Source of the DNA: an uncultured archaeon | GTDB lineage: Archaea; Asgardarchaeota; Thorarchaeia; Thorarchaeales; Thorarchaeaceae | Direction: 5' to 3' | Assembly (NCBI GenBank): GCA_964458565.1 | Contig: CAYWJO010000001.1 | Location: 160,001-224,000, forward strand | DNA length: 64,000 bases | Shown: positions 1 to 64,000 of the stretch, piece by piece | How positions within the stretch are numbered: the first letter of the stretch is position 1 | Layout: each line of letters starts with the position of its first letter | The notes under the pieces: generated by a model | What the model was told of the DNA's origin: nothing | The model's database searches: none | What the model saw: the letters and a program-made list of their open reading frames with translations, nothing else | Made by a program: the position numbers and the translations under genes

Positions 1-521
1 TAGGCTCTGATGATATCGATCCTGACTTTGTTAACGTATTGGTGAAAGCTGGTGCAGATAGAATCAGAACTTGTATTCAATGTGGAACATGTTCGAGTGT
101 ATGTCCTAGTGGAAGACGAACTGCATTTAGAACACGTGAGTTGATCCGGAAAGCACTACTTGGGCTTCGGGAGGAAGTCCTGTCAAGTCCGGACTTATGG
201 TTGTGTGTCACATGTCACACTTGTCTCGAACGGTGTCCTAGGCAAATCAAGATAACTGATGCAATCATCATTATGCGAAACATGGCTGTTCAGGAGGGAT
301 TCATGCTTCCTCAACATAGAAAGGTTTCACAGAAACTACTTGAAACAGGACACGCTGTGCCAATCGATGAGAAGAATATGGAGATGAGAAAGGAGTTAGG
401 TATTGGAGAGATTCCTCCAACTGTGCACTCTAGTGAAGATGCTCTTGATCAGGTCAAGAAAATAATGGAGATTACCGGTTTCAAGAAACTGATTGAAACT
501 GAAAGGGAGGAGAAAGAATAA
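1..521 (+). CDS. hdrC: Heterodisulfide reductase subunit C (5' end outside window)
   Basis: CIQCGTCSSVCP and CVTCHTCLERCPR 4Fe-4S motifs; frame is open back to the window edge; adjacent to hdrB. Confidence 0.9.
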   Translation, partial: GSDDIDPDFVNVLVKAGADRIRTCIQCGTCSSVCPSGRRTAFRTRELIRKALLGLREEVLSSPDLWLCVTCHTCLERCPRQIKITDAIIIMRNMAVQEGFMLPQHRKVSQKLLETGHAVPIDEKNMEMRKELGIGEIPPTVHSSEDALDQVKKIMEITGFKKLIETEREEKE

Positions 522-1417
522 TGACTGAAGCACGACACTATGCACTTTTTCTCGGTTGTGTTATGCCAAACCGCTTCCCGAACATTGAGAAGAGCCTTAG
601 AGTTGTACTTTCTAAAATTGGAATAAATCTTGTCGATCTAGAGGGGGCAAGTTGTTGTCCAGCACCAGGAGTTGTTCGTTCTTTCGACGAGCCTACTTGG
701 CTAGCTTTAGCTTCAAGAAATCTAGCTCTGGCTGAGAATATGGGTATGGATATCGTTACAGGCTGCAATGGTTGCTACGGAACATTCAAGGAAGCTCTCC
801 ATGTAGTACATGAACACCCAGAACGACTGAAAGCTGTCAAGAAAACTCTCAAAGATGTGGGGATTAAATACAAAGCAAATGTTGATGCCAAACATATTGT
901 TGAACTACTCTATGAGATTGGTCCAAGCGGCATCCAGAAATTTGTAACTCGACCCCTGGAGGGTCTGAGAATTGGAGTACATTATGGGTGTCATCTCCTA
1001 AAGCCAAGTAAATTAAGACCATGGAAACATACTGAGCGGCAGACATTTCTCGATGAATTAGTTGAAGCAACTGGTGCTGAGAGTGTCAGTTATCAAGACA
1101 AATACCTCTGTTGTGGCGCAGGAGGAGGATTACGAAGTAGCAGTGCAGATGTTAGTACGGACATAGCGAGGGAAAAACTTGACCACTTGCTAGATGCAAA
1201 AGTTGATGCAATTCTCAATGTATGTTCTTTCTGCCATCTACAATATGAAGTTTCACAGGTACAATTGAACAAGGAACTTGGTGAGAATAAGTACCAGATA
1301 CCAGTTCTGTACTATACTCAATTGTTAGGTTTAGCAATGGAAATTGATCCTGTTGAACTTGGTTTGGATAAGCATATGATAAGCACAAAACCAGTACTTG
1401 AAAAGCTTGGGCTATAA
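521..1417 (+). CDS. hdrB: Heterodisulfide reductase subunit B
   Basis: Two CCG-type domains (GC...SCCP; HYGCH...CCGAGGG...CSFC); start overlaps hdrC stop. Confidence 0.92.
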   Translation: MTEARHYALFLGCVMPNRFPNIEKSLRVVLSKIGINLVDLEGASCCPAPGVVRSFDEPTWLALASRNLALAENMGMDIVTGCNGCYGTFKEALHVVHEHPERLKAVKKTLKDVGIKYKANVDAKHIVELLYEIGPSGIQKFVTRPLEGLRIGVHYGCHLLKPSKLRPWKHTERQTFLDELVEATGAESVSYQDKYLCCGAGGGLRSSSADVSTDIAREKLDHLLDAKVDAILNVCSFCHLQYEVSQVQLNKELGENKYQIPVLYYTQLLGLAMEIDPVELGLDKHMISTKPVLEKLGL

Positions 1418-1421
1418 TGTT

Positions 1422-2432
1422 CTAAAGTTTACGTCCTGCAATATAATATACAAAAACAGCCAAAATAGCACTTCCAATTATAGCGGATGACAGGATAATT
1501 GCTAGAGCACCACTAGGCGCTGGAGTTGTGGGGGCTGTGGTTGCAGTTGTTGTTGGAGTAGTTGTGGTTGAAACAATCGTAGTAGTACTCGATGTAATAG
1601 TCGGTGACGTGATTGTAGGAGAGATGCTAGAGGTAGTGGGTTCCGAGGTTGTTTGTGTTGTTGGCGTGACTACAACACTTCCAGCTGTAAATGTACCATC
1701 AGAACGATCAAATGCTGTATAGATACCATCAGATACTCGAACCTCTATCAGATATGTAGATCGTAGAAGAAAATCAGTACTATTCCATGGAAACCATTGT
1801 TCTTCGAGATTAGTAGAGAGAAGCATGAAGCTCTTTCCACCATCAGATGAGAGAAGCACTTCGAATGTCAGAAGTTCTACGGTATTGTTATCCCATGCCT
1901 TCCAGGTAATATTGTTAATACCGGTCCATGCCTCACCACCATTGGGTGTGAGTACTGTAATTCTAGGTGTGAAAAAGTTACCAAGAAATACGTTGTATAT
2001 TCTTTCACTGAGTATTGAACCGTTTACGAGCGATGCAATCATATTGATAGTGCAGGTATGATTTGCTCCAAGAGCTCTAGTATTAATTTCCACAGACGAA
2101 TCATCAGTTTCAGCAGTAATCCAATATGGGACAGCGGTTGCATTGACAATAATTTGAGTGTGGTTGACATCTTCACCTGCAATCCAAGTCGCGTTAAGAA
2201 TTATCCTATCGCCAATGACACGATCACCATTTTTCACAATCGTTTGTGTTGAATTCCACACAGAACTAAAAGTCAGATTGAACAGGCCAGTCCCGGAAAC
2301 AACTGTGGAATCACCGGGCGGATGGAATACCTCTGGTTTTGATATATTGTCAAACGAAGTGATAGGAATAGCAGAAATGCCTAGAAGAAGAATTGTCAAT
2401 ATGAATAGGTATGATTTTTGGATGTACTTCAT
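1422..2432 (-). CDS. Secreted, membrane-anchored protein with Ig-like region and Thr/Ser/Pro-rich linker
   Basis: Signal peptide after MKYIQK (start refined to 2432), PNGGE motif, T/S-rich stalk, C-terminal TM helix plus basic tail. Confidence 0.7.
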   Translation of the reverse strand: MKYIQKSYLFILTILLLGISAIPITSFDNISKPEVFHPPGDSTVVSGTGLFNLTFSSVWNSTQTIVKNGDRVIGDRIILNATWIAGEDVNHTQIIVNATAVPYWITAETDDSSVEINTRALGANHTCTINMIASLVNGSILSERIYNVFLGNFFTPRITVLTPNGGEAWTGINNITWKAWDNNTVELLTFEVLLSSDGGKSFMLLSTNLEEQWFPWNSTDFLLRSTYLIEVRVSDGIYTAFDRSDGTFTAGSVVVTPTTQTTSEPTTSSISPTITSPTITSSTTTIVSTTTTPTTTATTAPTTPAPSGALAIILSSAIIGSAILAVFVYYIAGRKL

Positions 2433-2518
2433 TCCTAAACCTCTGCGATGCAACCGAGCCAGATATTTATCGTCGGATATTATTACTCGACTTCTATTGA
2501 TAGTTCTATTTCTAGAAC

Positions 2519-2983
2519 CTAGTCTGTATCTTCCGGAAATGGTTGTTGCCTCCATGTTGTAAAAGCCTCATACCAAAATATCATACATACTGAAGCAAGT
2601 AGGCCAAGGACAAACCCTGAATACCAATCAAAGTATTGCCAAAGGATTGTTCCCAGAGCAGCTGTTAGTGATGTGTAAAAGGTCGCATAGAATAGGAACC
2701 TAGGAACCATAAGTCGTCCGCTACCAATAAACTGCCGCAGGATTCCAACTCTAACATCACGAATTACGGTATACTGACCATGAACATTCTTGTCTACCAG
2801 ACCAAAGTCTCGTAGACGCTCCAAATGATGCATTGAAAGGGATGGGCTTGATAGATCAGCTCCTCTTTGAATTTCACGTGCTGTAAGCGGTTCGGGATGA
2901 CGGAGCATGTACCAATAAACACGTAGAGTCCTACCCTTGAGAGAAGCTGCTAGCTCATCCTCAGTCATCTCATCATGGGTCAA
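2519..2983 (-). CDS. Winged-helix (ArsR-like) regulator with two C-terminal TM helices
   Basis: N-terminal wHTH (AREIQRGADLSSPSLSMHHLERL..GLV); two hydrophobic helices. Confidence 0.7.
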   Translation of the reverse strand: MTHDEMTEDELAASLKGRTLRVYWYMLRHPEPLTAREIQRGADLSSPSLSMHHLERLRDFGLVDKNVHGQYTVIRDVRVGILRQFIGSGRLMVPRFLFYATFYTSLTAALGTILWQYFDWYSGFVLGLLASVCMIFWYEAFTTWRQQPFPEDTD

Positions 2984-3192
2984 GACTTATCACCGCTCAT
3001 TGCACTACATTGAAGATTATGTAAATCATTCTCTTAACTTTGGTCATTATCGAATTCCAAGAATGTCCACATAAGTAAGGCTCTTATAGCTCATCGCGCC
3101 GCGATTGTTTCAACGGGTTATGCAATCTCAAGATTGCCCTCCTAAGAGTATGGTGAACTGACTGTCACAGATAAGGAAGAGGAACATAACCG

Positions 3193-3534
3193 ATGTCAAC
3201 TGTTCGTAAGCCAATTACACCAAAACCTCCCCGGACAAGACAGAAGGTCTTGGTCATTCTTCAAGAACAATGTAAACAGTGCAGTCTCTGTGTTGAATTT
3301 TGCCCAAAGAAAGTCCTTTGTTTCGATACTTCAAAGTACAATCGAAAAGGGTATCATCCAGTTACAGCATGCGATATTGACGCGTGCGTAAATTGTGAGT
3401 TCTGTGAACGAATCTGCCCTGATATGGCCATTTTCTTAGCCGACAGGGAGGAAGCTCGAGTAGCTTATGAGAAGGGTGCGATTGAGGAAGGTACACTCAT
3501 TCCTGAATTTGAAGAGGAAACCAAGGAGGAATGA
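3193..3534 (+). CDS. korD: 2-oxoacid:ferredoxin oxidoreductase delta subunit (2x4Fe-4S)
   Basis: CKQCSLCVEFCP and CVNCEFCERICP; first gene of the operon. Confidence 0.85.
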   Translation: MSTVRKPITPKPPRTRQKVLVILQEQCKQCSLCVEFCPKKVLCFDTSKYNRKGYHPVTACDIDACVNCEFCERICPDMAIFLADREEARVAYEKGAIEEGTLIPEFEEETKEE

Positions 3535-4676
3535 AATCGATGCCTGAACGTGTTATGTTTACAATGGGAGACATCGCTTGTGCAGAAGGAGCTTTGAGTG
3601 CAGGATGCAGATACTTCGGAGGGTATCCAATCACACCAGCTACAGAGATTGCTGAATGGATGGCACTCAGAATGCCAGAGCTGGGAGGCGCATATGTTCA
3701 ATATGAAGACGAGATTGCATCCATAACAAGTGTCATTGGTGCATCTTGGACTGGTACAAAATCTATGACAGCTACTTCGGGACCTGGAGTCAGCTTAATG
3801 TTAGAAGCAATCGGACTTGCTGTTATGACAGAGACCCCATTAGTTCTTGTCAATATCATGCGCGGTGGACCCAGTACTGGACAGCCAACCAGGGGTCAAC
3901 AAGGTGATGTCATGCAACCGAAGTGGGGTAGTCACGGAGATTATCAAATAATCGCCTTAACTCCTGCGTCAGTTCAGGAAATGTTCGATCAGACTGTCAA
4001 AGCATTCAATCTCGCTGAGAGATATCGTACGCCTGTTTTCATTCTTGCAGATGAAACTGTTGGACATATGAGAGAGAAATTAGTCATACCAGATGGAAAG
4101 GATCTCAATCTGGTATATCGAAAGCTTCCTACTGTTGATCCTTCAGAGTATCTTCCCTTCAAGCCAGATGAGGACTTGGTTCCTCCAATGGCTCTTCTTG
4201 GCTCTGAGTATCAATTTTATGCAACAGGATTAACTCATGATGAACAAGGGTATCCAAGTGACAAGGAAAAGGTTCAGATAGACCTTATCACAAGACTCAA
4301 TGATAAAATCATCAAAAACTCTGACAAGATTATCGATATCGAGAAATTCATGCTTGATGATGCAGATATTGCAGTTATAGCATATGGTACACCTTCTCGA
4401 AGTGCTAGGAAAGCAATCAAAGATGCTAGAGAAGAGGGAATCAAAGCTGGAATGCTCAGGTTCAAGACCGTTTGGCCGTTCCCAGAGAAGGAAGTTCAAG
4501 AACTTGCCGCAGAGGTCAAACATATTATCGTTGCTGAACAAAACTTGGGACAGTTGTATTACATGGTGAAAGCAGAAGCAGCCCCAACACCTGTACATTT
4601 GATGACAAAACCTGCAGGAATGCCTCAACTACCACATGAGATACTTAGCAAAATCAAGGAGGTCAAATCGTTATGA
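3531..4676 (+). CDS. korA: 2-oxoacid:ferredoxin oxidoreductase alpha subunit
   Basis: GYPITPATE, TATSGPG, RGGPSTG motifs. Confidence 0.92.
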   Translation: MKSMPERVMFTMGDIACAEGALSAGCRYFGGYPITPATEIAEWMALRMPELGGAYVQYEDEIASITSVIGASWTGTKSMTATSGPGVSLMLEAIGLAVMTETPLVLVNIMRGGPSTGQPTRGQQGDVMQPKWGSHGDYQIIALTPASVQEMFDQTVKAFNLAERYRTPVFILADETVGHMREKLVIPDGKDLNLVYRKLPTVDPSEYLPFKPDEDLVPPMALLGSEYQFYATGLTHDEQGYPSDKEKVQIDLITRLNDKIIKNSDKIIDIEKFMLDDADIAVIAYGTPSRSARKAIKDAREEGIKAGMLRFKTVWPFPEKEVQELAAEVKHIIVAEQNLGQLYYMVKAEAAPTPVHLMTKPAGMPQLPHEILSKIKEVKSL

Positions 4677-5518
4677 CTGAAACAGTACCAATCTTAAAAC
4701 ACCCAATGGCGAAGTACATTCGAGAAGATCGTCAACCTTGGATATATTGCAGCGGTTGCTCTATAGGTATTGTGTCACAGATGTTAGCAAGAGCTATTGA
4801 TAACCTAGGCATAGATTTTCACAAAGTTGTCGTTGTAAGTGGCATAGGATGCACAGGAAGAACTTCGGGTTATTTCAAAACAGGCACCTACCACACAACT
4901 CATGGGAGAGCAATCGCATTTGCGGAGGGTGTGAAAATTGCTAATCCCGAACTTGAGGTGATTGTAGTCAGCGGGGATGGAGATATTGCGGCGATTGGAG
5001 GAAACCATCTCATTCATGCTTGCAGAAGGAATATCGATATCACAGTCATATGCATCAATAATATGAACTACGGTATGACAGGTGGTCAGTTTGGACCTAC
5101 TACTGAGCACGAGAAAATTTCACAGACTAGTCCAGGTCCAATTGGAAACCTTGAGCATCCGTTTAATTTAGTTCAACTCACAGCAAGCTCAGGTGCAACA
5201 TTCGTTGCAAGATGGACTGCAGTACAAGCAAGAAGAGCAACAAAGTCGATTGAGAAGGGAATTAACAAGAAAGGATTCTCATTCATTGAGATAGTAGGAG
5301 CTTGCCCAACGGCTTACGGTAGAATGAATAGGTTGGGGGACGGTGTCCAAATGCACCAGCATCTCATCGATGTTGCAGAGATTCAGAACGGACTCGAGCC
5401 ACACCTTGCAGAGATTGACTACGACAATAGAATTGTCTGTGGTGAATTTGTGGAGATAGAAAAGCCCGAGTATACTGCAGTTTTACGAGCAGCCCAAGAG
5501 AAATTCAAGAAGAAGTGA
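4673..5518 (+). CDS. korB: 2-oxoacid:ferredoxin oxidoreductase beta subunit
   Basis: CSGC, SGIGC, HGRA, GDGD...NN..YGMTGGQ TPP-binding motif. Confidence 0.92.
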   Translation: MTETVPILKHPMAKYIREDRQPWIYCSGCSIGIVSQMLARAIDNLGIDFHKVVVVSGIGCTGRTSGYFKTGTYHTTHGRAIAFAEGVKIANPELEVIVVSGDGDIAAIGGNHLIHACRRNIDITVICINNMNYGMTGGQFGPTTEHEKISQTSPGPIGNLEHPFNLVQLTASSGATFVARWTAVQARRATKSIEKGINKKGFSFIEIVGACPTAYGRMNRLGDGVQMHQHLIDVAEIQNGLEPHLAEIDYDNRIVCGEFVEIEKPEYTAVLRAAQEKFKKK

Positions 5519-5523
5519 GTTGC

Positions 5524-6081
5524 ATGAGTCGTTACGAAGTGAGGATTGGTGGATTTGGTGGGCAGGGTGTCGTTACTATGGCAGTAGTTCTTGGAGAGAC
5601 CCTATCACTAATAGACAAGAAGTTCGTAGTACAGACTCAGAGCTATGGTCCTGAAGCCCGAGGGGGAGCAAGTAAAAGCGAGATAGTCATTAGTGATGAG
5701 GAGATAGATTATCCTAAGGTACAAGCACCAGATGTGTTCATCGCATTGAGTAGAGCGGCATATTTAGAGTATATCGACGGGCTGAAAGAAGATGGAATTT
5801 TAATTGTCGATGAGGATCTAGTAGATATAGAAGGCGATCTTCCTGATAAACTGAAAATCTACAAGGTACCTGCAACGCGAATTGCAAATGAGGATATAGG
5901 TAATAGACAAGCAACCAATGTTGTCATGCTTGGTGTATTCTGTGCGATAACAGGTATGGTATCGGTAGAAGGGCTTAAACAGCAAATTGAGGAACGGTGG
6001 CCAAGATTCAAGGATTCCAATTTGAAGGCAATTGAGCTGGGTCTAAAGGCAGGTAAAGAAGCGGTTCTGGTTCATGCGTAG
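5524..6081 (+). CDS. korC: 2-oxoacid:ferredoxin oxidoreductase gamma subunit
   Basis: GFGGQG, YGPEARGG, NVVMLG motifs. Confidence 0.9.
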   Translation: MSRYEVRIGGFGGQGVVTMAVVLGETLSLIDKKFVVQTQSYGPEARGGASKSEIVISDEEIDYPKVQAPDVFIALSRAAYLEYIDGLKEDGILIVDEDLVDIEGDLPDKLKIYKVPATRIANEDIGNRQATNVVMLGVFCAITGMVSVEGLKQQIEERWPRFKDSNLKAIELGLKAGKEAVLVHA

Positions 6082-6213
6082 TCAGTAGTTCATTGGATAG
6101 AACTGGAGGTCCTTCATTAGTAAAATCTCCGCATGTAGAATTATACAAAGGAGACAGAATACTACAAGAGTTATAGAGAAACGATTTACGATAGAGTTGT
6201 ATAGTATTATAGA

Positions 6214-7011
6214 CTATTCAAACGCCAAGAGAGCAGCGCCTAAGGCACCTGTGAATTGTGGATCTTTTGGCATCCAAAGTGTACATTCAATTTGCTTTGA
6301 GAGATAATGACGAAAAGCGGGATTTAATGATACTCCACCCGTCACTCCTACAGGAGGCTCTATCTTTACTTGTTTTGCTAATGATCTTACTTTTGACGCC
6401 ATTGCTAGATGAACACCTGCCGCTATATCTTCAGGAGCATCACCAGACCCAATACGTCCAATTACCTCACTCTCAGCAAATACAGTACAGGTACTGCTGA
6501 TTTGACTAGGGTTTTTAGATTTTAGAGCAAGTGGTCCTAACTCGTCTAATGATACATCAAGAACTCTGGCCATGACTTCAAGAAATCGACCGGTACCAGC
6601 ACTGCATTTATCATTAAGCTGGAAATCTTCAGGACGCCCATTCTTCCCTATTCGAATAGCCTTGGAGTCTTGTCCGCCCACATCAATAAGTAAGCGAATG
6701 TTTGGATTCAGATGATGTACACCAATACTATGACAAGTAATCTCAGTAACATTGCGCATGGCAAAATCAACGCTCGCTCGGCCATAACCTGTAGCAATAA
6801 CCGTACATTGTTCTCTTGACACACCTGCTGCATCACATAATCTTTCCATGATGCTATTTGCTGAAGCAGATACAGATGCACCTGTATTCTGTAGATATTT
6901 GGTTAACACAGTTTTGTCAGGATTTAACAGCACTCCCTTTGCAGTTGTAGAACCGATATCTAGTCCAACAGGAATAGCAGGAAGCTCGGCCAAAATACTA
7001 ACCTCAGACAA
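6214..7011 (-). CDS. 2-hydroxyacyl-CoA dehydratase activator (HgdC/BadF ATPase)
   Basis: GLDIGST, TGYGR, EITCH, DVGGQDSK, NDKCSAGTG, STCTVFAESE. Confidence 0.92.
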   Translation of the reverse strand: MSEVSILAELPAIPVGLDIGSTTAKGVLLNPDKTVLTKYLQNTGASVSASANSIMERLCDAAGVSREQCTVIATGYGRASVDFAMRNVTEITCHSIGVHHLNPNIRLLIDVGGQDSKAIRIGKNGRPEDFQLNDKCSAGTGRFLEVMARVLDVSLDELGPLALKSKNPSQISSTCTVFAESEVIGRIGSGDAPEDIAAGVHLAMASKVRSLAKQVKIEPPVGVTGGVSLNPAFRHYLSKQIECTLWMPKDPQFTGALGAALLAFE

Positions 7012-8230
7012 ACATCTCTAATAGTGCATCAACGCGAGTCTGAATCTGTGCTTCATTGAACAGTCTACTGTCCACCATATCACCCTCGATGATTACTCCA
7101 GGTACTCCCGTTCTTTCTGTGACAATTTCTTTGGATGCCATCTGACCGAGGGAGTATCTCTTACAGGATCTCACAGAAAACATGATGAAGCCATCAAGAT
7201 CATAATCCTTAATCAGTTGACACATCTTGTCAATCTTGGCGTTAAGCCCCTTGTTGAGGTATACATTTGAATACATACCTACCATCTCATCCAGAATGGA
7301 GCTTACATCTACACCTTCTATTGCGCCAGACCATGCATGCGTATATGTATCCGCAGGAAAACTAACACCTCTGGCAGCAAGTTGGTTGAAGAAACGTAAA
7401 ATGAACCATGGAGGAATATTGTCCCATAATAGACGTATCTTCTCATCTCCGACTGCACCGATATTCTGTTTGACCCGGTCTTCCACCTCTGCAAATAGCA
7501 TCTCATAGAACTCAACACAATGTTCAGTTCCTCGACTGGACACGACTGGAGCCATTGTCAAGAATCGATCTGCACAGTTCAAAGGACTCGGTTTATTCTT
7601 ACATGCCTCAAGGGAATTGGTCCATAGATTAATTGCATTACTAGAGAGGTCAGCAACATTGCGGAATTTATCATCCTCAAGAGTCGTGTTGAATGTACTT
7701 GATAGAAATCCAACCAATTCGTTCAAACCATTTCTCACGTAAGCACGATGATGAGGAAGTTGTTCACCTTCAACCGGAGGTGTATCTAACAAGAAAACAG
7801 GTGCTCCAGTCATTTCGGATATTGCATCATACCATCGAAGCACTGTTCCACAGATATTGTTACATGCAAGAAGAGCTTGAGGAGGTGGGAGTGATCCCAT
7901 AGGGACATCATCAGGTCGTTGTGTAGAACCTATACTTGCACGTGCGTACGAGCAGAGTTCCTGTGAATAACCTAAGTCCTCGGCATAACCACAGACTTCA
8001 GGGCCTATCTTTTGTGCACCAATAATTGCACCGGCCTGTTCTGGATACACAACTCCAACGTCCATAGCTATGGGTATCTCCACCGGAAAACCAGAAGTGA
8101 CCCAAGTTAGACGCCCATTTTCACTAGCCTCAAGCGCTTCAAATCCTTGACGAAAAGCTATCTGTTGCAGAAATGCTTGTGTTTCCAGTTTTCTGTATGG
8201 TTTTTCGGTTTTTTCTCTCTCTTCGGTCAT
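7004..8230 (-). CDS. 2-hydroxyacyl-CoA dehydratase subunit (HgdA/FldB/BcrB family)
   Basis: ELCSYAR, NNICGT, RSCK, IEGDMVD motifs; adjacent to activator. Confidence 0.85.
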   Translation of the reverse strand: MTEEREKTEKPYRKLETQAFLQQIAFRQGFEALEASENGRLTWVTSGFPVEIPIAMDVGVVYPEQAGAIIGAQKIGPEVCGYAEDLGYSQELCSYARASIGSTQRPDDVPMGSLPPPQALLACNNICGTVLRWYDAISEMTGAPVFLLDTPPVEGEQLPHHRAYVRNGLNELVGFLSSTFNTTLEDDKFRNVADLSSNAINLWTNSLEACKNKPSPLNCADRFLTMAPVVSSRGTEHCVEFYEMLFAEVEDRVKQNIGAVGDEKIRLLWDNIPPWFILRFFNQLAARGVSFPADTYTHAWSGAIEGVDVSSILDEMVGMYSNVYLNKGLNAKIDKMCQLIKDYDLDGFIMFSVRSCKRYSLGQMASKEIVTERTGVPGVIIEGDMVDSRLFNEAQIQTRVDALLEMFV

Positions 8231-8240
8231 TTCAACACCT

Positions 8241-9431
8241 CTACTCTGACTCAAGTTGTTCGAGGAAACTCTGAATTCTTACACCAAGCCTTGATAGATC
8301 TGAGAGTTCGGGATCTATTGGTAGACGTACAATAGGGAGATTCATCTCTGAAACCGCCTTCTCTAACGAAGGTGTTTCGAATTCATCTGGATCACAGAAT
8401 GACTGCTCACATACTATCAGCCCGTGAATATTGAGATTCGAAATCAGATCTTTTAGGTAAGTTACTCTATTTCGAAGTCCCTCCTGCGTTGGTTCTCCAG
8501 GGGATGCTAAAATTGATTGTGCCATTGCACTGAAGGGGTCACTCCCATCAGGTGGTGGTGTGAATACAGTCTTGAATCCAAATGATAGAATATCGAGCAC
8601 AATTACAGAGTCAGATGTCTTGGGAAGGATTTCAATAATTTTTGCTATAGCCTCAGGTTCTGTCATACCACCAAGGACAGCAATACGAGGACGAGGTAGA
8701 TTAGGAGGCAACTTGATATCTTGAAATTGGTGAGTTAGGATACCTTTTCTAATCCGTTCAATGTCTTCTCTGAAACCACTCTCATCCACAACCTGTTTTG
8801 CAGCTGTTCTTACACGCTCAAGTGCTCCATCTCCGGGTGCTGATAGAAAACCCCGCACAAGTGATGCTAATGAAGAGTAAGTGATGATATCAGGAACAAG
8901 AAGACGGACAATATAGAGAGTCTGAGCGGCCTCACGAAAACTTTGCATGAAATCAACAGCTTTACTATACTCATCATCAAAAAAAGGCTGGCCTAGTTCA
9001 TTTGATAGCTTCTCACTAAGTAACCTGAGCTCTTCGGCTAAGAATCTGATAGAAGCCTCACTCGTATCCGCAACCGGGTATGTTAATCGAAATACATTAT
9101 CTTCAGGAAACCTGACACGCCAAACATCACCTAAGTTCTGAAGTGAATCACACGTATTTCCGGGAAAAATAAAACCTGACACTTCGGGTAATTGATTCAT
9201 TTCACGTTGGCTATACATATTACGTATTAGTGAACAAGCAAAGGTCTGAAGAGATGTTTCGTATGCGCCACCAATGTTTGAATCAGTTCTAAGTAGAGTA
9301 GGAATGAACCCATGCGCAAGAATAAGTTCGTAAGGAGCATGAGGATAAAAAATACCAATAGCTAATCGACCAGATTCAACCATCTCACCAAGTTCAACCT
9401 TAGACTGCTCAATTACTTCATCAAATGTCAA
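8241..9431 (-). CDS. 2-hydroxyacyl-CoA dehydratase subunit (HgdB/BcrC family)
   Basis: LQTFACS, TCDSLQ, SFCDPDEFE motifs. Confidence 0.82.
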   Translation of the reverse strand: MTFDEVIEQSKVELGEMVESGRLAIGIFYPHAPYELILAHGFIPTLLRTDSNIGGAYETSLQTFACSLIRNMYSQREMNQLPEVSGFIFPGNTCDSLQNLGDVWRVRFPEDNVFRLTYPVADTSEASIRFLAEELRLLSEKLSNELGQPFFDDEYSKAVDFMQSFREAAQTLYIVRLLVPDIITYSSLASLVRGFLSAPGDGALERVRTAAKQVVDESGFREDIERIRKGILTHQFQDIKLPPNLPRPRIAVLGGMTEPEAIAKIIEILPKTSDSVIVLDILSFGFKTVFTPPPDGSDPFSAMAQSILASPGEPTQEGLRNRVTYLKDLISNLNIHGLIVCEQSFCDPDEFETPSLEKAVSEMNLPIVRLPIDPELSDLSRLGVRIQSFLEQLESE

Positions 9432-9674
9432 TGTGGTATGCCTCTTGAGAAAATGTGATTCGCCCTGATGACTATTTAATTTGATAGCGTTAGAGAGGTC
9501 TTATTTGTTGTGTTCGAAAGAATTAAAGTAAAAATATCGTTGAATCCATACAATTTTTCAATTTCACTACCCGTAGAAGGCTATATCAGTAAGAAATCAT
9601 CAATATATCAGAAGATTTGTGGTCATTTCATTCGAGAAAAGACCATGATTAAAATATAAGAGGAAGAGAGAAAA

Positions 9675-11417
9675 ATGGAAGAGATGCTATGGCATAAGAA
9701 TAGATGGCCTCAAACTGTCAAGAAATCGCTAGATTATCCTGATGAACCACTTTATACACTGCTTGATCGGATAGCTGACAAACATCCTGATGCCCCGTCC
9801 ACACTATATTCGGGAGTTGCACGGACTTTTTCAGATGTACGTGATTCAGCCAACAAGATTGCAAACTTCTTGGAGAGTAAGGGTATCAAGAAGGGAGACA
9901 GAGTTGCTATTTTTCTACCCAATATGCCACATTACCCGCCGGTATTCTTTGGAATTCTAAAAGCGGGAGCTACAGCTGTTACTTGCAATCCAGCATATAC
10001 AGCTGGTGAACTCAATTTTCAACTTAAAGATTCAGGTGCAAAAGCAGTCTTTGTTCTAGATCATCCTAAATTCACACCACTTGCATACGACGCTATTGAG
10101 GGAACAGACGCTAATATTGTTATAGTCTGTGGTGTTAAATCATTCTTACCAAAGGCTAAAGCTGTGATAGGAGGATTACTTGGAAAGATACCAAAAAGTG
10201 CATTCTACAAAGAGGGAATTACATACCATTATGATGATATTATGATGAACAATGAAGCTAAAGCCCCAGACGTCACAATTAAACCAAAGGAAGATTTAGC
10301 ATTAATTCTCTACACTGGCGGAACCACAGGAACGCCAAAGGGTGCGATGCTTACTCATAGTAATCTATACAGTAATGTCATCCAAATCGATGAATGGGTT
10401 CAATTAGAGCCTCCTGAGGGTGGTGCGCCTCAGAAGCTGAAGCCTGGTGAAGAGGTCTTTGTGGGTGCCTTGCCCTGGTACCATTCATATGGGCTGACCC
10501 TAACAATGGTTGCTTCATATCTTACAGGTGGTGCCTTAGTCTGTATTCCAGACCCAAGAGCAGGAAAACCACCTATGTCTGAATTACTCTCGGAGATTCA
10601 GAAGAATAAGGGAACTATCCTTCACTGTGTCCCAGCCCTATATGCAGGAATCGTGAACCATCCGAAAATCGGAGATTACGACCTATCAACCGTTAAGGCA
10701 TGTGGATCTGGAGCGGCTCCACTTCCACCAGAATTGGCAAAACAATTCGAGGCAGTGACAGGCGCTACACTGTTTGAAGGCTATGGTCTTACTGAAACGG
10801 CTCCTCTTGCCACAGCTAATCCTTCACTCAAAAGTCTTAGGAAATTTGGCTCGATTGGAGTACCAATATCAGACACATATGTTGCTGTTGTAGATCTCGA
10901 AACTGGAAATAAGGAGCTTGGAGTTGGCGAAACCGGTGAGATTGCCATCAGCGGTCCGCAAGTTATGAAGGGTTACTGGAACAAACCAGATGAAACTGCA
11001 GCAGTATTTCGCGAGATTGGTGGAAAGCGATATTTCCTTACAGGAGACATCGGAAACATTGACGAGGATGGCTTCTTTACAGTATCAGACCGGAAGAAGG
11101 ACATGGTGAATGTAGGTGGTCTTAAAGCATATCCAAGAGAAATAGAAGATATTCTCTTTGAGCATCCTGCTATATCAATGGCTGCAGTCATCGGACTCCC
11201 ACGTGAAGATGACCCAAGCAATGAATATGTAAAAGCATACGTCATTCTGAAACAAGGGGCAACTGCAACACCTGACGAAATAATAGCATGGGCTAAGGAC
11301 AAGATGGCTGGCTATAAGAGGCCAAAAGAGGTTCAAATTGTCGACACTCTACCTATGAGTGCAGTTGGAAAGGTGTTACGAAGAGAACTTCGTGATGCGG
11401 AATTAGCCAAGAAATAG
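9675..11417 (+). CDS. fadD: Long-chain acyl-CoA ligase (AMP-forming)
   Basis: YTGGTTGTPKG, GYGLTE, TGD, DRKKD, GKVLR adenylate-forming motifs. Confidence 0.9.
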   Translation: MEEMLWHKNRWPQTVKKSLDYPDEPLYTLLDRIADKHPDAPSTLYSGVARTFSDVRDSANKIANFLESKGIKKGDRVAIFLPNMPHYPPVFFGILKAGATAVTCNPAYTAGELNFQLKDSGAKAVFVLDHPKFTPLAYDAIEGTDANIVIVCGVKSFLPKAKAVIGGLLGKIPKSAFYKEGITYHYDDIMMNNEAKAPDVTIKPKEDLALILYTGGTTGTPKGAMLTHSNLYSNVIQIDEWVQLEPPEGGAPQKLKPGEEVFVGALPWYHSYGLTLTMVASYLTGGALVCIPDPRAGKPPMSELLSEIQKNKGTILHCVPALYAGIVNHPKIGDYDLSTVKACGSGAAPLPPELAKQFEAVTGATLFEGYGLTETAPLATANPSLKSLRKFGSIGVPISDTYVAVVDLETGNKELGVGETGEIAISGPQVMKGYWNKPDETAAVFREIGGKRYFLTGDIGNIDEDGFFTVSDRKKDMVNVGGLKAYPREIEDILFEHPAISMAAVIGLPREDDPSNEYVKAYVILKQGATATPDEIIAWAKDKMAGYKRPKEVQIVDTLPMSAVGKVLRRELRDAELAKK

Positions 11418-11428
11418 TCAAACGATAG

Positions 11429-11453
11429 AGGAGGTTTATCCTCCTTTTTTTTT
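11429..11453 (+). terminator. Hairpin plus T-run terminator
   Basis: AGGAGG-ttta-t-CCTCCT followed by a T9 run, just after the stop of the first ligase. Confidence 0.7.
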
Positions 11454-11542
11454 ATAATTCATCTTTTTTATTCTACTAAAAACATATCAACCACATTGGT
11501 ATATCGTTATGAATAGCAAATCAGTAAGGAGTAAAGAGAAAT

Positions 11543-13291
11543 ATGGAAGAGCAGTATTGGCATAAAAGTGCTGTTTGGCCTAAAAAGACCCCTGCATCAT
11601 TAGAATATCCAGAAGAGCCACTATTTGCAATGCTCGACAGGGCTGCAGATACAAGTGGTGATTTGCCTTATACATGGTACATGGGAGTTACAAGGACATT
11701 TGCACAAGTAAGAGATAATGCAGACAGGATAGCTAATTTCCTCGTTAGTCGAGGTATACAGGAAGGAGACCGTGTAGCTATTTTCATGCCCAATGTCCCA
11801 CATTATCCAGAAGTGTTCTTTGGATCACTCAAGACTGGAGCAAAGATTGTCACTTGCAATCCACTTTACAAAACAGGCGAACTAAACTATCAGCTGAGAG
11901 ATACAGGAGCTAAGGTAATCTTTGCGTTCGATCATGGTACGTTCGTACCAACATGTTACAAAGCACTAGAAGGAACCGACATTGAAACGGTGGTCGTTTG
12001 TAGCATAAAATCATTCTTACCAAAAATAAAAGCAGTATTGGGGGGAATACTAGGTAAAATACCAAAGAGTCCATATTATGAAGAAGACAAGACATTCTTT
12101 TACGAAGATATTCTTACCAATTACGAACCACATGCACCCAATGTCACCATTGACCCATACAGTACTGCGTTACTCATCTACACTGGTGGAACTACAGGGA
12201 CTCCGAAAGGTGCAGAATTAACGCATCATAACCTCATATCAAATGTACTCCAAATCGGAGAGTGGGTGTATCTAGAGGAAGAAGATGTTGGTCGGTCAGG
12301 TGGGGTTAGGTATGGAGAGGAGGTGTATGTAGGGGCAGTTCCATGGTATCATTCCTACGGGATGACTCTAACGCTTCTGATGTCCACGCATTATGCAGGT
12401 CAGCTAGTCTGTATACCAGATCCTCGAGCTGGAAATCCACCTCTGACAGATTTGCTTAAAGATCTAGAAAAGTCAAAAGGAACGGTTTTGAACTGTGTAC
12501 CTGCCCTCTATGCAGGTATTATAAACCATCCAGACATAAGAAATTTCGACCTTTCTGAAATTAGTATATGCAGCTCAGGGGCAGCGCCATTGCCTCCTGA
12601 ACTTGCCAAATCATTCGAAGCAGTTACAGGTGCAATTCTCTTTGAGGGTTATGGGCTAACAGAAACATCACCTGTAACCCATATCAATCCTACAAACAAG
12701 CGAGACCGTAATTTTGGATCAATTGGAATTCCTATTTCGGACACAATTTGTAAGATTGTCGACCTTGAAACTGGGAATAAAGAGATGCCAATTGGAGAAA
12801 CAGGTGAAATTGCCATCAACGGTCCCCAGGTGATGAAAGGATATTGGAATAAACCAGAAGAAACAGCCAATGTCATGCGTGAATTTGATGGAAAACGATT
12901 CTTTCTAACCGGAGATGTTGGGCACATGGATGAGAATGGTTTTACATATGTATCAGATAGGAAGAAGCAGATGATCAATGTAGGTGGTCTGAAGGCATAT
13001 CCAAGAGAGATTGAGGATATCTTATTCACCCATCCGAAAGTCAAGATGGCAGCAGTGGTAGGAATACCACGAGATGAAGACCCAAGCAACGAGTTTGTCA
13101 AAGCATTCATACTGCTAAAAGATGGAGAGACTGCCACCGAAGAGGAATTTATTGCATGGTGTCGAGAACAGATGGCGGGATATAAGCGACCCAAGGAGGT
13201 CGAGTTTAGAGAGACATTGCCAATCAGTAATGTTGGAAAAGTACTAAGACGAGTTCTACTAGAGGAAGAACTCGAGAAAAGAGCAAAATAA
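11543..13291 (+). CDS. fadD: Long-chain acyl-CoA ligase, tandem paralog
   Basis: Same motifs as, and collinear similarity with, 9675-11417. Confidence 0.9.
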   Translation: MEEQYWHKSAVWPKKTPASLEYPEEPLFAMLDRAADTSGDLPYTWYMGVTRTFAQVRDNADRIANFLVSRGIQEGDRVAIFMPNVPHYPEVFFGSLKTGAKIVTCNPLYKTGELNYQLRDTGAKVIFAFDHGTFVPTCYKALEGTDIETVVVCSIKSFLPKIKAVLGGILGKIPKSPYYEEDKTFFYEDILTNYEPHAPNVTIDPYSTALLIYTGGTTGTPKGAELTHHNLISNVLQIGEWVYLEEEDVGRSGGVRYGEEVYVGAVPWYHSYGMTLTLLMSTHYAGQLVCIPDPRAGNPPLTDLLKDLEKSKGTVLNCVPALYAGIINHPDIRNFDLSEISICSSGAAPLPPELAKSFEAVTGAILFEGYGLTETSPVTHINPTNKRDRNFGSIGIPISDTICKIVDLETGNKEMPIGETGEIAINGPQVMKGYWNKPEETANVMREFDGKRFFLTGDVGHMDENGFTYVSDRKKQMINVGGLKAYPREIEDILFTHPKVKMAAVVGIPRDEDPSNEFVKAFILLKDGETATEEEFIAWCREQMAGYKRPKEVEFRETLPISNVGKVLRRVLLEEELEKRAK

Positions 13292-13359
13292 TAGAAAATT
13301 AGAATCAAAAAAATGAGAAGATATATCTCTGAATACATCGCATCAACATCGGTGTCATT

Positions 13360-13695
13360 ATGAATAAAGAGGAGATTTTAGCAGAGCTTCAAACAATGGC
13401 AAGTAGATTTGATGATCCAAAGATTCAACGACGTTTCAAGGAGTACAACAAGACCCTTCAATTCAGCTTTCCTGATCTTGATGCACATCTCTTCATGAAA
13501 ATAGGTGACGCTGAACTCCTCGAGGTCGGTGAAGGGCAAATTGAAGATGCTGAACTTAGTGTCACAATGGACTCGACCATCTTCAAGAAAATCATTGAAA
13601 AGACAGAGAGTCCAATGGCAGCGTATTCAGAAGGGAGACTCAAAACAAAGGGAGAGGTACCAGACCTTTTGAAATTACAGAAATTATTACTTTGA
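13360..13695 (+). CDS. SCP2 sterol/lipid-binding domain protein
   Basis: PMAAYSEGRLKTKG..DLLKLQ SCP2 C-terminal signature. Confidence 0.8.
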   Translation: MNKEEILAELQTMASRFDDPKIQRRFKEYNKTLQFSFPDLDAHLFMKIGDAELLEVGEGQIEDAELSVTMDSTIFKKIIEKTESPMAAYSEGRLKTKGEVPDLLKLQKLLL

Positions 13696-13712
13696 AAGGT
13701 AAGTTAGGAGGA

Positions 13713-14720
13713 ATGAGTCTGAAAGTACTCATCACAGCTCCATTGACCCAAGATTCACTCGATGAGCTATTTAGAATGGGTCTTGAAATAGAGTATCATC
13801 CATGGCATGCAACAGGAAAGTTGCACTTGAGTGATTCACTATTGAGCATCGTTAAAGATACCAATCCTGATATCCTAATTGTTGAGGGAGATGAAGTAAA
13901 GGAAGAAATCATTACAGAGAGTAGTTTGAAGCTCATCGGAAGTGTGCGTGGAACCCCCAATAATGTCGATGTTGATTTTGCAACATCTAAGAACATTCCA
14001 GTGGTGGCAGCTCCTGGAAGAAATACAAATGCTGTCGCGGAATTAACTTTGGCACTGATTCTCAGTCAATCACGGAATATTGTGAAGACTGATAGGATGC
14101 TGGTAAGAGATGAGTTCATGGTGGATAATTTTAGCGACTTTGCTAAGATGTACACTTCATCAATGGGTTTCGAACTTGCAGGTAAGACTGTAGGAATCAT
14201 AGGTCTTGGAAGAATTGGATATGAAGTTGCTAAAAAGCTCAGATGCTTTGGAGTCAAACTACTCGTGTACGACCCCTTTGTTCAAGTAGATAAATTAGAA
14301 TCAATCGATGCAGAGAATATGACACTTGAGAATCTGCTTAGAGAATCGGATATAGTAACAATCCATTGTATGCCGACTCCTGATACTAAAGGTATGTTGG
14401 GAAAGGAGGAATTTGCGATGATGAAAGAATCATCTATCCTCATCAATACATCACGAGCTTCGATTACCGACGAGTATGCACTTCATGATGCTCTCAAAAA
14501 TAAGAAAATAGCTGGAGCAGCTTTAGATGTATTCTCAATGGAACCAGTAGATTGTGACAATGTATTTCTAGAACTTGATAATGTGATTGTGACACCCCAT
14601 ATTGGCGGAAACACAATAGAAACAATTGAGCGACAGTCAAGGATCATACTGAATGAAATCAAGGCATTTGTTAATGGAGAACAACTTGAGTTCTGTCTTA
14701 ACCCCGAAGTCTTCGAATAA
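13713..14720 (+). CDS. D-isomer-specific 2-hydroxyacid dehydrogenase (SerA-like)
   Basis: GIIGLGRIG, INTSR, ALDVF..EP, TPHIGG; GGAGG RBS before ATG at 13713. Confidence 0.88.
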   Translation: MSLKVLITAPLTQDSLDELFRMGLEIEYHPWHATGKLHLSDSLLSIVKDTNPDILIVEGDEVKEEIITESSLKLIGSVRGTPNNVDVDFATSKNIPVVAAPGRNTNAVAELTLALILSQSRNIVKTDRMLVRDEFMVDNFSDFAKMYTSSMGFELAGKTVGIIGLGRIGYEVAKKLRCFGVKLLVYDPFVQVDKLESIDAENMTLENLLRESDIVTIHCMPTPDTKGMLGKEEFAMMKESSILINTSRASITDEYALHDALKNKKIAGAALDVFSMEPVDCDNVFLELDNVIVTPHIGGNTIETIERQSRIILNEIKAFVNGEQLEFCLNPEVFE

Positions 14721-14733
14721 GGAGGAATCAATT

Positions 14734-16233
14734 ATGTCAATAGCAGCTATCGATGCTGGAACAACTGGTGTTCGTTGCATGATTGCAGGAAATAGAGGAG
14801 AGGTTCTATCAATTGCTCGTCGCCATTGGGATTATATTACTCCACAGCATCTAGAAATTGCAAAGGAATTTGATACCGAAAGATTCTGGGGATTGACCTG
14901 TGATGTAATCAAAGAAGCAATTCGTAAATCTGGCATCTCGGTTTCAGATATCGAAGGTGTAGCGACTACTAGCCAAAGACACGGAATTGTCCTTCTAGAT
15001 GCAGATGGAAAAGAGCTCTATGGAGGGCCTAACATCGATGCACGGGGAGCTATGACGCAGTTCGTCATAGAGGATTCGATTGGTGAGAAGTATCATGAGA
15101 TCACAGGTTGCTGGCCACCCATGATGTTCGCTCCCACAAAGGTAGCTTGGTTTGAGGAGGAAGAACCTGATATTCATGAAAAGATTGCGCATCTATTACC
15201 GATTAGTGATTGGATAACACACAAACTCTCAGGGGAATGTGTCACAGAGCCCTCCTCTGCTAGTGCAACAGGATTCTATGACATAAATAAGTGGGAATGG
15301 AGTCCTATCGTTATATCAGCAGTAGATATGGACAGGAATATCCTTCCGGATGTGGTTCGAGCAGGAGAGATTGTTGGTGAGGTGAACAGGAAAGCTGAGG
15401 TTGCGTGTGGACTCCCACAAGGCTTGCAAGTAATTCAAGGAGGGACAGATACACACTGTGCGCTCTTAGCCTGTGAGGTAAAAATGAATGAAATCACAGC
15501 TATCGCAGGAAGCACAACGCCAGTAATGACGATTATGAATAAGATAGTATGCGCACCTGAACAGAGAATGTGGACCTCTTGTCATATCTTACCTGGACAG
15601 TGGACGATGGAAAGCAATGCAACATTGACTGGCGCATATATTGAATGGGTTATTGGGCTCCTCTGTGAAAAATCAGATGATTCTGAAAAGTGTCGAGAAA
15701 AAATCCTCGATAATTTATCAGAAATTCTAAAGGATGTGCCACCAGGAAGTAACGAAACCATGACTGCCCTTGGTCCAAATGTAATGGACTGTCAGAAAAT
15801 CACGGATATTCCACTAGCTAGAATGTATTTCCCACAACCTGCTCTTCCCCAGGTCAAATCGCTTGATGCAGCTAGTATGATTCAGTCAGTCATAGAGAAC
15901 ATCGCGTACGCTGTTAGAGGTAACTATGAACAGTTATCAGATTTCTTTGAATTTAGCAGCATCAAAACAGTTGGAGGAACAACAAAGTCAAGGGTCTGGG
16001 TGGAAATATTAGCAAATGTGCTCGGAAGGGAGGTATACTATCCAATACAGCCCGAGGGCAGTCTACTTGGAGCTGCTATTTGTGCAGCTACTGGCATGCG
16101 ATGGTACGATAGTATCAACGAGTCAGCCCAGAATATGGTGCAATGGCATCCGAAAGTGGTACCAGATGAAAGGTCCGAAGACTATCAGGCGTACTACAAT
16201 CGATGGAAGGAAACTTGGATTGGATGTGTATAG
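14734..16233 (+). CDS. FGGY-family carbohydrate kinase (LsrK/xylulokinase-like)
   Basis: AIDAGTTG, TSQRHG, D.R, GG.D motifs; GGAGG RBS. Confidence 0.85.
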   Translation: MSIAAIDAGTTGVRCMIAGNRGEVLSIARRHWDYITPQHLEIAKEFDTERFWGLTCDVIKEAIRKSGISVSDIEGVATTSQRHGIVLLDADGKELYGGPNIDARGAMTQFVIEDSIGEKYHEITGCWPPMMFAPTKVAWFEEEEPDIHEKIAHLLPISDWITHKLSGECVTEPSSASATGFYDINKWEWSPIVISAVDMDRNILPDVVRAGEIVGEVNRKAEVACGLPQGLQVIQGGTDTHCALLACEVKMNEITAIAGSTTPVMTIMNKIVCAPEQRMWTSCHILPGQWTMESNATLTGAYIEWVIGLLCEKSDDSEKCREKILDNLSEILKDVPPGSNETMTALGPNVMDCQKITDIPLARMYFPQPALPQVKSLDAASMIQSVIENIAYAVRGNYEQLSDFFEFSSIKTVGGTTKSRVWVEILANVLGREVYYPIQPEGSLLGAAICAATGMRWYDSINESAQNMVQWHPKVVPDERSEDYQAYYNRWKETWIGCV

Positions 16234-16235
16234 AT

Positions 16236-16871
16236 ATGTTCGAAGAAAAGAAACAGGAACTGCTAGGCATCACTCATGAGATGTTAAGAGAGAATTTGGT
16301 GATTGGATCTTCAGGAAATGCTAGTGTCAGAGTTGAAAATAATGTTGTGATAACTCCAAGTGCTGTGAAATATGCTACAATGTCTGTTGATGATATTATG
16401 ATATTAGATATCGATGGAAATGTAATAGAGGGGTATCGTAATCCAAGTGTTGAAAGCCCAACACATCTAGAAATCTATCGTCGCCGAAATGATGCAAAGG
16501 CGATTGTACACGCTCATAGTATCTTTGCAACTGCGCTCGCTCTCTTAGATAGGCATTTACCTCCAGTCATAGACGAAGTTGTTCCAAAGCTTGGAGGGGA
16601 TATTAGACTAGCTAAATATGCAATGCCAGGTACAAAGGAACTCGCTAACAACGTGGTTCAAGCACTTGAAGACCGGAGTGCAGTCTTCCTCAAAAATCAT
16701 GGTGCACTCTGCATTGGTAAGTCTCTGGATGATGCACTTCACAACTCAATCCTACTTGAACGTACATGTATGATTTACATAACAGCTTTACAGATTGGAA
16801 AACCAACAGAACTTCCAGAGGATGTAGTTGATGATGAAATGGATCTCTGGTCTATGATGTCAAAATACTGA
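16236..16871 (+). CDS. Class II aldolase (fuculose-1-phosphate aldolase family)
   Basis: SSGNAS, TPS, PSVE..TH, HAHS, NHG Zn ligands. Confidence 0.88.
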   Translation: MFEEKKQELLGITHEMLRENLVIGSSGNASVRVENNVVITPSAVKYATMSVDDIMILDIDGNVIEGYRNPSVESPTHLEIYRRRNDAKAIVHAHSIFATALALLDRHLPPVIDEVVPKLGGDIRLAKYAMPGTKELANNVVQALEDRSAVFLKNHGALCIGKSLDDALHNSILLERTCMIYITALQIGKPTELPEDVVDDEMDLWSMMSKY

Positions 16872-16882
16872 GGCATACTAGA

Positions 16883-18661
16883 ATGAAGGGGTATAAAGGA
16901 AAAATCCTGGATATTCAACTAAGCAATGGCTCAATAAATACGATTCCACTTGACGAAAAGCTTGCAAGGAATTTTCTTGGAGGAAGTGGCTACGCTGCAA
17001 GATTACTATACAATTTGATAGACTCATCAATCAATCCAATGGGTCCTGATAATCCATTACTTTACATGACCGGACCTCTCACAGGAACATTAGCACCTTG
17101 CTCTGGAAGACATGTAGTTTGTGGCAAGTCACCATTGACGGGGTTTTGGGGTGAGAGTCACGCAGGGGGTCATTTTGGAGCGAAACTAAAGTCAGCTGGA
17201 TATGATGGCATCCTAATACGAGGTAAAGCTGATTCTCCAGTCTACATAAGCATTAACAATGAAACGGTCGAAATCCATTCTGCAGAGCATCTATGGGGAA
17301 TGACAACGGACAAGACTCAAGCCAAATTGCGGAGCGAGCTGGGACGTGTTCAAGTTTCCTCTATTGGCCCAGCAGGTGAAAATCTTGTTAGGTTTGCTAG
17401 TATCATGAATGACGAACGAGCCAATGCAAGATGTGGGCTTGGTGCAGTGATGGGTTCAAAACTGTTGAAGGCCATTACAGTTCAGGGAGATACAAAAGTC
17501 AATCTCGCAGATGCGGAGAGTTTTCAGAAACTTGCATTAGAATCTTCGAAGATTCTTGGCGAAATCATGACCCATCTACGTGATTCTGGCACTGCGATTT
17601 ACGTCGACGTGGGTGCTGACTTCAATGACATGCCAATCAAGTATTTTCAGGAGGCAGAGTGGGATGACATCTTTGAACTCAGCTCATCGGTGATGAAAGA
17701 GTTTCTCACTGGAAGGTCTGCTTGTCATTCGTGTCCAATAGGATGCGGACGTAAAGTGACTCTTCCTGAATACGATCTGGAGAATGTTGCAGGTCCTGAA
17801 TATCAAACTATAGCTGCATTCGGATCCAACCTACTGATCTCAGACCTAAGAAAAGTTTCCCGGATGAATTTTCTATGCAATCAGTTTGGTATGGATACGA
17901 TAAGCTGTGGAAGCACAATCGCCTTTGCAATGTATCTTTCTGAACTAGGTAAGATGGATTATGGTCTCAGATGGGGAGATTCCGACGCCGTAATTGGATT
18001 GATTCATGCTATCGCGAATCGTGAAGGGATTGGTAACGAACTGGCTGAAGGTACACTGCGACTTAGCCAGAAGTATAATGCACAAAATCATGCTATACAT
18101 GTAAAGGGACTTGAAGTACCCAATCACGACCCTAGAGCGTTTGGTGGAATGGCAGTAGTCTATGCAATGGCTTCCAGAGGAGCATCTCATCTAGAAGGAG
18201 ATATGTATAGTGTAGACATGGGTGTTGAGGTAAGAGAGATTGGTATAACAAGTGGGGATAGACTTGAGAATGAGGGTAAGGGGATAATAGCGGCCCGTGC
18301 TCAGGATTTTAGGGCATTCTTCGATTCAATTATCATGTGTCATTTTGCGATAGTTCCTACAGAGAAGATTGTTAGAATGCTGAATCATGCAATAGGCGCC
18401 TCATACACATTAGAGGATATTCTGAAAATTGGTGCTCGTGCAGTTACTATGAAGAGATTAATCAATTTGAAATGCGGGTTAACACCAAGTCTGGATATTC
18501 TTCCAGAACCACTCTTGCAGCCTTTACCAGATGCTGCAACATACGGATTTGTACCTGATATTGAATCGCAAGTAACTGAATATTATCGATATAGAAATTG
18601 GGACAAATATTCTGGACAGCCGTCAACTGATGTACTCAAGGATCTTGATATAGATCTCTAA
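16883..18661 (+). CDS. aor: Tungsten aldehyde:ferredoxin oxidoreductase
   Basis: KSPLTG, GPAGENLV, GAVMGSK, CHSCPIGC, EYQT, GMDTIS motifs. Confidence 0.9.
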   Translation: MKGYKGKILDIQLSNGSINTIPLDEKLARNFLGGSGYAARLLYNLIDSSINPMGPDNPLLYMTGPLTGTLAPCSGRHVVCGKSPLTGFWGESHAGGHFGAKLKSAGYDGILIRGKADSPVYISINNETVEIHSAEHLWGMTTDKTQAKLRSELGRVQVSSIGPAGENLVRFASIMNDERANARCGLGAVMGSKLLKAITVQGDTKVNLADAESFQKLALESSKILGEIMTHLRDSGTAIYVDVGADFNDMPIKYFQEAEWDDIFELSSSVMKEFLTGRSACHSCPIGCGRKVTLPEYDLENVAGPEYQTIAAFGSNLLISDLRKVSRMNFLCNQFGMDTISCGSTIAFAMYLSELGKMDYGLRWGDSDAVIGLIHAIANREGIGNELAEGTLRLSQKYNAQNHAIHVKGLEVPNHDPRAFGGMAVVYAMASRGASHLEGDMYSVDMGVEVREIGITSGDRLENEGKGIIAARAQDFRAFFDSIIMCHFAIVPTEKIVRMLNHAIGASYTLEDILKIGARAVTMKRLINLKCGLTPSLDILPEPLLQPLPDAATYGFVPDIESQVTEYYRYRNWDKYSGQPSTDVLKDLDIDL

Positions 18662-18996
18662 GCTTTCAAGAGATGTTGCAGCTTCATCAAATCACGTGCA
18701 GGACCATCTGCTTTTATCTTTCCAGTCATGAACGCACGCATTGCTGAGAGAGAACCATCAAGTATACTAAGGATAGTCTTGCTATCAGTAGTCACAGTCA
18801 TGTCAGGCGCGTTCAAAGACCCTTCAGTAGCAACTGCTTTACCATCTTCGAATTTTATGGTTATATGGAGGTCTAGATCATTGTAGGTCATGAGCATTGT
18901 TCGATTGAATTCTGCAAATCGCTTTTGTAATTTCGGAGTCTCGATTTTAGCAACCATCCGTTGAATAGCAGCGATTACCTCTTCATTGGTTGGCAT
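18658..18996 (-). CDS. SCP2 domain protein (second copy)
   Basis: AMRAFMTGKIKADG..DLMKLQ; paralog of 13360-13695. Confidence 0.82.
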   Translation of the reverse strand: MPTNEEVIAAIQRMVAKIETPKLQKRFAEFNRTMLMTYNDLDLHITIKFEDGKAVATEGSLNAPDMTVTTDSKTILSILDGSLSAMRAFMTGKIKADGPARDLMKLQHLLKA

Positions 18997-19158
18997 ATTA
19001 GAGAACTCCTGAATGGTAGAAGGAGAATTACTTGAAAAATCTGTTGTGTGGTTTATTCATGTATTCATCTTGTAATCTTCTTGTTTCCTTATAGAATGAA
19101 ACATAAATGTATCAAAACTCTGAAATCGGTTCATAGAACTATGCGTTGTGAAGATAAA

Positions 19159-19806
19159 ATGTACGAAGTTGAAAGACAGAAATTGCTTGAGATAACATTA
19201 CAGATGCTGAAACATGATTTAGTCATTGGTTCATCAGGTAATGCTAGTCTGCGAGTAGGGGATCATGTGCTAATCACTCCGAGTTCAGTTCGATATGACA
19301 CAATGGTTGTGGATGATATTGTGGTGCTTGATTTGGAGGAAAAAATCATCGAGGGTCATAGAACGCCTAGTATAGAGAGCCCAACCCATTTAGCAATTTA
19401 CAAACAGAGAACTGATGCGAAAGCTATTGTTCACTCACATAGTGTATATGCAACGGCTTTTGCATTGCTTGATAGAGCATTACCTCCAATCATTGATGAG
19501 GTAGTACCCAAACTTGGAGGTGATGTAAGATTAGCAAGATATGGCATGCCTGGAACAGACGAATTAGCTGAGAATGTAGTCGAGGCTCTTGAAGAGCGTA
19601 GTGGAGTCTTCATGAAGAATCATGGTGCCCTATGCATAGGAATGGATCTTGATGATGCGATTCACCTTACCATTCTTCTTGAACGAACATGCAAAACATA
19701 CCTTTTAGCTCTGCAAGCAGGAAAACCAACTGTTCTACCGGATGATGCGGTTGATGTTGGAAGGAGTCTTTGGGAATTTAAGAGAATGTCACGTCTGAAT
19801 CAATAA
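19159..19806 (+). CDS. Class II aldolase, paralog of 16236-16871
   Basis: Near-collinear sequence with the first aldolase; start refined to MYEVER. Confidence 0.88.
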   Translation: MYEVERQKLLEITLQMLKHDLVIGSSGNASLRVGDHVLITPSSVRYDTMVVDDIVVLDLEEKIIEGHRTPSIESPTHLAIYKQRTDAKAIVHSHSVYATAFALLDRALPPIIDEVVPKLGGDVRLARYGMPGTDELAENVVEALEERSGVFMKNHGALCIGMDLDDAIHLTILLERTCKTYLLALQAGKPTVLPDDAVDVGRSLWEFKRMSRLNQ

Positions 19807-19894
19807 TAGACTACTTCAGTGACACTTTGGAATCTTGCCTTGATATAGAATATTAAAGCAGACTGTGGATATGCAATTAAAAGGCGGCTGTGCG

Positions 19895-21883
19895 ATGAAG
19901 ACAAAATCGATTTCAATTTTATTCTCGCTCATATTATTGACTATACCAATCATATCTTTTCACGCAATGAGAAGCTATCAGGAAATTGAAAAGTCATCGG
20001 AATCAGAATATCAGAAAGCAGTGGAAATCAATGAAGATTATTCAAACATCACACTATCAATCACGCTTGATGATGCAGCCTCGACGGTAGGGGGGAATCT
20101 AACAATCGACTACTATAACGCCGATGCTCTTACGATCACTCAAATTCCATTCCATATTTATCCATCAGGAATGCATTATCACCTCAGGCATGGGAATCTA
20201 GAAGTATTCAATGTGACCACAGATGCAGAGCCCAAGATTATACTAGAATACAATGTAATTTCGTCAGCCCAACTTATGTGGGTCACCTTGGATGCCCCCC
20301 TACCTCCGGGGGAGAGAACTCAATTCACCATCGAATTTTTGACAACACTTCCAGATGGAGGATTGGATCGAGCTAACTCAAATGGTACAGACGGAGAACT
20401 CAATAGAATCTATACATTTGCAAGCGCTTATCCGATTCCTTGTGTCTATGATGTAATGGATGGATGGAATGTGGACCCGTATATACAGATAGGGGACCCA
20501 TTCTACTTGGACATGGCATATTACGATGTCTATTTGGAAGTTGATGATGAATTCCGAGTTGCGGCTACAGGCGAACTAACGGATTCGATAATAATTGGTG
20601 ACAATGTCATACACCATTACAGGGCAAGTTTTCCTGTCAGAGAGTTTACTTTTGCTGCATCAAAATACTTCATCATCGAATCACAGGAAGCCAATGGAGT
20701 TGCCGTGTCGACTTATTATCTACCAAGTGCAGAACAATACTGGAACGAAACTGCTCTTCTCCACGGTCTTCACGCCCTTGAGCTGTTCAATGAATCGTTT
20801 GGGAATTATCCGTATTCTACTCTCAATGTTGTTGAGAGTCACGGTAATTTTGGAGGGATGGAATATCCATGTCAAGTCTATATCGCTCATTCTATCATAG
20901 GATGGATTGATACAGGTCAAACCACAGAATACTATCTGGAGCTTGTCATCGCCCACGAGATAGGCCATCAATGGTGGTATCAACTTGTAGGAGTTGACGA
21001 AGTAGACCAAGGCTTTATGGATGAAGGTTTGACTTGTTGGTCGCATCACTACTATGCAGAAGTATATCATGGAAGTTGGGATTTCTTTCAGTATACAAAA
21101 TTGTGGGATTACATTAGAACGTACTATAGTGATACAGGGTTAGAGAATAAGATAGACCAATCGCTCCTTGAATTTGATGATCAAAGTGTCTATTATTATA
21201 CAGCGTACAACAAAGCTCCCCTCATTTTTCAGAAACTCAGAGTCTTTCTTGGGAATGAGGTTTTCTTTGATGGATTAAAGTTATTCTTTGAGAGATTCGC
21301 ATTTAAGAATGCATTTCTTGCGGACTTGGTTGGAGCTATGGAAGACGCATCTGATTTAGAACTTGACTGGTTCTTTGATCCATGGTTTGAGAACTCACTT
21401 TTACCATACTATGAATTCGACTCAGTAGTATATTTTCAGAATTCAAACATTGTCAACATAACTATCAGTGATTTAAATGAGGATACAAATGAATTTCCAT
21501 ATTCTCAGCGTGTGCCCCTTGAAATCTATGCGGGACTGGATACAATATACCAAGATGATGTTTGGATAAATGGAACTACATCGATTCTGATACAGTTAGA
21601 CGATGAGCCATCAGCTGTAAGCATCATGATAACCAACTATGTGTTAGTTCAACTCGATGATGTTATGACTAGTTCAATTAGTACAGATGAGATTACATTT
21701 ACAAACTCTACTTCATTGACAGTTACATCAGAACCAGTTCCCACGATTACAACTCCATCTACAAATTCATCTTCATCCACAACCGAATCGTTACCACCCA
21801 ATGATGTGTTGATACCAATCATTGTGATGGGAATTGGCCTAGTCATTTTGGGAATTGCAGTCTTAATGATTCGACGTAGATAG
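19895..21883 (+). CDS. M1-family zinc aminopeptidase, secreted and membrane-anchored
   Basis: GGMEYP, HEIGH-18x-E, signal peptide, T/S linker, C-terminal TM plus RRR. Confidence 0.88.
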   Translation: MKTKSISILFSLILLTIPIISFHAMRSYQEIEKSSESEYQKAVEINEDYSNITLSITLDDAASTVGGNLTIDYYNADALTITQIPFHIYPSGMHYHLRHGNLEVFNVTTDAEPKIILEYNVISSAQLMWVTLDAPLPPGERTQFTIEFLTTLPDGGLDRANSNGTDGELNRIYTFASAYPIPCVYDVMDGWNVDPYIQIGDPFYLDMAYYDVYLEVDDEFRVAATGELTDSIIIGDNVIHHYRASFPVREFTFAASKYFIIESQEANGVAVSTYYLPSAEQYWNETALLHGLHALELFNESFGNYPYSTLNVVESHGNFGGMEYPCQVYIAHSIIGWIDTGQTTEYYLELVIAHEIGHQWWYQLVGVDEVDQGFMDEGLTCWSHHYYAEVYHGSWDFFQYTKLWDYIRTYYSDTGLENKIDQSLLEFDDQSVYYYTAYNKAPLIFQKLRVFLGNEVFFDGLKLFFERFAFKNAFLADLVGAMEDASDLELDWFFDPWFENSLLPYYEFDSVVYFQNSNIVNITISDLNEDTNEFPYSQRVPLEIYAGLDTIYQDDVWINGTTSILIQLDDEPSAVSIMITNYVLVQLDDVMTSSISTDEITFTNSTSLTVTSEPVPTITTPSTNSSSSTTESLPPNDVLIPIIVMGIGLVILGIAVLMIRRR

Positions 21884-21889
21884 AAGAGA

Positions 21890-22411
21890 CTATCCTTTAC
21901 TCATCTCTTCCTTATGCTTTCGACCAAGCTCTACATATAGCTCAGCACCAGTACTGAAAGCTACGAGTAGTTCATCTGATACTTCCTTTACCACTTTGCC
22001 AGGAATCCCTAGAACTAGACTTCTATCAGGTATCACTGAACCTTGCGTGACAACTGTCCCAGCTCCTATTACACATTCATTTCCAACTTTAGCTCCATCT
22101 AGAACAATTGCACCCATCCCCACAACGGTTCTATCACCTATCTCACAAGCATGAATCAGACTATTGTGTCCAGCCGTGACATAGTCACCAATAACTGATG
22201 GGTTTACAAATGTCGTATGTACAGTAGCATTATCTTGAATCGATGTGCCCTTTCCAATCCTAATGTAGTTCATATCTGCACGGAGTACTGCAAACTCCCA
22301 AATACTGGAATCTGCACCTATTTCCACATCACCAATCACGGAAGCTCTCGGAGAAATATACGCATCTGGATGTATCTTTGGTAGCTTACCATCAAACTTG
22401 TGGAGTCCCAT
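21890..22411 (-). CDS. Gamma carbonic anhydrase family (YrdA/PaaY-like)
   Basis: Hexapeptide repeats, LRAD, IQDN..H, GH...H. Confidence 0.88.
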   Translation of the reverse strand: MGLHKFDGKLPKIHPDAYISPRASVIGDVEIGADSSIWEFAVLRADMNYIRIGKGTSIQDNATVHTTFVNPSVIGDYVTAGHNSLIHACEIGDRTVVGMGAIVLDGAKVGNECVIGAGTVVTQGSVIPDRSLVLGIPGKVVKEVSDELLVAFSTGAELYVELGRKHKEEMSKG

Positions 22412-22495
22412 ATTCTTCAACCAAAGCATCGGTACAATCATCAGACTATAAGATTATTGAATAGGCAGAGATGCAATAGGATTTTTGTGAGTATA

Positions 22496-23098
22496 ATGCC
22501 GTTCACACCACTGCACATTCCTTTCGCATGGATAATCTCAAGATTAGACAAACGATTGCCTTTGCCGGCATTGATTGTGGGGTCAGTCATTCCAGATATA
22601 GAATGCCCCTTTTTGATCCTGTTCTTTTCTGGGGTTCTACCTGACCACTATATCCTTCATAGTTTGATAGGTGCGTTGTCAATCGGATTAATCTTAGCTG
22701 TGATTTTAACGGCATATGTTTACGCTGATGTTGCATCCTTTTTGTTTGGTATTGAGAAAAAAGAGTTGAAAGAGAGGTGTAAGGTGACTAGATTCACAGT
22801 ACTAGCGGCGGCAATTGGGGTTCTTAGTCACCTCTTAATTGATTATCCAATGCACCCTTACAATCAGATATTGTGGCCATTTGTGGATGCCAATAAACTT
22901 GTGGGGCCATTAGTTTCATTTTTTGCAATGGGTGGCAATATCACTATGGGATATTTGATAGCAAACATACTAACCAGCATGGTTTCAATCATGCTCTGGA
23001 TAGCTATAGTCTATCACATCAGGGATGAATTATGGAAAAGAATGTGGATGGGAGATACTACTGAGGAAACTCATGATGCTGTAGGTGCTTCCCATTGA
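22496..23098 (+). CDS. DUF4184/YdjM-like membrane metal-dependent hydrolase
   Basis: MPFTPLH, GSVIPD, HS, SHLLID motifs. Confidence 0.75.
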   Translation: MPFTPLHIPFAWIISRLDKRLPLPALIVGSVIPDIECPFLILFFSGVLPDHYILHSLIGALSIGLILAVILTAYVYADVASFLFGIEKKELKERCKVTRFTVLAAAIGVLSHLLIDYPMHPYNQILWPFVDANKLVGPLVSFFAMGGNITMGYLIANILTSMVSIMLWIAIVYHIRDELWKRMWMGDTTEETHDAVGASH

Positions 23099-23559
23099 AT
23101 CTTGAAAAACATGTCAATGATTACTTGGGGCCAGCTTCCTACAGATCGTAACAGAAGATTTGCGGTGGGAACGGTGAATCCATCAATCTTGAATTCCTTC
23201 AACTCAGGACAGTGAAAGAGGGGAGATATATCAAGAGATTCTATTTGATTTCCCTGGAGTGTGACTTCTGTGAGCTTCGGACAATCGCACAATGGGTTCA
23301 AATCTATTTCCTGCAATTTATTATTGGATAATCTGATCCCTTCCAATTTCTTGCAATTACTTAGCGGTGTGAGATCAATTCTAGTCAATTGATTACTTCT
23401 GATGCTAAAATAATGCAAATCACGACAAAAAACTAGAGGGAGTAAATCAACAGCCACTATATCACGAAGGTCCATGTTGATTTCAGTTTCATTCACATCA
23501 AAGGACATGCGCCTTTCATCACCTGACACTGTCCAATACCAAATGTGAACCTCATCCAC
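23071..23559 (-). CDS. Leucine-rich repeat protein
   Basis: Repeated N.L..IDL.PL..C..L units. Confidence 0.85.
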   Translation of the reverse strand: MDEVHIWYWTVSGDERRMSFDVNETEINMDLRDIVAVDLLPLVFCRDLHYFSIRSNQLTRIDLTPLSNCKKLEGIRLSNNKLQEIDLNPLCDCPKLTEVTLQGNQIESLDISPLFHCPELKEFKIDGFTVPTANLLLRSVGSWPQVIIDMFFKIQWEAPTAS

Positions 23560-23773
23560 GCTATATCACCAACTAGTTTTGGGTATTCGCTTATTTTCTT
23601 AGATTCTGTCTTTGGCTATAGAGTTTGTCCTCACAGATATCGTGATGATGATTCTCTGATTGATAGTTAAAATAAAATAACATAGATGTGTCATTCATAT
23701 TGCTTAGAATAGTTGTGAATTCCAATCACAATGAATTCTGTTCTAATACATATGATCCAAGGAGATTGTATTA

Positions 23774-24676
23774 ATGAGGAAGTTCAATCATGAGCCATCA
23801 ATTGCGATTCCATCAACGTACTCAATCGTCGCACGTGATTCTGAAAATGGCGACCTCGGAATAATCGTACAGTCCAAGTTCCCTGCTGTTGGATCTCTGG
23901 TACCATGGGCAAGAGCTGGTGTGGGAGCTGTTGCAACTCAAGCCTGGGTTGAACCAGCTTTTGGTCCTTGGGGTCTTGAGTATATGTCAAGAGGAAAATC
24001 AGCAAAAGAAACATTGAAGGAACTTCTACGAAAAGATGATGAATCAATGCGAGAACATCGACAGTTTGGTCTTGTCGATTCTAAGGGCAGAGCTACTGCA
24101 TTCACTGGAAAAGATTGCATGGACTGGGCTGGTCATATTGTTGGTGATGGATATGCATGTCAGGGGAACATATTGACTGGAGAACAAGTTGTTGAAAACA
24201 TGGCAGAGTCATATGAAAAAACAGAGGGGGATATTGTCGATAGACTCTTTGCGGCCCTGAACGCAGGTCAAGCGGCTGGTGGCGACAAGAGGGGTATGCA
24301 GTCTGCCGCAATCTATGTTGCAAGAGATGGTGGATGCTATGGCGGAAACCTAGATCGATGGATCGATGTTAGGGTGGATGAACATTCTAGTCCCATTAAA
24401 GAACTTGAGCGTATCTTTCGGATTTACGATATGACTTTATTAAATCGTGAGGACCCAAGTAGGTTGCATAAACTTGAGGGGGATTTAGCATTAAAAGTAC
24501 AGAGAGCATTAGCTAAACTTGGTTTTATTGAAGATGTGAATGCAGAAATATTTCCTAATGATGCATTAGAAAAGTGGATGGGAGTCTATAACTTTGAGAA
24601 CAAGATGCGTGATGATGGAACAATTTGGCAGAGCGTTTTAGAATATATGTTTAAAGAAGCAAATCTAGATTCATAG
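23774..24676 (+). CDS. DUF1028 family (Ntn-hydrolase-like) protein
   Basis: TYSIVARD, GAVATQA, QGNIL, GGDKRG.QSAA, RVDEH. Confidence 0.88.
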   Translation: MRKFNHEPSIAIPSTYSIVARDSENGDLGIIVQSKFPAVGSLVPWARAGVGAVATQAWVEPAFGPWGLEYMSRGKSAKETLKELLRKDDESMREHRQFGLVDSKGRATAFTGKDCMDWAGHIVGDGYACQGNILTGEQVVENMAESYEKTEGDIVDRLFAALNAGQAAGGDKRGMQSAAIYVARDGGCYGGNLDRWIDVRVDEHSSPIKELERIFRIYDMTLLNREDPSRLHKLEGDLALKVQRALAKLGFIEDVNAEIFPNDALEKWMGVYNFENKMRDDGTIWQSVLEYMFKEANLDS

Positions 24677-24755
24677 ACTTGGATACTACCTTATTAGGAA
24701 GACTACCTCTTGTATAGAAATAGCAATTTAATCTATTATGTATCAGGTGATTAAT

Positions 24756-25379
24756 ATGATAAAGAATTGGTAGAGACTTGGTGCCTGGTGTGGTATTGTG
24801 GCAGGAATCCAGTTTGTAATAATTACATTCACTATAATGATTCCATACCCTGAGGGATACTCTTTCCTTGAGAACAGCTTTAGTTCGTTAGGATTATCGG
24901 TGACTCGAGGCTATCCAACACCTTGGAATTGGTTTCTTTTTGCAACAGCCACAACACTAGCTGGAGTCCTATCAATACCATTCTGGCTTTCGATACGTAC
25001 TCTATTCACAGAAACATCAGTGGAAAAGATACTAAGTGGATTAGGTACTGTGTTGGGGATTATTGCAGGGCCTTGCCTTGCAGGAGTAGGTATTTTTGCA
25101 GGAGATCTATACGGAACAGAACATGGTTGGTCAACAATCTTGTTTTTCTTGTTATTTTCTTCAGCTATTATCATATACTCTATTGCGATTCTTATTAACA
25201 AAGACTACGAATGGGTCTATGCTCTCATTGGCATAATTGTTGCAATCATTTGTTATACCTATATCTTAGCCCCGGGTTTTGGAAATGCAGCAATGCAGAA
25301 GCTGGCGGTTTACTCATTGATACTGTACTCAGTATTCCAAGGGTATAAGCTACTGAAGGTTTTCAATGGAAATGTGTAA
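24756..25379 (+). CDS. DUF998-like membrane protein with an in-frame TAG at codon 6 (readthrough, pseudogene, or downstream GTG start at 24798)
   Basis: AGGTGA RBS, ATG at 24756, MIKNW-TAG-RLGAWCGIV continues in frame; YP.GYSF..N..S.LG motif. Confidence 0.6.
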
Positions 25380-25429
25380 ATGATTTCAAATTGAATACAA
25401 TCATGTAATACTCTTGATGAATGAAATGC

Positions 25430-26371
25430 TTACATGATTTGATCTATGAACCACTCCTCCATTGAAAGGTGCGTCTGAGTATCTAGAATATTCTCATCCT
25501 CGTAGAGTGATCGAACAAAATGGTTGTATGAATCTACATTCGGTGCCCGAACTGTGGTAAATAGACTGAAATCTTCACTTGTTCTGCTTAGATCCCATAC
25601 CTCATTCATTTCAGCAATTCTGTGAGCTGTTTCAGCAACTGTTCCAGGTTTTACTCTAATCTGTAGAAAGAATTTGAGCGGCAGCCCGATAAGTGTATAA
25701 TCAATAGCTGCAGAATACCCAGCAATAACACCACGAATCTCTAATCGCTGCATAGCCTTCGAAACAGCCGATTGGGATACACGCGATTTCATTTCATTCC
25801 CGATTTCCTCTTGTGATAGCGGAAGAGGATGGTCAACGCTTGGATGTTGCTTTGAGATAACAGATAGTAGCTCTAAATCTCTTTTTGATAGAGGTTTATC
25901 GTCGGTTTCAGTCTTCTTCATTTTGATACTGTGCGATTTGTAGGTTGTAAGAACTTGAGCCATCTTGTACTTACCTTCACTTGTTTTTGCAATCACATTA
26001 TCTATCGTATCAAGAAAATCTTCAAATCCGACTGAAGGTAGGTTTCTGAAATGAGCCAACAGTGAATAATCACCTGTAATACCATCAAGAGATTCTAATC
26101 CAGGCATCTGAAGAAGATCCAGACTTACTTCATGCTCTCTCGGATTCGACTTGATAAAAAGGAGCGTGCTGCGTTCAGAAGAGACCTTTGCAGGATCGAC
26201 TACAGTAATGTAAGATCGAATGACTCCATACTTTGCAAATCCACGAATAGTTTTTGATACCCAGTTTCGGCTTTTACCGACTAATGAACTGTAGACTGAA
26301 ACGGGTTGTCGAGAGTTTCTTATGATTGATTTGAGTAAGGACTGTTCAGGCTCTGTAATAGATTGCATCAT
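25430..26371 (-). CDS. Lrp/AsnC-family regulator with two tandem HTH-RAM units
   Basis: Two HTH segments ending GVI.SY / GVIAGY, each followed by an AsnC-type ligand-binding domain. Confidence 0.8.
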   Translation of the reverse strand: MMQSITEPEQSLLKSIIRNSRQPVSVYSSLVGKSRNWVSKTIRGFAKYGVIRSYITVVDPAKVSSERSTLLFIKSNPREHEVSLDLLQMPGLESLDGITGDYSLLAHFRNLPSVGFEDFLDTIDNVIAKTSEGKYKMAQVLTTYKSHSIKMKKTETDDKPLSKRDLELLSVISKQHPSVDHPLPLSQEEIGNEMKSRVSQSAVSKAMQRLEIRGVIAGYSAAIDYTLIGLPLKFFLQIRVKPGTVAETAHRIAEMNEVWDLSRTSEDFSLFTTVRAPNVDSYNHFVRSLYEDENILDTQTHLSMEEWFIDQIM

Positions 26372-26457
26372 TTTTTGTTACATCTTATGCATTTTATGAA
26401 TTATGAGAATGAAGGATTCATATACTTATGCATCGGACCTCAGAGCGGGAAAAAATA

Positions 26458-27748
26458 ATGGCAGACTACAAGGTGAAAGATATTGGTCTTGCTGCAGAAG
26501 GCAGGATGTTGATTGAGTATGCGGAGAAGCACATGCCTGTGCTTATGCATCTTCGAAAGAAGTATGCTGAAACAAAGCCACTCAAAGGAATGAAGATTGC
26601 AGGTTGTCTACACGTCACCAAAGAGACCGCAGTTCTGATAGAAACACTTCGTGCGGTTGGTGCGGAGGTAGCATGGTCAGGATGTAATCCATTATCAACA
26701 AATGATAAAGTGGCGGCAGGTCTCGCAGCTAATGATGTTCCAGTATATGCATGGCATAACCTAAGCACCGAGGAATACTATTGGTGTATTGAACAGACTC
26801 TCAAGACTGAACCGACACTCACACTTGATGACGGTGCAGATCTCATTTTCACACTTCATAACAAGCATCAGGAATTGATACCGAATCTCTATGGGGGTTC
26901 TGAGGAAACAACAACTGGAGTCATTCGAGTTCGTGCAATGGCTGAAGATGGTGCTCTCAAGTACCCAATCATGGCTGTTAATGATGCTGATACTAAGCAT
27001 ATGTTCGATAATGTATATGGTACAGGTCAGAGCGTATTTGATGGTGTCATGCGAGCCTCTGCGATTCTCATTGCTGGGAAGACGGTGGTAATTGGTGGAT
27101 ACGGCTACTGCGGTAGGGGTATGGCTGAACGAGCACGAGGTCTTGGGGCTAATGTTATTGTCACAGAAGTGAACCCAATTCGCGGACTTCAGGCCAGAAT
27201 GGACGGTTTTCGAGTAATGCCGATGGGCGAAGCAGCTCCTGAAGGGGATTTGTTCCTTACAGCTACAGGGATGAAAGATGTAATCACCGCTGAGCATTTC
27301 AAGGTCATGAAGGATGGTGCGATGTTTGGTAATGCAGGTCACTATAACGTTGAAATCAACGAACCGGATCTCATCTCTCTCAGCAAGGGACCAAAGAGAA
27401 GGGTTCGACATGCACTTGATGAATACGAGATGATGGATGGGCGAATACTCTATCTACTAGGTGAGGGAAGACTTGTGAATCTCACAGCTGCGGAAGGTCA
27501 CCCGAGTGAGAAGTTAGCATTCGTTGCTGCTTCCTAGAAAGGTGATGGACCTCAGCTTCACAGGCCAGCTCAACGCAATGCTCTGGATGACTAAGAATGG
27601 AAAGGACTTGAAACCAGCTGTCTATGAATTCCCCAAAGAACTCGATCAACAAACTGCTTTAGCAAAATTGGAAACTATGGGCTTAAAGATAGACAAGTGG
27701 ACACCCGAGCAGGAAGCATATGCAAGAGCTTATGCTGAAGGCACATAG
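26458..27748 (+). CDS. ahcY: Adenosylhomocysteinase (SAH hydrolase), join(26458..27508,27540..27748), 419 aa after removal of a 31-nt intron
   Basis: CLHVT, SGCNPLST, DDGAD, EETTTG, FDNVYGTGQS, GYGYCGRG, GRLVNL..AEGHP motifs; the C-terminus (SEVMDLSF...) is in another frame and is restored by removing the insert. Confidence 0.95.
27509..27539 (+). other. Putative bulge-helix-bulge (splicing-endonuclease type) mRNA intron
   Basis: UCACC/GGUGA outer stem, CGAG/CUAG 4-bp helix (one G-A mismatch), UGA and AAA 3-nt bulges, GAAG..UAGCA/UGCUG.CUUC inner hairpin; canonical cuts give CAC CCG AGT GAG GTG ATG. Confidence 0.85.
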
Positions 27749-27759
27749 CTGTTTGTCTA

Positions 27760-27790
27760 AAGGGGCTACAAACCCCTTCCCTCTTTTTTT
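27760..27790 (+). terminator. Hairpin plus T-run after ahcY
   Basis: AAGGGG...CCCCTT followed by T7. Confidence 0.55.
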
Positions 27791-27884
27791 GGCTTAATTC
27801 ATTCATTCCAATGCGTTTACGTACTAGTTTAACCAAATATGGTGCACCGGACAACTCAGTTACAATCAAGGTGAATTATCAACA

Positions 27885-28097
27885 GTGGGACCAGATATGA
27901 TGATTCCTTACTAGGGGATGACTGTGTCCTAGCGATTTTCCTTTTCTGTGGTACCTATTCCCTACCAAGACAGAGGACTGGAGTTTCAGTTCCTCTATTG
28001 TTACTCCGTGAGAAGGTTCCCCGACTTTCTCGTTACCTACCTCAAGGAAGGATGGTCATGACCTTGAACCAGCCTCTCGCCATCTAGTTTAGATGGC
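27885..28097. ncRNA. Candidate structured non-coding RNA of unknown class
   Basis: Several consecutive hairpins in a region with no credible ORF. Confidence 0.35.
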
Positions 28098-28322
28098 AGC
28101 CTGACAATTCTGACACTTTGTGATTCCCTGCTCGTTTTTTGAGCCGCAATAGGGGCAGATTACAAGCACAACCTTTTCGACTGTACGCTGTTCTGTCACA
28201 ATCTTTGGCTTTATCACAGAGTCTTGACTCCGTCTACGGCGGAGATAGAGCATTACAATGATTACTAAAACCAACCCAAAAATGAGTGGCAACATCCAAT
28301 TCGGTATCGCAGCTGTTTGCAT
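28089..28322 (-). CDS. Small single-TM protein with C-terminal double zinc ribbon
   Basis: TM helix plus RRRR; CPYCG...CQNC. Confidence 0.75.
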   Translation of the reverse strand: MQTAAIPNWMLPLIFGLVLVIIVMLYLRRRRSQDSVIKPKIVTEQRTVEKVVLVICPYCGSKNEQGITKCQNCQAAI

Positions 28323-28440
28323 CGTTTGTCGTCCTCTATTTGTGTAGTAGTATCAGTACATGTTGATTTGGAATTCACCAATCAAGAGTAAATGATTCAC
28401 TTCATTATGAAACCAGTAGATAGCCAATAATCAATCTATT

Positions 28441-28518
28441 GAAACCATGGGAATCAAGATTGACAAGTGGACTCCTGAACAGGAAGCATACGCTAGAGCA
28501 TATGCAGAAGGTACATAG
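28441..28518 (+). pseudogene. ahcY: Remnant duplicate of the ahcY 3' end (ETMGIKIDKWTPEQEAYARAYAEGT*)
   Basis: 65/78 nt and 24/25 aa identical to 27671-27748. Confidence 0.9.
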
Positions 28519-28562
28519 TCTTCACAGACATATGCACATCCACCTATATCCAAAGTGGTTCA

Positions 28563-29378
28563 TCACGAAGTCACACGCTCTGATACATCGACTCCATCAT
28601 GTTCAATCATTTGGAGAAGAAGTGGAATCAATGACTCATCTATAGCAATTAGATATGCCAGTTTCTTTTTAGTATAAGTTCTAGCGCCACTATTTAGTAG
28701 TTCCCAGAGCCGGCGATAGGAATACATAAGCTTACTATATTCATTCTGAAGTATGCTGAATCCATTCTTTTCTTTGAGTGAATCCGAAATAAATTGATCT
28801 AGGTAAGGTGTATCAACAGCCAGCCCTTTTGAGATAAACGTACCCATCTGAAGATCAAAAATGGTGGGTCTCATTCCACTAACATTATCAATCTCATCAT
28901 AACTGATTACAAAGAGGGAGGTTCTCTGTTTCGTGAAGAGCGCGTCAAGTTGGTTTTTTACAACGTTCGCAATTCGTGTGTTGTTATGAACCAGGTACAA
29001 GAAATTGCCCATGATAAGTTGAGCGATAATCTGAGCAAAGGAACTGATTGCAGCTGTTTGTTTCTCACCAAAAGCACTTATGATTTCACTGAGATTTGGA
29101 AGTTCCTCGTCCTCATCTTGAGTAATATGTTCGATGTTGATAGATGCACTTTCGGCAATTTGTAAATAAGTAGGATACTCTGTACCACGAATCTTATGTT
29201 TCACATCCAGATAGACGAGAATTGCATGAAACGGTTCGCCATGAACAGAGAGAACTGTGGCAATCCCTCCTTTCGTCTTGCCTACATCTATATCAGTAGC
29301 ATCTAGTGCGATGTTCTCCTGACAAATGTTGCAGAAAACATACACTTGCTTAGCTACATTTTCGGACATTACAGTCAC
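28563..29378 (-). CDS. Hypothetical protein with N-terminal Cys/His (CxxC...H...H) domain
   Basis: 271-aa ORF; CNIC...VHGEPFHAILVYLD...IRG. Confidence 0.6.
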   Translation of the reverse strand: MTVMSENVAKQVYVFCNICQENIALDATDIDVGKTKGGIATVLSVHGEPFHAILVYLDVKHKIRGTEYPTYLQIAESASINIEHITQDEDEELPNLSEIISAFGEKQTAAISSFAQIIAQLIMGNFLYLVHNNTRIANVVKNQLDALFTKQRTSLFVISYDEIDNVSGMRPTIFDLQMGTFISKGLAVDTPYLDQFISDSLKEKNGFSILQNEYSKLMYSYRRLWELLNSGARTYTKKKLAYLIAIDESLIPLLLQMIEHDGVDVSERVTS

Positions 29379-29463
29379 TAGAGTTATTTTCAGATATTAA
29401 ACAATGTTCATATATAGTCTGGTTAGATTTTGGGTCCTATTATCTCGATTAGAAACAAATGGA

Positions 29464-29991
29464 TTAGCTCAATTTCAATTTGAACGTCTTCTCAAACTTC
29501 TCGAGTTTTGGAGCAATCACATAACGACAGTAACCTTGATTGGGATTCCGTTTGAAGTAATCCTGGTGGTATTCTTCAGCTTCATAGAATTCAGAGAAAG
29601 GTTCTATCTTAGTCACGATGGGATCCTTCCAATTCTTACTCTTATCATATTCGCCCTTAATTCTCTCAGCCACCTCTTTCTGTTGTTCGGAATGATAGAA
29701 AATAATCGAACGATATTGAGTTCCAACATCATTGCCTTGACGATTCAGAGTAGTAGGATCATGAATTTCGAAGAATACTTCAAGTATCTCTTCATAAGAA
29801 ATTATTGAAGGATTAAACTCTAACTGAATAACTTCTGCATGACCAGTTTTACCGGTTAGGACTTGTTCATATGTAGGATTCTCTAAGTTTCCTCCAGAAT
29901 AGCCCGATTTGACGGAGATTACACCTTTCAATTGTTGATACACAGCTTCTGTACACCAGAAGCATCCTGATCCGAGAGTTGCTAATTCCAT
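29464..29991 (-). CDS. msrA: Peptide methionine sulfoxide reductase A
   Basis: [34 protein letters not shown]. Confidence 0.95.
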
Positions 29992-30168
29992 GTTTTACAC
30001 TCTATTCTAACATTAATCAACTATTAGAAAGCGGAATATATGAGAGAAAATCCACCTACCTCAAATGGAGCAGTACAAGAGCGGAATCAGCAAAATTATG
30101 GTGATTGCAAGATTTTATAACGAAATTATCCTGAATTTATAATAACTATAGTTAATTTTGACATTGGT

Positions 30169-30684
30169 ATGTCGAATATAGAATCAAAGGTATGTATTAT
30201 GAGAGACTACAAGATATTTCCAAAAGTTACAGGTAGCAATCTGAATAAGACGACAATGAATATTCCCGAAGATCTTGGTGGAGAATATAACTTAGTTATT
30301 GTGGCTTTTCAGCAACGACAACAATATGACGTCAACACGTGGATTTCATTTCTTGACGCTTTGAGTAGCAATAACTCTGATTTTGAGTATTATGAACTTC
30401 CAACCATTCGAAGTATGAATAGGTTCTATCAGAGGATTATTGATGGCGGAATGCGAGCTGGAATTCCATCAATTGATACCAGAGAACATACTATCACTCT
30501 ATATATTGATAAAAAACGGTTTCAGACAGCATTAGAAATCGAAAACGAAGATGACATTCATCTGTATCTAGTAGACCGAATTGGAAAGGTGTATGGAGAG
30601 TGGGTAGGTCCATACAATGAACAAGCCGCAACTGAGCTTGCAGAAATACTTACCGAGGTTAGAATTTCTTCCAAGGATTTGTGA
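30169..30684 (+). CDS. Hypothetical thioredoxin-like/ATP10-like protein
   Basis: FP...G.NL....IP, YELP, GMRAGIP, YLVD..G pattern. Confidence 0.55.
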   Translation: MSNIESKVCIMRDYKIFPKVTGSNLNKTTMNIPEDLGGEYNLVIVAFQQRQQYDVNTWISFLDALSSNNSDFEYYELPTIRSMNRFYQRIIDGGMRAGIPSIDTREHTITLYIDKKRFQTALEIENEDDIHLYLVDRIGKVYGEWVGPYNEQAATELAEILTEVRISSKDL

Positions 30685-31294
30685 GTGCTGCTGTTATTAT
30701 TACCATTCCTAATGCAAGCACAAGGTCAACAACAAGACTCAGTCCAATTGCATCAAATGGCACTCGCATTACCTGTGAAGCTAAGGTGATTCCTAAACCG
30801 ATAACCAATATACCACTTCTTACTTCTTGAAGTCTTCCTGTTTTCCAAGTAATTACAAAGGTTGCCATTAATACTACACCCATAATTAGCATCACAGGCA
30901 TAACAGCAGTGATTATCATTCCTGAGCTAGTACCTAAAAGAGTCATGGCAATCCAGTAGACAAATACTACAGTAATTATTCGTGGATGCTGCTTCTGATA
31001 TTTTTGCAACCAGATATCTAGAATTGCTACAAACATCGGGAGTGTTATGACTCCAACCATTAGAGCCCGTAGACGAAATAAATCAAGTGATTCAACCAAG
31101 ATTTCAGTTCGATACAAAAATTGTAGTGCCATGACGGCTATAAGACCAGAGAAGGAAATTCCAAAGATAAGTGGAAGATCTGTATAAAGACGGTTTTCTT
31201 GACTATACCATTCCTTTAGAAGATAGGTAGAAAGTACACTTGTGAATAAGATAATGAGAACAGTGGGAATAGCTGTTACTAACATATACTGCAT
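30659..31294 (-). CDS. Multi-pass membrane protein
   Basis: About 7 hydrophobic segments; AGGTG-like RBS region. Confidence 0.65.
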   Translation of the reverse strand: MQYMLVTAIPTVLIILFTSVLSTYLLKEWYSQENRLYTDLPLIFGISFSGLIAVMALQFLYRTEILVESLDLFRLRALMVGVITLPMFVAILDIWLQKYQKQHPRIITVVFVYWIAMTLLGTSSGMIITAVMPVMLIMGVVLMATFVITWKTGRLQEVRSGILVIGLGITLASQVMRVPFDAIGLSLVVDLVLALGMVIITAALTNPWKKF

Positions 31295-31374
31295 TGTTTA
31301 CACCAGGTGTTATTCTCAGACAATTATGACGAATTGAAACATAAAAGCACCAATATAATCTGAAATAGTAAATT

Positions 31375-31719
31375 TCACTCAGATAGAATTTCTTCATCTG
31401 GTTCTATACAATCATCATCCGGGGATAATAATAGAATTTCTTCAGTATCTAATTCACTGTGGACTAGAACCATTGATATCCAACCCATAGGAATTATACT
31501 TGAATGAACCGGTCTCCGTGGGCCAACTATGAAATAATCATCACCAACGTAGATGATTCGTACTCCATGTGTTTCAGAAACCATTTTTTCTCTATCTTCA
31601 GAATGACCATAAGCTCCTGTGCATAGATATACATCCACAAGAGATTCTGCGTCAGCTAACTTTTGAAGCATACTCTTCCAGTTCTGCCCATATTCAAGTG
31701 CGCTTGCAACTCTTTCCAT
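31375..31719 (-). CDS. Hypothetical protein
   Basis: GGAGGT RBS before the ATG; 114-aa ORF. Confidence 0.55.
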   Translation of the reverse strand: MERVASALEYGQNWKSMLQKLADAESLVDVYLCTGAYGHSEDREKMVSETHGVRIIYVGDDYFIVGPRRPVHSSIIPMGWISMVLVHSELDTEEILLLSPDDDCIEPDEEILSE

Positions 31720-31879
31720 GTGGTAACCTCCGGGGTTTCCTCGTGATTAACTCCGATGGATGGATTTAAGGTGCATTCGATTGCGGGAAGCCTTTCACAC
31801 CCTTCCTGTATTATGGCAAACTTTGCCTGATGGTTGCTGTAGACATAGACCTTTTCTTCTTTCAAGCACTATGTAGTTT

Positions 31880-32986
31880 ATGTCGCGAGTTGGAGATGTA
31901 GTTCTTAGTGTTGATGGGCTCCGTGCATACCATTCCTCTAAGGATGGAATTGTAAAGGCGGTTGATGATATTTCGTTCTCAATACGAAAAGGTGAAGCAG
32001 TGGGTCTCCTAGGTGAATCAGGTGCAGGAAAAACATCTGTCGCTATGGCAATAATGGGTATTTTCGAGAGATTATCAAGATACTATGCTTCATCAGCAGC
32101 CAATGAGGGAAACAAGAAATTATGGAGTCTGAGAGATAATGCAAGAAAGAATGGTAAGACTTCCGAGGATTTAGGAGTAACACTACCCGGTGTTGAGGGG
32201 CATATCTGGTATGGAACTATTGATCTTCTGAGCCTTTCAGAAAAGGAGCATCGCATTTTTTGCGGTAATAGGATAACGTATGTTCCCCAAGGAACTACTC
32301 GTTCATTGAATCCGAGGTTATCAATTGAAAACCAGACACTTGAAGTTTTATGGAATCATTTCAGGGACACAGTATCTGAGAACGAAGATTTAGCTAAAAG
32401 GGTTCTAGACATGCTAGGCATCGTTGAACTAGGAGATATGGCAATCAGGAGGGATATGTTTCCATCCGACTTTAGTTCAGGAGAAGACCAGCGAGTTTTG
32501 TTGGCAATGGCACTCATATCCAGACCAGATTTGGTAATAGCCGATGAACCAACAACAGCATTAGATTTAGGGGTTCGTCACAAGATTCTCACTGCAATAA
32601 ACACTGCAAGAGAAGAGCTCGGACTATCAGTCTTAGTGATATCTAACGATGTTGGCACAATATCTGAAACATCTGATAAGATTGGAGTAATGTCCTCTGG
32701 ACGGATAATGGAGTTTGGAAAATCTTCGCGGATTCTTACAGATCCAATTCATCCATTCACACAAGCTTTCATGATGGCCAATCCTAGCATGGAGATGCTA
32801 CGAAAGATGAAAGAACGAGGTGAATTATTGAAACGTATTCCCGGGCGTCCACCAAGTCTGGTTAGTCTGCCAAAGGGATGTCCATTTAATTCCCGGTGTA
32901 CAAGGGCAGAAGCTGTATGTTTTGAAACCAATCCCGAATGGCGAGAGATTGAAACAGGGCATTGGATATTTTGTCACTTAGCGTAA
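31880..32986 (+). CDS. OppD/DppD-like ABC ATPase, stand-alone and degenerate
   Basis: GESGAGKT, IADEPTTALD, HPFT and GCPF..RC...C...CH C-terminus. Confidence 0.85.
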   Translation: MSRVGDVVLSVDGLRAYHSSKDGIVKAVDDISFSIRKGEAVGLLGESGAGKTSVAMAIMGIFERLSRYYASSAANEGNKKLWSLRDNARKNGKTSEDLGVTLPGVEGHIWYGTIDLLSLSEKEHRIFCGNRITYVPQGTTRSLNPRLSIENQTLEVLWNHFRDTVSENEDLAKRVLDMLGIVELGDMAIRRDMFPSDFSSGEDQRVLLAMALISRPDLVIADEPTTALDLGVRHKILTAINTAREELGLSVLVISNDVGTISETSDKIGVMSSGRIMEFGKSSRILTDPIHPFTQAFMMANPSMEMLRKMKERGELLKRIPGRPPSLVSLPKGCPFNSRCTRAEAVCFETNPEWREIETGHWIFCHLA

Positions 32987-33264
32987 GAGAATCGTAGACC
33001 TATACGTTTTATTCTGTAACATTGTTAAACAGTGTAATGAGAGAAAATGTTCCATCTCGGAACTAAAAATCAATGCATGTTTTCATTTTTCTACTTTAAT
33101 CATGCATTGGTTGCATATATTCGACCCTGAATCTTTTTCATCGATATTCATTTTGATGAACAAGTTGTTATACTACTATTTGTACGACAGATTGTCGTGC
33201 TATTATCAGTAGAGCATGCAGGAGGAAGAATATATCCTCCAGCAATAAAGGTGGAAAGTGAAAC

Positions 33265-34296
33265 ATGCGAATATTGAAGATGCAATCCAAATTTCTGGAT
33301 GTATTCCTTGAGAGCCTCGAGAAATTTGGGGTTCTTTATGGACCCATCAAGAAAAATAGTGTTCTAACTTATGAAAAAGTAGACCATATTAAAGACCTTG
33401 AACTCTGGGGAGAACATCCTATGATTCCACTGAAGAAGATGTTCCATCCGAAGCAGTTCGATATGTTCAGGTTCGATAAGGACGGAATAACCCCTGACTA
33501 TTCTACTATTGAAAAAAGAGTTGTCTTAGGTGTGCATCCATGTGATATTCATGGAATTCTCAGACTTGATGACTTATTTCTGGAAGAACCACAAGATCCG
33601 TACTATGCACAAGCGAGGAAAAATACTGCAATCATTGGTTTTTCATGTCTACCTACAGAGAATTCGTTTTGCAAATCCACAGATACCGATATTGTAGAAG
33701 AGGGGTTTGATCTCTTTTTTGTTAAACTCAAGGATATCTTCCTTGTTTGGGTCGGTTCGAGCATGGGATACGATATGATCTATGAGAGAGAGGAATACTT
33801 TGATGATGATGTTTCACATGAAGACATTATGGAGTATATAGAATGGAGAAACAAACGGGATGAAATGTTCAGAACAGACTTCCCATTCCGAAACATGCCA
33901 GATATCATGGAATTGAGCCATGAGAGCGAGGTCTGGAGATACTTCGCGGATAAATGCCTATCATGCGGTCAATGCACTATGGTATGTCCAACCTGCAACT
34001 GCTTCAATGTAGTAGATGTCTTCGATGTGACCAACGAAGCAGCAGGTAGGAGAACCAGAACATGGGATAGTTGCATGTTTGTTGACTATAGTCTTGTTGC
34101 TGGAGGTCATAATTTTAGAGGCGACCGCGAAGACCGTTTGAAATTGTGGTACACACACAAACTGAAGAGCTACGGAGATGAATATGGGAAACCAGGATGT
34201 ATAGGATGTGGAAGATGTGTGGATACTTGTCCTGTGGACATCAATGTACTCACGGTGTCTAAGGCTCTAATTGCGGGGGAGGTGCCAAAAGAATGA
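33265..34296 (+). CDS. hydB: Group 3b NiFe (sulf)hydrogenase beta subunit
   Basis: HPCD, CLSCGQCTMVCPTCNC, CIGCGRCVDTCP. Confidence 0.88.
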   Translation: MRILKMQSKFLDVFLESLEKFGVLYGPIKKNSVLTYEKVDHIKDLELWGEHPMIPLKKMFHPKQFDMFRFDKDGITPDYSTIEKRVVLGVHPCDIHGILRLDDLFLEEPQDPYYAQARKNTAIIGFSCLPTENSFCKSTDTDIVEEGFDLFFVKLKDIFLVWVGSSMGYDMIYEREEYFDDDVSHEDIMEYIEWRNKRDEMFRTDFPFRNMPDIMELSHESEVWRYFADKCLSCGQCTMVCPTCNCFNVVDVFDVTNEAAGRRTRTWDSCMFVDYSLVAGGHNFRGDREDRLKLWYTHKLKSYGDEYGKPGCIGCGRCVDTCPVDINVLTVSKALIAGEVPKE

Positions 34297-35144
34297 CAGT
34301 AACAGAACAGATTGACAATCCATATCTTCCTGAACCAGCTAGAATTGTACGGCACTTTGACATGATTGACGACCATCGATTCTTCTGGATTCGTCATCGG
34401 GATGAAGAACGAGCGATGTCTTTCAAGTATAAACCAGGACAGTTCATCATGCTTTCACTACCAGGAGTGGGAGAATCCCCATTCTCAATCTCATCAACCC
34501 CTAGCAGACCTGGAATTCTGGAACTTGGAATAAGAAAGACCGGAAAGCTCACTGATGTCCTTTTCCAGAAGAAAGACAATGATCTCATTTACATTCGAGG
34601 CCCATATGGAAATGGATTCCAAATTAACCAGATGAAAGGGAAGGATATATTGATTGTAGCAGGAGGGCTCGGTGTAATTCCATTACGTTCCATCCTTTAC
34701 TATGTCTTGGACAACCGAGATCAATTCGGTCGATTATACTTCATGTACGGTGCACGTAGCCCTAGTGAATTCTTGTTTGCAAATGAGTTTTTCCAGCTAA
34801 AGGACCGAGAAGACATTGAGTGCTTCTATACTGTTGATCAAGACAGTACAGGCGATTGGACAGAGTATGTCGGAGTTGTCACAAGACTCTTCGAAAACCT
34901 ACCGAAACTTGAGGCGAAAAATGTCAATGCAGTGGTGTGTGGTCCTCCAATTATGTACAAGTTTGTCATCAATGAACTACTTGAATTAAAGATACCAAAG
35001 AATCAGATTCAGATGACATTGGAGCGAAGGATGAAGTGTGGAATTGGTAAATGTGGACATTGTGTGCATGATCATATCTATACATGTATCGACGGCCCTG
35101 TGTTCAACTATTTCCAAGTCACACAGTTCAAGGAGTTGATATAA
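34293..35144 (+). CDS. hydG: Sulfhydrogenase gamma subunit (FAD/NAD(P), 2Fe-2S)
   Basis: PGQF, RGPYGNGF, AGGLG, CGPP, ERRMKCGIGKCGHC. Confidence 0.9.
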   Translation: MTVTEQIDNPYLPEPARIVRHFDMIDDHRFFWIRHRDEERAMSFKYKPGQFIMLSLPGVGESPFSISSTPSRPGILELGIRKTGKLTDVLFQKKDNDLIYIRGPYGNGFQINQMKGKDILIVAGGLGVIPLRSILYYVLDNRDQFGRLYFMYGARSPSEFLFANEFFQLKDREDIECFYTVDQDSTGDWTEYVGVVTRLFENLPKLEAKNVNAVVCGPPIMYKFVINELLELKIPKNQIQMTLERRMKCGIGKCGHCVHDHIYTCIDGPVFNYFQVTQFKELI

Positions 35145-35145
35145 A

Positions 35146-35922
35146 ATGCCACAAAAGACAGAAATCAAAAAACCACGGATAGGTGTGTATGGATTCACTG
35201 GATGTGCTGGCGATCAGCTCCTCATTATTCACACTGAAGATGAGATAGTAAATCTGTTCAACGCAGCAGATATCAAGTCCTTTGTGATGGCATCTAGCAA
35301 CCCTGAAGAAGGGCCACTCGATGTGGCATTTATAGAAGGAAGTGTGAGCACAGAAGAAAATCTCCATCACCTCAAAGAGATTAGGCAACGTGCAAAGATT
35401 CTGGTAGCCATCGGAAATTGTGCAGTAAGCGGCGGACCACAAGCAATGTACACAGAAGATGGAAAATACCAAGAGAGATTGAAGACAGTATATGGGGATA
35501 TCAAGTTTGATGTTGAACCGCTTGAGGCAACACCTATTGACAAACACGTAACTGTGGATTATTATATACCCGGTTGTTCAATTAGTCAGAAGCAGACTTT
35601 TGCCACCATCACACGTCTTCTACACGGTGCGGAACCAGAACCATATCCACATCCTGTATGTCATGAGTGTAAGTTGAACGAAAATCATTGCATATTACTG
35701 GATAAGAAATTTTGTTTGGGACCTCTGACCATGGGAGGATGCGATTCAGCATGTATCAATCATAACCGACCCTGTGTAGGATGTTGGGGGCCAAATTATG
35801 ATGCTAACTTCAAGGAGCACTTCAAGCTGTTACAGAGCTTCGGAATATCAAAAGAGGAAATAGTGCAACGCATCCGAAACTACGGAGGACAAAAGATTCT
35901 CGAATATCTAAAGGAGATGTAA
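35146..35922 (+). CDS. hydD: NiFe hydrogenase small (delta) subunit
   Basis: GCAGD, EGSV, GNCA, PGC and C-terminal Cys cluster. Confidence 0.88.
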   Translation: MPQKTEIKKPRIGVYGFTGCAGDQLLIIHTEDEIVNLFNAADIKSFVMASSNPEEGPLDVAFIEGSVSTEENLHHLKEIRQRAKILVAIGNCAVSGGPQAMYTEDGKYQERLKTVYGDIKFDVEPLEATPIDKHVTVDYYIPGCSISQKQTFATITRLLHGAEPEPYPHPVCHECKLNENHCILLDKKFCLGPLTMGGCDSACINHNRPCVGCWGPNYDANFKEHFKLLQSFGISKEEIVQRIRNYGGQKILEYLKEM

Positions 35923-35935
35923 AGAAGAGGCGATA

Positions 35936-37231
35936 ATGATGACTAAGAAAGAAACCATTCGAATTGAACCATTAGCAAGAGTTGAGGGACACGGTGGAAT
36001 AAAGGTCGAGATTGAGGATAACAAAGTGAGTAATGTTGAGATGCGGATTCTTGAAGGCCCACGTCTTTTTGAAACACTTGTCATTGGTAAGACACCCGAG
36101 GAGGACTTGAGTATTGTACCAAGAATATGTGCAATTTGCAACCTATCTCACAAATTCGCTAGTCTACGAGCGCTGGAAAAAGCTTTGGACGTTAAAATCC
36201 CAGAGGTTACCTCCCACTATCGTCATCTCATGCATCATGGAGAGATTATCGAAAGTCATAGCCTACACCTCTACTTCCTTGCCTTACCAGATTTCTTTGG
36301 GTATGATAATGCAGTGCAAATGGCGGATAAATTTGGAGAGGTAGTAACAAAGGCACTACAGCTCAAGCAATTTGGTAACAAGATTATGCGCCTTATGGGA
36401 GGCCGGATGATTCATGGAGAGAATCCTATACTCGGTGGATTTGGTAAACTGCCAGAGCGAAAGATACTCATGGAAGTGAAAAAGGAAGCCCAAGAATTAT
36501 TACCATTTGCAATTGAAACGATAGATATCATGGCAGGATTAAACGTTCCTGATCATATGGAACGTGAAACGCAGTTTCTATGCTGTAAGCCTTCACATGA
36601 TGACTACGACTATTATGGAAACGAATTTATCACATCAGATGGAAAAGTACATCCTGTTGAGAACTACAAGGATATAATTAAAGAGCGGGTTGTAAGTCAT
36701 AGCTTTGCAAAAAGAAGCTTGTACAATGGCAAACCCTTCTCAGTGGGTGCTCTTGCACGAGTTCTTCTCTTAGGAAATCGTCTTAAAGGCGAAGCTAAGA
36801 AAGCCTATGACAAACTCTACAACGAGAGATGGCACAAGAACCCCGTATACAACAATCATGCACAGGCAATTGAACAGGTATATTCTCTTGAGCACTTGAT
36901 TGAAACCATTGATTATCTTCTTGCTATGAAACCTCCCGAAGTCGCAAAACGAAATCGTAACTCGGGCACTGGGACAGGAGCTGTGGAAGCCCCCAGAGGA
37001 ACCCTCATCCATCATTATGAGATAGAAGACGGACGAACCATGGTCGCAGACTACATCACACCTACAGCAATGTTTCTGGATGATATTGAAGCTTTCATTC
37101 GTAAAAGCGCTGATGAATTACTATCCTCGAATAAGAAGGAAGGTATTGAGCTACAGTTTGAGATCATTGCACGAGCTTACGATCCCTGTATCAGCTGCAG
37201 TGCCCATCTTGTTGAAGTTGAGTTCAAGTAG
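35936..37231 (+). CDS. hydA: NiFe hydrogenase large (alpha) subunit, group 3b
   Basis: RVEGHG, RICAIC (L1), DPCISCSAH (L2). Confidence 0.93.
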   Translation: MMTKKETIRIEPLARVEGHGGIKVEIEDNKVSNVEMRILEGPRLFETLVIGKTPEEDLSIVPRICAICNLSHKFASLRALEKALDVKIPEVTSHYRHLMHHGEIIESHSLHLYFLALPDFFGYDNAVQMADKFGEVVTKALQLKQFGNKIMRLMGGRMIHGENPILGGFGKLPERKILMEVKKEAQELLPFAIETIDIMAGLNVPDHMERETQFLCCKPSHDDYDYYGNEFITSDGKVHPVENYKDIIKERVVSHSFAKRSLYNGKPFSVGALARVLLLGNRLKGEAKKAYDKLYNERWHKNPVYNNHAQAIEQVYSLEHLIETIDYLLAMKPPEVAKRNRNSGTGTGAVEAPRGTLIHHYEIEDGRTMVADYITPTAMFLDDIEAFIRKSADELLSSNKKEGIELQFEIIARAYDPCISCSAHLVEVEFK

Positions 37232-37254
37232 GGCGGTTCGCCCTACATCCTTTC
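37228..37254 (+). terminator. GC-rich hairpin after hydA
   Basis: GTAGGGCG-gtt-CGCCCTAC followed by a pyrimidine tract. Confidence 0.5.
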
Positions 37255-37303
37255 TCTGCAATAGGAAATTTAATTTATCACATAGCACATTGTTATACTG
37301 AAA

Positions 37304-37894
37304 ATGTCAATAGCGTGGCTCAATCTCATCTCACTTCATATCAGTGGATTTCTTTTCGCATTTCTCGCAATTCTGAGTACGGTGCCAGTTACACTCTCAG
37401 AAAGAAGGGGTGAACGAGCATGGAAAGAGTGTAAATGGATAAGATTTGCTTCCTTCGCGTTCGCAATGATTATGGTCTTGAACACTTTTCTCTGGGGGAT
37501 CTTCCCAGTACCCGAACTGATATGGACAACTGGATTAGAGTTCGCATCAAGACTGTTCATTGTAATAATTTTGAGCATTCCAAGTTTGTTGATTTGTGGA
37601 AAAGCTATGAATGATGCAGGGCAGGAAATGAATTATCCTTTGAAGGAAACTAAGCTTCATGGGGGAATCTATAATTATGTTAGACATCCGGGTATATGGG
37701 GTGAGATGCCTCTCTATGTTTGGGTGGCGTTCTTAGTTGACTCCCTGTTTCTGGTTATATGGATGACCATCTACATTATCGCATTCTCTGCGGTCAACAT
37801 CTACTACGAGGAGATGGACCTCGTAAAACGATTTGGCAGTGAGTATGAGGAATATCAAAAAAGAACTGGGATGTTAATTCCTAGAAGAGGTTGA
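37304..37894 (+). CDS. Isoprenylcysteine carboxyl methyltransferase/PEMT family membrane protein
   Basis: GIYNYVRHP, EEMDL..RFGSEYEEY. Confidence 0.82.
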   Translation: MSIAWLNLISLHISGFLFAFLAILSTVPVTLSERRGERAWKECKWIRFASFAFAMIMVLNTFLWGIFPVPELIWTTGLEFASRLFIVIILSIPSLLICGKAMNDAGQEMNYPLKETKLHGGIYNYVRHPGIWGEMPLYVWVAFLVDSLFLVIWMTIYIIAFSAVNIYYEEMDLVKRFGSEYEEYQKRTGMLIPRRG

Positions 37895-37913
37895 GAATGA
37901 TATCGGAATATCT

Positions 37914-38624
37914 TTACGCCTTCTTTCCAATCACAAGTCCAGACCTTGCCCATTCAGGTTTAAGATAATGGTATTCAAGACCTGCATCAGTGATTGATTC
38001 TTTAAACATCTCCTTCGAAAAGAGGAACATCCGATTTGAGTCATGGAAATATTTTATGCCATCAGGAGTGCCAATTGTGAAATGAAAATCAAGAACTAAA
38101 TACATACCTTTTTTTGATGCCTTAGCGATGCGAGATATCTTCAATTCAGGTTCATCCACTGTATCCATCGAAACGTGATTGGGAATTACATCCTCCCAGA
38201 ACAGGAATGGTTCAATTACCATAACTCCACCAGAACTTAGAGTTCTTGCAAAAGAATTCATTGTGGATGAGAGTGCACTCTGATCAGCTAGATAGCTTAT
38301 AGAACCGAATAGACATGTCATAACATCAAATTTCGGATCAAAATCCAGAGTAGTCATATCAGCTTGAATGAATGGAATTTCAGGATGTTTTTTCTGGGCA
38401 ACTTCGAGCATCTCTTGATTGAGATCACATCCAACCACATCATAATATTTCTTGAAATATGAGATATGTCCGCCAGTTCCACATGCAACATCAAGTAGTC
38501 TATTGCCTTCCGATTGTTTAAACCTCGAGATTATATCGTATAGTTTATCCACTTCGTCGGAGTAGTTTTTTTGTGAGTACACTTTATCATAGTATTTGGC
38601 TAATGTCTTGTATAAATTAATCAC
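37914..38624 (-). CDS. Class I SAM-dependent methyltransferase
   Basis: LLDVACGTG, DLNQEML, ADM; GTG start after AGGAG. Confidence 0.85.
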   Translation of the reverse strand: MINLYKTLAKYYDKVYSQKNYSDEVDKLYDIISRFKQSEGNRLLDVACGTGGHISYFKKYYDVVGCDLNQEMLEVAQKKHPEIPFIQADMTTLDFDPKFDVMTCLFGSISYLADQSALSSTMNSFARTLSSGGVMVIEPFLFWEDVIPNHVSMDTVDEPELKISRIAKASKKGMYLVLDFHFTIGTPDGIKYFHDSNRMFLFSKEMFKESITDAGLEYHYLKPEWARSGLVIGKKA

Positions 38625-38668
38625 ACTCCTTAGTGGATAATAATCTACAAATGATGGGGTATGAGGAA

Positions 38669-39571
38669 TCACATAGTTCTTTCGACAAAGCGTGGATCTT
38701 TCAGAGCTGCTTGAATCGCTGCATTAGCGGCAGTCTCTTTACTCTTAATTTCGAACATCACATCGAAATCGAGGTCTTGAGTCATTTCAAGAAAGCGCTT
38801 GAAATGTGCAATATCGATATGTTCTGCATGTTTTCCAGGTCGAGAATAAGGTTCTTGAGAACTGTAATGTACCAGTGGAATCCCATCTTTTGAATCCCAG
38901 CAAGGACTTATGGATTGTATTGCGGATTGTAATGACTCTCCATTATTATTTACAGTGTGATGCAATGTATCAAAGACTATTGGAATTTCTATCGCTTCAT
39001 GAATTCTAAGACAATCCTTCAACGTGTAGCTCTTCTCATCATTCTCGATAATAAGACGCCTAGTAATTGATTCATCTAGCTGCTGATAATTTGTAATGAA
39101 TCGCTGTAGAGAGCCAATTTTATCTCCATAAACACCACCAACATGAATCTGAATTTTTGCAGAGGGGTCTAGTTCGAAAAGATCTAGAACATCAACATGA
39201 TACTTGAGTTCACTTATGCTGTTCTGAACGATTCGTTTGGTCTTTGAATTAAGCACTGTGTACTGACCGGGATGCATTGTTAGTCGCATTCCATTAGATT
39301 TCGCAAACCTACCTAACTTTCGGAATTGCTTCTTGAAGTGATCTTGCCAATCGAATGTGCAAATAGGGTGAGATGCAAAAGGAATCAAATCAGATGTTAC
39401 TCTAAATAATAAGATATTGTGTTGAAGATTGTATTCAAGAACCCGTCCAAGACACTCAAGATTGTTATTTACCGTTTCAATTAATCGTTCCTCTGAATAG
39501 GATTTCAGGCGAAATGTACTTGAGCTTGTACATCCGACTGATTGATTGATACACGCATATCCAATTCGCAC
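38669..39571 (-). CDS. uvsE: UV DNA damage endonuclease
   Basis: MRIGYAC, FRVTSD..PFASHP, MHPGQY, ENDE, FDTLHH, HYSSQ, EIKSKE. Confidence 0.93.
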   Translation of the reverse strand: MRIGYACINQSVGCTSSSTFRLKSYSEERLIETVNNNLECLGRVLEYNLQHNILLFRVTSDLIPFASHPICTFDWQDHFKKQFRKLGRFAKSNGMRLTMHPGQYTVLNSKTKRIVQNSISELKYHVDVLDLFELDPSAKIQIHVGGVYGDKIGSLQRFITNYQQLDESITRRLIIENDEKSYTLKDCLRIHEAIEIPIVFDTLHHTVNNNGESLQSAIQSISPCWDSKDGIPLVHYSSQEPYSRPGKHAEHIDIAHFKRFLEMTQDLDFDVMFEIKSKETAANAAIQAALKDPRFVERTM

Positions 39572-39596
39572 TATAATGCCTCAGATTGAAAATTTA

Positions 39597-39920
39597 CTAC
39601 TTATTCTCACGTTCATCAAACCAATGACGAATCCAGGTGAGTGGTGCCTTAATAACAAGTCGAGGTCCGGAATAACGCATAACTCGCCTAATCATCTCTC
39701 GCCTTTCAGGATTATAGCAATGAATCGGACACTTTCGACAACTAGGTTTGTCTTCACCAAATTGGCAATAATCCAAACGTTTGTGGGCATATGATAAAAG
39801 CGAATCACACTCTACGCAAAGTTCGGTCTCGGATTTATCATGGTTACTTCTACAGAAGAATCCAATCATTTTTTCAACAGTATCTTTCTCTCTTTGTATT
39901 TTGGGTCCATTATTTGTCAT
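39597..39920 (-). CDS. YgbA (nitrous-oxide-stimulated promoter) family protein
   Basis: REK.T...MI..FC, C..C, CRKCPIHCY, MRYSGPR. Confidence 0.88.
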   Translation of the reverse strand: MTNNGPKIQREKDTVEKMIGFFCRSNHDKSETELCVECDSLLSYAHKRLDYCQFGEDKPSCRKCPIHCYNPERREMIRRVMRYSGPRLVIKAPLTWIRHWFDERENK

Positions 39921-39993
39921 TCAAGACCGATCCATAATTTGTAAGTGGATTAGGTCGGTAATAAATATGAAATCACCCTTAGGGTACAAGAAA

Positions 39994-40485
39994 TCAACTA
40001 GACTCTGATTGTTCTTCACTGGGTGAATCAATATCTGGAGTTTCTTCAGTATCCGCTTCTATAGGTTCTGATTCTTGTTTTTCTTTCTTCTCCTTGATGT
40101 TCATATCTAAAAATTCTTGTAGATTCTCCATCATTGGTACTTTCCCTGTTTGAATTGCCATGGGAATTGCAAAGAATAGAATCATCACTGCACCAGCAAC
40201 GAAGATGAAGTTATAAAATAATGGAATGAAGGGACCTAATACATAGAATATAACACCGATAAGCAATCCAATCCAAGCTTGGTTTACAGGGCGTTTCAAC
40301 GCAGAGGCAGCCGTAGCAAAACAAGTGAGGGTAAATCCAATCGTATTAAGAATTACACCTACAAATGAAATCCATCCAATGGTATAGAGACCAACTATCC
40401 ATATGGCTGCACCTACAAGAATACCCAATAGATTAGGGTCCGATATTATATCTTCAAGAAAGTTATTGTTACTCAAATCTGTCAC
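39994..40485 (-). CDS. Membrane protein, paralog of 41182-41517
   Basis: GAAIW..., GFTLTCFAT...LKRP..AW shared with the paralog. Confidence 0.65.
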   Translation of the reverse strand: MTDLSNNNFLEDIISDPNLLGILVGAAIWIVGLYTIGWISFVGVILNTIGFTLTCFATAASALKRPVNQAWIGLLIGVIFYVLGPFIPLFYNFIFVAGAVMILFFAIPMAIQTGKVPMMENLQEFLDMNIKEKKEKQESEPIEADTEETPDIDSPSEEQSESS

Positions 40486-40593
40486 CGAAGATATGAAAAA
40501 ATACTTTGAATATAATCTCTTTTATTTGGATTCTCTTCGGAGTATTATATCCGAATCTTTAGATATAGATTGAAGTTCGCTCATGAATAACTG

Positions 40594-40890
40594 GTGAAAC
40601 GTTTGGCGTATTGTGTGATGGTAAGGGGACCTTGCCGCGGGAATAGATGTGATTTTTGGGCAAGGATTAAGATTAGAAAGAAGAGCATCACAGAGTTGGT
40701 TGAAGAAGCCCAGGTCGTGATTATTCCGTGTCAAGATCAGGAGTCTATGAATCTTAGAACCGCATTAGATGAGTATTGGAAGGAATCGGGCATTAGTGAC
40801 ATGTACATACTATGTCTCGAAGAACCAGACCTATGTGAAAAGATTGCATCTGTAGAGGCGAAAATAAAGTATTCCAACTTGCATTCTTAG
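40594..40890 (+). CDS. Hypothetical Cys-containing protein
   Basis: 98-aa ORF with C...C....C motif. Confidence 0.45.
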   Translation: MKRLAYCVMVRGPCRGNRCDFWARIKIRKKSITELVEEAQVVIIPCQDQESMNLRTALDEYWKESGISDMYILCLEEPDLCEKIASVEAKIKYSNLHS

Positions 40891-40933
40891 AAGTACACAC
40901 AATATTCATGAAAGGTAATGAGAACCATATCTT

Positions 40934-41176
40934 ATGAGATTCGAGGGATATGCAACCTGTCCAGGGTGTGGTCATGATATGCGAATAGGAGATTTTGAAG
41001 GTTCACTGTTTCTAGGGGTTACTGATGAATCAACATTAGTCAATAAAGAAGATGGCATAACACCGGTTGACTCGTGTAATGATTTCAATGTCTTTAGAAT
41101 AATCTGTTCTGAATGTGCTCTGATATTCTATGCATCATCAATGGTGATGATGAGGATAGAGAATGCTGAGAGATAG
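40934..41176 (+). CDS. Small zinc-ribbon protein
   Basis: CPGCG...CSEC. Confidence 0.5.
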   Translation: MRFEGYATCPGCGHDMRIGDFEGSLFLGVTDESTLVNKEDGITPVDSCNDFNVFRIICSECALIFYASSMVMMRIENAER

Positions 41177-41181
41177 ACCAT

Positions 41182-41517
41182 TCATTCTCTACGTAATGCT
41201 AGGGGTACTGCAAAGAAGAGAAGCAATACATGACCGAGTACATAGACTGCGGGACCAATTATTGGTATCAGAGTCAGTGCCCAGAGCCCAATGAAGTGCA
41301 CAATCGCTCCCACTAACACGCCAGGCCAAGCTAAGTCAGTTGGTCGCTTCAAGGCATAAGCAGTTGTAGCAAAGCAAGTAAGAGTAAATCCCAATGTTAT
41401 TCCAAGGTATCCAAAGATACCAAATAATAACCCAACATACCATATAGCTGCGCCAAGAAAAATCAGTAGAAAATAGGGGTCCTTTCGTACTTCATTAAGA
41501 TATTTACTGAGAGGCAT
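41182..41517 (-). CDS. Small four-TM membrane protein
   Basis: Paralog of 39994-40485. Confidence 0.65.
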   Translation of the reverse strand: MPLSKYLNEVRKDPYFLLIFLGAAIWYVGLLFGIFGYLGITLGFTLTCFATTAYALKRPTDLAWPGVLVGAIVHFIGLWALTLIPIIGPAVYVLGHVLLLFFAVPLALRRE

Positions 41518-41607
41518 ATCATATCCTCTAACAATTCTGTATATCTAGTCTTTCCTGAGTGATGTGGCATCATAACCTGAGCGTATGCAGTATTGGAATG
41601 TGGAGAT

Positions 41608-43245
41608 TTATGGAATAGGAATCATGTTTCCTTGATTCAAAAGCCATTTTGAATCGAGAGCTCTTTTAACAGCCTGTATCTCCCTGATTCCTTCATCACC
41701 GTACATTACCTTCAAGAATTCACGTTTTAATTTTCCAATTCCGTGTTCTGCTGCTACAGTCCCGCCTAGTTCGACAGCTCTCTTTGCAAATGTCATATAA
41801 TTCTGCATGCCTTGGCTTGCTTCCTCATTGTTTCGTGGAAGCATATTTACATGCAGATGATTACTACCAATATGACCAAAGATAACATACTCCATACCCT
41901 GAGATTCTAGTGTCTGTCTATAGAATTTCAGATAATCACGTAAAGCTTCGTCAGGAACAGCCATATCAGTGCCTATTTTGTGGACTTCGTGATACTGTGC
42001 TTTTCTCATGGCAATTGTTGCATTAACAGTTTCAGGTACAAAGTGACGTACAGTTTTCATCTTCTGCAATTCTGTGTAATCCAGTCCAGCCCAGCTGGAC
42101 TCAGAAGAGGTGTTGTGTTTGTTCAATATTTCCTCAAGTCCCATGATTTTGTCTTCCATGTTCTCTTCAGTATAAGTGAACTCAAAGAATACAATTGCTT
42201 CCGTATCCTCACCCATTACTGGAACAGTGATTCCAGATGCAGCTGCTTTCTCCTTTATCATCGCTAGTGCATTAGGTCCAAAATATTCCAGAAACTCCAT
42301 CTTAACAGGGGTATCAGGAGCTCGGATATCATATACGAAGTTCACAGCGTCATCCTCGCTCTTAAAGAAAGCCATTACAGTCATAATGTTCTCGGGGAGT
42401 TTCATAAGACCTAATTCCGCTTCAGTAATAACCCCAAGGATTCCTTCAGATCCTATGAACAAGTCAATCAAATCCATATCGCGTTTTGCGTATAGTCCTG
42501 CAGCATTTTTAGTAGCTGGCATCTTGTATGATGGAACAGTAACCTCAATCACAGATTTATCAGCAAGCACGATTTCGAATTTTCCATTGTTAGCAAAAAC
42601 TTTACCTCTCTCGATATCAAGAGCATCACCATTCATCAGAATGACTCTAATTCTACATACCCAGTCACGGACTGCACCATAGCTAAAAGTCCTTGCACCG
42701 GATGCATTACATGCCACAACACCACCAATCCAAGCGCTCATTTCAGTTGGATCAACAGGAAAGGTGTAAACAGCAGTTTCTGACAAAAACTTCCTCAAGG
42801 ATTCCTTTTGTTCGGGCGTGCCTTTATCTTTGATAGACTCAAGTTTCTTCGATGAAATAGCCTTTACTAAATCTTCCAAAGTAGCTCCAGCTTGTGCACA
42901 AATTGAATAGAGCCCTTCATTCTCGTCGAAATTCATGTAAAGAAGGTCAGTCATTTTCTCGAGATTGACAACAATACCACCCAAGGGAACAGCAGCTCCT
43001 GTGAGACCTGTTCGCCCACCCTGAATTGTGACAGGAGTTCCTGAGGTATAGGCATCCTTCAAGATTGTTGCCAGTTCAGCCTCTGAACTTGGAAAGGTAA
43101 TCTTCTCTGTTTTCCCTTCAAAGCTATGACTCTCATCATCAAGATACAATGCATATGTGTCTGTGATTTCTGATTGATCCGTTACTGCTTTAACTCCTGA
43201 GAGGTCAACCAATTCGATCATTCGAGCTTCAATCATATTCGTCAT
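41608..43245 (-). CDS. FAD-linked oxidase (GlcD/D-lactate dehydrogenase family)
   Basis: GGRTGL.G, GSEGILG, FGHIG..HLH, AEHGIGK. Confidence 0.88.
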   Translation of the reverse strand: MTNMIEARMIELVDLSGVKAVTDQSEITDTYALYLDDESHSFEGKTEKITFPSSEAELATILKDAYTSGTPVTIQGGRTGLTGAAVPLGGIVVNLEKMTDLLYMNFDENEGLYSICAQAGATLEDLVKAISSKKLESIKDKGTPEQKESLRKFLSETAVYTFPVDPTEMSAWIGGVVACNASGARTFSYGAVRDWVCRIRVILMNGDALDIERGKVFANNGKFEIVLADKSVIEVTVPSYKMPATKNAAGLYAKRDMDLIDLFIGSEGILGVITEAELGLMKLPENIMTVMAFFKSEDDAVNFVYDIRAPDTPVKMEFLEYFGPNALAMIKEKAAASGITVPVMGEDTEAIVFFEFTYTEENMEDKIMGLEEILNKHNTSSESSWAGLDYTELQKMKTVRHFVPETVNATIAMRKAQYHEVHKIGTDMAVPDEALRDYLKFYRQTLESQGMEYVIFGHIGSNHLHVNMLPRNNEEASQGMQNYMTFAKRAVELGGTVAAEHGIGKLKREFLKVMYGDEGIREIQAVKRALDSKWLLNQGNMIPIP

Positions 43246-43349
43246 TTTCTGTCACCGTGGACTAGTACTTTCTCGATATTAAGTTGGGTTACACAACTGA
43301 TTTTATTCGTTACCCTATGACTATTTGATGTTACTAAGGAGAGTATTTC

Positions 43350-44252
43350 ATGCGTATTGCTGCAGTATCAGACATCCATGCTCGCCCAAATGGAGTGGAT
43401 AATGACCTTCTCAGAGCTATAAGAGAGAGAGTAACAGAATTCGATCCCGACGTCTTTATCATAGCTGGAGACATGAATGAGCAAATCAAGGAGTTGGAAC
43501 ACAATCTCTCAAAGGTTCGAGTGGATGGATGCAAAAATCTCTATGTTTCAGGAAATCATGATATCTGGTTTGAGGAAGACAAAGGGATAGGAAGTCTTGA
43601 GAAGTATTCTCATCTAATGAAAGAGGCTTGTGAGAGAAGTGGATTCGTACACCTTCCTGATGAACCATGTCTTGTAGAAGATATTGCCTTCATAGGTTCC
43701 ATCGGTTGGTATGACTACTCCTTTCGATGTGAGGATCTGGATATTCCTCTGGAAAATTATGAGATGAAACAATATCGAGACTCTTATTGGAGGGATCTCT
43801 ACTGCATTGATTGGTCATTGACTGACGTAGAAGCTACTTCTTTACTTAATCAAAAATTGATTTATGATTTGGAGACATTACCTGAAAGTGTGAAGTGCGT
43901 GGTATACATTTCACATCACCTTCCGTTTTTAGAACTAACTCTCTACAAAGACAGACTCCCATGGGATTTCTTTTCAGCTTTTATGGGAGCCGTATCTTCA
44001 GGAGAGATTTTGAAACAGGATTCTAGAGTAGTTTTGTCAATATCTGGACATAGTCACATTCGCAGCGTTTTGAAACTTGATTCACTCATGGCTCTCACAG
44101 TACCTGTTGGATATGGACGGCCTCACAAGGATGACCTCGATTCATTTGTGGACTCGGCAATTGCGGAAATAATCATCAGAGATAATGAAGTAGAGTTACT
44201 ACATTTTGTGGAGGGAGATCTCTGTCAAAACCTACCATATTCGTTCGGATGA
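43350..44252 (+). CDS. Calcineurin-like metallophosphoesterase
   Basis: SDIH, AGD, GNHD, HH, GHSH. Confidence 0.88.
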   Translation: MRIAAVSDIHARPNGVDNDLLRAIRERVTEFDPDVFIIAGDMNEQIKELEHNLSKVRVDGCKNLYVSGNHDIWFEEDKGIGSLEKYSHLMKEACERSGFVHLPDEPCLVEDIAFIGSIGWYDYSFRCEDLDIPLENYEMKQYRDSYWRDLYCIDWSLTDVEATSLLNQKLIYDLETLPESVKCVVYISHHLPFLELTLYKDRLPWDFFSAFMGAVSSGEILKQDSRVVLSISGHSHIRSVLKLDSLMALTVPVGYGRPHKDDLDSFVDSAIAEIIIRDNEVELLHFVEGDLCQNLPYSFG

Positions 44253-44349
44253 CGAACTCAAAAACTCGACACATTAATACGGAGGTCACGAATCTATCTA
44301 TAAATAGGTTTGATTATCGTATTCCGAGCTTAACTCAGTTGCAAGTGAA

Positions 44350-45771
44350 GTGAAGAAGACCATGATGAATAGAGAGGTTGGTGCTGAGATTGTCGCAGCC
44401 ATTATTGTTCTGGTGATGGCTATTGTTGCATTGGTATGGACAGTGCTAACTCAGGATCTCGGAATTCCAGTAATCATTGTATTCATCGGAACCTATGCAA
44501 TCATTAGTAGTGAGAAAGTAAACAGAACGGCTATGTCTCTACTTGGGATGGCTATTGTAGGAGTAGTCCTTTTCGTTGGCTTCAATATGGGACTAATAGG
44601 AGTTGAAAACCCCGACCATTCTATATTTCAGGAACTCATATTACATATTGAATGGGATACAATACTCTTTGTTACTGCGATGATGATAATAGTCAGCGTT
44701 GCTGGTGCATCTGGACTCTTTCAGTTCATCGCGCTTAACATTGCTGCACCTAGTGGAGGAGACCATAAGAAACTCTTCATTACGTTCCTGGTCTTCGTTG
44801 CGGGGATTAGTCTATTCTTTGATACAGTTTCAACTATGCTCATCATAGCACCACTTACAATTGAGATTTGTAAAGCACTGGAAATAGACTTCAAACCATT
44901 TCTTATATCTGAAGCAATCGTGTGTAATTTCTCCTCAATCCCCTCAATAGTTGGTGCAGTTCCCAATCTTGTTATTGCGGGCTACACCAATCTGGATGTT
45001 GGTTTTCTATTCGTTGTATTCATGCCCCTCTCAATTATCCTGTTTCTCGTCAGTCTACCAATTCTTCTACGATGGTATGGAAGTAAATTCGGAACTACTG
45101 ATCAATATCGCGTTGATGCGGTATTCTCAATTGACCCACATACAATGATCAAGGACGATCTTGAGTTCAAGGTCTCAGTAGTAGCCATTGTGGTTCTTAT
45201 TGTGGGATTTGCAATTGGTCCAACCTTGGGCATAATACCACTAATGGTGGCATTAGTTGTTGCAGCGTTTATGTTACTCCTATCACACGAGAGAGCTGAC
45301 GCTTTTCTGAATAAGGTGGGATGGGGGACAGTATTTTTCCTAGTTGGGCTCTTTGGACTTGTTGTTGCACTCGATTTGACAGGATTAATCAGAGCCCTTG
45401 CTGATTGGGTAGGGAATATTATAGGGACTAACGCCGCATTTGCCACAGTATTTCTGATTTGGATACCAGCGATGCTATCAGCCTTCCTCGACAATCTACC
45501 AGTATCCGCTGTATTAGCCCCGATTGCATTTGATTTGGCAACTCTTAGTCCTGTAATACCTCTCGCTCTTGTTTTCGCTGTTAACATTGGAGGATATATT
45601 TTCACACCCTTAGGGTCACCTGCAAACATGGTGGCAATTGGATTGTCAGAGACGGAGCATGATCCAATCCCCTTTATCGAGTTTATCAAGATAGGAACTC
45701 TGCTTGGATTGATTCATCTTGCTATCGGAAGTGGATATCTCCTGTTAGTCATGTTTCTATTAGGAGGCTAA
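44350..45771 (+). CDS. ArsB/NhaD (SLC13/P-protein-like) permease
   Basis: Multi-TM; VG.VPN, SAFLDNLP, NIGG..TPLGSPAN. Confidence 0.85.
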   Translation: MKKTMMNREVGAEIVAAIIVLVMAIVALVWTVLTQDLGIPVIIVFIGTYAIISSEKVNRTAMSLLGMAIVGVVLFVGFNMGLIGVENPDHSIFQELILHIEWDTILFVTAMMIIVSVAGASGLFQFIALNIAAPSGGDHKKLFITFLVFVAGISLFFDTVSTMLIIAPLTIEICKALEIDFKPFLISEAIVCNFSSIPSIVGAVPNLVIAGYTNLDVGFLFVVFMPLSIILFLVSLPILLRWYGSKFGTTDQYRVDAVFSIDPHTMIKDDLEFKVSVVAIVVLIVGFAIGPTLGIIPLMVALVVAAFMLLLSHERADAFLNKVGWGTVFFLVGLFGLVVALDLTGLIRALADWVGNIIGTNAAFATVFLIWIPAMLSAFLDNLPVSAVLAPIAFDLATLSPVIPLALVFAVNIGGYIFTPLGSPANMVAIGLSETEHDPIPFIEFIKIGTLLGLIHLAIGSGYLLLVMFLLGG

Positions 45772-45870
45772 TAGACAGAATATGTTTGCATTACAAATTC
45801 TAGAAAGAGATTCAGGAATATTCAGAACAGAACATCATTGGTTTCAATTTATTCAAAACGGTGACATAAG

Positions 45871-47163
45871 TTGGCTGCAGAATTAGTACTCATTGTGTTT
45901 GTAGGAACATACATTGCAATATCATCAGAAAAGGTGAACAGAACAGCTACCGCACTTCTGGGAATGGGTATTGCGGGATTGGTGCTCGTTGTCACAGGAA
46001 CTAGTACATTCACAGATGTCGTGAATACTGTAGAATGGCAAACAGTTCTTTTCGTGACTGCCATGATGATTATCGTAACAATTGCAGCAGGGTCAGGGAT
46101 GTTTCAATTTCTAGCAATTGAACTCACTCGACCGTCTCATGGTGAAACAAAGAAGTTGTTTGTATCATTTCTTGCGTTTGTCTTTGTTATCTCGTTATTT
46201 CTGGATACCACATCAACTATGCTAATAATGGCACCCCTAACAATAGAAGTCTGCAGGGCACTTGATATCGATTTTAGACCTTTCTTGATTTCTGAATCAG
46301 TGGTATGTAACTTTGCGTCTATTCCTTCAATTGTTGGTGCAGTCCCCAACCTAGTTATTGCAGAGGTTATAGCAGAAGAAGCAAGTGGGATATTTGATGC
46401 AGGTATAATGTTTGTTCTCTTAATGCCACTCTCGATAATTCTATTCGTAGTATCAATTCCAATCTTTCTGCGTTATTTCAGAGACCTATTAATTCCGGGA
46501 GATGATGAGCTCATTAACAATTTCCTATTGATAGATCCATCATATATGATTAGGTCAAAAAAGGACTTCTATGCATCAATAATTGGGATGGTTGTGCTTG
46601 CTCTTGGATTTACTATCGGACATAGTGTAGGATTTCAACCATCTATGATAGCAATCATTGTGGCTGCGTTTCTTCTGATTCTCACACGAGAATGGGTTGA
46701 CGATGTACTAAAAAAGGTGAATTGGGGAACAGTATTCTTTCTTGTAGGACTCTTTGGACTCGTAGCATCATTGGAGATAACAGGAGTCATTCATTGGCTG
46801 GCTGTAGCTGTAGGATCGTTTCTCGCAGATAATGAAGTTTTAGGGATTATATTCATGACATGGGTCCCCAGTCTGATATCTGGAGTGATTGACAACATAC
46901 CGGTTTCTACAGTTCTCGCACCGATAGCTGTAAGTCTAGTGACCATAAATCCGATATTACCGTATGTGTTGATATTTGCAGTAAACATAGGGGGTTTCTT
47001 ACTTCCAATCGGAGCACCAGCGAATATTCTAGCCATAGCATTTTCAGAAAAGGAACACAAGCCTATTCGTTTTGTTGATTTTGCAAAGATAGCTACCCCA
47101 CTGTCATTACTTATGTTGGCAATAGGTACAGGATGGTTTCTCTTGATTTCAGCTCTCTTTTAA
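45871..47163 (+). CDS. ArsB/NhaD permease, tandem paralog
   Basis: Collinear similarity to the upstream gene; IDNIP, NIGG..PIGAPAN. Confidence 0.85.
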   Translation: MAAELVLIVFVGTYIAISSEKVNRTATALLGMGIAGLVLVVTGTSTFTDVVNTVEWQTVLFVTAMMIIVTIAAGSGMFQFLAIELTRPSHGETKKLFVSFLAFVFVISLFLDTTSTMLIMAPLTIEVCRALDIDFRPFLISESVVCNFASIPSIVGAVPNLVIAEVIAEEASGIFDAGIMFVLLMPLSIILFVVSIPIFLRYFRDLLIPGDDELINNFLLIDPSYMIRSKKDFYASIIGMVVLALGFTIGHSVGFQPSMIAIIVAAFLLILTREWVDDVLKKVNWGTVFFLVGLFGLVASLEITGVIHWLAVAVGSFLADNEVLGIIFMTWVPSLISGVIDNIPVSTVLAPIAVSLVTINPILPYVLIFAVNIGGFLLPIGAPANILAIAFSEKEHKPIRFVDFAKIATPLSLLMLAIGTGWFLLISALF

Positions 47164-47362
47164 CAAGAGATGAAGGAGGCGTCTCCATTTCCGCCTATCT
47201 GCCCACCGGGAGGACAAACAACAGGTGGAATGTGACGCCAAAACGTGATGCTCACAATCGCCTAATAGTATTTTGGTCTAAGAGCTATTCATCTAATTGG
47301 TCAAAATGGTATTAAAAGGTAGAACTAAAGGTTTACAATGATTTTGTAGAGCTGCAAGCTTA

Positions 47363-47878
47363 TTGGTGAGGTCAACATTATTGCCGAAAAGAAGCAGGTG
47401 TCCATATTGTGACAGACTTTTCAGTCGTGACCAGATTGACAGCCACGTTTCTCGATGCAGAATAAAACCAGACACACAAAAAGTAGTCAAACGAATCCCT
47501 AGTAGAAAGAATATCATCGTTGATGGTAACAATGTGGCATACTATCTTGCACCAGAAGGAAAACCAAAATTATCTAATTTGTTACTAGCATTGAGAAGTC
47601 TTCAGTATGCGGGATATAGAGCTACGCTGGTTGTGTCTTCCGCTCTCAAGCACAAAATCGACAAACCAGAGGGACTAAAAGAGCTAATTATCACTAAAAA
47701 AATAATTGAAGCTCCTCGAGGGACAAATGATGATCTTCAAGTCATTCTCTTGGCTCGGAAGACAAATGCAGACATCGTTTCTAATGATAGGTACTTAGAG
47801 TGGCGCGATCGTCATCCATGGCTTGAATCAAGACTCCGGAGATATCGTATGACTCCTTCTGGACTTATTCTAACATGA
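47363..47878 (+). CDS. Zinc finger plus NYN/PIN (Zc3h12a-like) ribonuclease
   Basis: CPYC...H...C; IIVDGNNVA, DD..IL..A, IVSNDRY. Confidence 0.8.
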   Translation: MVRSTLLPKRSRCPYCDRLFSRDQIDSHVSRCRIKPDTQKVVKRIPSRKNIIVDGNNVAYYLAPEGKPKLSNLLLALRSLQYAGYRATLVVSSALKHKIDKPEGLKELIITKKIIEAPRGTNDDLQVILLARKTNADIVSNDRYLEWRDRHPWLESRLRRYRMTPSGLILT

Positions 47879-47960
47879 GTTATGGTGATAGAGCAAAAGC
47901 GTTAAAATCGCTCCATCTCCAGATGCAGTGTATCATATACTAACGGCTAGGTGAAATACT

Positions 47961-49736
47961 ATGCGAGTAAAGGAACTAAGAGAGATGTACTTGAGATTCT
48001 TCAAGGAAAAGAAGCATGCGATCATTCCTTCCGAATCATTAATTCCAGAACATGATCCTACAGCTCTCTTCACCTCAGCCGGTATGCATCCGTTAGTCCC
48101 ATTTCTTTTAGGACAACCACACCCACGAGGCAATCGTCTTGCTAACTGTCAGAAGTGCATTCGTACAACTGACATCGATGAGGTAGGTGATCCTACACAT
48201 CTGACATTCTTTGAGATGCTTGGTAATTGGAGTCTTGGTGACTATTGGAAGAAAGAAGCAATCACATGGAGCTACGAATTCCTCACTGATAAAAAGTGGC
48301 TGGGCTTTGATCCAGAGAAGCTATCTGTGACTATCTTCGCTGGCGATGAATATTCACCGCGTGATGATGAATCAATAGAACTCTGGAAGAGTGTTGGAAT
48401 CCCAGAAGAGAGAATATACCACCTTCCCAGGGAGGACAACTGGTGGGGACCAGTGGGGGATATAGGACCGTGTGGCCCCTGTACTGAGATGTTCATCGAA
48501 TTAGATAATGTTCCGGCTTGTGGACCTGAATGTAAACCAGGTTGTGAGTGTGGCCATTATTTCGAAGTATGGAATGATGTGTTTATGTTCTACAATCAGG
48601 TGGACGTGAACAAATTCGAGAAGCTAAAACAACATAATGTTGACACTGGCATGGGAGTTGAAAGAACTGCAGCCATGCTGCAAGGTGCTACTAAAGTATA
48701 CGACATTGAGACCTTTATCCCGCTTATCACTAAAATAAAAGAAAGGGCTGGAAAAGAGGAATACTCAGAAACCGATGAAACCTATGTCCACATAATCGCA
48801 GATCACATTAGAGCAGCAGTAATGATTATGGCTGATGACCGACAGATTGCACCATCCAATGTTGAACAAGGATATATTGTCCGTCGGTTGATACGAAAGT
48901 CAGTATTTAGTGCAGATCAACTTGGTTTGAATCCCGGATTCTTACCTGAACTGGTTGATCCAATTATTGAGATATATGAAGACTTGTATGATGAAGTAAA
49001 AAGAAATCGCGAATTCGTGATTAAAAATCTCAAAGACGAGGAGAGTAAGTTTCGGAAGACTTTGAATAAAGCGCTCAGAAAATTAAACAAAATACTCACA
49101 GAAACCGGAACAATCACAGGAGAGGATGCATTTCTTCTCTTTACAAGCTATGGACTCCCGTCAGAGATGACCAGAGAGATTGCCGAGGAAAATGGTATCA
49201 AAGTGGATATGAATGAGTTCCAAAAGCAATTCGAGGAGCACAGAGAGATTTCACGAACTGCAACACAGGGCAAGTTCAAGAGTGGGCTTGCTGATCACAG
49301 TGAGATTGTAACTAGGATGCACACAGCTACTCACATTCTTCAAGAAGCACTTAGAAGAGTTCTTGGCGACTCGGTTCAACAAATGGGCAGTAATATTACA
49401 CCTGAACGTCTGAGGTTTGATTTCTCATTCGACAGGAAATTGACTCAGGAAGAAATCAAGGAAGTAGAGGATCTAGTAAATGGAGTAATAACAGAGGATA
49501 TAGAAGTCACCCGAGAGATTATGGAATACGATACCGCAATAAAGGCAGGTGCTCTCGCATTCTTCAAGGAAACATATGATGATGAGGTTTCAGTTTACAG
49601 AGTCGGAGATTTTAGTATGGAACTTTGCGGGGGCCCACATGTGACACACACTGGAGTCATAGGCGTGTTTAAGATTGAAAAACAGAAGAAAATTGGAGCC
49701 AACATAGTCCGCATTCGTGCCGTCCTTGAGGGTTAA
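47961..49736 (+). CDS. alaS: Alanine--tRNA ligase, short form lacking C-Ala
   Basis: LFTSAGM, H.TFFEMLGNWS, GPCGPCTE, DTGMGVER, HTATH, ELCGGPH. Confidence 0.93.
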   Translation: MRVKELREMYLRFFKEKKHAIIPSESLIPEHDPTALFTSAGMHPLVPFLLGQPHPRGNRLANCQKCIRTTDIDEVGDPTHLTFFEMLGNWSLGDYWKKEAITWSYEFLTDKKWLGFDPEKLSVTIFAGDEYSPRDDESIELWKSVGIPEERIYHLPREDNWWGPVGDIGPCGPCTEMFIELDNVPACGPECKPGCECGHYFEVWNDVFMFYNQVDVNKFEKLKQHNVDTGMGVERTAAMLQGATKVYDIETFIPLITKIKERAGKEEYSETDETYVHIIADHIRAAVMIMADDRQIAPSNVEQGYIVRRLIRKSVFSADQLGLNPGFLPELVDPIIEIYEDLYDEVKRNREFVIKNLKDEESKFRKTLNKALRKLNKILTETGTITGEDAFLLFTSYGLPSEMTREIAEENGIKVDMNEFQKQFEEHREISRTATQGKFKSGLADHSEIVTRMHTATHILQEALRRVLGDSVQQMGSNITPERLRFDFSFDRKLTQEEIKEVEDLVNGVITEDIEVTREIMEYDTAIKAGALAFFKETYDDEVSVYRVGDFSMELCGGPHVTHTGVIGVFKIEKQKKIGANIVRIRAVLEG

Positions 49737-49815
49737 TTACTGAAAGCCCTATTTGCTCTCACTCCATCATATTCATCATACCACAATTTGTACTCATTGA
49801 ATCTATTTGGGTCGA

Positions 49816-49865
49816 AGAAGAATTTATAAATAAATTTTGTAATACATATTACGTAATACTATTAC
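49816..49865 (+). promoter_or_regulatory. BRE/TATA box followed by a tandem palindromic operator
   Basis: TTTATAAA at 49823-49830; GTAATA-CA-TATTAC and GTAATA-C-TATTAC at 49839-49865. Confidence 0.6.
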
Positions 49866-49899
49866 ATTTCACATAAAAGGAATGGACGGATAGGAGAAG

Positions 49900-50880
49900 T
49901 TGCCAACCGAAGCCGCGAACATGGTTCGCGCTCTAGCTGACGAAATCCTTCTTGACACTGTCTTTAGTCTAGATAGACCAGTGAGTTGCGAAGGATTATC
50001 GTTTATTCCAATTGTTCAAAAAGAGCCAAATGAACACGACATGGAATACATTAATGCAGCACAAGCCATTGAAGAAGGAGTATTGGAACTCACTGAAATG
50101 GGCGATGCTGTAAACACAATATTAGCTCATAATCGAGGAACGATACCGATTGTAATTGAGGAAGCGGAGGTACTTTCCGCCCCTGGAAGTCAAGACAGGA
50201 TGGTTGTGGCTAGTGTAATACTACAACCAGGTAAGCGAAAGAGAATTCCAGTGAAATGCGTTCACGCACCTCATGGTCTTCGTCGAGGAATTGGATTGCA
50301 TACCATAGGGGCAGCGTCATATGGACTCCGAGAAAATATGAGAGTACAGAAATACAGCTCAATCATGACAGATGTGGAACATTATGTGCCTGAAACTGCA
50401 GTAGACCAATCAGTGATTTGGGATAGAGTAAAGGAATACTGCAAAGAAGTGGGTACCAAAGATCCCGACAAGTACATTGAAGCTCTCGAAACTTTAAGAA
50501 GTAAGGCGGAAGGGGATGCAAAGAAGGTAATAGATGGTATCCCAGATCGAACTAGTGGACTTGTTATATTAAGCGCTGAGGGAGAATTCATTTCATTTGA
50601 GATGTATAGAAACCATACATCGTTTTCGAAGAGAGTGGGATTCATTGAATCAATTCTTATGGAATATGGTAAGAAGGACACTCGTACTCTAGAAGAGGAA
50701 GCTGCCTATGCGAAAGCTGTGCAGATTCTGATGAACTTGAAAAAGATTAAACCTGAAGAAGTAATCTCACAAGAGGGGGCCGATAATATCCATATTGGAA
50801 CAGAGGAAATGAAAGGTGAAGCAGTTGTTGCGGAGAAAGACAAGATGCAACGTATACTATACTGCTCTTTTGGTAAATAG
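49900..50880 (+). CDS. ARPP-1/DUF6569-like protein
   Basis: V..I...N....P......E.....QDR...IPV.CV, Q..IW motifs; AGGAG RBS. Confidence 0.65.
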   Translation: MPTEAANMVRALADEILLDTVFSLDRPVSCEGLSFIPIVQKEPNEHDMEYINAAQAIEEGVLELTEMGDAVNTILAHNRGTIPIVIEEAEVLSAPGSQDRMVVASVILQPGKRKRIPVKCVHAPHGLRRGIGLHTIGAASYGLRENMRVQKYSSIMTDVEHYVPETAVDQSVIWDRVKEYCKEVGTKDPDKYIEALETLRSKAEGDAKKVIDGIPDRTSGLVILSAEGEFISFEMYRNHTSFSKRVGFIESILMEYGKKDTRTLEEEAAYAKAVQILMNLKKIKPEEVISQEGADNIHIGTEEMKGEAVVAEKDKMQRILYCSFGK

Positions 50881-50998
50881 CACAAGATCTGATCTATTAA
50901 CAACAGACAGCAGGGGAATCCATGTTCGTATATCGTTGTTCCCCTGATGTCAATAATGCTTATGAGAGAGTTTCTCCCTTCTCAAATACCCCTATGGA

Positions 50999-51670
50999 GT
51001 GATGAATATGGGAACCTTCTCAAGGATATTTGGTTCTGGGGATAAGAAATTACAAGAGCGAGCGAATAAAATCCTGTTTGACTTAAGTAAGGGATTACAG
51101 TCTGCAAGTGCAAAACTGCATGTTGCTGCTGAAGAGTGGCATGATGGTAATATCAAAGTTCTAGAGGAAATTAGGGATGAGATAATAGCTCTAGAGAGAA
51201 AAATGGATAGAAAGAAGGAAGAGTTGATTGAAGAGATTCTATGTCAACACGCTTATCTTCCACAACAGACAGAAGAAAGACACCAACTCATCAATTTGAT
51301 GGACAGTATTATTGATACTGCAGAACATGCTGTTCGGATTATGTGGACAGGGAGAAAATTCAAGCCTCCAAAAAGAATGGAATTATTGGCGGAGAAAGTC
51401 TGGTCTTGCACAGACTATCTCCAAGATGCTGTGAAATATCTCTACGGTGATTTCAAGAAATCAGTGGAAATTACTAGAAAGGTTGATGAATTACGTGAAG
51501 AGGCTAGAGATATGGAGTTCGAGTTGCTGGAGGAAGTATTCAATGAGGGAGATTACTCCGCTGCAGAAATTCAGTTGTTCGTTGAGGCAGCGCATTGGGT
51601 TACAAAGGTTGCAGTTCAATCTGAAGTTACAGGTGACTTCCTTAGAGAATTAGCTGTTAGGTACTCTTGA
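50999..51670 (+). CDS. DUF47 PhoU-like phosphate transport regulator
   Basis: E...D repeats in a helical protein immediately upstream of PiT. Confidence 0.8.
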   Translation: MMNMGTFSRIFGSGDKKLQERANKILFDLSKGLQSASAKLHVAAEEWHDGNIKVLEEIRDEIIALERKMDRKKEELIEEILCQHAYLPQQTEERHQLINLMDSIIDTAEHAVRIMWTGRKFKPPKRMELLAEKVWSCTDYLQDAVKYLYGDFKKSVEITRKVDELREEARDMEFELLEEVFNEGDYSAAEIQLFVEAAHWVTKVAVQSEVTGDFLRELAVRYS

Positions 51671-51686
51671 TTGGAGGAAATCCTCC

Positions 51687-52721
51687 TTGGAACTGTTCCT
51701 TCTCATCTTAATCCTATTTGTAGGTTTCATTGTAGCATTTGCTATCGGAGGTAATGATGAAGCCATGGCCCCTGCAGTGGGGGCAAGAGTGTTTACAATA
51801 ACTATGGCTGTTGTTATTGGTGGAATTGCTAGTATAATTGGTGCTTTAACCCTTGGAAGAGGGGTTTCTGAAAAAGTAGGTTCGGAAATGGTAGGCGGTA
51901 ATCAGTTGACAACCGCCATGGTATTCGCCGCTCTCATTTCTATGGCAATATGGTTGCTAATAGCCTCAGTTACAAAGGGACTACCAATAAGTACGACCCA
52001 ATGTATTGTGGGCGCTGTAGTGGGGGTTGTACTTGTCGCCCCATTTATAGGATTGGCAGGTTGGGGAGCTGAAACTATTTCTTGGTTAGTTATATTGGAG
52101 ATATTTGTTGGATGGATTATATCTCCAATAATCGGTTTCATCGGAGCCGCTTTAATATTCCAACTTGTGCGACTTCTTCAAAGGCGAGCTCCTGGTCTTG
52201 ACGCTCGTGAGAAACAGGAGAGAGTAGCAGCTTATGCACTTGCAGCTTTCCTAATATTCACCAGCCTCAGTCGAGGTGGTAATGATGTTGCTAATGCGGT
52301 AGCTCCACTCATAGTCCTACCTGAGTTCCAAGGATCCTTCATGATAGGTCCATTCTTGATTGACAATGTTATCATTCCTCTGCTAGTGGGAGGAGTAGGA
52401 ATGGCACTTGGTTTGATTGTTGTTGGTAGAAAGGTGATTCAAACATTAGCTACAGAAGTGACAACATTAACACCAACAACTGCTCTCGCAGCTAGTATTT
52501 CGGTATCTCTTGTAATGTTTGTGGGAACGTATATGGGTCTGCCATTAAGTGGAACGCATGTACTTGTGGCAGCTCTAATCGCTGTGGGATGGATAACTCA
52601 AGAACCAATCAAGATGAAACAGGTGAGAGATATCATTCTTAGCTGGGTTGTTACAGTCCCAATCTCTGCTATTTTCGGAGCAATTGTGTTAGTAATCATA
52701 AACCCATTTTTCCTAAATTAG
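51687..52721 (+). CDS. pit: Inorganic phosphate transporter (PiT family)
   Basis: GGND, PISTT, GGNDVAN, GLPLSGTH. Confidence 0.9.
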   Translation: MELFLLILILFVGFIVAFAIGGNDEAMAPAVGARVFTITMAVVIGGIASIIGALTLGRGVSEKVGSEMVGGNQLTTAMVFAALISMAIWLLIASVTKGLPISTTQCIVGAVVGVVLVAPFIGLAGWGAETISWLVILEIFVGWIISPIIGFIGAALIFQLVRLLQRRAPGLDAREKQERVAAYALAAFLIFTSLSRGGNDVANAVAPLIVLPEFQGSFMIGPFLIDNVIIPLLVGGVGMALGLIVVGRKVIQTLATEVTTLTPTTALAASISVSLVMFVGTYMGLPLSGTHVLVAALIAVGWITQEPIKMKQVRDIILSWVVTVPISAIFGAIVLVIINPFFLN

Positions 52722-52743
52722 GAACCAATTCAAAAATTGCAGA

Positions 52744-53541
52744 TTATTTGACCCAATCTGGAACTTGATGGATAATAATATGGTCCTTTGCTAGAGTAGC
52801 AAGTTGCTCTGCTTCTTCTCGTGACAAGTGTGCTCGTGTATCTGACTCCGGAATCGTTCGGTATGTTGACTCTATAAGAGCAAGATCAGCAGATTCCACG
52901 ATATTTTCAAGATTGGCACACATTCTGGTATCACCCGTGTATGCTACTATTGTATCACCAATAGTTACTCTATACCCAAGTGCAGGCTGCCAGACAATAT
53001 CACTCGTTGGCACATCTGAATCAAAATGTTCAACTTCGAATCCCTTCACTCTGAAAAAATCTGCATTAAATTCCACACCATCTTTCATTTCATGACACCG
53101 GATATCAAAAGGGATTGTGGACGGATGAAATTCACGAAACGATTCAATAATCCCCAACACTTCGATACTACCTTGAGGCATAATGATATCGAGGGGGGAT
53201 TTACGATGCAGCATACGGAGAAACCCAAGAAGCGAGTATAATCCGCCCATATGATCGAAGTGTCCATGTGTGATTGCAATCAGTGTAAGGTCCTCAACAG
53301 ATGAATTCGGAAGCTGTTGGAATAAATCACGTGTTGTACCATCACCCACATCAAGAAGCATCTTCTTACCTGTGAATTTGCTTTCAATCACAATCATAGT
53401 ACCAACACCTGCCACACTGAAGGGTACGGTTACAATCGTTTCGTCATTTGCCCAATTGGATGAGTACTCATTTTTAGAACTAGTCATAAACTGCACCTTC
53501 ACTGTATGTGATGATTTTGTTTCAATAATTCGCCTTTTCAT
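52744..53541 (-). CDS. MBL-fold hydrolase, RNase Z/PhnP-like (start may be 53487)
   Basis: LDVGDG, THGHFDH, YTGDT, EST, HL. Confidence 0.8.
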   Translation of the reverse strand: MKRRIIETKSSHTVKVQFMTSSKNEYSSNWANDETIVTVPFSVAGVGTMIVIESKFTGKKMLLDVGDGTTRDLFQQLPNSSVEDLTLIAITHGHFDHMGGLYSLLGFLRMLHRKSPLDIIMPQGSIEVLGIIESFREFHPSTIPFDIRCHEMKDGVEFNADFFRVKGFEVEHFDSDVPTSDIVWQPALGYRVTIGDTIVAYTGDTRMCANLENIVESADLALIESTYRTIPESDTRAHLSREEAEQLATLAKDHIIIHQVPDWVK

Positions 53542-53552
53542 AAAAAATCATT

Positions 53553-53594
53553 GGAAAAAGAAAGGATTGTGCGGCAAAAATTCATAGCCGCACA
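53553..53594 (-). terminator. Hairpin plus pyrimidine tract
   Basis: TGTGCGGC...GCCGCACA followed by a T-rich run on the minus strand. Confidence 0.55.
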
Positions 53595-53602
53595 TCATGG
53601 GA

Positions 53603-54817
53603 CTAGTCATAACCCAACTTGGGTACACGAGCAAGCCAGTTCATGAGATATCCAATTAGAACTGATACTACCAGTCCAGCTGCAGTTATTAGAAGAACAT
53701 CGATTAAAGATGGAGTCTGTCCACCTATAAGCTGCATCCAACTGAAGTATGTAGCTGATAAGGTCATACCAGAGAATGCAACCTTCTTGAGCGGAATTTT
53801 CACGGTCTTAGTCTGGAAAACATCCATGTCAACCAGTGCTGCTGCTAATGCTCCTCCTTTGTCTGGTTTTAATTTTAGCTGCTTCGAGAATTTCCCAACA
53901 GTCACCTTGGACTTGGGTTTGACAACCTGAAGTGCTTTTGGCGCAAACTGTGCTATGTCTTCAGAGAAATAGGCCACAGCGGCATCTTTACTTATATTGC
54001 ATTTTGAGCATTGAGGTGCACCTGATTTCCAGTTCTTACCACATTTAGGACATTTTTTAGCATCCCAAGACTGCCTTGCAGCAGTTTCCACTCTCTTTAA
54101 CAATTCATCTTTGCTTATCGTTTCACTCTCACTCTTCTTCTTTGGTTTTCTTCTCAAAACCGCTTCTGGTGGAAGGATACCAACGTCCGAACCTCTTTTC
54201 GCACCACGCATCTTTCTAGCCGCAAAAATACCTCTCTGGAACTCGTCAAGAGAAAGCAATAGTGAGAACACTGCCATTACTGTAAATCCCACTGTGATTA
54301 GACCAGGAATTGTTGTGAGTGCAGCTGTCCCCTGAGGACCAAGTAAAACCACGAAATCCTCTGAAACAACGGTACTATTTGTGAATCCTTCCAAGGTGTA
54401 GTTGAATGAGAAAATTCCTGTTAGAGAACCACCGAGCATCCCTAAACCACCAGTGTCAAGGAAAGCACTCAGATCAAGAGCCTGGGATTGGTTGAACGAT
54501 TGTCCTGCAAGGAAATCAGCCCCAATTGGATACTCTTGAACAGGAAACGGGAATCCCATGTATATCAATTGAAATGAAATAGATGAGAGATGGAGATTAT
54601 TTGCAGCCTCAACTTCAAAATAGAAATCAGGACTTGTCAAAATTGGAATAGGGTCTGTAACCCCAACAACTGATTCATTGTTGAGTTCCATCTTAATGTA
54701 GAGGTTTTCATCCCCACCCCATCCGGGTGGTTGTGCATGAACAGGGGCAATATAAGGAGCCCATAGAATACAAGTGATTAATGTAATAACAATGAAATGA
54801 GTTAGCGTCTTTCGCAT
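53603..54817 (-). CDS. Membrane protein with extracellular domain and cytoplasmic double zinc ribbon
   Basis: Signal peptide, TM helices, CPKC...CSKC. Confidence 0.65.
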   Translation of the reverse strand: MRKTLTHFIVITLITCILWAPYIAPVHAQPPGWGGDENLYIKMELNNESVVGVTDPIPILTSPDFYFEVEAANNLHLSSISFQLIYMGFPFPVQEYPIGADFLAGQSFNQSQALDLSAFLDTGGLGMLGGSLTGIFSFNYTLEGFTNSTVVSEDFVVLLGPQGTAALTTIPGLITVGFTVMAVFSLLLSLDEFQRGIFAARKMRGAKRGSDVGILPPEAVLRRKPKKKSESETISKDELLKRVETAARQSWDAKKCPKCGKNWKSGAPQCSKCNISKDAAVAYFSEDIAQFAPKALQVVKPKSKVTVGKFSKQLKLKPDKGGALAAALVDMDVFQTKTVKIPLKKVAFSGMTLSATYFSWMQLIGGQTPSLIDVLLITAAGLVVSVLIGYLMNWLARVPKLGYD

Positions 54818-54903
54818 TCTTATCCCTCTGAAATCATTCGATTGACAGCAATACTCGAAGGTACTTATGAATGCTTTTGGAGACAATACCATTCATGAAA
54901 TCA

Positions 54904-55269
54904 CTATTCAGAATCCATAAAGCTTTTCAACTGACGTTCAAATTCCTTTTCTTCTTCCTCTGGATCAAAAAGGATGTGTGACTTCTTGGAAGTCTTTTGA
55001 ATAGGGGCCCAGTTGATAATTTCACCAAAGATAATACCAGCAGTATTGGCGATGATAGCAAGAAGGATACCATAGTCACCGGGATCAACGATTGCAACCA
55101 ACATCAATGAAATGATTATGCCTCCAATAACACCTACAACAAGACCTAGTCCAATACGGTCAATCAATCTAAGACTTCTCGTACCTCCAATCAGGTACCC
55201 TAGCATTATTCCCAGGAATATTCCGGGTAATGCATATACTATTAGTTGCCAGTAATCTAGGCCTTGCAT
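54904..55269 (-). CDS. Small three-TM membrane protein
   Basis: Gly-rich hydrophobic helices, acidic tail, GAGG RBS. Confidence 0.65.
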   Translation of the reverse strand: MQGLDYWQLIVYALPGIFLGIMLGYLIGGTRSLRLIDRIGLGLVVGVIGGIIISLMLVAIVDPGDYGILLAIIANTAGIIFGEIINWAPIQKTSKKSHILFDPEEEEKEFERQLKSFMDSE

Positions 55270-55325
55270 AGGTAGACCTCGTTGATACTTGGAATATAAT
55301 CAGAATTCAAGCTATTTTAATTTGA

Positions 55326-55874
55326 TTACCAATTATTCCAGTGAACGATTTCATCAAGTGGTTTTCGCGGAGTTCTGGTCTTCTCTCGTTCTTGGTTTCT
55401 CTCTGAGAGAAAAGTGGGTTCGCCTTCAAATTCGTAACCGAAGAAAACCACGGTGCCGATTCGGAAATCAGATGGAATGCCAGTTATACCCCTAAGTTTT
55501 TCTTCATCCCATCCCGCAGTAGGATGACCCATGAGTCCAACATGAACTGCTTGAAGTAACATATTCTGAACAGATAATCCAACATCCATCATGAAATAAG
55601 GTAGTCCATGAGAGGGACAACCTCCATCTGGATGAGCTGCCACAATAATCATCACTGGGGCACGCTCAGCCCAAGCATTACCCCCTGACATTGCTTCATT
55701 AGCTTTCTTGCGCGTTTCAGAGTCCTTTATGACAATAAAATGCCACGCTTGCGTATTTCCACATGATGGTGCACGTCGACCTGCCTCAAGAATTGTTTGA
55801 AGAAGGTCATCGGGGATCTCTTTAGTATCATAAGCTCTACCGCTACGTCTTTTTTCGACAACATCTAGTAACAA
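55326..55874 (-). CDS. Nitroreductase family protein
   Basis: RRSGR, APS..N.Q.W.F, D.G...QN..L.A. Confidence 0.88.
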   Translation of the reverse strand: MLLDVVEKRRSGRAYDTKEIPDDLLQTILEAGRRAPSCGNTQAWHFIVIKDSETRKKANEAMSGGNAWAERAPVMIIVAAHPDGGCPSHGLPYFMMDVGLSVQNMLLQAVHVGLMGHPTAGWDEEKLRGITGIPSDFRIGTVVFFGYEFEGEPTFLSERNQEREKTRTPRKPLDEIVHWNNW

Positions 55875-55902
55875 TGAGTTTCCTCCAAAATACAGTCCTT
55901 TG

Positions 55903-56070
55903 TTATGTTTCTACCCTCATAACTGCTCCGCAGTGTTCAGGAATGTCCTGAAAACCACACCCCTTCCCCATCCAACAGACAAGTTGTGTGCCTTCTTGAT
56001 GCATCTCTTTTCCACAATGAACAGGTATGGGAGTCTCGTGATTACACTTGATACAAACTAATTTTGCCAT
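55903..56070 (-). CDS. 55-aa Cys/His metal-binding protein (not in the ORF track)
   Basis: MAKLVCIKCNHETPIPVHCGKEMHQEGTQLVCWMGKGCGFQDIPEHCGAVMRVET; AGGAG RBS. Confidence 0.8.
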   Translation of the reverse strand: MAKLVCIKCNHETPIPVHCGKEMHQEGTQLVCWMGKGCGFQDIPEHCGAVMRVET

Positions 56071-56139
56071 GTATTTTCTCTCCTTATTCCAACAATAATT
56101 GTAATTAACTATATTTAATAATTCCGTTCTGGGATATAT

Positions 56140-57399
56140 TTATGATTTCATGTATTTTGCAGGATCTTCACTGAAAATCTTCTCTGAGGTCTTATGGGCA
56201 CCGGGTGTATCCAATTCAACATCACGCTTGTCCGACCCATCATCCGAGAGCATTTCTGTGAAGACCTCATTCTGAATTATTAGACGCTGAACCTCGTTGC
56301 TTCCAGTCCATATCGTTGCAAGTCTTGCATCCCTGAATAGGCGTTCAATTGGATAAACATCTGTATAACCAATTCCACCAAGGATTTGCATTGCCTCGCT
56401 GACAACTTGAAGACCTGCTTCTGTGCAGAACACTTTGGCCTGAGATACTTCTTTTCTACACCAGGCACCGGTGTCTGCAACCTTTGCAGCTCTATACACA
56501 ATGCCTCTGCTGGCATCAAGAAGTGTAGCACAGTCCGCAACTTTGAAGCTTATTCCTTCAAATCGTCTTATGGGGCGTCCGAATGCCTCTCTCTTGTCAG
56601 CGTATCGTACTGCTATCTCAAGTGCTGCTCGACCCATCCCAATCGGGCCTGCTGCTGATGTAAGACGTTCTGGAACCATCATCGCGTTAAATACATCGTT
56701 ACCTTCATGCAGTTCACCGACTAATCTCTCGGAAGACACTTCTAAGTCCTTGAATACAATTCTTGCAGCCCCCATTCCTCTACAACCCATAAGCTCATAC
56801 TCTTCCTCTACCTTCACACCATCATCACGTTCAACCAGGAAAGCACTCAGGGATTTGTGTGGTGGACCATCAAAGCCAGTCTTTGCATAGACTAAGAAAT
56901 AATCTGCACCGATGCCCCCTGCAACAAATCGTTTTTCGCCATTGATTATAAATGAGTCACCCTCTCCTATTGCGGTTGTGTTTGTTCCAAAGAAATCAGA
57001 CCCACCTCTGGGTTCAGTAAGTCCTTCTCCACATATTTTCTCTCCTTTTAGAGTAGGGAGGAGATACTTCTTTTTCTGTGCTTCACTCCCATACTTGTTG
57101 ATACCTTCACCGACTATACTTGGAAGCGAGTATGCACACCCCAGTGCTATACCAAGAACCCCAATCTCTTCAATGGCAAGCATCTCAGAAACCCACCCAA
57201 GATCTCGACCTCCATATTCCCTGGGAAAACGCAATCCAAGTAAGTTTGATTCTCCTGCAGCCCTCACAAATTCATATGGATATTCCTTTTCTTTTCCATC
57301 CATTTTAATGAGAAGTGAAGGGTCTACTTTGTTTTTTACAAAAGCCCTTATTTCATCACGAAGTTGTTTCTCTTCGTCAGTGAGTATAACATCAAACAA
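56140..57399 (-). CDS. Acyl-CoA dehydrogenase
   Basis: LTEPRGGSD, NGEKRF, R.AFG.PI, QILGGIGY, IWTGSNEVQR. Confidence 0.92.
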   Translation of the reverse strand: MFDVILTDEEKQLRDEIRAFVKNKVDPSLLIKMDGKEKEYPYEFVRAAGESNLLGLRFPREYGGRDLGWVSEMLAIEEIGVLGIALGCAYSLPSIVGEGINKYGSEAQKKKYLLPTLKGEKICGEGLTEPRGGSDFFGTNTTAIGEGDSFIINGEKRFVAGGIGADYFLVYAKTGFDGPPHKSLSAFLVERDDGVKVEEEYELMGCRGMGAARIVFKDLEVSSERLVGELHEGNDVFNAMMVPERLTSAAGPIGMGRAALEIAVRYADKREAFGRPIRRFEGISFKVADCATLLDASRGIVYRAAKVADTGAWCRKEVSQAKVFCTEAGLQVVSEAMQILGGIGYTDVYPIERLFRDARLATIWTGSNEVQRLIIQNEVFTEMLSDDGSDKRDVELDTPGAHKTSEKIFSEDPAKYMKS

Positions 57400-57466
57400 T
57401 TACCTAACCTCAAGGAAAAAATGATGAACCCATGTAAAGAGTCTTACGAGAACTGCGAAAGGTGCT

Positions 57467-57793
57467 CTAACCAAGTAAGGAGTCAAGTGTTTCCTCTGAT
57501 CCTCCAGACCTAACAACATGAAGTGCTTCAGTTGGGCAAACTAATTCGCAAGCTAAACAAAGAATACATTCACTCTCTCGTACCGGGTCGACAATTCGTG
57601 ATTTATTATGTAGGTAAGGTGCAAAGACCTTTGTTGGACATACGCTGACACATTTCATACATCCATTACATAATTCGAAGTCCACTCCAACCGTGGTCCC
57701 GTGAATTATGTGGCTTCCTTTCATCCAGATGTCATGATCGCGATGAGTCCCAGTTTTTGACCATCTTGATCGATATTCCTTATCGATAGGCAC
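57467..57793 (-). CDS. 2x4Fe-4S ferredoxin (GTG start inferred)
   Basis: CNGCMKCVSVCP, CILCLACELVCP. Confidence 0.8.
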   Translation of the reverse strand: MPIDKEYRSRWSKTGTHRDHDIWMKGSHIIHGTTVGVDFELCNGCMKCVSVCPTKVFAPYLHNKSRIVDPVRESECILCLACELVCPTEALHVVRSGGSEETLDSLLG

Positions 57794-57830
57794 ATTTTTG
57801 CAACTGTATTTCTGATTTATAGAATCTTTG

Positions 57831-58280
57831 CTATTCTGGTTTGAAATCACCTAAACGATTCTCACCCTCAAACTTTTGTAATGGAGTGAGATTAATAGTT
57901 GTTTCGAGCACTCCGAGATAATTATCGTTATCATCCCGAATTGCAATGTATCTTATGAGAAGCTTACGCGGTTCATCTCCATCGGGAAGATTCATCCAGA
58001 AATCAATATGGTCTTTTTTCCCGCTACGAAGTGCATCAATGACCTGTTCCACCTTATCAATACTATCACCAGGATGACAGAGTTTCACATTCCTTCCTAG
58101 AACAGCGGGACCCCGTTTAAATATCCGAACTCCATGCCTATTCCAAAAAAGTACTTTATCATCAGCATCGATAATTGAAAACTCGATAGGCATAAAATCA
58201 AGAACTGTGGACAGAAAATCAACATTCATCCCTTTAAGACGGTCCAAGAGAAATTCATTCTTCAAATTATTCAGCTCCAT
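57831..58280 (-). CDS. Stand-alone PAS domain protein (PAS_10/DUF438-like)
   Basis: IFKR....GR.V..CHP, IRD....YLG.LE. Confidence 0.8.
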   Translation of the reverse strand: MELNNLKNEFLLDRLKGMNVDFLSTVLDFMPIEFSIIDADDKVLFWNRHGVRIFKRGPAVLGRNVKLCHPGDSIDKVEQVIDALRSGKKDHIDFWMNLPDGDEPRKLLIRYIAIRDDNDNYLGVLETTINLTPLQKFEGENRLGDFKPE

Positions 58281-58424
58281 TGTAATACTAGATAAATGGA
58301 GAACTAGTTAATCGTTTTGTAAACTGTTTATTTCAGTTGACGGAACAGTATAATCCGCTTCCGATAGATTAATTCCGAACGTGGAGGCTTCCAGCAAGAG
58401 CCATCCTCTCAGGGAGCAGATTAC

Positions 58425-59795
58425 ATGTCCATAATTGTAGAAGGTTGCAAGCCTACCGAATGTCAGATGGAGTGTATACTTGCATGTCAAAGAATTCATG
58501 AAGAAGATGCTCCTCTTTCATTTGATGAAAGAACAAAGAGACCCATAATTCAAAATGGTTCATGTACACAGTGCCTTGGATGTATTCGAGCGTGCCCATT
58601 TGATGCTATAAGGCTTCATCAAATTCCAGAAAGTAGCGTTACTAAACGAGAAGAGAGAACCTTTGTACAATCGTCAGAGAAACCCTACAATGTGCATGCA
58701 TCATATCAACCAATATCGGAACGTAACATCATTTTTGCGAGAGTGCATTATGACTCCGATTTCTCAAACTATGGGAAGTATATATATTCAAAAGGGCCTG
58801 AAATGGTAGAAAAAGGGATTCCAGGTTACACGAGATTTGAGTTCGAATTGGGTCAAGCTGCTTGGAAACTCTATACTAATCGTTATCTTTTAAATCAGGA
58901 TGTCCAGGATCGAGACCTTGAAACAATATCCAAGACATGGAAGGGACGCGCAAACAGGAGTACCCTAACAAAGTTAGTGAAACGAGCTGCAAGGTTTTTT
59001 GGAGCGAGTCTAGTAGGAATTGCAGATCTTGACCTTCGATGGTTATACACAGCCAATAGACAAGAGGAGCCATATGATATCCCTGAATCTGTGAATCGTG
59101 CAATTGTGATTGCAGTAGAGATGGATTACGATGATATTAGTACATCACCTGCAATGCTGAGTTCTTCTGCATCAGTCCGTGGTTATTCTCAAATGGCATA
59201 CATTGAGATTGAACTAGCTGCGTATATCGAACGACTCGGGTACAAGGCAATAACGTGTGGTAATGAAGTTGCCCTTAGTGTCCCGCTTGCCATAGATGCG
59301 GGCCTTGGTCAATACGGAAGACATGGCCTTTTAATAACAAAGGAGTTTGGTCCAAGAGTCCGGATTGCCAAGATATTAACTGATATGCCACTCTTAATAG
59401 ATCAAGTAGACAACAAGTTTTGTGAATCAGTCATTCGGTTCTGTGAAACCTGTGAGAAATGTGCATCCACATGTCCCTCACAATCAATACCCTATGGACG
59501 GGAAAGAACATGGGATGGGACATCAATATCAAATAATCCTGGAATCGAAAAATGGTATGTTGATGTCGAATCGTGCTATGAGTTTTGGGTTGAAAACGGT
59601 GGTGATTGTTCAAATTGCATACGTTCCTGTCCATACAATAAGCGTAATGACTTCTTCACAAGGAAACTACATAGTATGATACTCTGGTTTACGCAGAATC
59701 TCCCATTCATGAATCGTTTAATCGTGAAATTCGATGATATCATGGGGTTTGGAAGACAGCGAAACTCCGCAAAGCTATGGAAAAAGTACGACTAG
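58425..59795 (+). CDS. rdhA: Reductive dehalogenase-like cobalamin/Fe-S protein with extra N-terminal Fe-S domain
   Basis: ARFFGASLVGI, AGLGQYGRHG...FGPRVR, CETCEKCASTCP, C..FW...CSNCIRSCP; no TAT signal. Confidence 0.8.
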   Translation: MSIIVEGCKPTECQMECILACQRIHEEDAPLSFDERTKRPIIQNGSCTQCLGCIRACPFDAIRLHQIPESSVTKREERTFVQSSEKPYNVHASYQPISERNIIFARVHYDSDFSNYGKYIYSKGPEMVEKGIPGYTRFEFELGQAAWKLYTNRYLLNQDVQDRDLETISKTWKGRANRSTLTKLVKRAARFFGASLVGIADLDLRWLYTANRQEEPYDIPESVNRAIVIAVEMDYDDISTSPAMLSSSASVRGYSQMAYIEIELAAYIERLGYKAITCGNEVALSVPLAIDAGLGQYGRHGLLITKEFGPRVRIAKILTDMPLLIDQVDNKFCESVIRFCETCEKCASTCPSQSIPYGRERTWDGTSISNNPGIEKWYVDVESCYEFWVENGGDCSNCIRSCPYNKRNDFFTRKLHSMILWFTQNLPFMNRLIVKFDDIMGFGRQRNSAKLWKKYD

Positions 59796-60457
59796 CCCAT
59801 AGGTTTCGTGCACATGGGTCCGTCATTACGAGGATTATTGACATAGGTGGAAACCTCAAAAGCTTCAAGAGAGTTGTCAGTGGAAGGAACAAGTAAAGAT
59901 TGAAGCACATCTATATTATCAATTGAGGGGTCTAACCACGTTTTCTCATCTTCAGCACGAAGAATGACTGGCATCCTATTATGAATAGGTTTCATCATAT
60001 CGTTGGGAGTTGTTGTCACAATGGAGCAACTAAGGATAATAGTATCGGAAGGAGACTTCCAATGACTGTAAATTCCTCCGAAAGCAAAGGGTATGTTAGT
60101 TTCCATTCGAATATGCATTGGTACTTTCTTATCTTCTCCACTCATCCACTCGTAGAAGCCGGTAGTTGGAATCAAGCATCGCTTCTTCAAAAAGGCATGT
60201 TTGTATATACGCTTTTCAGCTATTGTTTCGGCCCGAGCGTTAATCATCTTATTTCCTATTTTCATATCTTTAGCCCAGAATGGTATGAACCCCCATCGCA
60301 TTCCTACAAGTTTTATGATGGGATCTTTAACAATTACTGCAATTTTCTGTGTAGGAGCAATATTGTATCGGGGAGTTACGCCAAATTCAAACTCCTCAAT
60401 ACCGAAACGTTCTCTGAGAAGTTCTTGATGAGCTAATAAAGAGAAGCGGCCGCACAT
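59792..60457 (-). CDS. SRAP/HMCES (YedK) abasic-site protection protein
   Basis: MCGRF, RYNIAP, WG, NARAET, GFYEW, HNRMP. Confidence 0.93.
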   Translation of the reverse strand: MCGRFSLLAHQELLRERFGIEEFEFGVTPRYNIAPTQKIAVIVKDPIIKLVGMRWGFIPFWAKDMKIGNKMINARAETIAEKRIYKHAFLKKRCLIPTTGFYEWMSGEDKKVPMHIRMETNIPFAFGGIYSHWKSPSDTIILSCSIVTTTPNDMMKPIHNRMPVILRAEDEKTWLDPSIDNIDVLQSLLVPSTDNSLEAFEVSTYVNNPRNDGPMCTKPMG

Positions 60458-60544
60458 AATCTACAATCTATTTCTAGAAGTAAAAAACTTGAGATAGGGG
60501 TTGCTATTATGCTATATACAGATAGAAAATAGAGGATAGTATCA

Positions 60545-61366
60545 TTGAGTTCTATGCGAGAAGGGGTTTTCATTGGAACTTGCGGCTGGTCATATCAGGA
60601 ATGGCGAGGAATGCTCTACTCCTCTACAAAGAATCTCCTAGAACAGTACCTCAACTATTTTGATACCGCAGAAATCAATACTACATTCTACGGAACGCTA
60701 GGATATGCGTCAATTGAGAAATTCAAACGCCTTCTAAGGAAAGGCCAATTTTATTCTGCTAAGATGCCACACCAGATAACGCATGTCCATAAGTTGAATA
60801 TGAACTCAGATGCGAGAATTATCCTATTTGATTTCCTGGAAAAGGCAAAGCCAATGTTACCAGATCTAAAAGTAATTCTGCTACAATTACCACCTTGGGA
60901 TATTGAGAAATTCGGAGATCTTGAATCAATTCTAGCATTGTTAGATGATGATTTTCGCTATGCGGTGGAATTCAGACATCACAGCTGGCTATCAGATAGA
61001 GTGTATAGGTTGTTGGAAGATTACAATGCGGCATATGTAATTGTAGATGAACCTGTACTACCCATTGACCTACGCATAACTACTGATTTCACATACATTC
61101 GTTGGCATGGACATGGTACAAATCCTTGGTACAATTGGAGATACTCCGATCAATCACTAAAGGAGTGGAAAACCAGACTCGAGATGATACATGATAGAGT
61201 AGGCACCATTTTGGGCTATTTCAACAATCACTTTTTTGGATATGGCCCAACAAATGCGCTTCAAATTCTAGACAAGCTCAATCTAACAACAATCCAACAG
61301 AAAGAGAAACTCGAGAGAATGCTGCAACAACTTGATATTGAACAGACATCATTGGATGAGTTCTGA
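60545..61366 (+). CDS. DUF72 (YecE-like) protein
   Basis: GTCGWSY, EINTTFY, LQLPP, EFRH.SW, YIRWHG, YFNN. Confidence 0.9.
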   Translation: MSSMREGVFIGTCGWSYQEWRGMLYSSTKNLLEQYLNYFDTAEINTTFYGTLGYASIEKFKRLLRKGQFYSAKMPHQITHVHKLNMNSDARIILFDFLEKAKPMLPDLKVILLQLPPWDIEKFGDLESILALLDDDFRYAVEFRHHSWLSDRVYRLLEDYNAAYVIVDEPVLPIDLRITTDFTYIRWHGHGTNPWYNWRYSDQSLKEWKTRLEMIHDRVGTILGYFNNHFFGYGPTNALQILDKLNLTTIQQKEKLERMLQQLDIEQTSLDEF

Positions 61367-61379
61367 TTGATTACACTTA

Positions 61380-62216
61380 TTGGAAACAAGAATGAAGTAC
61401 TTGAAGGGATTAATGGTGAATACAGGACTAAAAGATAGACATGTGGTGATAACAGGTGCGGCAGGTGGCATTGGGACAGAAATTGTCAAGCAGTTTCTTA
61501 GCGAGGAATGTCAAATTACAGCGGCTTATAATACATCTAAAGGTGAGCTTGAACATCTCAGTGAAAACTACTCTGAAAAGATAGCTCTCTGTAAAACAGA
61601 TGTGACAAAAGAAGTCGAGGTGAAAAATCTCTTTGCATTTGCAAATTCGAAGCACCAACGCGTTGACATTCTGGTATCTAATGCAGGGATAGCAAATCCA
61701 CTAGTCAATATTGAAGATATGACATTGAATCAATGGAATAAAACGATAACAACAAACCTTACAGGGGCATTCTTATGCTCAAAATATTTCTTTCAAAATT
61801 TGGAGAGGTATCCAGAAGATTATGCATCTCTGGTATTCATAGGTTCTACTGCGGGAGTATTTGGTGAGGCTGGATTCTGCGACTATGCTACCTCAAAAGC
61901 AGGAATGTTTGGACTTATGATGAGTCTGAAGAACGAGATTATTCGAATAGCGTCAAGAGGCCGTGTCAATATTGTAAATCCGGGTTGGACATTGACACCA
62001 ATGGCAGAGGAAATTGCTAAGGATGAAAATAAGATGAAACGGATTCTTCAAACAATCCCAATGAAGAAAATTGCAATACCGGAAGATATTGCATCAGTTG
62101 TGATGTTCTTATGTTCAGACAGATTGGCAGGTCATGTCAGTGGCCAGGCAATAACTGTAGCCGGTGGCATGGAGGGTCGTGTTCTCTACAGTAAGGATGA
62201 AATTTTCATGGAATAA
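61380..62216 (+). CDS. Short-chain dehydrogenase/reductase
   Basis: TGAAGGIG, NAG, YATSK, PGW. Confidence 0.9.
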   Translation: METRMKYLKGLMVNTGLKDRHVVITGAAGGIGTEIVKQFLSEECQITAAYNTSKGELEHLSENYSEKIALCKTDVTKEVEVKNLFAFANSKHQRVDILVSNAGIANPLVNIEDMTLNQWNKTITTNLTGAFLCSKYFFQNLERYPEDYASLVFIGSTAGVFGEAGFCDYATSKAGMFGLMMSLKNEIIRIASRGRVNIVNPGWTLTPMAEEIAKDENKMKRILQTIPMKKIAIPEDIASVVMFLCSDRLAGHVSGQAITVAGGMEGRVLYSKDEIFME

Positions 62217-62297
62217 CTTGCTACGATTAGTTAATGAGGAAAGTTTCCTATGCAAAACCAGAATAACAAAATTTGCTCATATTCGGAGGCGTTTTGA

Positions 62298-62816
62298 TTG
62301 ACCCTACTAAGTTTGAAAATTGCCCTAATAGGGAATGAAGGTGTAGGAAAAACTGAACTTACACCGTGGAATAGATCACCAATTGAGTATTCAGAAACTG
62401 TTGGTACCGACATTGCTCTTTACACTACAGTACTTCCAGGCACAGATATGAAAGTCAAGATGCAGATATGGGAGCTTAATACCAAGAGTCGGTTTGATCT
62501 GATTCGGGACACTCTGTGGACAGGTACAGCAGGTGTGATTCTCGTGTGGGATGTGACTGACAGAGCAAGCTTTGCTGCAGCTGACGACTGGTGGATAAAA
62601 CTGAGCTCCAGTATTGGAGGTGTTCCTGTACTCTGTGTTGCCAATAAGACAGATATTGTCAGTGAGCGTGAGGTCACAACAGAAGAGGGATTATCATATT
62701 GCAGCGAAAATGGGTTTGAGTATGTAGAAAGTAGTAAAGGAAATCGAGCTGATTTTGAACATGCATTAACAGATCTTGCAGTGAGAATTAAGGCATGGTT
62801 AGAAGAGAATAAGTGA
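62298..62816 (+). CDS. Rab/Ras-like small GTPase (eukaryotic signature protein) with atypical G3
   Basis: GNEGVGKT, TVG, WDVT..SF, NKTD; GGAGG RBS. Confidence 0.85.
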   Translation: MTLLSLKIALIGNEGVGKTELTPWNRSPIEYSETVGTDIALYTTVLPGTDMKVKMQIWELNTKSRFDLIRDTLWTGTAGVILVWDVTDRASFAAADDWWIKLSSSIGGVPVLCVANKTDIVSEREVTTEEGLSYCSENGFEYVESSKGNRADFEHALTDLAVRIKAWLEENK

Positions 62817-62834
62817 GCTTCACGATGTGATCCG

Positions 62835-63596
62835 ATGACTGCCTTTGATAATCTTGCAATTGCATACGATGGTGCTATAGAGTGGGAAGACCGGCTCAAG
62901 AGGGAGATTCCATTTCTCTTGAATTGTATCTACAAAGCTGATGCCAAAGTCCTGGATATGGCATGTGGAAGTGGTAGGCATGCAATCTCTTTGGCGGAAA
63001 ACGGATGCGAAGTTACTGCATTTGATAACAGCGAAGTAATGATAGACCGAGCGAAGGCAATTGCAAATGAAATGAATGTTCAGGTTGAGTTCATTGTTGC
63101 AGAGATGAATGATATGGACAAAGCTGTAAATGGTAAATTCGATCTGATCTATTGTGTTGGCAATTCGCTTTCATTACTCAATGACCAAATTGAACTGAGT
63201 AGAGTAATATCGCTAGTTCATTCATTCTTAACTAAGGGAGGAACATTCGTTTTTCAGGTTCTAAATTTTGAAGAAATCATAGGAACAGGGTTCAGGTTTA
63301 TGCCCCCGAAATCGGGTAGACTTGAATCCGGTCAAGAGGTGATTTTTAGTCGTTTCTTTGACCATGAACTAGGTAAAACCCATAGTAATCTTGTTATGAG
63401 TAGTTTTACAAAGAATGGGATTAGATGGATTCCAGAAGTATCAACACAGAGAATATTCAGACTAAGCCTTACTATTATACAAGAGACCCTGCAACATTGC
63501 GGATTCAAGGATTTCATTGTGTTCTCAGATTATTCAGGAAACGATTTTGTTCGATCACTTCATAGGAATATGATTTTTAAAATAAGAAAAAAATAA
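62835..63596 (+). CDS. Class I SAM-dependent methyltransferase
   Basis: VLDMACGSG, D.S..MI, CVGNS. Confidence 0.85.
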   Translation: MTAFDNLAIAYDGAIEWEDRLKREIPFLLNCIYKADAKVLDMACGSGRHAISLAENGCEVTAFDNSEVMIDRAKAIANEMNVQVEFIVAEMNDMDKAVNGKFDLIYCVGNSLSLLNDQIELSRVISLVHSFLTKGGTFVFQVLNFEEIIGTGFRFMPPKSGRLESGQEVIFSRFFDHELGKTHSNLVMSSFTKNGIRWIPEVSTQRIFRLSLTIIQETLQHCGFKDFIVFSDYSGNDFVRSLHRNMIFKIRKK

Positions 63597-63628
63597 GTAT
63601 GTCAGGGCGGAAAATTTCCAACCCTGAC
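63590..63628. terminator. Hairpin between convergent genes
   Basis: GTCAGGG...CCCTGAC with an A-run on its left side. Confidence 0.5.
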
Positions 63629-63649
63629 TGAGTTAGAGAGAATATACAG

Positions 63650-64000
63650 CTACTCTGGTTTCGCTAAACTCCTGATTCCAGAATATGCAAGAGTCATACC
63701 TATGAGTGACATGACCCCAACGCCTAAGAAACCAACAGCCATCATCACATTTCCTTCACCTACTAATCCACTAAGCATGGTAAAGAAATCAATGCGAAAG
63801 ACTATGTCTAGTAGTATCATCACAATGAACAAAGCCATTGAAGCAAACTGTGCAATCAGCATTGCTGACATTATATTGGCTTGATGTGCTGGTGACTTAC
63901 TATCTTCATATGCTGGATTTCTCGCAGTTATACCAACAGCAACCATCGCAGCACCACACTCAGCGATATACCCAAAGACGAACAGTAGAAGAAAGTTGGA
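63650..64000 (-). CDS. Membrane protein, 3' part only (start outside window)
   Basis: Hydrophobic ORF open to the window end. Confidence 0.55.
   Translation of the reverse strand, partial: SNFLLLFVFGYIAECGAAMVAVGITARNPAYEDSKSPAHQANIMSAMLIAQFASMALFIVMILLDIVFRIDFFTMLSGLVGEGNVMMAVGFLGVGVMSLIGMTLAYSGIRSLAKPE

What the first reader, a model, noticed from the sequence alone, without database searches (positions are those of the whole stretch)
27498..27545. Candidate tRNA-type (bulge-helix-bulge) intron inside the SAH hydrolase (ahcY) mRNA
Seen in sequence: ahcY reads ...AAEGHPSE, then KLAFVAAS-stop, and the conserved continuation VMDLSF... lies in a different frame 31 nt downstream. The region folds as UCACC(27498-502)/GGUGA(27541-45); central helix CGAG(27503-06)/CUAG(27534-37), with 3 of 4 pairs and one G-A; 3-nt bulges UGA(27507-09) and AAA(27538-40); inner hairpin GAAG-U-UAGCA/UGCUG-CUUC. 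Exonic AGGUC/GACCU and GCUG/CAGC offer further or alternative exon pairing. Established: the archaeal splicing endonuclease EndA cuts after the second nucleotide of each 3-nt bulge of a BHB. Applying that rule (UG|A, AA|A) removes 27509-27539 and gives CAC CCG AGT GAG GTG ATG = HPSEVM, a 419-aa full-length AhcY. A random frameshift or assembly error would be very unlikely to give this geometry. The best-known archaeal mRNA intron is in crenarchaeal cbf5; I am not aware of one reported in ahcY or in an Asgard metabolic gene, but I could not check the literature.
Basis: partly seen in the sequence, partly recalled or inferred. Interest (0 to 1): 0.96.

Follow-up and report, generated by a model that had tools for sequence, protein, structure and literature searches.

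The report
tRNA-type intron inside Asgard ahcY
The only S-adenosylhomocysteine hydrolase gene of this Thorarchaeota (Asgard) archaeon is broken by a 31-base insert shaped like a tRNA intron. Related genomes keep that shape at the same spot, so the mRNA almost certainly has to be cut and rejoined, which the papers I could search report inside the coding sequence of only one other archaeal gene (cbf5).

Summary
ahcY (window 26458-27748, +) is interrupted at 27509-27539 by 31 nt carrying an in-frame TAG. The flanks fold as helix / 3-nt bulge / 4-bp helix / 3-nt bulge / hairpin. Cutting after the second base of each bulge restores HPSEVMD and a 419-aa enzyme collinear with solved AhcY structures.

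- 19 distinct sequences carry an insert of 31-38 nt at exactly this nucleotide. They come from 9 Thorarchaeota genera, a second Asgard family with an unrelated 34-nt intron, and several independent metagenome assemblies.
- All 19 keep the bulge-helix-bulge, with compensatory changes in the central helix (CUAG/CUAG versus CCAG/CUGG) and in the hairpin.
- Sister genomes lack the insert precisely.
- Exon 2 stays open and is under purifying selection.
- In 10 of the 19 sequences the Glu codon exists only after joining.
- The genome encodes EndA alpha and beta, RtcB and Archease.

Weak points: no transcript evidence could be obtained, and this genome's own copy is the least regular, with one G.A mismatch.

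The papers I could search report CDS introns of this type only in crenarchaeal cbf5. This scan has already noted ahcY introns of this kind on other Asgard DNA. Verdict: a new member of a known kind, of high interest.

The parts
26458..27508 (+). ahcY exon 1: 350 codons plus the first base (G) of the split Glu codon
   Evidence: The ORF is shown. Pfam gives AdoHcyase 5.8e-61 and AdoHcyase_NAD 2.2e-50. It is 80-93% identical to full-length Thorarchaeota AhcY. Its last 80 aa align to PDB 7o5l_A residues 278-356.
27498..27502 (+). Outer helix of the BHB, 5' strand (UCACC, exonic; His-Pro codons)
   Evidence: It pairs with 27541-45. The three pairs nearest the bulge are kept in 11-12 of 12 Thorarchaeota sequences.
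27503..27506 (+). Central 4-bp helix, 5' strand (CGAG, exonic; Pro third base plus the AG of Ser)
   Evidence: It pairs with CUAG 27534-37 in three pairs and one G.A. In relatives the second pair is U-A in 7, C-G in 4 and unpaired in 1. 14 of 19 sequences have a perfect 4-bp helix.
27507..27509 (+). 5' bulge UGA; predicted cut between 27508 and 27509
   Evidence: The geometry is read. The same cut rule reproduces ARAGORN's boundaries for a tRNA-Thr intron of this genome, C7:41051-41080.
27509..27539 (+). 31-nt intron (phase 1, inside the Glu codon), with in-frame TAG at 27535-37
   Evidence: Deleting it restores HPSEVMD. Sister genomes lack exactly this stretch.
27510..27533 (+). Intron hairpin (GAAGU-U-AGCA / loop UUCGU / UGCU-GCUUC)
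   Evidence: The fold is shown. RNAalifold predicts it on its own, with 6 pairs changed on both sides. In the named structure 5 of 8 pairs show double changes and 94.8% of cells are paired.
27534..27537 (+). Central helix, 3' strand (CUAG, intronic)
   Evidence: It covaries with the exon's Pro codon in relatives.
27538..27540 (+). 3' bulge AAA; predicted cut between 27539 and 27540
   Evidence: The bases of this bulge vary freely in the second intron family (ACA, AGA, UCA, CCA) while the helices are kept.
27541..27545 (+). Outer helix, 3' strand (GGUGA, exonic)
27540..27748 (+). ahcY exon 2: the AG of the Glu codon, 68 codons (VMDLSF...AEGT) and the stop
   Evidence: Pfam gives AdoHcyase profile positions 226-291. 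It aligns to PDB 7o5l_A residues 358-425. It is open for 68-69 codons in all 12 intron-bearing genomes whose exon 2 is complete, with dN/dS 0.03-0.14 in the 6 Thorarchaeota pairs that could be computed.

Best explanation
Window 27509-27539 is a bulge-helix-bulge (tRNA-type) intron in the coding sequence of the single ahcY gene of a Thorarchaeota archaeon.

Inferred mechanism:
1. The gene is transcribed as one pre-mRNA.
2. Exon bases (His-Pro-Ser codons and Glu-Val-Met codons) pair with each other and with the 3' end of the intron. This forms an outer helix, a 4-bp central helix and two 3-nt bulges on opposite strands, and the rest of the intron forms a 9-bp hairpin.
3. The (alpha-beta)2 splicing endonuclease EndA cuts after the second base of each bulge, at 27508|27509 and 27539|27540.
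4. RtcB, with Archease, joins the exons. This creates the Glu codon G|AG and releases a 31-nt intron, probably as a circle.
5. Only the spliced mRNA encodes the full 419-aa enzyme. Unspliced mRNA would give a 350-aa fragment with a 9-aa tail.

Shown here: the geometry, the exact restoration of the frame, conservation and covariation of the structure in 19 sequences, precise presence or absence among close relatives, purifying selection on exon 2, and genes for the enzymes.

Inferred: that cleavage and ligation happen in the cell.

History: the Thorarchaeota introns share a GCAUUCGYUGC core and so are homologous. They are scattered over the gene tree, which fits an old intron lost precisely many times, as proposed for cbf5.
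For: Site and boundaries
- The coordinates and the restored frame are confirmed.
- G000 and each of the six intron-bearing relatives among the 40 searched have a single ahcY match.
- A pattern scan of 400 genomes of the phylum finds an insert at this very codon in 14 genomes and nowhere else. These are 12 of 86 Thorarchaeota-family genomes, in 9 genera, and 2 of 3 genomes of a second family.
- 5 further metagenome alleles were fetched, including one carried on 23 independently assembled JGI contigs.

Structure kept across relatives
- The central helix is perfect in 14 of 19 sequences and covaries: CCU-AG with CUAG, CCC-AG with CUGG.
- On 12 Thorarchaeota sequences, 86.8% of cells pair against 77.9% in shuffles (0 of 500 shuffles reach the observed value). 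19 cells change on both sides against 4.9 (0 of 500). Slid controls pair 28-51%.
- RNAalifold independently finds the hairpin, with 6 compensated pairs.
- For G342, which has the same intron sequence and a perfect CUAG/CUAG central helix, the unconstrained minimum-energy fold is itself a BHB.

Exon-side constraint
- The Ser codon is AGY in 15 of 15 intron-bearing alleles against 13 of 27 intron-less ones (Fisher p = 0.0005; relatives are not independent).
- The Pro codon CCA is used in 0 of 15 against 11 of 27.

Coding evidence
- In 10 of 19 sequences exon 1 ends AGUG|U, so Glu exists only after RNA joining.
- Exon 2 is open for 68-69 codons in all 12 complete cases, with dN/dS 0.03-0.14.
- Well-supported sister pairs differ only by precise presence or absence of the insert: G001/G016, G023/G009, G346/G022.

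Machinery and context
- EndA alpha is 187 aa and carries the Y-H-K motif. A second EndA-domain protein of 212 aa lacks the His.
- RtcB and Archease are present.
- Asgard EndA is reported as (alpha-beta)2 with the L1 loop that gives broad substrate range (PMC5829648).
- Intron size matches this genome's tRNA introns. 22 of 32 ARAGORN tRNAs have a predicted intron, clustering at 29-34 nt.
- The actin gene of the same contig has a perfect 30-nt BHB that restores the actin C-terminus.
Against: - No RNA evidence.
- This genome's copy is the least regular of the 19. It has a G.A mismatch in the central helix, caused by a synonymous CCU to CCG change.
- Its BHB conformer is 4.9 kcal/mol above the minimum-energy fold, which opens CGAG and pairs UG with UA.
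- RNAalifold does not predict the central and outer helices unaided.
- The outer helix is only 3 bp in most relatives, with 70% of cells paired.
- Exon 2 begins with GUG AUG, so independent translation of a 68-aa fragment cannot be excluded from sequence alone.
Confidence: 0.87

Rival explanations
1. Split gene. The insert is never removed. AhcY is made as two polypeptides, residues 1-350 with a 9-aa tail and a 68-aa C-terminal piece started at the conserved GUG/AUG of Val-Met, and the two assemble non-covalently.
For: Gene callers annotate it this way, as 359 aa plus 67 aa. An AUG, the conserved Met, and a GGUGA-like stretch lie at the start of exon 2. Purifying selection on exon 2 fits this reading as well.
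Against: - It gives no reason for the BHB geometry, for covariation between an exon codon and intron bases, or for the AGY and CCY codon restriction in intron-bearing alleles.
- The break lies inside the invariant GHPSEVMD motif.
- The Glu residue would be lost in 10 of 19 alleles.
- GGUGA abuts the AUG with no spacing, and it is simply the Glu-Val codons that are also present in intron-less genes.
Confidence: 0.05
2. Decaying intron in this genome. The family-wide element is a real BHB intron, but in G000 the CCU to CCG change weakens the central helix so much that splicing is poor. ahcY would then be a recent pseudogene or a low-output gene.
For: G000 is the only one of 19 sequences with a mismatch at the second pair of the central helix. 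Its BHB conformer is 4.9 kcal/mol above the minimum-energy fold.
Against: - Both exons are intact and 88-93% identical to the closest relatives and to public Thorarchaeota AhcY proteins, with no other lesion.
- It is the only ahcY copy.
- Four other alleles tolerate a G.A at another position of the same helix.
- cbf5 introns mostly have unconventional BHBs, which the hetero-oligomeric EndA is expected to recognise and cleave, as shown earlier for cbf5 (PMC2738675).
Confidence: 0.05
3. Translational bypass or frameshift. The ribosome hops over the 31 nt, as in phage T4 gene 60.
For: There is a stop codon shortly after the break and a hairpin in the gap.
Against: There are no matched take-off and landing codons. 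In G000 they would be GAG and AAG. In 10 of 19 alleles no Glu codon exists at the take-off site at all. The model does not explain the two 3-nt bulges or the central-helix covariation.
Confidence: 0.01
4. Assembly or sequencing artefact, or a DNA insertion such as a miniature transposon.
For: None specific. This is a metagenome-assembled genome of 93 contigs.
Against: Homologous inserts occur at the same nucleotide in 14 reference genomes and in many independent assemblies, including contigs of 10-200 kb from different samples. There is no target-site duplication in the alleles with unambiguous boundaries. No other copy exists in the genome.
Confidence: 0.01

Closest known systems
cbf5 pre-mRNA intron of Crenarchaeota (Desulfurococcales, Sulfolobales; Watanabe 2002; Yokobori 2009, PMC2738675)
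   Same: - It is a BHB-type intron inside a coding sequence.
- It is cut between the second and third bulge residues by a hetero-oligomeric EndA.
- It is phase 1, inside the codon of a conserved residue (Asp in Cbf5, Glu here).
- The BHB is often relaxed.
- It is patchily distributed, with inferred lineage-specific precise losses.
- Gene callers mis-annotate the gene.
   Different: - The gene is different: a metabolic enzyme, not an RNA-modification enzyme.
- The phylum is different: Asgard, not Crenarchaeota.
- Two unrelated intron sequences (31-38 nt and 34 nt) occupy the identical nucleotide in two Asgard families.
- Many more presence/absence changes are needed: at least 6 are forced on a 43-row tree.
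- cbf5 splicing has been shown by cDNA and in vitro cleavage. Here it has not.
BHB intron in the 5' UTR of Haloferax volcanii HVO_1309 mRNA (PMC7714728)
   Same: It is an mRNA substrate of the archaeal splicing endonuclease outside tRNA and rRNA.
   Different: That intron lies in the untranslated leader and does not interrupt the reading frame. It is processed by a homodimeric-type euryarchaeal enzyme and was shown experimentally.
Mini-introns of archaeal tRNA genes, including the heavily interrupted tRNA genes of Asgard archaea (PMC11291895; bioRxiv 10.64898/2026.10.13.758758)
   Same: The motif, the cut rule and the size class (about 30 nt, hairpin-only, no ORF) are the same. The same genome is rich in them, with 22 of 32 ARAGORN tRNAs carrying a predicted intron. 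The exon hairpin left after splicing has a 7-nt loop with the joint after its sixth base, like tRNA position 37/38.
   Different: The host is an mRNA. Splicing therefore decides the reading frame, and it has to compete with translation. Those papers treat tRNA genes only.
IRE1/RtcB unconventional splicing of HAC1/XBP1 mRNA in eukaryotes
   Same: It is protein-only, spliceosome-independent removal of a short intron from an mRNA. It changes the reading frame, and ligation is by RtcB in metazoans.
   Different: The endonuclease is different (IRE1) and the substrate is a pair of stem-loops, not a BHB. That splicing is regulated by stress. There is no evidence here for regulation.

Membership tests
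Archaeal BHB (EndA-dependent) intron in a pre-mRNA | Two 3-nt bulges on opposite strands, separated by a 4-bp helix and flanked by helices (hBHBh') | tested here: met
   The window has 27498-27545 with 3 of 4 central pairs plus a G.A. 14 of 19 homologous or co-located introns have a perfect 4-bp helix, and all 19 can be written with both bulges 3 nt long (one needs an A.G pair at the base of the hairpin).
Archaeal BHB (EndA-dependent) intron in a pre-mRNA | Cutting after the second bulge base at both sites yields the functional product | tested here: met
   The joint restores HPS-E-VMD with no indel against PDB AhcY chains: residues 356, 357 and 358 of 7o5l_A. It is the only possible joint in alleles with unambiguous boundaries. 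The same rule reproduces a tRNA-Thr intron of this genome.
Archaeal BHB (EndA-dependent) intron in a pre-mRNA | Structure maintained by selection (covariation) rather than sequence | tested here: met
   One search shows 6 pairs with double changes, with 0-1 of 500 shuffles as high and slid controls far lower. One search shows that the second intron family keeps its helices while the bulge bases vary.
Archaeal BHB (EndA-dependent) intron in a pre-mRNA | Host encodes the splicing endonuclease and the 3'-phosphate RNA ligase | tested here: met
   Two EndA-domain genes, alpha with Y-H-K and a beta-like one; RtcB at 4.9e-177; Archease.
Archaeal BHB (EndA-dependent) intron in a pre-mRNA | Spliced mRNA and excised (circular) intron observed | not testable with these tools
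No spliced junction was found in metagenome contigs or public proteins, and these hold mostly DNA.
Archaeal BHB (EndA-dependent) intron in a pre-mRNA | Cleavage by the cognate EndA in vitro | not testable with these tools
   This needs a bench experiment.
Translational bypass (T4 gene 60 type) | Identical take-off and landing codons flanking the gap | tested here: not met
   The codons would be GAG and AAG in G000. There is no Glu codon at the take-off site in 10 of 19 alleles.
Self-splicing group I / group II intron | Ribozyme core of hundreds of nucleotides, recognisable by covariance models | tested here: not met
   The insert is 31 nt. There is no Rfam match anywhere in the window.

The most novel reading that the evidence does not exclude
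The ahcY Glu codon is a hot spot that acquired BHB introns independently in two Asgard classes. An anticodon-arm-like exon hairpin (CACC-N7-GGUG) would be captured by the tRNA-splicing enzymes, for example by reversal of cleavage and ligation followed by reverse transcription. If so, mRNA introns in Asgard archaea are still being gained as well as lost, and EndA/RtcB splicing of protein-coding transcripts (ahcY, actin, EF-1alpha and others) is a routine layer of gene expression in the closest prokaryotic relatives of eukaryotes. My evidence shows two unrelated intron sequences at one nucleotide and many presence/absence changes. It cannot tell independent gain from an ancient intron whose sequence has turned over.
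Probability: 0.2. Interest if true: 0.9.

Novelty: new member of a known kind. Interest (0 to 1): 0.72.

Why it matters
In the papers I could search, protein-coding introns removed by the tRNA-splicing enzymes are documented for one archaeal gene only (cbf5, 2002-2009), plus one 5' UTR case. Here a central metabolic gene of an Asgard archaeon needs such splicing.

The intron is polymorphic among close relatives. A second, unrelated intron sits at the same nucleotide in another Asgard family.

Three consequences follow.
1. Annotation. Public databases hold many 355-359-aa truncated adenosylhomocysteinase proteins from Asgard MAGs, plus orphan 67-aa genes. Metabolic reconstructions may therefore score the gene as broken.
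2. Biology. Splicing of mRNA has to be reconciled with translation that is coupled to transcription.
3. Evolution. The system offers a tractable case of intron gain and loss in the lineage nearest to eukaryotes, although this intron type is unrelated to spliceosomal introns.

Tried and rejected
- Spliced junctions. Exact searches in metagenome contigs gave 0 hits, both for G000's junction and for that of the abundant 38-nt-intron lineage.
- Spliced products among public proteins. No full-length protein more than 93% identical to G000's exon 1 was found. None more than 82% identical to the second family's exon 1 was found either. The 402-aa member P0148 that clusters with a truncated form is a 97%-identical other strain, not a transcript.
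- Genome-wide, homology-free scan of G000 for a BHB, a hairpin and a restored ORF.
  - The loose version gave 7738 hits against 7635 for a parallel-pairing decoy.
  - The strict version gave 19 hits against 20-24 for frame-shifted decoys.
  - There is no enrichment, so this method cannot count mRNA introns.
  - It does recover ahcY, one EF-1alpha intron and a tRNA-Thr intron.
- Paralogous copies of the intron in G000. A covariance model of the Thorarchaeota intron (R1) finds only itself, though only 150 of 1378 candidates were scored. blastn-short finds only chance 11-19-nt matches.
- Canonical BHB for the 30-nt in-frame insert of another family's ahcY (G154). It was not found with my strict geometry.
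- Naming the second family. The exact-protein look-up gave no names. The nearest named protein, at 82% identity, is labelled Njordarchaeota.
- Rejected readings: ribosome hop, self-splicing intron, assembly artefact, miniature transposon. See the rival explanations.
Full report
**1. What is in the window**

ahcY lies at 26458-27748 on the + strand. A divergent Lrp/AsnC-type regulator gene lies upstream at 25430-26371 on the - strand.

The frame that starts at ATG 26458 reads ...AAEGHPSE and then KLAFVAAS-TAG, with the stop at 27535-37. The conserved continuation VMDLSF...AEGT-stop lies in another frame, from 27542 to 27748.

Pfam puts the first piece on AdoHcyase and AdoHcyase_NAD. It puts the second piece on positions 226-291 of the AdoHcyase profile.

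Against solved structures, exon 1 ends at residue 356 of 7o5l_A and exon 2 begins at residue 358. Exactly one residue, the split Glu, is missing and there is no indel.

The whole genome (3.73 Mb, 93 contigs, 93% complete) has a single ahcY.

**2. Is the fold more than chance?**

Taken alone, only moderately.
- The 68-nt stretch folds at -23.2 kcal/mol, z = -2.2.
- The minimum-energy fold opens CGAG and pairs UG with UA.
- The BHB conformer is 4.9 kcal/mol less stable.

The case rests on relatives.

**3. Relatives**

The nearest named genomes are Candidatus Thorarchaeota MAGs, so the organism is an Asgard archaeon.

Among 40 relatives, several had an ahcY frame that closed early. Reading the junction showed inserts at the same codon.

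A degenerate pattern was built as exon 1 end, then 20-50 nt, then exon 2 start, and scanned over 400 genomes of the phylum. It hit 14 genomes, once each, always in ahcY, and the reversed control pattern hit none.
- 12 of 86 genomes of the Thorarchaeota family, in 9 genera.
- 2 of 3 genomes of a second family.

Public protein clusters show many more truncated forms.
- There are many 355-359-aa 'adenosylhomocysteinase' proteins.
- One such allele sits on 23 independently assembled JGI contigs and has a 38-nt variant of the intron.
- Four further alleles of the second family were fetched.

In all I read 19 distinct intron-bearing sequences.

**4. Two intron families, one site**

The Thorarchaeota inserts (31, 32 or 38 nt) share a GCAUUCGYUGC hairpin core and are homologous. 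The second family's 34-nt insert has no recognisable similarity to them.

Both lie between the first and second base of the Glu codon. Both can be written as outer helix, 4-bp helix, 3-nt bulge, hairpin, 4-bp helix, 3-nt bulge, outer helix.

The central helix comes in four forms:

| Central helix | Sequences | Pairing |
|---|---|---|
| CUAG/CUAG | 7 | perfect |
| CCAG/CUGG | 7 | perfect |
| CCAG/AUGG | 4 | one G.A |
| CGAG/CUAG | 1 (this window) | one G.A |

The third base of the exon's Pro codon therefore covaries with an intron base.

On the 12 Thorarchaeota sequences:
- 86.8% of cells pair, against 77.9% in shuffles (0 of 500 as high).
- 19 cells are changed on both sides, against 4.9 (0 of 500).
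- Structures slid by 1-3 columns pair only 28-51%.

RNAalifold finds the hairpin unaided, with 6 compensated pairs. It does not find the two short helices next to the bulges. For G342, which has the same intron sequence and a perfect central helix, the unconstrained minimum-energy fold is itself a BHB.

In the second family the helices are invariant or compensated, while the first two bases of the 3' bulge vary freely.

**5. The exons feel the constraint**

| Codon | Intron-bearing alleles | Intron-less alleles |
|---|---|---|
| Ser = AGY | 15 of 15 | 13 of 27 (the rest UCN) |
| Pro = CCA | 0 of 15 | 11 of 27 |

These counts are (Fisher p = 0.0005 for Ser). Relatives are not independent, so this is a description and not a test. 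It is what a structure that uses these bases would impose.

**6. The joint must be made in RNA**

In 10 of 19 alleles exon 1 ends AGUG followed by U. No Glu codon exists until G is joined to AG. In those alleles the coding sequence fixes the boundaries uniquely, and they are the BHB cut sites.

This argues against a ribosome hop. Together with sections 4 and 5 it also argues against a two-polypeptide split gene.

Exon 2 is open for 68-69 codons in all 12 intron-bearing genomes whose exon 2 is complete. It ends at the same AEGT, and dN/dS is 0.03-0.14 where it could be computed.

**7. Machinery**

G000 encodes:
- a 187-aa EndA with the Tyr-His-Lys motif, and a 212-aa EndA-domain paralogue without the His;
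- RtcB;
- Archease.

PMC5829648 reports that Asgard archaea have the (alpha-beta)2 enzyme with the L1 insert that confers a broad substrate range. For cbf5, most predicted structures are unconventional BHBs, which the hetero-oligomeric enzyme is expected to recognise and cleave, as shown earlier for cbf5 (PMC2738675).

ARAGORN finds an intron in 22 of 32 tRNAs of this genome, with lengths clustering at 29-34 nt. My cut rule reproduces ARAGORN's boundaries for tRNA-Thr at C7:41051-41080.

**8. History**

On a maximum-likelihood tree of exon 1 (43 rows), the intron label needs 12 changes. Well-supported branches alone force at least 6.

Three strongly supported sister pairs differ by precise presence or absence: G001/G016, G023/G009 and G346/G022.

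Because the Thorarchaeota introns are homologous, the simplest reading is an intron present in the family's ancestor and lost precisely many times. Transfer of intron-bearing or intron-less alleles by recombination is not excluded.

Whether the second family's intron is an independent gain at the same nucleotide, or the same old intron after sequence turnover, is open.

**9. Context in the genome**

The intron has no paralogue in G000.

A homology-free scan for a BHB, a hairpin and a restored ORF is swamped by chance fusions at gene borders and shows no enrichment.

At least one other coding gene is convincingly interrupted. The actin gene on the same contig has a perfect CCAG/CUGG BHB with bulges AAU and UAA. 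Removing its 30 nt restores ...[14 protein letters not shown], the conserved actin C-terminus. The scan also recovered a 30-nt candidate in EF-1alpha at C45:20426-20455.

**10. Literature**

In the held library, CDS introns of this type are confirmed only for crenarchaeal cbf5 (PMC2738675). A 2020 paper states that cbf5 was the one additional example and adds a 5' UTR intron in Haloferax (PMC7714728). The 2009 paper notes that introns in other protein genes had been predicted but not confirmed.

Papers on Asgard introns treat tRNA genes only (PMC11291895; bioRxiv 10.64898/2026.10.13.758758).

Searches for Asgard or Thorarchaeota mRNA introns found nothing else. The library lacks most subscription journals.

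**11. Earlier notes of this scan**

Earlier AI notes of this scan report ahcY introns on other Asgard DNA:
- 32 nt in Thorarchaeota;
- 34 nt in another lineage;
- 30 nt in-frame in Jord/Freyarchaeia;
- five introns in an Odin-type genome.

They also report actin, EF-1alpha, oppB, rRNA and tRNA introns in this genome. I re-derived the 32-nt and 34-nt families and the actin case here. The remaining notes are leads only.

**12. Verdict**

This genome's copy is the least regular of the set.

It is a new member of a known kind, the BHB pre-mRNA intron. It sits in a new gene and a new phylum, and its comparative support is unusually rich.

Noticed in passing
G000 contig C1, minus strand, about 109,600-109,645 (outside the window, about 50 kb upstream): The actin gene is interrupted by a 30-nt insert with a perfect BHB: CCAG / aau / hairpin / CUGG / uaa. 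Removing it restores ...[30 protein letters not shown], the conserved actin C-terminus. The insert carries an in-frame stop.
   Followed up: partly
G000 contig C45:20426-20455 (+): My BHB and ORF scan recovers a 30-nt candidate intron with a 4-bp central helix UCAU/GUGA and a 9-bp hairpin. It has 75 open codons upstream and 92 downstream.
   Followed up: partly
L132 (G154:C4) about 1160-1190: In another Asgard family (five genomes of one genus have an ahcY frame of only 248-256 aa), the gene carries a 30-nt in-frame insert with TAA inside the NDxxTKxKFDN motif. My strict BHB geometry does not fit it, so it may be a relaxed motif.
   Followed up: partly
whole genome G000: ARAGORN predicts an intron in 22 of 32 tRNA genes it finds. 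Seven introns are 29-34 nt, the same size class as the ahcY intron. Only 32 tRNAs are found at all, which suggests that more are too interrupted to detect.
   Followed up: no
public protein collection (P0014, P0025, P0041, P0049, P0080, P0092, P0098, P0154, P0161-P0168; NCBI OLS30547.1): Many Asgard 'adenosylhomocysteinase' entries are 355-371 aa, and separate 65-68-aa genes are called next to them. These are the unrecognised intron-bearing alleles. In the second family all nine clusters at 84% identity or more to the query (its own included) are truncated, so the intron looks fixed there.
   Followed up: partly
L128:1449-1486 (JGI contigs from samples 3300062772, 3300062816, 3300062535, 3300063131): This is a 38-nt variant of the Thorarchaeota intron with a larger hairpin loop. 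The same allele is carried on 23 contigs from several samples.
   Followed up: no
window 27750-27800: Directly after the ahcY stop there is a GGGG...CCCC hairpin followed by a run of seven T, which looks like a terminator. I read it in the sequence only and ran no tool on it.
   Followed up: no

Follow-up and report, generated by a model that had tools for sequence, protein, structure and literature searches.

In the literature that we searched, cbf5 is the only documented case of an archaeal coding sequence spliced by the tRNA endonuclease. The BHB intron of the cbf5 pre-mRNA occurs in the Desulfurococcales and Sulfolobales, measures 16–44 bp, and has been proposed, without proof, to act as a negative regulator (PMC2738675). 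BHB introns in the tRNAs of TACK and Asgard archaea can be non-canonical or relaxed, with tolerance of imperfect helices and with frequent, apparently repeated gains (PMC5829648; bioRxiv 10.64898/2026.10.13.758758). The Asgard EndA belongs to the (alpha-beta)2 type with an L1 loop, which gives it a broad substrate specificity (PMC5829648).

The window analysed here, a stretch of 64 kb from a Thorarchaeota (Asgard) archaeon, contains one S-adenosylhomocysteine hydrolase gene (ahcY) on the plus strand, and a search of the whole genome returned this gene as its sole match. Exon 1 (26458..27508, +) encodes M..GHPS followed by the first base of a Glu codon, as judged from its translation and from matches to the Pfam families AdoHcyase and AdoHcyase_NAD (E 7e-61 and 2e-50). 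Exon 2 (27540..27748, +) is translated as the last two bases of the Glu codon, VMDL..AEGT and a stop, and corresponds to positions 225–291 of the 299 in the Pfam AdoHcyase profile. After splicing, AhcY is predicted to reach its full length of 419 aa. The same genome encodes two EndA paralogs (PF01974) together with RtcB (PF01139), and ARAGORN predicts introns in 22 of its 32 tRNA genes. Its cbf5 gene is uninterrupted, and no LAGLIDADG remnant was found downstream of ahcY.

The two exons are separated by a 31-nt insert (27509..27539, +) that shifts the frame by +1. Around it, the outer helix of a BHB can be drawn between GUCACC in the His-Pro codons of exon 1 (27497..27502, +) and GGUGAU in the Val/Met codons of exon 2 (27541..27546, +), with pair probabilities of 0.75–1.0. 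The central 4-bp helix sets CGAG (27503..27506, +) against CUAG (27534..27537, +) and reads, from the sequence, as C-G, a G.A mismatch, A-U and G-C. The mismatch lies between G27504, the third base of the Pro codon CCG, and A27536. Flanking this helix are a 5′ bulge, UGA (27507..27509, +), and a 3′ bulge, AAA (27538..27540, +). The intron itself forms a hairpin (27510..27533, +) in which GAAG(U) at 27510–14 pairs with (G)CUUC at 27529–33, and AGCA pairs with UGCU around the loop UUCGU. The core of this hairpin, GCAUUCGUUGC, lies at 27517–27527 and recurs in a second intron type of 32 nt.

tRNA introns are placed between positions 37 and 38 by a rule under which each bulge is cut after its second nucleotide. 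Applied to the BHB geometry of ahcY, this rule predicts cuts after G27508 and after A27539. The resulting junction, CCGAGUG/AGGUGAUGG, would be read as CCG AGU G/A GGU GAU GG and translated as GHPS-E-VMDLSF, identical to about 20 intron-less orthologs. The frame is restored just as exactly for the inserts of 20–22, 28, 31, 32, 33, 34 and 59 nt that we found at this site in other genomes.

An intron occupies the same codon junction in 13 of the 86 genomes of the family, and the remaining 73 have none. The site is also interrupted in two of the three genomes of the family that includes the Atabeyarchaeia (34 nt), and in all three genomes of a third Asgard family, f31 (20–22 nt). Metagenome contigs supply extra copies. 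The comparison covered 19 distinct Thorarchaeota intron sequences: nine of the 31-nt type (one of them shortened to 28 nt), nine of the 32-nt type (one of 33 nt) and a single sequence of 59 nt. Across eight aligned sequences of the 31-nt type, standard pairs fill 91.7% of cells and three pairs show compensatory change; for the hairpin, with these three compensatory pairs, the figure is 100%. The 32-nt type gives 87.5% of cells paired and five compensatory pairs. When the partners were slid as a control, paired cells reached at most 59% for the 31-nt type and at most 44% for the 32-nt type, with 62% as an upper bound over both. Taken alone, the fold of the single sequence does not reach significance (z = −1.65), and the MFE structure of the present genome's sequence lacks the central helix. 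The argument that the structure is real comes from the comparison across genomes, with its shared site and compensatory pairs, and not from the single-sequence fold. On these comparative grounds, the ahcY insert is a genuine tRNA-type (EndA-type, BHB) intron in a pre-mRNA.

Both the presence and the type of the intron are scattered on a maximum-likelihood tree of the exon-1 proteins. The 31-nt label changes eight times for eight rows on the AhcY tree, the same as with shuffled labels, and a tree built from 250 nt around the site shows equal scatter, with the intron types not grouped. Well-supported sister sequences differ by having no intron or a 31-nt intron (L017/L019 and L007/L008), no intron or a 32-nt intron (L005/L034), and a 28-nt or a 32-nt intron (L082/L088). 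We found no clear tract of co-conversion of the flanks with the intron; identity to the present genome is 0.62–0.88 in the flanks and 0.77–1.00 in the intron. Elsewhere in the present genome the hairpin has no excess of copies (five core matches vs 3.6 expected, the others in coding sequence), and it is not a repeated mobile element there. A genome-wide screen for BHB motifs returned 46,082 BHB-like sites, which reduced to 420 candidates that restore an open reading frame, mostly ordinary gene junctions. A Desulfurococcales match (L077) considered as an intron was rejected as an N-run assembly artefact.

The initial annotation had reported an imperfect BHB with a G27504-A27536 mismatch in its central helix, which the sequence confirms. 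A role of this mismatch as a conserved, modification-sensitive control point is not supported by the relatives. Exon CCU AGU together with a perfect CUAG/CUAG central helix is found in eight of the nine distinct 28/31-nt introns. Pair 9/41 is U-A in seven of the eight aligned sequences and is unpaired only in the present genome (G000), and the columns of the 3′ strand of the central helix show no variation in any of the eight. The source of the mismatch is a synonymous third-position change in a Pro codon, CCU to CCG, seen in the present genome only. The intron of one relative (G045) matches that of the present genome at all 31 positions, yet this relative has exon CCU and a perfect helix.

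We used a nearest-neighbour model to compare the two exon variants. With CCU, the model finds its energy minimum in the canonical BHB (−18.2 kcal/mol) and gives a central pair probability of about 0.77. With CCG, the BHB conformer is placed at −13.6 kcal/mol against a competitor at −16.9 kcal/mol, and the probability of the central pairs falls to about 0.01. The canonical BHB of the present genome is thus modeled 3.3 kcal/mol above an alternative fold, and efficient splicing in this genome is therefore an assumption. The mismatch is predicted to weaken the BHB and is probably tolerated by the broad-specificity endonuclease. A different G.A, at helix position 4 (CCAG/AUGG), is present in eight of nine sequences of the 32-nt type, so such helices are evidently accepted by the enzyme. 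The G27504-A27536 mismatch is best read as a private change, neutral or slightly deleterious, and as judged from its distribution it is not a conserved sensor.

A ribosome that meets the unspliced RNA would read in frame from exon 1 through 27508..27537 (+), giving E-K-L-A-F-V-A-A-S-stop. As stated in the initial annotation, the TAG at 27535–37 is in the exon-1 frame and inside the central helix, and the unspliced product ends in EKLAFVAAS; this ORF finishes with GHPSEKLAFVAAS and is without the 68 residues VMDL..AEGT. An in-frame stop (TAG, TAA or TGA) near the 3′ end of the intron is present in all 19 Thorarchaeota DNA variants. Among them are the 33-nt variant, which is of a length that without a stop could be read through in frame, and the 59-nt variant, whose stop is distant from the central helix and followed by another 24 nt of intron. 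The stretch of intron after the stop measures 2, 6, 7 or 24 nt.

The residues before the stop follow the motif A-[F/I/L]-x-A-(A)-[S/A/L/F] in all Thorarchaeota DNA and protein variants, with tails such as EKLAFVAAS, ERQAFGAAS, EKYAFVAAF, VREAFAAS, VMTAFAAA, VRRAFAAL and VQERNLAFAAS. Motif and stop recur in 17 of 17 truncated AhcY ORF clusters from about 125 Thorarchaeota-like clusters of a protein collection. Five tails are known from proteins only: VKLSTYYKKNGLSAFAAA, EKYDYAFVAAF and VKSAFVIAAA, which are new length variants, and EKFAIAAS and VKSAFVAAA. The tails terminate in AAS, AAA, AAL, AAF or DAS, with uncharged and Ala-rich last residues, the final one being mostly Ser, and several tail positions vary non-synonymously (K/R, L/Q/Y, V/A/G/D and S/A/L/F). 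The conservation of stop and tail, which the initial annotation had proposed to test, holds for the Thorarchaeota, where the frame is also kept, and does not extend to the other Asgard families: the Atabeyarchaeia tails VCFSSN and VCLSNN are without the motif, as are the f31 introns, and a 21-nt f31 variant has no stop at all. Among 2128 long ORFs of the present genome, Ala is depleted at C-terminal positions −1 and −2 (3.9% and 3.5% vs 6.5%), a weak and general trend. As a bias towards charged residues at C-termini is general, this depletion is weak evidence.

This pattern could follow from RNA structure. The intron would then be spliced, with its stop and Ala-rich tail a pure by-product that has no function at the level of protein or translation, arising from the pairing of CUAG with exon CCU-AGU, from GCN codons that are also hairpin G-C pairs, from the UUCG-like loop and from the shared ancestry of the copies. 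In the 31-nt type the stop does lie within the central helix, where it is imposed by pairing with the exon. The tail motif also coincides with the intron hairpin, GCA and GCU being its two invariant G-C pairs and UUC falling in the UUYGN loop, and the invariant bases are these two core G-C pairs plus U25, U26 and G28 of the loop. Outer tail residues are free to vary, and other Asgard lineages appear to splice the same site without the motif. The hairpin is also symmetric about the third codon position, with the covarying pairs 21/33 and 24/30 at third positions and the invariant G-C pairs at first and second positions. The codon-like pattern is therefore confounded, and the third-position excess, when counted by structural units, is borderline (Fisher ~0.05). 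Set against this reading, the 32-, 33- and 59-nt types keep the stop outside the central helix, with three stop codons in use. Six length changes upstream of the stop (−3, −3, +3, +6, +9 and +30 nt) are all multiples of three, for which the chance would be about (1/3)^6 if the events were independent. In a crude Nei-Gojobori count, a low dN/dS-like ratio is confined to the exon-1 frame of the intron (0.26 and 0.34, vs 0.8–2.3 in the other two frames), and the F>L and F>I changes alter ‘invariant’ loop bases while the residue stays hydrophobic. Of the two hairpin copies in the 59-nt intron, the translated one retains GCA UUC GCC GCC, and the untranslated second one reads ACAUUCGUUGU, with an otherwise invariant G-C pair turned into A-U. 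There is some support for coding-like behaviour of the stretch of intron that ribosomes would read, though this signal is confounded with the covarying hairpin, and we regard a pure by-product as less likely than not.

Other readings of the locus appear far less probable. The initial annotation proposed that EndA cleavage is tuned through a SAM-dependent modification in or close to the imperfect BHB, which would tie the production of AhcY to an accumulation of SAH, and drew an analogy with METTL16 and MAT2A, the eukaryotic case of intron retention that depends on methylation. In MAT2A, the METTL16 target, the hairpins are conserved, the methylation motif is fixed and the intron is spliceosomal. 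The likeness is that of a methyl-cycle gene whose productive mRNA needs the removal of an intron; in ahcY, by contrast, relatives do not share the candidate sensor (the G-A mismatch), most of them do without the intron, and there is no candidate for a reader or a writer. The proposal has in its favour that the drop in central pair probability to 0.01 from 0.77 could let splicing respond to small effects, and that a regulatory role has been suggested for the cbf5 intron (PMC2738675). However, the mismatch is found in one of nine distinct sequences of the same type and arose by a synonymous exon change, and 73 of 86 family genomes, sister species included, lack the intron. If the intron served to sense methylation potential, lineages relying on it should have kept it, and a sporadic intron with intron-less sister species cannot be a conserved feedback device. 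Our search for a C/D-box guide, which covered perfect complementarity to the BHB over at least 10 nt adjoining a D/D′ box and accompanied by a C box, found none; eight antisense 10-mers adjoin CUGA, about the number expected by chance, and none of the eight has a C box. An Rfam search of positions 25000–30000 returned nothing relevant. A methylation-feedback mechanism is thus not supported for the ahcY intron and seems to us highly improbable. Our main result is in this respect negative, as an attractive story of methyl-cycle feedback hangs on a non-conserved base. A split gene, in which the insert is kept, translation stops at the TAG and restarts at the conserved VMD ATG 7 nt downstream, and two polypeptides assemble, would account for the conserved stop and the in-frame ORF 1; the ATG also always lies 7–11 nt past the stop, with AGGUG just upstream. 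This AGGUG abuts the ATG and so leaves no usable spacing, and five structurally different inserts share an exact BHB geometry, each rebuilding Glu from G + AR. The stop-less 21-nt variant of f31, the 15-nt micro-exon between two inserts in that family and the uninterrupted ahcY of sister species likewise speak against two polypeptides, which we consider very unlikely. A decaying pseudogene or an assembly error might be suspected, as the insert breaks the frame and the genome was assembled from a metagenome (93% complete, 5% contamination); the unrelated match L077 did prove to be an N-run artefact. Recovery of the same insert from independent assemblies and metagenomes, the intact and conserved state of both exons and the lack of any other ahcY copy in the genome leave this explanation with hardly any probability. 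Ribosomal bypass of the T4 gene 60 type was rejected, with no matching take-off/landing codon and with the stop at the far end of the insert.

The reading that we favour, with moderate confidence, is a constitutively spliced EndA/RtcB intron, possibly with a translation fail-safe. We infer from the sequences that ahcY is spliced, and how efficiently; this splicing is most likely constitutive housekeeping. The pre-mRNA would fold into two 3-nt bulges with a 4-bp helix between them, the (alpha-beta)2 splicing endonuclease would cut after G27508 and after A27539, and RtcB would join the exons to rebuild the Glu codon of GHPS-E-VMD. In the sequences compared, all Thorarchaeota ahcY introns share the in-frame stop and the Ala-rich tail, held in the exon-1 frame. 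Part of this conservation is due to RNA structure: the stop falls in the palindrome CUAG, which has exon CCU-AGU as its necessary partner, and the G-C pairs of the hairpin are at the same time Ala codons. Another part is probably due to selection on the translation of mRNA that is not yet spliced. As the cell has no nucleus, a ribosome could be stopped inside the intron and release a truncated AhcY whose C-terminus is small and non-polar.

The ssrA tag (..ALAA) and the alanine tails added by RqcH/NEMF are C-terminal non-polar degrons. We know of no archaeal protease that reads a tail of the ahcY type. The archaeal PAN-20S system binds, unfolds and degrades GFP-ssrA in vitro (PMC4608255), which makes a non-polar tail a plausible handle without showing that the ahcY tail is one. 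The degron-like character given to the tail in the initial annotation gains some support from the uncharged, Ala-rich ends and the frame-specific pattern; the motif overlaps a GC-rich hairpin and is absent from the Atabeyarchaeia and f31 introns, and a degron function stays at the level of inference. The tail may speed the removal of truncated AhcY, a suggestion that we hold tentatively and at slightly less than even weight. With somewhat more reserve, we suggest that the unspliced product could be deliberately terminated and tagged, which is the only element of the initial proposal to hold up. In its fullest form, this proposal would make the Thorarchaeota ahcY intron a quality-control module, in which an in-phase A-[F/I/L]-x-A-A/S and stop end translation and the tail marks a potentially tetramer-poisoning AhcY for rapid degradation; we offer this as a speculative possibility that is rather unlikely as it stands. 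If true, such a module would give archaea their first intron-encoded degron and would illustrate how introns in mRNA are managed in the absence of a nucleus.

Compared with the systems described so far, the constitutively spliced ahcY intron that we propose is closest to the cbf5 intron (Watanabe 2002; Yokobori 2009, PMC2738675). Both are short EndA-type introns in a coding sequence, at a catalytically important site, and both show patchy gain and loss among relatives in hosts with a heterotetrameric, broad-specificity EndA (PMC2738675). They differ in the gene, in the phylum (Asgard) and in the conserved tail and stop in the exon-1 frame of the ahcY intron, for which we found no corresponding report in cbf5. 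The ahcY tail shares with the ssrA and RqcH tails a short, Ala-rich and uncharged C-terminus (AAS, AAA, AAL) on an incomplete protein; it differs in being encoded in cis by the intron rather than added by tmRNA or RqcH, so that the likeness is one of resemblance only. The TACK and Asgard BHB introns of tRNAs have the same motif and the same enzymes, whereas the host RNA of the ahcY intron is a messenger RNA, which means that ribosomes can read the intron before it is removed. The coding-like piece of this intron makes it testable how mRNA introns are tolerated under coupled transcription and translation. An intron in the sole ahcY of an Asgard archaeon also adds a second gene family to that of cbf5, and does so in the closest prokaryotic relatives of eukaryotes.

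In the maximum-likelihood tree of exon-1 proteins and in the tree of the 250 nt around the intron site, very close AhcY sequences differ in intron state, carrying no intron, the 31-nt type or the 32-nt type, while their flanks are unchanged. This pattern suggests that the intron at the ahcY site is often precisely lost, gained or replaced. The outer helix is already supplied by the site's own codons (CAYCC / GGUNAUGG).

A longer intron of 59 nt occupies the same GHPS-E|VMD junction in the ahcY locus L103 (genome G050, from the same family as the window genome). It folds into two hairpins inside a 7-bp stem, and the hairpin pair looks like a tandem duplication of a GCAUUCGYUGC module. In the Asgard family f31, the ahcY genes of L100, L101 and L102 (genomes G389-G391) each contain two BHB mini-introns separated by a 15-nt micro-exon. 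The first, of 30 nt, interrupts AAA-E|GHP and the second, of 20-22 nt, lies at the GHPS-E|VMD site; the 21-nt variant of the latter is without an in-frame stop. An apparent 17-nt insert at this site in a Desulfurococcales MAG (L077, CAZCAU010000023.1) was rejected as a scaffolding artefact rather than an intron, being composed of a 10-N run between duplicated copies of CCAGCGA.

The truncated ORFs of 357-359 aa (among them proteins P0019, P0038 and P0052) carry the plain public annotation 'adenosylhomocysteinase', which indicates that the ahcY intron has gone unrecognised in the deposited records.

Two further features flank the gene in the window. Upstream, and transcribed divergently from ahcY, lies a gene for a 313-aa regulator (25430-26371, minus strand) that combines a Crp-like HTH with an Lrp/AsnC ligand-binding domain. 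Downstream, at a distance of 690 bp, there is an orphan second copy of the final 25 codons and stop of ahcY (28441-28518), which differs from its counterpart at 27671-27748 by 13 of 78 nt with only one amino-acid change. A LAGLIDADG gene was sought between 27749 and 29378, downstream of ahcY, and none was found; the orphan tail may be the scar of a former LAGLIDADG cassette.
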